Positions 1 to 8,116 of a stretch of DNA of 8,116 nt are shown here, piece after piece. Origin of the DNA: Verrucomicrobiota bacterium. GTDB taxonomy: Bacteria > Verrucomicrobiota > Verrucomicrobiia > Chthoniobacterales > UBA6821. The position numbers and the translations under genes are program-made. Location: assembly GCA_008932965.1 (NCBI GenBank), contig WBXG01000069.1:1-8116 (forward strand). The letters are read 5' to 3'. The notes beneath the pieces were generated by a model that saw only the letters and a list, made by a program, of their open reading frames with translations, did not search any database and was not told the origin of the DNA. Position 1 is the stretch's first letter; each line of letters opens with the position of its first letter.

Positions 1-116
1 AGGGCTGCCCCCCTTCAAGCCAGGGCAGTCTCCCCCGCGGTCTCCTGACCGCCGGTGGTGCCTGCATCAGGATTCGCGGCGCTTCGCGAGCAATCAGTAT
101 GAAATATCCGAGTTAA
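1..116 (-). mobile_element. Partial copy A of the MITE-like TIR/foldback repeat family; the left part lies outside the window
   Basis: Ends with AGTATGAAATATCCGAG (96-112) plus TTAA (113-116). This is the same terminal repeat as the right ends of copies B (2411-2431) and C (6087-6106). The reverse complement of 1-116 aligns with the left two-thirds of copy C, sharing ATTTCATACTGATT, CGAA..CCTGATG, AGACTGCC and GAAGG, at roughly 55-65% by eye. It therefore appears inverted relative to B/C/D. The interior is GC-rich, unlike the flanking DNA. Hairpin CCCGCGGT-ctcctg-ACCGCCGG at 34-55. Confidence 0.6.
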
Positions 117-156
117 GCTTCTCCTGACCTTTTACCCTCACACACTTTTTTAATTT

Positions 157-1326
157 ATGCCTGGTATTATTATTCGTCCTCGAGCTCGTATCCTTCATGG
201 TCACGATTGGGTTTATAGCACAGAAGTGCTTAAAATTTTTGGAAATCCCAATGATGGAGAGGTAATTTCGATAAAAGATGGTCGTGATCGAATGCTTGGA
301 AGTGCCATTTATCATAGTGGATCCCAAATTGTTGCTCGCCGTTTTTCACATCAACGCCAAGAATTAGATCGAGATTTTTTTGTGCGACGTGTGCACCGTG
401 CTCAAGAATATCGGGACCGCTGTGGAGTAGATGGAAATGTTCGCCGTGTTGTCTGGAGTGAGAGTGATGGGCTTCCTGGAGTGATCGTGGATCGTTATAA
501 CTCGGTAGCAATTGTACAGACATTAACCTGTGCTATGGATCAACGACGGGAGTTAATTGCCGAGGTTGTCATGGAGGTGCTCGGAGTAAAAACAGTGATT
601 GAACGTAATGATTCATCTTCTAGAAAGATGGAAGGCTTAGAAATACGGAGCGGTCTGCTTCTTGGGGAAGCTCCTCAGGAAGAGGAGGTGATGATAGGAG
701 GGATGGTTTTTTTAATAGACTTTTTACAAGGTCAGAAAACAGGGTTTTATCTGGATCAAGTAAGTAATTATCGGGAAATCGCTCCATGGGCCAAGGGAGC
801 TAGGGTCCTTGATTGTTTTTCCAACCAAGGAGCTTTTGCCATCGCCTGTGCTCGTGCCGGTGCTACTGAAGTAACGGCTGTAGAGTCAGGTGTCGAAAAT
901 ATTCCTCGTATCAAAGCCAACGGCGAAGCTAATCAAGTATCACTTCAGATCATTGGGGATAATGTTTTTGATCTCTTAAGCCAAGCAGTCCGTCGTGGTG
1001 AGAAGTATGATCTGATTATTTTAGACCCACCCCCATTCACAAGAGCTAAAAAAGGAATTAGTGATGCTCTTCGAGGCTACCGGGAGCTTCATTTCAAAGC
1101 TGCCCAACTACTCACCCACAACGGCTACCTTGCAACCTTCTCCTGCTCCCATCATATCTCTGCTGCTGCTTTTCATAGCACTTGCACAGAGGCCTTTTAC
1201 GATGCAAAGCGTTCTGCACGGCAGCGCCATATTTTCTCCCAAAGCCCCGATCACCCTATTGTTATTGCTCTCCCGGAGACCGAATACCTTAAGGGGTATC
1301 TCTTGGAAATGTTCAACTCTTTTTAG
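157..1326 (+). CDS. rlmI: Class I SAM-dependent 23S rRNA (cytosine-C5) methyltransferase, RlmI family (COG1092), with an N-terminal PUA-like domain
   Basis: 389-aa ORF with an ATG start. It is collinear from recall with E. coli RlmI. Matching segments are the N-terminal IIIRPRARILHGHDWVY and SESDGLPGVIVDRY, then GQKTGFYLDQ. The SAM motif I is VLDCFSNQGAFAIACARAGA, motif IV is YDLIILDPPPF, and the catalytic-Cys motif is TFSCS. The C-terminus is DHPIVIALPETEYLKGY. Confidence 0.85.
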   Translation: MPGIIIRPRARILHGHDWVYSTEVLKIFGNPNDGEVISIKDGRDRMLGSAIYHSGSQIVARRFSHQRQELDRDFFVRRVHRAQEYRDRCGVDGNVRRVVWSESDGLPGVIVDRYNSVAIVQTLTCAMDQRRELIAEVVMEVLGVKTVIERNDSSSRKMEGLEIRSGLLLGEAPQEEEVMIGGMVFLIDFLQGQKTGFYLDQVSNYREIAPWAKGARVLDCFSNQGAFAIACARAGATEVTAVESGVENIPRIKANGEANQVSLQIIGDNVFDLLSQAVRRGEKYDLIILDPPPFTRAKKGISDALRGYRELHFKAAQLLTHNGYLATFSCSHHISAAAFHSTCTEAFYDAKRSARQRHIFSQSPDHPIVIALPETEYLKGYLLEMFNSF

Positions 1327-1331
1327 CCCGC

Positions 1332-2189
1332 CTACAAAGAGGCTGTTGTTCTTTCAGTCAAGTTCGTGAGCTGGTAAATCATGGGATGAGTCGAATTAGG
1401 AAAATGACGTAGAGCTTTTTTAAAAGCACGTGCATGTTGGAATTTCCACCAAGGAGCAAAGAGTTTCATCGTTGGTGGACAAACTGGAAAAGTCTCCCCT
1501 TGGCAATGATTTATTGGAGTCGAGCAGGCTGGCCTTAGAGTGGTGGGTATGTTGAGTAAGCCTATTTTTTTTCCAGATTGAAGAAGACGAAGTAGCCACT
1601 CATCAAACATTCTATTTTCATAGCGAGGATAGAATGGGAAATCTTTTTTCAGTAACAAAGATCGACAAAAGAGGGTGCTTGGAATGATGGTGCACTGGCT
1701 GCTCCAGAGATATTCTAATGAGGGAAGGACTGCTGGATGAGGAGTTGTTTTTTTTGTGACGTTGTCCAATACAAACCCACCCGTAAAAACAAGATCTATT
1801 TCAGGATGAGCCTGAAAGTATTTTTCCACAGCAACGAGGCCCTCTGGTAAGTACTGCTCATCGGGTTGAAGAAATCCTACAAAGGCTCCCAAAATACGTG
1901 TGGTTGCTTTTTGAATCGCTTCATGAAAGGAGATATTTTTTTCTTCGACAAGGCGAAGGGTGAATCGTTGCTTCCATTTTGAAAGCTGGAGTTCTTTTGA
2001 AAGTTTACTCCATAGGTTATTAGCTTCACCAAGATGCTGAAGGATCTGTTCACTTTTAATACTGCATTGATCCGCTAGCGAAGCTACTGCACAAGGGAGA
2101 GAATCCTGGGCGTCTTCTGAATTCTCATGAATGGTAATAATAGAAAAATCCGGAGGTGTGAGTTGATGTGTTGAGATTGGAAAAGACAT
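1332..2189 (-). CDS. Hypothetical protein, divergent GT-A fold / family 2 glycosyltransferase-like
   Basis: 285-aa ORF with an ATG start. FSIITIHENSEDAQDSL...LADQ resembles the GT2 N-terminal strand (xSIIIPxxN...L.SxxxQ). AFVGFLQPDEQYLPEGLVAVEKYFQAHPEIDLVFTG resembles the GT2 'yIaFLDaDDxxxPxkL....l..nP..dlVys' DxD region, but with DE in place of DD. The assignment is by motif resemblance only. Confidence 0.45.
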   Translation of the reverse strand: MSFPISTHQLTPPDFSIITIHENSEDAQDSLPCAVASLADQCSIKSEQILQHLGEANNLWSKLSKELQLSKWKQRFTLRLVEEKNISFHEAIQKATTRILGAFVGFLQPDEQYLPEGLVAVEKYFQAHPEIDLVFTGGFVLDNVTKKTTPHPAVLPSLEYLWSSQCTIIPSTLFCRSLLLKKDFPFYPRYENRMFDEWLLRLLQSGKKIGLLNIPTTLRPACSTPINHCQGETFPVCPPTMKLFAPWWKFQHARAFKKALRHFPNSTHPMIYQLTNLTERTTASL

Positions 2190-2245
2190 GGAATCAAGTG
2201 AGAATGAATAGAGGGTAAAAAAAAGAGTTGCAACAAATAAAAATC

Positions 2246-2431
2246 TTAACCCGGATATTTCACACTAAATCTATTACAGCTTGTGGAAAGCTCATTATTA
2301 CTGCGTCAGCTTCGAATTGCTCCTCGGGCTGTATGAAACATACAGCTCAGCATCGCAATCCTTCGCCCACTTTGCACTCATAAGCTTTACACGGAGCCTT
2401 ATGATACTTCAGTATGAAATATCCGGGTTAA
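2246..2431 (+). mobile_element. Complete copy B (186 bp) of the MITE-like TIR/foldback repeat family
   Basis: Left end TTAACCCGGATATTTCACACT (2246-2266) is the reverse complement of right end AGTATGAAATATCCGGGTTAA (2411-2431), matching 20/21. A second long-range complementary block pairs 2283-2295 with 2380-2392 (11/13). The central hairpin is GGGCTGTATG-aaa-CATACAGCTC (2326-2348). Gap-free alignment to copy D (7963-8116) gives about 82% identity by hand count (about 27 mismatches in 154 nt). TTAA lies on both flanks. Confidence 0.75.
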
Positions 2432-2465
2432 TTAAAAATTCTTAAAATTTTTGCGAGCCAAATTG

Positions 2466-3113
2466 ATGTTTCGCAGCTACTTTATTCACACTATGCCCGA
2501 CTTTATAACAGAACCTCATGATTTATTGGAGTTAGAAGAAGAGACCTCCATGGAAGAATTGCAAGATCAAGTACAACGCGCCCAGTCTGAGCTGGTTGAG
2601 TTAAAGCGTCGTCAAGATCAAATAGAAAAAGAAAAGTTACGACTTGAAGAACTGAGTCGGCGCCAGGAAGAGCTAGAGCGTGGACGTATTGAGATGGTTG
2701 ACAAACTCACGCGTGCTCTGCTCTTGGTGCAGCGAGAAACCGAGGAATCACAACGACGTCTCGAGCAATTGCATGGTATTCAAGATTCTTTTGCAGAACA
2801 TTTACGAGAATTAGAAAATATCGATTGTAAAAGTTGGAATGGCCGTGAATTAGCACGGGAGCTCACACGTGCTATTGGAACCGTGGATGAGGCGAAAGCT
2901 GCTTATAGTAGGGCTCAAGCCAAGATCGCTCCGATAGAGGATGCTTCTGATCTCCATGGAAGTGGAATTTCCTATAGCGACGATTTTGAATTACGAAGTC
3001 AAGGCTTCCTGTATTGGCTTCAATCGGGGGCTGCTTTCACTTTACCGTTAGTATTGCTAGGACTTGTTGCGTTACTCATCTGGAGTTGGCATTTATTAAC
3101 GGCTCCTCACTAA
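2466..3113 (+). CDS. Hypothetical tail-anchored coiled-coil membrane protein
   Basis: ORF open from TTG 2451. The in-frame ATGs are at 2466 and 2493, and the true start is not resolvable because there is no SD. It has a long charged heptad-like region (ELVELKRRQDQIEKEKLRLEELSRRQEELERGR...). A single C-terminal hydrophobic helix (AAFTLPLVLLGLVALLIWSWHLL) lies 5 residues from the stop. I recognise no family. Confidence 0.6.
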   Translation: MFRSYFIHTMPDFITEPHDLLELEEETSMEELQDQVQRAQSELVELKRRQDQIEKEKLRLEELSRRQEELERGRIEMVDKLTRALLLVQRETEESQRRLEQLHGIQDSFAEHLRELENIDCKSWNGRELARELTRAIGTVDEAKAAYSRAQAKIAPIEDASDLHGSGISYSDDFELRSQGFLYWLQSGAAFTLPLVLLGLVALLIWSWHLLTAPH

Positions 3114-3253
3114 GAACTACTCCCGCAGATGAAGAACGACACTACTTCCAAATGTTTTTTCTACATGATCCCTCCTATGAACCACTAGATCGTCTCATTA
3201 GCTTTCCACTATAAACGCTTATTTTTCAATTTAGTTCAGTGCAGACCCCGCCT

Positions 3254-3658
3254 ATGATCCGCCCCTCCTCTCGTTCTAAAAAATCTGTTGTGCGCCCGCT
3301 AGATACGGATCGTCAGCGTTTGCGTGATGAAGAAGAAAAAATTCGCTTGCTAGAGGAAAAAATTCGTCTTCAAGAAGAAGCTGCCCGACGCAAATTGGAG
3401 AATTTGCCAAAAGAGTTAGAAGAGAGGAAACGCCGTCAACATGAGCTTCATCGACTTCATCTTGTTTCAGCACCAACTCGTGCGGATGGATTGAGTAAGC
3501 TTCGTGATAAACGTCATCCTCTACGTCAAAAGACCATTGCTGCTTCAGGTGGTAAACGCATGGCAGAGAGGCGTGCTGCGCGCCTTCAATTTATTCTACT
3601 TTGCGTTGTGCTTGGAATTATTTTGCTGCTTCTTTGGAAATCACTTCCATCATCCTAA
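3254..3658 (+). CDS. Hypothetical tail-anchored coiled-coil membrane protein with the same architecture as 2466-3113
   Basis: ORF open from GTG 3239, with the first ATG at 3254. It has a basic/acidic coiled-coil region (RLRDEEEKIRLLEEKIRLQEEAARRKLENLPKELEERKRRQHEL). The C-terminal TM helix is LQFILLCVVLGIILLLLW, 6 residues from the stop. Confidence 0.55.
   Translation: MIRPSSRSKKSVVRPLDTDRQRLRDEEEKIRLLEEKIRLQEEAARRKLENLPKELEERKRRQHELHRLHLVSAPTRADGLSKLRDKRHPLRQKTIAASGGKRMAERRAARLQFILLCVVLGIILLLLWKSLPSS
3332..3373 (+). repeat. 2 x 21-nt in-frame tandem duplication encoding the heptads EEKIRLL/EEKIRLQ
   Basis: gaagaaaaaattcgcttgcta (3332-3352) against gaggaaaaaattcgtcttcaa (3353-3373), 16/21 identical. 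It lies inside the 3254-3658 CDS. Confidence 0.6.
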
Positions 3659-3687
3659 CAACCTCTTTTTTTACATCTCCTTTCTCT

Positions 3688-4725
3688 GTGTTGTACCGAA
3701 AATTAGCACGTCCTTTTTTCTTTCGGCTTGACCCAGAACTTGCCCACGAAGCGGTTATCAAAAGCCTTGCTATTACCTCCGCCTCTCCGGTGGTTGCTAA
3801 GATATTAAAAAAAGTAATCACAGCACTTGAGGGTTCTGTTCCTCTCTCTCCTCGATGCGTAGCAGGAATCGACTTTCCCAACCCAGTTGGTCTTGCTGCC
3901 GGAATGGATAAAAATGGAGTGGCCTTACTTGCGTGGGAAGCCCTTGGGTTTGGGTTTGTCGAAATAGGGACTATTACAGCGCATGCACAACCAGGAAACC
4001 CCAAGCCTCGGCTTTTTCGTTTTCCAGAAGAGGAAGCCCTCATTAACCGACTTGGATTTAATAATGAAGGAGCCACTGCGGTCGCTCATCGTTTAACAAA
4101 AACGAAGGAACAGGGTCGCTGGCCTCACATTCCCGTGGGAATTAATATTGGCAAATCCCGAGTGACTCCGATTCACGAGGCTGCAAAAGATTATCTCTTG
4201 AGCTTTCAACAACTTCATGGATTAGGAGATTATTATGTACTCAATGTCAGCTCTCCTAATACTCCTGGATTGCGTGATCTTCAGGCTAAGGAGGCCTTAG
4301 CCTCAATTGTAAAAACAGTACGTGATTGGGAAGGGACCCCTCAGAAGCCACTTTTTATTAAGGTAGCTCCTGATCTTGCAGAGGAAGATCTCATCGCTAT
4401 TGTAGCACTAGCAGAAGAAGAAAAGCTTTCCGGTCTCATTGCGACTAACACAACACTCGACCATTCGATACTTTCAAAGGAGAAGGATCAGGCTGGAGGT
4501 CTGAGTGGGATTCCTCTGGGAGCAAGATCACTCCATGCACTCCATCTTATTCGGAAGCAAACATCGCTTCCAGTGATTGCTTGTGGTGGGATTCACGATA
4601 AAGCTTCTGCTCATGAGCGTTTTCAAGCAGGAGCCAATCTTGTTCAAATCTATACTTCACTTATTTATCATGGTCCTGCAGTGATCCGTAAGATTTGTGC
4701 CTCTCTGGATCGTTGTGATTCATAG
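3688..4725 (+). CDS. pyrD: Dihydroorotate dehydrogenase (quinone), class 2
   Basis: Collinear from recall with E. coli PyrD. Matching segments are LDPELAHE, NPVGLAAGMDKNG, GFGFVEIGTIT, KPRLFR, NRLGFNNEG and GINIGK. They continue with NVSSPNTPGLRDLQ (class-2 catalytic Ser), KVAPDL, IATNTT, GGLSG, ACGGI and LVQIYTSLIY. The track ORF starts at TTG 3601 and overlaps the upstream gene by 58 nt. GTG 3688 (or TTG 3691) places 13 residues before LDPE, against 12 in E. coli, and removes the overlap. Confidence 0.9.
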   Translation: MLYRKLARPFFFRLDPELAHEAVIKSLAITSASPVVAKILKKVITALEGSVPLSPRCVAGIDFPNPVGLAAGMDKNGVALLAWEALGFGFVEIGTITAHAQPGNPKPRLFRFPEEEALINRLGFNNEGATAVAHRLTKTKEQGRWPHIPVGINIGKSRVTPIHEAAKDYLLSFQQLHGLGDYYVLNVSSPNTPGLRDLQAKEALASIVKTVRDWEGTPQKPLFIKVAPDLAEEDLIAIVALAEEEKLSGLIATNTTLDHSILSKEKDQAGGLSGIPLGARSLHALHLIRKQTSLPVIACGGIHDKASAHERFQAGANLVQIYTSLIYHGPAVIRKICASLDRCDS

Positions 4726-4733
4726 ATTTTTTC

Positions 4734-5897
4734 ATGGAACATAGACTTGCTTCAGAGCTAGCACTCTTAAAAAAGAAAAAACTCTGGCGCTCTCCAGCCT
4801 TGATAGAACGTGCTTCTGGAAGTCATCTTGTGATTGAGGGGCGTACTTTTTGTAATTTTTCTTCTAATGATTATCTCGGTTTAAGCGGTCATCCGGCGTT
4901 GCAAGAAGCCGCTCATACTGCGTGGTCTTCTTTTGGATATGGGGCCACCGCCTCACGGCTTATTTGTGGAAATACAAAAGAACATCAACTCTTGGAGGAA
5001 GAATTAGCTTCACTGAAACAAACAGAGGCAGCTCTTCTTTTTTCCTCAGGCTTTGCAGCGGCTATGGGTGCTATTTCTAGCCTCATGCAGCGGGGTGATG
5101 TGATTATTTTAGACAAGCTTGTGCATGCAAGTTTGATTGATGGAGCTCGTGCAAGTCAGGCTCTAGTGCGTGTGTTCAAACATCATGATGTAACTCAGTT
5201 AGAAGACCATTTACGTTGGGCACGGCGTACTTTTCCTTCAGGAGAGATTTTAATCATTACTGAATCGGTTTTTAGTATGGATGGAGATGTGGCTCCGCTT
5301 GAGGAGATGGTTCTGCTCAAAGAAAAATATGGAGCACTTCTTTTCGTGGATGAAGCTCATGCTATTGGGGTACGTGGATCTTCCGAAAATCGTATGGGAG
5401 GAATGATTGGAGAATTAGGACTTGCGAGTCGTATTGATATTCAAATGGGAACACTTAGCAAGGCCGTTGGGACTTCGGGAGGATATCTTTGTGCCTCACG
5501 TACGATAGTCGACTACCTCCTTCATCGTGCTCGTCCTTTTATTTATACGACTGCTGCTCCTCCCTCTCTCATAGCTGCAGCACGGGCAAGTATTGGTATT
5601 ATCAACTCTTCGGAAGGAGAGGCTCTAGTAGTTCGATTATGGAACAATATAGAGCAACTTGCCTCTTCTTTGTCTCAACAACAGCCCGAGAGCGCCATTT
5701 TACCTCTTATTTTAGGAGATGAAGAAAAGGCTCTCGTGGCAGCCCATATGCTTCGGGAGGCAGGTTATTTTGTCCCTGCTATTCGTTATCCAACGGTTGC
5801 TAAGAATAAGGCACGACTTCGTATTACAATGACAGCAACCCATACTACGGAGGAGATATCCCGATTTACTCAAGAAATAAAGCAGCTCTCCTTGTAA
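4734..5897 (+). CDS. bioF: 8-amino-7-oxononanoate synthase (alpha-oxoamine synthase family, PLP-dependent)
   Basis: 387-aa ORF with its ATG 8 nt after the pyrD stop. It is collinear from recall with E. coli BioF. Matching segments are NFSSNDYLGLS, LLFSSGFAA, TESVFSMDGDVAPL, VDEAHAIGV and the PLP lysine in GTLSKAVG. They continue with DYLLHRARPFIYTTAAPP, ILPLILGD and AIRYPTVAKNKARLRITMTATH. Other family members (Kbl, SPT) are less likely but cannot be formally excluded without a search. Confidence 0.75.
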   Translation: MEHRLASELALLKKKKLWRSPALIERASGSHLVIEGRTFCNFSSNDYLGLSGHPALQEAAHTAWSSFGYGATASRLICGNTKEHQLLEEELASLKQTEAALLFSSGFAAAMGAISSLMQRGDVIILDKLVHASLIDGARASQALVRVFKHHDVTQLEDHLRWARRTFPSGEILIITESVFSMDGDVAPLEEMVLLKEKYGALLFVDEAHAIGVRGSSENRMGGMIGELGLASRIDIQMGTLSKAVGTSGGYLCASRTIVDYLLHRARPFIYTTAAPPSLIAAARASIGIINSSEGEALVVRLWNNIEQLASSLSQQQPESAILPLILGDEEKALVAAHMLREAGYFVPAIRYPTVAKNKARLRITMTATHTTEEISRFTQEIKQLSL

Positions 5898-5948
5898 AAT
5901 CATCCTTAGAAATTTTTCCAGTTGCTCAGAGAGTTTTTTACGATTACT

Positions 5949-6106
5949 TTAACCCGCACATTTCATACTGATTCTGCTGCGGCTTGCGAACACCTGATGG
6001 ATAACGACACTAGCTGTAGAAGTACAGACTGCCTGAGGAAGGCCTCGAGATCAACACAGCATCCACACCAGCTTTTACTGGTGATAAGTATGAAATATTC
6101 AGGTTA
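5949..6106 (+). mobile_element. Complete copy C (158 bp) of the MITE-like repeat family, second subfamily
   Basis: Left end TTAACCCGCACATTTCATACT (5949-5969) and right end AGTATGAAATATTCAGGTTAG (6086-6106) form the family TIR. The interior is homologous to the reverse complement of copy A and only weakly to B/D, for example GCGGCTTGCGAACACC against ACAGCTTGTGGAAAGC. The central hairpin is CTGTA-gaag-TACAG (6014-6027). The flanks are TTAA and TTAG. Confidence 0.7.
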
Positions 6107-6182
6107 GGGGTCATAGCTCAGTTGGTAGAGCGCCTCAATGGCATTGAGGAGGTCTGGGGTTCGAATCCCCATGGCTCCACCA
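6107..6182 (+). tRNA. tRNA-Ala (anticodon GGC), 76 nt with genomically encoded CCA
   Basis: Hand-folded cloverleaf. Acceptor stem: GGGGTCA/TGGCTCC, with the G3:U70 alanine identity pair. D arm: GCTC-AGTTGGTA-GAGC. Anticodon arm: CCTCA-AT[GGC]AT-TGAGG. Variable loop: AGGTC. T arm: TGGGG-TTCGAAT-CCCCA. The discriminator is A73, followed by CCA. Confidence 0.95.
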
Positions 6183-6212
6183 GAATAATCGTTATTTCTA
6201 AAGTGAGGGACC

Positions 6213-6242
6213 TTGACTGTGAGAAATCCCAAGCCCTATTAT
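6213..6242 (+). promoter_or_regulatory. Candidate sigma70-type promoter for umuDC: TTGACT - 18 nt - TATTAT
   Basis: TTGACT (6213-6218) matches the -35 consensus 5/6 and TATTAT (6237-6242) matches the -10 consensus 5/6, with an 18-nt spacer. The -10 ends 5 nt before the umuD ATG (6248), which implies a leaderless or near-leaderless transcript. This is a sequence match only. Confidence 0.35.
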
Positions 6243-6247
6243 CAAGC

Positions 6248-6676
6248 ATGGAAATCTCCTCCCCCATCCCTTTTCAAGTACGTACATCGCTCCGGATTCC
6301 CATGGTCACAGCCAAGGTTGAAGCCGGATTTCCCTCACCAGCAGATGACCATATGGAGCGGTCGATCGATCTTAACGAAGAGTTGATTGGCAATCCTGCA
6401 GCAACTTTCTTTGTGCGGGTCAGTGGAGATTCTATGAGGGATGCCAATATCCATTCTGGAGATATTCTGGTGATTGATCGCTCTCTCACCCCTAAGGATC
6501 GTCAGATTGTTGTGGCGATGATTGATGGGGAGTTTACGGTGAAACGGTTTCGGAGAACAAAAGACCGTATCTTCCTTGAAGCAGAAAACCCAGCTTTCCA
6601 TCCTATCGAGGTAGGAGAAAATCAGGAGCTCACTATTTGGGGAGCTGTTACCTTTGTGATTCATCGGGCTAAGTAA
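6248..6676 (+). CDS. umuD: UmuD-like S24 peptidase, the translesion polymerase V accessory subunit
   Basis: 142 aa counted from ATG 6248. It is collinear with E. coli UmuD: VEAGFPSPADDHMERSIDLNEELIGNPAATFFVRVSGDSMRD...GDILVIDRSL...IDGEFTVKRF. The Ala26-Gly27 self-cleavage site and the Ser62 (GDSM)/Lys99 (FTVK) dyad are present, and there is no N-terminal HTH. The upstream part of the track ORF (6122-6247) overlaps the tRNA and is rejected. Confidence 0.85.
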   Translation: MEISSPIPFQVRTSLRIPMVTAKVEAGFPSPADDHMERSIDLNEELIGNPAATFFVRVSGDSMRDANIHSGDILVIDRSLTPKDRQIVVAMIDGEFTVKRFRRTKDRIFLEAENPAFHPIEVGENQELTIWGAVTFVIHRAK

Positions 6677-6678
6677 CC

Positions 6679-7962
6679 ATGAGTACACATCGTTTTGCTC
6701 TTGTGGATTGCAATAACTTTTTCTGCTCCTGCGAGAGAGTCTTTAACCCACGACTTCATAAGGCTCCTATCGTTGTTTTGAGTAATAACGATGGATGTAT
6801 TATCTCGCGTAGCCAAGAAGCGAAAAATCTAGGGATTCCAATGGGGGCCCCTCTTCATGAGCAGCAGGAAGTGATTCAAAAAAATAGAGTGCATGTCTTG
6901 AGTTCTAACTACACCCTCTATGGTGATATGTCTGCTCGGGTGATGTCGATTTTACGAGAGGAGGTCTCAGCAGTTGAAGTCTACTCGATTGATGAAGCAT
7001 TCCTGGAGCTTCCTGAAAAATTTGATGAAAAGGCTGCCAGCAATCTTCGAGCAAAGGTGTTACGATGGACTGGCATCCCTGTCTGCATAGGCATGGGAAC
7101 TACAAAGCTCCTTGCGAAATTCTCTAATCACTATGCAAAGAAAAATCCCTGTTTTGGTGGTATTGTTGAATTAGAAAATCATCCCTTTTTCAATGATATC
7201 ATGGCTTCTACTCGCACAGGTGATCTATGGGGAGTAGGAAAAAATCTTGAACGAAGGCTCCAACATCTTGGGATTACAACAGTCTTAGAGTTCAAAAATG
7301 CCAATCCTGCTTCTATTAGAAAGGAGTTGGGGGTCGTAGGAGAAAGACTTCTTCGAGAGTTAAATGGAATCTCCTGTATGAGTTTAGAAGAGATACCTCC
7401 AGCTCGCAAGGGAGTCATGGCTTCTAGATCTTTTGGGAGTTCTGTAGAGTCTCTCGAGGAGCTTGAAGAGGCTCTTGCCAACCATGTGGCTCGTGCTTCT
7501 GAAAAAATTCGGCGCTTCGGACTACTGGCATCGCACCTTCAAGTCTCTCTTCAGACCAATCGTTTTAAAAAAGAAGAACCACAGTATGCTCCTACAATAG
7601 AACATGCTCTCCTTACTCCTACGGCTTCCACTTCCCAATTAATGAATGTTGCACGGAGGATGCTTAGCTCGATCTACCGCTCAGGATACCGCTACAAGAA
7701 AACGGGAATTTTTCTTGGAGGATTAGTTTCTGAGGATTCCTTTCAACCGAGCCTTTTTGATATTCCAGTCACAAATCCAAGGGGTGATATTGATAAAATT
7801 TGTGATGCGATCAACAAGAAGCTAGGAGATCCCAAGAACCCAATGATTACACGTGCTTCCCAGGGAACTAAACAATCCAGTAAAGGATGGAAAATGAGAT
7901 CTCAAAGGCGTTCCCCTCGCTACACAACCGATTGGAGAGAACTTCCCATAGCAAGAATCTAG
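6679..7962 (+). CDS. umuC: Y-family DNA polymerase, UmuC (Pol V catalytic subunit)
   Basis: 427-aa ORF whose ATG lies 2 nt after the umuD stop. FALVDCNNFFCSCERVFNPRL..APIVVLSNNDGCIISRSQEAKNLGIPMGAP matches the UmuC N-terminus (catalytic Asp). SIDEAFL provides the catalytic Asp-Glu, and LWGVGK is present. The C-terminal SPRYTTDWRELP motif is typical of full-length UmuC/MucB proteins. Confidence 0.9.
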   Translation: MSTHRFALVDCNNFFCSCERVFNPRLHKAPIVVLSNNDGCIISRSQEAKNLGIPMGAPLHEQQEVIQKNRVHVLSSNYTLYGDMSARVMSILREEVSAVEVYSIDEAFLELPEKFDEKAASNLRAKVLRWTGIPVCIGMGTTKLLAKFSNHYAKKNPCFGGIVELENHPFFNDIMASTRTGDLWGVGKNLERRLQHLGITTVLEFKNANPASIRKELGVVGERLLRELNGISCMSLEEIPPARKGVMASRSFGSSVESLEELEEALANHVARASEKIRRFGLLASHLQVSLQTNRFKKEEPQYAPTIEHALLTPTASTSQLMNVARRMLSSIYRSGYRYKKTGIFLGGLVSEDSFQPSLFDIPVTNPRGDIDKICDAINKKLGDPKNPMITRASQGTKQSSKGWKMRSQRRSPRYTTDWRELPIARI

Positions 7963-8116
7963 CCCGCATATTTCACACTAAATCTATTACGGCTTGTGGA
8001 AAGCTTATCATCACTGCGTTGGTCTCGAATTGTGATTTGGGCAGTATGAAACATACAGCCCGGCATCCCAATCCTTCGTCCGCCTTGTACTAATAAGCTT
8101 TGCACGGCGCCTCATA
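7959..8116 (+). mobile_element. Partial copy D of the MITE-like repeat family, B subfamily; the right ~27-30 nt lie outside the window
   Basis: The core begins CCCGCATATTTCACACT at 7963, directly after the umuC stop TAG (7960-7962); the flanking tetranucleotide is CTAG (7959-7962). It aligns gap-free to B 2250-2403 at about 82% identity. The central hairpin is GGGCAGTATG-aaa-CATACAGCCC (8039-8061). Confidence 0.7.

Follow-up and report, generated by a model that had tools for sequence, protein, structure and literature searches.

The four copies of a dispersed repeat (A to D) in the window, i.e., the whole stretch of 8,116 nt analysed here, are IS1380-type MITEs whose centre is a fixed sequence probably derived from fused inner parts of terminal repeats, and the hairpin at positions 34-55 is stem P3 of a separate module nested within the repeat. 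Copies A to D belong to one MITE family, which has terminal repeats of IS1380-family type (CCCGNATATTTCAYAC...) and, on insertion, duplicates a 4-bp YTAR target that is TTAA in most cases. The original prediction had assigned one stem-loop to each of the copies, and all four were found in place with the pairs given for them: 34-55 in A (7 bp and a C:C mismatch), 2326-2348 in B (10 bp, one of them G:T), 6014-6027 in C (5 bp) and 8039-8061 in D (9 bp and an A:A mismatch). The features are listed below in window positions, with the strand where one is assigned.

1-116: copy A, the rightmost 116 nt of a composite MITE of ~275 nt (BLAST of 1-95 gave 88-95% identity to the interiors of 265-285-nt elements bounded by terminal inverted repeats)
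1-62, plus strand: 3' part of the nested module (P2, linker, P3 and tail GGTGGT); window 1-67 matches positions 35-91 of covariance model R1 with 32.3 bits and E 2.4e-7, cut at the 5' side
5-28, plus strand: module hairpin P2, CTGCC 5-9 with GGCAG 24-28 and a 14-nt loop (MFE fold; covaries)
34-55, plus strand: module hairpin P3, CCCGCGGT / ACCGCCGG, with a conserved C:C mismatch and loop CTCCTG (covariation)
94-112: right terminal inverted repeat of A, TCAGTATGAAATATCCGAG
113-116: TTAA target-site duplication of A (table of end tetramers)
2246-2431: copy B, a complete 186-nt MITE, composed as TTAA, terminal inverted repeat 2250-2268, interior, terminal inverted repeat 2409-2427, TTAA (hairpin fold over the whole length)
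2326-2348: centre of B, GGGCTGTATG-AAA-CATACAGCTC, read as a fusion of inner terminal-repeat parts
5949-6107: copy C, a degenerate and rearranged MITE of 159 nt with ends TTAA and TTAG
6014-6027: 5-bp hairpin of C, CTGTA-GAAG-TACAG, possibly a decayed centre, at chance level
6107-6182, plus strand: tRNA-Ala(GGC), the first base of which is the last base of C's TTAG
7959-8116: copy D, a MITE of the B type truncated where the contig ends (complete 186-nt orthologue at L001:13226-13411)
8039-8061: centre of D, GGGCAGTATG-AAA-CATACAGCCC, carrying the A:A mismatch typical of the family

The elements of the window are short (159-186 nt), contain no ORFs, and share a terminal inverted repeat of 19-25 nt which is 88-92% complementary; six matches to the terminal repeat were found, where 0.01 were expected. 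B and C are complete, A is cut by the contig start and D by the contig end, and together they make up 619 of the 8116 nt (7.6%). Positions 1 and 8116 both lie inside MITE copies, i.e., the assembly was broken by the repeat. Rfam 15 recognized only the tRNA in the window and nothing on full composite copies. Copy C was found at its own locus only; its left arm is of the L-c type for ~56 nt, and the remainder is unique. B folds into one long imperfect hairpin (-62.2 kcal/mol, z -7.0), while the fold of C is weak (z -2.8) and that of the A fragment unremarkable (z -0.9). The reported 5-bp hairpin of C is absent from the MFE fold of this copy, and was considered to be at chance level since mononucleotide shuffles of C contain ~0.84 hairpins of at least 5 bp per element. 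The longest perfect run in A, 6 bp, was matched by 17% of shuffles, and the 8-bp run in B by 2.4%, the latter being the sole single-sequence stem that stands out. Single hairpins are thus weak evidence, and significance comes from families only.

In a repeat-pattern scan of representative genomes, most of the matches listed came from four Chthoniobacterales/"Spartobacteria" MAGs. Chthoniobacterales MAGs contain very large numbers of the MITEs: 665 kb of Chthoniobacterales-dominated loci, representing at least 4 MAGs, gave 350 hits to the repeat and 129 elements bounded by it. Eighty of the bounded elements measured 180-189 nt and ~16 measured 260-285 nt, with a few shorter ones. The end tetramers were identical at both ends in 75 of 117 elements (TTAA/TTAA 59, CTAG/CTAG 11, CTAA/CTAA 3 and TTAG/TTAG 2), and the inverted combination CTAA/TTAG was never seen among the 117. 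Because the non-palindromic combinations CTAA/CTAA and TTAG/TTAG occur and the inverted one does not, the tetramers are direct duplications of a YTAR target. One insertion polymorphism was observed between L001 and L003, two strains with identical BioF protein. The first carries two abutting elements sharing one TTAA (L001:17940-18305) and the second a single element (L003:10567-10751), the extra MITE being placed at the TTAA beside the resident copy. From this difference, the MITE seems to have been active recently and to favour sites next to copies already present.

The affiliation with IS1380 was obtained from a Prevotellaceae MAG, in which a TTAA-flanked IS of 1741 bp (L054:1548-3288) has the ends CCTACATATTTCATACT...AGTATGAAATATTCAGG, which agree with the MITE ends in 17 of 21 positions. 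Its transposase of 461 aa matched Pfam DDE_Tnp_1_4 (2.5e-122) and NCBIfam transpos_IS1380 (NF033539; 7.1e-101). Since an IS with nearly the same ends encodes an IS1380-family transposase, the repeats were classified as IS1380-type MITEs. The IS1380 family is described in ISfinder as having a 4-5-bp duplication and ends starting with CC; ends beginning with CC and a 4-bp duplication were both found here, as in IS1380, ISEcp1 and IS942, whereas the transposase gene is absent from the elements described here. IS1380 transposases are the prokaryotic outgroup of piggyBac, a TTAA-specific eukaryotic transposon (PMC10813416), and the TTAA target of the MITEs recalls that of piggyBac. A tblastn search with the L054 transposase over 1.29 Mb of loci (8-kb blocks of draft MAGs) gave no further match, and no IS1380-family transposase in the Chthoniobacterales loci among them; the search for an autonomous partner by long-range repeat pairs, or by ORFs beside solo repeats in other phyla, returned only the Prevotellaceae IS. 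Small elements with the same terminal repeats and unrelated interiors are present in other Verrucomicrobiota, proteobacterial and Planctomycetia MAGs (L043:6335-6475, L060:2265-2402, L045:253-334, L029:52-325); thus, the same type of transposase has spawned several MITE families. Neither an IS1380-derived MITE nor a Verrucomicrobia MITE was found described in the literature, and the IS1380-type, TTAA-targeting family appears to be undescribed, as far as these searches show.

The size class of 260-285 nt explains the first copy of the window. A corresponds to the last 116 nt of this composite class, which consists of an ordinary element of ~185 nt and a GC-rich insert of ~85-95 nt. Full composites (e.g., L089:1686-1960 and L023:288-552) keep the ordinary centre, GGRCAGTATG-loop-CATACAGCC, at ~position 86. 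The ordinary centre of A would fall upstream of the contig start, and therefore the stem found in A is not at the place of the stem in B and D. Homology between these stems was rejected, as 34-55 sits in the nested insert. The hairpin had been described as lying near the mid-point of every copy, a description which fails for A, where 34-55 is located 62-83 nt from the right end of the composite form. At the site upstream of the PUA/SAM-methyltransferase gene, the long composite is found here (1-116) and the plain form of 186/187 nt at the corresponding place in related strains (L001:5196-5381 and L004:2836-3022).

The central stem was aligned over 71 distinct oriented copies of ~185 nt from all subfamilies, the common form to which B and D belong. 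The consensus GC-N-GTATG / CATAC-N-GC was the same in every subfamily, and the core pairs consisted of the same bases in 67-70 of the 71 copies. Pair 5 of the 10-pair stem was unpaired (A:A or G:A) in 69 copies, with B among the two Watson-Crick exceptions. A change from GGGC to GGAC breaks one pair in 21 copies without compensation, and a compensated change from A-T to G-C was seen in only 3 copies, all from one MAG. The information content was 1.5-1.9 bits in the central stems and 1.7 in the terminal repeats, compared with 1.0-1.1 in the arms. RNAalifold on the 71 copies gave no consensus centre, only terminal-repeat pairing. What is conserved at the centre of the MITE is its sequence; it is not a covarying structure. 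The idea of one central hairpin kept with wholly different stems between subfamilies is not supported: the stem sequence is the same everywhere, and the comparison of A with B and D is one of non-homologues, an artefact which arose because A was truncated by the contig start. Covariation on the central stem, which the original prediction had anticipated, was 0.027 over the 71 copies (5 double-change cells in 663). No covarying pairs were supported, which is the outcome that the original prediction itself had named as its refutation, with the hairpin then explained by an inverted duplication. Truncation of one repeat copy by the contig start had given two unrelated hairpins the appearance of a single covarying structure, which calls for caution; the MITE centre itself is ordinary transposon anatomy.

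Covariation had also been expected for the long-range stems, and the arms do co-vary. The median fold z was -7.9 over 77 short copies, all of which folded far better than their shuffles. When the fold of B was mapped on the 71 copies, 76% of cells were paired against 30-40% with slid partners, and 212 arm cells had double changes, where shuffles gave 110 and slid controls 57-117. At several arm pairs, three Watson-Crick types were seen. When six subfamilies were compared in a matrix, the left arm was most complementary to its own right arm in 6/6 cases (59-68%, off-diagonal 44-62%), from which it follows that foldback pairing has been maintained since the subfamilies split. The left arms are 56-80% identical to each other, which is above their identity to the reverse complements of the right arms (44-68%). 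The complementarity could reflect selection for a snap-back or cruciform, or repair of one arm templated by the other. Between subfamilies, arms have been exchanged at the centre; the chimeras fold worst, and those that fold poorly (z -2.6 to -4) are singletons. No orientation bias of the MITEs relative to flanking ORFs was detected (19 vs 11; 41 vs 35), nor were there promoter-like or terminator-like signals within the copies, and for these reasons a role of the MITE at the RNA level is without support.

As to the origin of the centre, its 5' half, CAGTATGAAA, is the same as the innermost 10 nt of the terminal repeat on the right, and its 3' half, CATACAG, corresponds to inner sequence of the one on the left. 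Back to back, the two halves read CAGTATGAAA | CATACAG, as in a pair of abutting terminal repeats reduced to their inner stretches. The full match of 10 nt occurs only in the subfamilies with an AAA loop, while loops such as TACAC leave 7 nt. Two half-elements of 105 nt were found. L011:2487-2591 follows the L-c left half up to ...GGGCAGTATGAAA and continues into a full repeat, |TATCCGAGTTAA, where full-size forms read ...GGGCAGTATGAAA|CATACAGCC... at the same junction. L069:5955-6059 starts with a full repeat, TGAACCCGGATATTT, followed by |CATACAGCCGT... exactly as in the right half. The earlier suggestion that the stem holds the inner part of the terminal repeat, either as an internal protein-binding motif or through dimerisation, is supported by these half-elements. 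Abutting elements with one common TTAA are frequent (L001:18120, L016:339 and others). Head-to-head neighbours of this type would give a perfect palindrome of 44 nt, and removal of a tip of ~23 nt gives 2 x 105 - 4 - 23 = 183 nt, against the observed 184-186 nt.

The centre is most likely the scar of a head-to-head dimerisation, a reading adopted because its halves match the repeats, the 105-nt forms have a full repeat at this place, and the length fits. In such a scenario, two elements of ~105 nt would have come to lie head-to-head with one TTAA in common; the tip of the palindrome (~23 nt, TATCCGGG-TTAA-CCCGGATATTT) would then have been lost, and the dimer may have been mobilised by its two outer repeats and subsequently amplified. 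The family is a clear sequence-based candidate for a foldback MITE that arose from a pair of small elements abutting each other. Judged by eye, the two 105-nt forms are roughly 90% identical to halves of living subfamilies, and they could also be slipped-deletion products of the dimer, since CAGTATGAAA is present as a direct repeat both in the centre and at the right end.

Independently of how it arose, the centre may still matter, as a putative internal transposase-binding site or as a hinge of the foldback. That it is kept for such a function, either as an internal pair of transposase-binding sites or by nucleating a snap-back or cruciform which joins the outer repeats of a short and stiff element of ~185 bp, we regard as plausible, although we lean against it. 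The centre is conserved to the same degree as the terminal repeats, in contrast to the arms, where identity has dropped to 56-80%, it contains the inner motif of the repeat, AGTATG(AAA), conserved also in the Prevotellaceae IS, the poorly folding arm chimeras are singletons, and the 185-nt form outnumbers the 105-nt form ~40 to 1. On the other hand, recombination could explain the conservation by homogenisation, since arms exchange at the centre, and copies with the module inside the central hairpin (279-282 nt; L031, L032, L068, L022 and L072) are still present at several different loci, so an intact centre is not strictly required. The retained inner repeat segments as internal binding sites are nevertheless a testable idea.

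We consider it unlikely that a single old inverted duplication left the foldback, tip included, as a neutral by-product, with a coincidental match to the repeat and with the 105-nt forms as deletion products. The closeness of the 105-nt forms to halves of living subfamilies, a 10-nt direct repeat that could mediate deletion, and left arms resembling each other above the right-arm reverse complements would all agree with it; however, a match of 9-10 nt to the conserved inner repeat has, by our own estimate, a chance of ~0.001 in an interior of 140 nt, conservation in the centre greatly exceeds that in the arms, and in each of the six subfamilies complementarity is highest between an arm and its own partner. 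Least probable is structural selection on the central hairpin as RNA or DNA cruciform, with a stem free to change as long as pairing is kept: the hairpin is indeed kept at the centre of all ~185-nt copies, GTGTG/CACAC replaces GTATG/CATAC in three or four copies of one MAG, and the arms co-vary, but the stem has the same sequence in every subfamily with its mismatch conserved in 69/71, the GGAC variant is uncompensated, RNAalifold returns no consensus centre, the hairpin of A is not homologous to the centre, and neither gene-orientation bias nor promoter-like or terminator-like signals were found.

The hairpin at 34-55 is structure-conserved with many compensatory changes, as had been proposed; it belongs, however, to a separate nested element and not to the centre of the MITE. 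This module measures ~85-95 nt and comprises a 5' box of 22 nt, hairpins P1 and P2, a linker AGTCTAYCC, P3 with a C-rich loop, and a tail, i.e., the box TTGACTCGCTCGCNCCNGCTCG followed by three covarying hairpins. For 25 diverse copies, the covariation of the three stems was 0.381 against 0.144 in shuffles (0/500 reached the value) and at most 0.173 in slid controls. The C:C mismatch of P3 was kept in 22 of 23 copies, and each of the five inner P3 pairs showed 3-5 Watson-Crick types in the 25 copies as well as in 133 distinct copies. In these 133, with an alignment fitted to the model, 84.8% of cells were paired compared with 29-47% in slid controls, and double changes occurred in 16/16 pairs. 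The covariance model R1, built from the 25 diverse copies, recovered 40 copies from the initial locus set and 140 from the metagenome loci listed. The module has a wide distribution in metagenomes of soil, peat and lakes, for the most part outside MITEs: in a metagenome scan with the 22-nt 5' box, 111 of the 122 copies among the matches listed had no IS1380-type repeat nearby.

Within the MITE, several sequence variants of the module were found at two sites, the right arm and the inside of the central hairpin, and in both orientations; the module also occurs beside a solo repeat (L071) and free-standing (L038). One MITE, L193:8040-8435, carries two module variants, a reverse one inside the central hairpin and a forward one in the right arm. 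Arm-to-arm copying was rejected for this pair, which consists of two different variants at two sites. The flanks of the module are unrelated directly before TTGAC and directly after the tail (GGTGKT or GTATT), and neither a terminal inverted repeat nor a target duplication of the module was found. TTGAC as a pre-existing target site was rejected, as it is absent from empty MITE sites. Pairing of GACT in the 5' box with AGTC in the linker was, by inspection, not kept in the variants. The module stems had 53 G:T and 52 A:C mismatches, and the loop motifs point to the opposite strands. No recurrent neighbour gene family and no orientation bias relative to genes were observed for the module. Rfam gave no match to the module on 20 stand-alone loci, only nearby Acido-Lenti-1 and tRNA; Acido-Lenti-1 RNA (RF01687) was located 180-500 nt from module copies in L198:837-882, L163:38-83 and L207:550-595. 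Literature searches for the box sequence returned nothing relevant.

Module copies cluster, and a mild enrichment near tRNAs was noted, with 8 of 122 copies within 400 nt among the matches listed. On the minus strand of L128:150-1250, a tRNA-Arg is followed by seven tandem units of ~142 nt, with the module between GGTTCGATT and ATTCCCGCCGGGGACA, where it splits a copy of the T-arm and 3' end of the tRNA; the same arrangement is present in L153 and L185. In other lineages, the module is placed directly inside the left end of small inverted-repeat elements (L165, L111, L133, L097 and others), e.g., TTGTAGGGCGT...ACGCCCTACAA. A second group of this kind, CCCTCATCC...GGTGAGGG (L104, L114, L152, L167 and others), also has a CTCTCC-N4-GGAGAG palindrome.

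The module shares with REP/PATE and attC families a small size, the lack of terminal inverted repeats and of a target duplication, dispersed and sometimes tandem occurrence, covarying stems with a short fixed box, and a position inside repeats and near tRNAs. A classification as integron attC was rejected, since GTTGACT is found at the 5' end only, without a complementary 3' partner, i.e., there is no complementary pair of R'' (RYYYAAC) and R' (GTTRRRY), and no recurrent neighbour gene. Classification as a REP element or an IS200/605-type end was likewise rejected for the missing defining boxes or neighbours, there being no GTAG/CGTC tag and no recurring RAYT, TnpA or integrase neighbour. To our knowledge, the 22-nt 5' box does not occur in REP/PATE or attC families. 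Window 1-62, including 34-55, may represent an undescribed, widespread and self-spreading family of structured elements in Verrucomicrobiota and other soil and freshwater bacteria, inserting without terminal repeats or duplication, often into repeats and beside tRNA-like sequences, and being either a new mobile element or a class of ncRNA that hitch-hikes on MITEs; on this proposal our belief and doubt are nearly balanced, with doubt slightly ahead. A widespread module with strong covariation and no known family is nevertheless the part worth pursuing and potentially a new item.

Gene-less intergenic elements of 100-200 nt, with terminal inverted repeats of ~25 nt and a short target duplication, are known as Correia elements (NEMIS/CREE) in Neisseria, ERIC, RUP and Nezha. 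Foldback MITEs of the Correia type reach very high copy numbers, form long hairpins, have length variants in internal segments, and insert beside genes and tRNAs. The elements described here are likewise small gene-less foldbacks with terminal inverted repeats, many copies and length variants. They differ in their unrelated terminal repeats, in the 4-bp YTAR/TTAA duplication instead of TA, and in the host, Chthoniobacterales (Verrucomicrobiota). In addition, the centre is a truncated pair of terminal repeats here, whereas Correia elements have an IHF site. A modular composition is shared with BOX of Streptococcus pneumoniae and with BIMEs, as the structured cassette may be present, absent or duplicated (two in L193), but the cassette is independent here, mostly outside the MITE and present in many other lineages.

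The MITE family fragments Chthoniobacterales assemblies and sits against genes and a tRNA. The right TTAG of C (6104-6107) ends on the first base of tRNA-Ala(GGC), and transcription of this tRNA must therefore start within the MITE or pass through it; no sigma-70-like promoter was found upstream of the tRNA within C. An identical BioF-like protein is encoded on several metagenome contigs and in one NCBI MAG, all of which match this contig. The CTAG duplication of D (7959-7962) holds the TAG stop of an umuC-like gene (6679-7962), so that the insertion lies exactly at the end of the gene and the protein is unchanged.

Follow-up and report, generated by a model that had tools for sequence, protein, structure and literature searches.

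The window, i.e., the whole stretch of DNA that was analysed (8,116 nucleotides, sequence WBXG01000069.1 of the Verrucomicrobiota bacterium assembly GCA_008932965.1), harbors protein-coding genes, one tRNA gene and four copies, referred to as A, B, C and D, of a short repeat bounded by TIRs. The features are the following:

18-112, plus strand: copy A, a one-ended variant of about 95 bp, AGCCAGGGCAGTCTCC...CAGTATGAAATATCCGAG, recognised by its TIR match, with the right TIR at 96-112
113-116, unstranded: TTAA, the target-site 4-mer on the right of A, read from the sequence
157-1326: RlmI-like methyltransferase gene
1332-2189, minus strand: hypothetical gene
2246-2249, unstranded: TTAA, left target-site duplication of B
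2250-2427, plus strand: copy B, a 178-bp type-1 putative MITE with a full-length foldback
2326-2348, plus strand: central hairpin of B, GGGCTGTATG-AAA-CATACAGCTC, the core conserved family-wide
2428-2431, unstranded: TTAA, right target-site duplication of B
about 2466-3113: hypothetical gene
about 3254-3658: hypothetical gene
ending at 4725: dihydroorotate dehydrogenase gene
4734-5897: 8-amino-7-oxononanoate synthase-like (BioF-like) gene
5949-5952, unstranded: TTAA, left flank of C
5953-6103, plus strand: copy C, a variant of 151 bp bounded by TIRs (5953-5969 and 6087-6103), its left arm being of the 'c' type
6104-6107, unstranded: TTAG, right flank of C, whose last base is base 1 of tRNA-Ala
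6107-6182, plus strand: tRNA-Ala(GGC) (ARAGORN; Rfam RF00005, 66.5 bits), adjoining C and outside the element
6248-6676: umuD-like gene (Peptidase_S24)
6679-7962: umuC-like gene (IMS, IMS_C, DUF4113)
7959-7962, unstranded: CTAG, left target-site duplication of D, which includes the stop codon TAG (7960-7962) of the umuC-like gene
7963-8116, plus strand: copy D, a type-1 putative MITE cut by the window end, with the left TIR at 7963-7979 and the central hairpin at 8039-8061

The proteins encoded at 2466-3113 and 3254-3658 have no Pfam match; they are charged and heptad-like, with a hydrophobic stretch at the end, and may be membrane-anchored coiled-coil proteins.

The terminus CCCGNATATTTCAYACT (17 nt, up to two mismatches allowed) is found six times in the window, at 96-112 (-), 2250-2266 (+), 2411-2427 (-), 5953-5969 (+), 6087-6103 (-) and 7963-7979 (+), versus no match in 200 dinucleotide-preserving shuffles of the window; the four repeats are thus a true family, as the original prediction had it. 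The gene calls and the tRNA place every copy (4/4) between genes, and the elements (95-180 bp) are overlapped by mechanical ORFs of 50-61 aa alone, in agreement with the two further claims that all copies are intergenic and that none carries a conserved ORF. Other points stood in part. The copies are where they had been placed, but the outer TTAA or CTAG that had been counted within their bounds is the target-site duplication and lies outside the repeat. The segment 1-116, which had been read as a partial copy, does contain a copy, but this is the one-ended variant at 18-112 and not a truncated B-like element. Finally, the termini are indeed shared: B (2247-2402) and D (7960-8115) have 83% identity across 156 nt, and the part that A and C have in common with B and D is the terminus alone, about 20-25 nt. 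At least three sub-types are present among the copies A-D.

In copy A, the 3' half corresponds to the 'c' right arm, and the left arm of C is the 'c' left arm. The 95-bp unit of A, flanked by TTAA, is also located at 3686-3779 of L001 and 321-416 of L005 (L numbers denote the loci examined). The left flank of A in the window (14-17) is a degenerate TTCA, and in L005 the equivalent bases read TTAA; bases 1-17 of the window are a different upstream sequence, common to L005, and the segment 1-93 has no match at the same site in L001, L002 and L004.

Copy B, whose TIRs lie at 2250-2269 and 2408-2427, has an identical copy at L001 7517-7694. Its terminal arms (2246-2269 with 2408-2431) show 92% complementarity across 24 nt, and the end-to-end fold has an energy of -62.2 kcal/mol (z = -7.0), which bears out the foldback that had been proposed for it; the two inner levels of pairing, namely the 11/13 block of 2283-2295 with 2380-2392 and the ten-pair central stem of 2326-2335 with 2339-2348, proved correct on direct reading, the stem including one G-T pair. 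In C, the complementarity of the terminal arms is 83% across 23 nt; beyond its termini C folds weakly (z = -2.8), and its central hairpin is degenerate (CTGTA-GAAG-TACAG, 6014-6027). D in full is 178 bp long, as at L001 13230-13407, where the right CTAG is at 13408-13411. It is closer to a copy from a different locus, in the Tobar2m-G38 MAG (L203 16147-16302; 95.5% identity), than to B (83%).

Public gene calls of 49-53 aa are located inside elements (L003 190-339 and 5826-5987; L203 11254-11415 and 16131-16280), and mechanical ORFs of 51-68 aa lie in the window copies (2228-2383, 2281-2445, 5922-6107 and 7887-8093). Such small gene calls inside elements are almost certainly spurious. The possibility that the repeats are integron attC sites was discarded, since housekeeping genes lie between the copies and the ends do not match the attC core.

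The BioF-like protein of the window has an exact match on 20 metagenome or MAG contigs, whose sources are named Verrucomicrobia, Verrucomicrobiota or Chthoniobacterales; the host is a low-GC lineage of Chthoniobacterales, common, uncultured and living in freshwater. Identity to the window is about 98.5% for the sister-strain loci L001-L006, 92% for L205 and 90% for L203 (MAG Tobar2m-G38). The loci of this lineage carry one TIR per 1.1-1.9 kb; as an example, the 21-kb sister-strain locus L001 contains 20 TIR matches. A scan with AGTRTGAAATATNCGGG, performed on one genome per species, retrieved at least 108 stretches, mostly from Verrucomicrobiota MAGs and belonging to Chthoniobacterales/'Spartobacteria', Opitutaceae, Pedosphaerales and other Verrucomicrobiota. 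Many contigs per MAG were matched in Kiruna_bin-02438, Tobar2m-G38 and OTE_88, and, among the matches listed, single MAGs have at least dozens of contigs with copies; the scattered single matches in unrelated phyla are read as chance. The pairing of left and right termini gave 73 distinct complete elements. Most are close to 176-180 bp in length, and minor groups measure 151, 122-143 and 200-300 bp. The copies occur in both orientations.

Both extremities of the window fall within copies, and many related contigs break off at a TIR (e.g., L204 and L207), a pattern that might also be produced by chimeric contigs joined at a spurious repeat. The probability of such an assembly artefact is practically nil: the same gene-element-gene junctions are found in independent ENA, JGI, NCBI and Logan assemblies, the copies differ from each other by orderly substitutions, and breaks at repeats are expected from a real repeat family. 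Evidently, the repeat family breaks these short-read assemblies. The end of L002 is also located at a copy.

The target-site duplication was assessed on the 73 distinct complete elements, i.e., 146 flanks, from the loci examined. The flanking 4-mer is TTAA in 49 cases, CTAG in 48, CTAA in 15 and TTAG in 12, so that 124/146 flanks correspond to YTAR. The left and right 4-mers are equal in 40/73 elements (about 18 expected from the 4-mer frequencies), and when the equal flanks are not palindromic they are always direct (CTAA/CTAA in four elements, TTAG/TTAG in one and GTAA/GTAA in one) and never inverted (0). Tandem neighbours have exactly one YTAR-type 4-mer between them. The comparison of two sister strains (alignment A3) gives the clearest example: in L003, ...GAATAGCGTTAA is followed by a type-1 element, and in L001, ...GAATAGCGTTAA is followed by a 176-bp type-2 element, TTAA and then the type-1 element. 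L001 is thus L003 plus exactly 180 bases, corresponding to the 176-bp element and a second TTAA. The equal and direct 4-mers, together with this difference of 176 + 4 bases, imply that the TTAA at 2246-2249 and 2428-2431 is a duplicated target and not part of the repeat. In addition, L205 harbors a full element where L001 and L203 hold a 20-bp remnant, consisting of the TIR plus GGG (L001 14407-14426; L203 12482-12501). Some flanks are unequal on the two sides, e.g., TTAA/TTAG for C, and these need later mutation or recombination.

At the site of B, the 90%-identical relative L203 has CTAACCCGGATACTCAAAACCGAGTCTA alone (5708-5745), which looks like a short remnant or footprint with the first 8 nt of the TIR. 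The stop codon (TAG) of the umuC-like gene lies within the CTAG of D, and elements in L046, L069, L095 and L107 start exactly one base past the stop of a long ORF. Stop codons thus seem to provide YTAR targets frequently, which fits a target containing TAA or TAG.

Since all flanks are centred on TA, it might be proposed that the repeats are IS630/Tc1-mariner-type MITEs (Correia-like), inserted at TA with a 2-bp duplication, and that the outer bases represent a target preference. CTAG is the classical IS630 target, and the unequal 4-mers share TA alone, both in C and in the CTAG/TTAA pairs. Nevertheless, this origin is extremely unlikely. A 2-bp TA duplication is rejected by the flank count, with its 40 identical pairs and its excess of direct over inverted ones (6 versus 0), and by the strain polymorphism, both of which give a duplication of 4 bp; furthermore, every transposase detected between these ends in the loci examined is of the IS1380 type, and no IS630-type gene was observed beside a TIR.

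A full-length IS with the same termini, which the original prediction had suggested looking for, does exist: it is an IS1380-type element of 1.8-2.0 kb with a single ORF, found in three Verrucomicrobiota MAGs (L043, L070 and L111) and in dozens of metagenome contigs among the loci L115-L202. In L043 the termini are 1801 bp apart (4916-6716), are both flanked by CTAG and surround an ORF of 392 aa matching PF13701 (E = 2.7e-97) and the curated IS1380 model NF033539 (244 bits, cut-off 180 bits); in L070 and L111 the IS1380 transposase gene adjoins a TIR. A metagenome search based on the protein only retrieved 323 relatives, 80 of which were kept. Most of those with at least 57% identity have the same termini at fixed distances from the ORF, the left TIR being located 122-128 or about 371-430 bp upstream and the right TIR about 216-251 bp downstream. 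Both ends are present in 23 loci, 18 of which have the same 4-mer on the two sides, mostly CTAG, with two cases of TTAG/TTAG and one of CTAA/CTAA. The best intact copy lies in L162 (160-2177): it is 2018 bp long, with a CTAG duplication and a transposase of 480 aa (NF033539, 362 bits, profile positions 2-418 of 419), and its GC content (46%) is close to that of the window. An identical protein occurs in several different flanks, and more than 8000 homologues were retrieved with E <= 1e-50. The relatives of L162, both exact and near, lie on contigs of 2-4.5 kb, which give no taxonomic anchor for the low-GC IS. Compared with the L162 protein, the one encoded in the Pedosphaerales MAG (L043 5321-6499) aligns in two pieces (residues 8-336 and 410-479); it has therefore lost an internal part and is probably inactive. 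The transposases share no more than 50% identity with the IS1380-family genes of 72,556 plasmids, and the IS therefore appears to be a distinct IS1380 lineage without a name.

The short elements and the IS have the same terminal consensus (CCCGgATATTTCAtACT and CCCGgATATTTCAtAc, respectively), i.e., CCCGG...CCGGG with 4-bp flanks. IS1380 and piggyBac reportedly have 4-bp duplications and 5'-CC..GG-3' termini in common (PMC10045372). The interiors of the short elements and of the IS have only the ends of about 20-25 bp in common, so the former are not simple deletion derivatives of the latter. A tblastn search with two transposases covered the window, the sister-strain loci and 8-kb stretches around TIR matches in the MITE-rich MAGs, all from short assemblies broken by the repeats; it detected an IS1380 transposase gene in L043, L070 and L111 and in no other of them. 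The contigs of the window lineage gave no transposase gene, and mobilisation of the elements in trans is therefore an inference, as is their present-day activity.

With these data, the checks that accompanied the original prediction can be evaluated. Further copies are many, both in sister strains and in Verrucomicrobiota MAGs; the copies are not fragments of an IS, given that about 20 bp at the ends is all they have in common with it; and occupied and unoccupied sites, differing by an element with a 4-bp duplication, coexist between strains. The view that the repeats form a mobile family, non-coding and intergenic, densely spaced and bounded by TIRs, comparable to Correia/RPE/ERIC, is supported by the additional copies and by the insertion polymorphism, and was essentially right.

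An affiliation to the IS5 family has also to be considered. IS5 elements target YTAR and generate a 4-bp duplication, exactly the target and duplication described here. However, that these are IS5-family MITEs is scarcely credible: the transposases score 362 and 244 bits on the IS1380 model (cut-off 180), versus 19 bits on the IS4-type model, whose cut-off is 152, and the CC...GG termini are the signature of IS1380/piggyBac (PMC10045372).

Concerning the internal structure, 43 elements of 175-182 bp align over the full length with a mean identity of 73% (alignment A2). The TIRs and a 22-bp central hairpin, GGGCAGTATG-N3-5-CATACAGCCC, are nearly invariant in this alignment, and the hairpin repeats the 7-mer CAGTATG found at the inner border of the TIRs. 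In the loci of the short elements the hairpin is present 69 times, and a search of the IS loci gave 0 occurrences. The arms between the TIR and the centre comprise at least three complementary pairs, and chimeric combinations are present, some of which break the foldback. A second sub-type folds with -74.6 kcal/mol (z = -8.8). When the aligned elements are projected on the fold of B, 74.7% of the cells are paired, versus 31-42% with the partners slid, and double-change cells are 140 versus 73 in shuffles, both counts being biased by the relatedness of the copies and by the use of the structure of B. The excess of paired cells and of double changes indicates that the foldback is a family trait; the consensus obtained with RNAalifold on the 43-sequence alignment is poor (-4.8 kcal/mol) because the arm sub-types align with indels.

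These features might suggest that the copies are instead host-encoded, immobile structural repeats or structured ncRNAs (REP/BIME/ERIC-like), kept for transcript stabilisation, termination or protein binding, and that the likeness to IS ends is secondary. Besides the strong foldback and its maintenance across sub-types, the central hairpin, absent from the IS, is as conserved as the TIRs; C and D are kept in relatives at 90-92% identity; and C abuts a tRNA gene. Indeed, C ends one base before tRNA-Ala, an abutment kept in L203 and L205 (90-92% identity), and as the space between the two is too small for a separate promoter, the tRNA must be transcribed through or from within C. Nevertheless, this reading is very unlikely overall, and as the sole explanation it is already refuted by the insertion polymorphism with target duplication. 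It is also at odds with the tandem and nested insertions, with the ends identical to those of a transposase-bearing IS and with the chimeric copies in which the foldback is broken. Moreover, the orientation of the copies relative to neighbouring genes is random (17 versus 19, on crude ORF calling, whose flags for overlap with an ORF are unreliable). At E <= 1, the only Rfam 15 match in the whole window is tRNA-Ala, with none for the copies, and a scan for sigma-70-like promoters and intrinsic terminators scored none inside any copy. The orientation count, the Rfam search and the scan thus give no indication of a host role. A secondary use of some copies by the host is possible.

The strong conservation of the central hairpin is not accounted for by a purely parasitic model. 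It is conceivable, if rather unlikely, that the central hairpin and the foldback kept by the arms could form a functional module, making the family more than a passive parasite; the module could be an internal site for the transposase or for a host protein, driving arm exchange and same-site replacement, or an RNA/DNA hairpin put to use by the host in the spacers between genes. Same-site replacement might proceed by a piggyBac-like precise excision followed by re-insertion at the regenerated TTAA; alternatively, the hairpin might represent an insulator or a processing site upstream of tRNA-Ala.

The comparison of strains revealed different histories at different sites. The sites of C and D are occupied in all the relatives examined, down to 90% identity, and these two insertions are therefore old; even so, the left 50 nt of C are replaced between the window and L203/L205, where the orthologues of C are 170 bp long with a swapped left arm. 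At the site of B, strains 98-99% identical to each other carry a type-1 element (window, L001, L002 and L004), a type-2 element (L003), or an A-type unit plus a type-2 element (L005 and L006). At the site of A, the window has the A-type unit and L001 a type-2 plus a type-1 element. Gene order changes exactly at element positions in L003, L004, L005, L203, L205 and L206. Different genes precede the same downstream gene, and the copies look like recombination breakpoints. The breaks in order upstream of window positions 157 and 2246 correspond to L003 1-145, L004 1-3018, L005 1-420, L203 4800-5760, L205 4400-5740 and L206 3050-8233. A nested cluster is located at L001 3432-3810, in which an inverted type-2 copy, lying at a CTAG inside an outer element, splits the latter and is followed by TTAA, a 95-bp A-type unit and CTAA.

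On the whole, the repeats are very probably a family of MITEs with IS1380-type ends, mobilised in trans. They are elements of 95-180 bp without coding capacity, bounded by the TIRs of about 20 bp, 5'-CCCGGATATTTCATAC...GTATGAAATATCCGGG-3', of an IS1380-family IS that is widespread among Verrucomicrobiota and among metagenomes from soil and freshwater. A DDE transposase of the IS1380 family, provided in trans from a full-length copy of 1.8-2.0 kb, would recognise the ends, cut at the CC...GG termini and integrate the element at YTAR (TTAA, CTAG, CTAA or TTAG), duplicating it on both sides. Since YTAR contains TAA or TAG and is frequent in AT-rich spacers, insertion would occur between genes, often landing exactly on a stop codon, as in the case of D, or on the duplicated target of a copy inserted before, which would give rise to tandem and nested arrays. 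The copies would then evolve by exchange of arm modules and act as dispersed homology where the gene order of strains differs.

The family can be compared with several known systems. Its partner IS matches the transposase models of the IS1380 family (e.g., IS1380, IS1247 and ISEcp1), and the CC...GG termini and the 4-bp duplication are those reported for that family, but the window holds gene-less derivatives alone and the target is strongly YTAR; for comparison, IS1247 is 1672 bp long and has a 5-bp duplication (PMC3281130). Like Correia, RUP, Nezha and other IS630-type MITEs, the window copies are short, high-copy, intergenic and TIR-bounded foldbacks, with TA-containing targets, a hairpin in the transcript and mosaic sub-types. 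Correia/RUP/Nezha-type MITEs, however, duplicate TA and are tied to IS630/Tc1-type enzymes, whereas the family described here has a 4-bp duplication, an IS1380 partner, no sequence relation to them and a host of another phylum. ERIC, BIME/REP and RPE, compared here by description only, are likewise intergenic, palindromic and numerous. REP/BIME units are 20-40 bp long and tied to RAYT transposases, and RPEs are often located inside genes; none of these repeats is known to have a YTAR 4-bp duplication or the termini of the window family. A 4-bp TTAA-type duplication and CC...GG ends are also found in piggyBac and its MITEs, a superfamily distantly related to IS1380 (PMC10045372). However, piggyBac belongs to eukaryotes and inserts strictly at TTAA, whereas CTAG and TTAA are equally frequent in the window family; precise excision is the hallmark of piggyBac.

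No earlier description of IS1380-derived MITEs or of this family was found in the part of the literature that was searched. The MITE family is apparently undescribed, but the kind of element is well known, and it is not a new kind of system. Its recognition gives a name to the repeat that fragments the assemblies of a common uncultured freshwater lineage of Chthoniobacterales, accounts for the spurious small gene calls inside the elements and provides a marker for strain typing and for rearrangements between strains. The MITEs are linked to IS1380 elements, which are relatives of piggyBac in bacteria, and their clear TTAA/CTAG 4-bp target may also help in studying target choice in the superfamily.

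Two gene arrangements can be mentioned besides. The umuD-like/umuC-like pair (6248-7962), together with the tRNA, is bracketed by C and D, so that an operon for an error-prone polymerase stands between two copies of a mobile element. A HicA/HicB toxin-antitoxin pair is located at L001 18476-19008, just downstream of a tandem pair of elements; L205 is without this pair and has a transpeptidase gene at that position.
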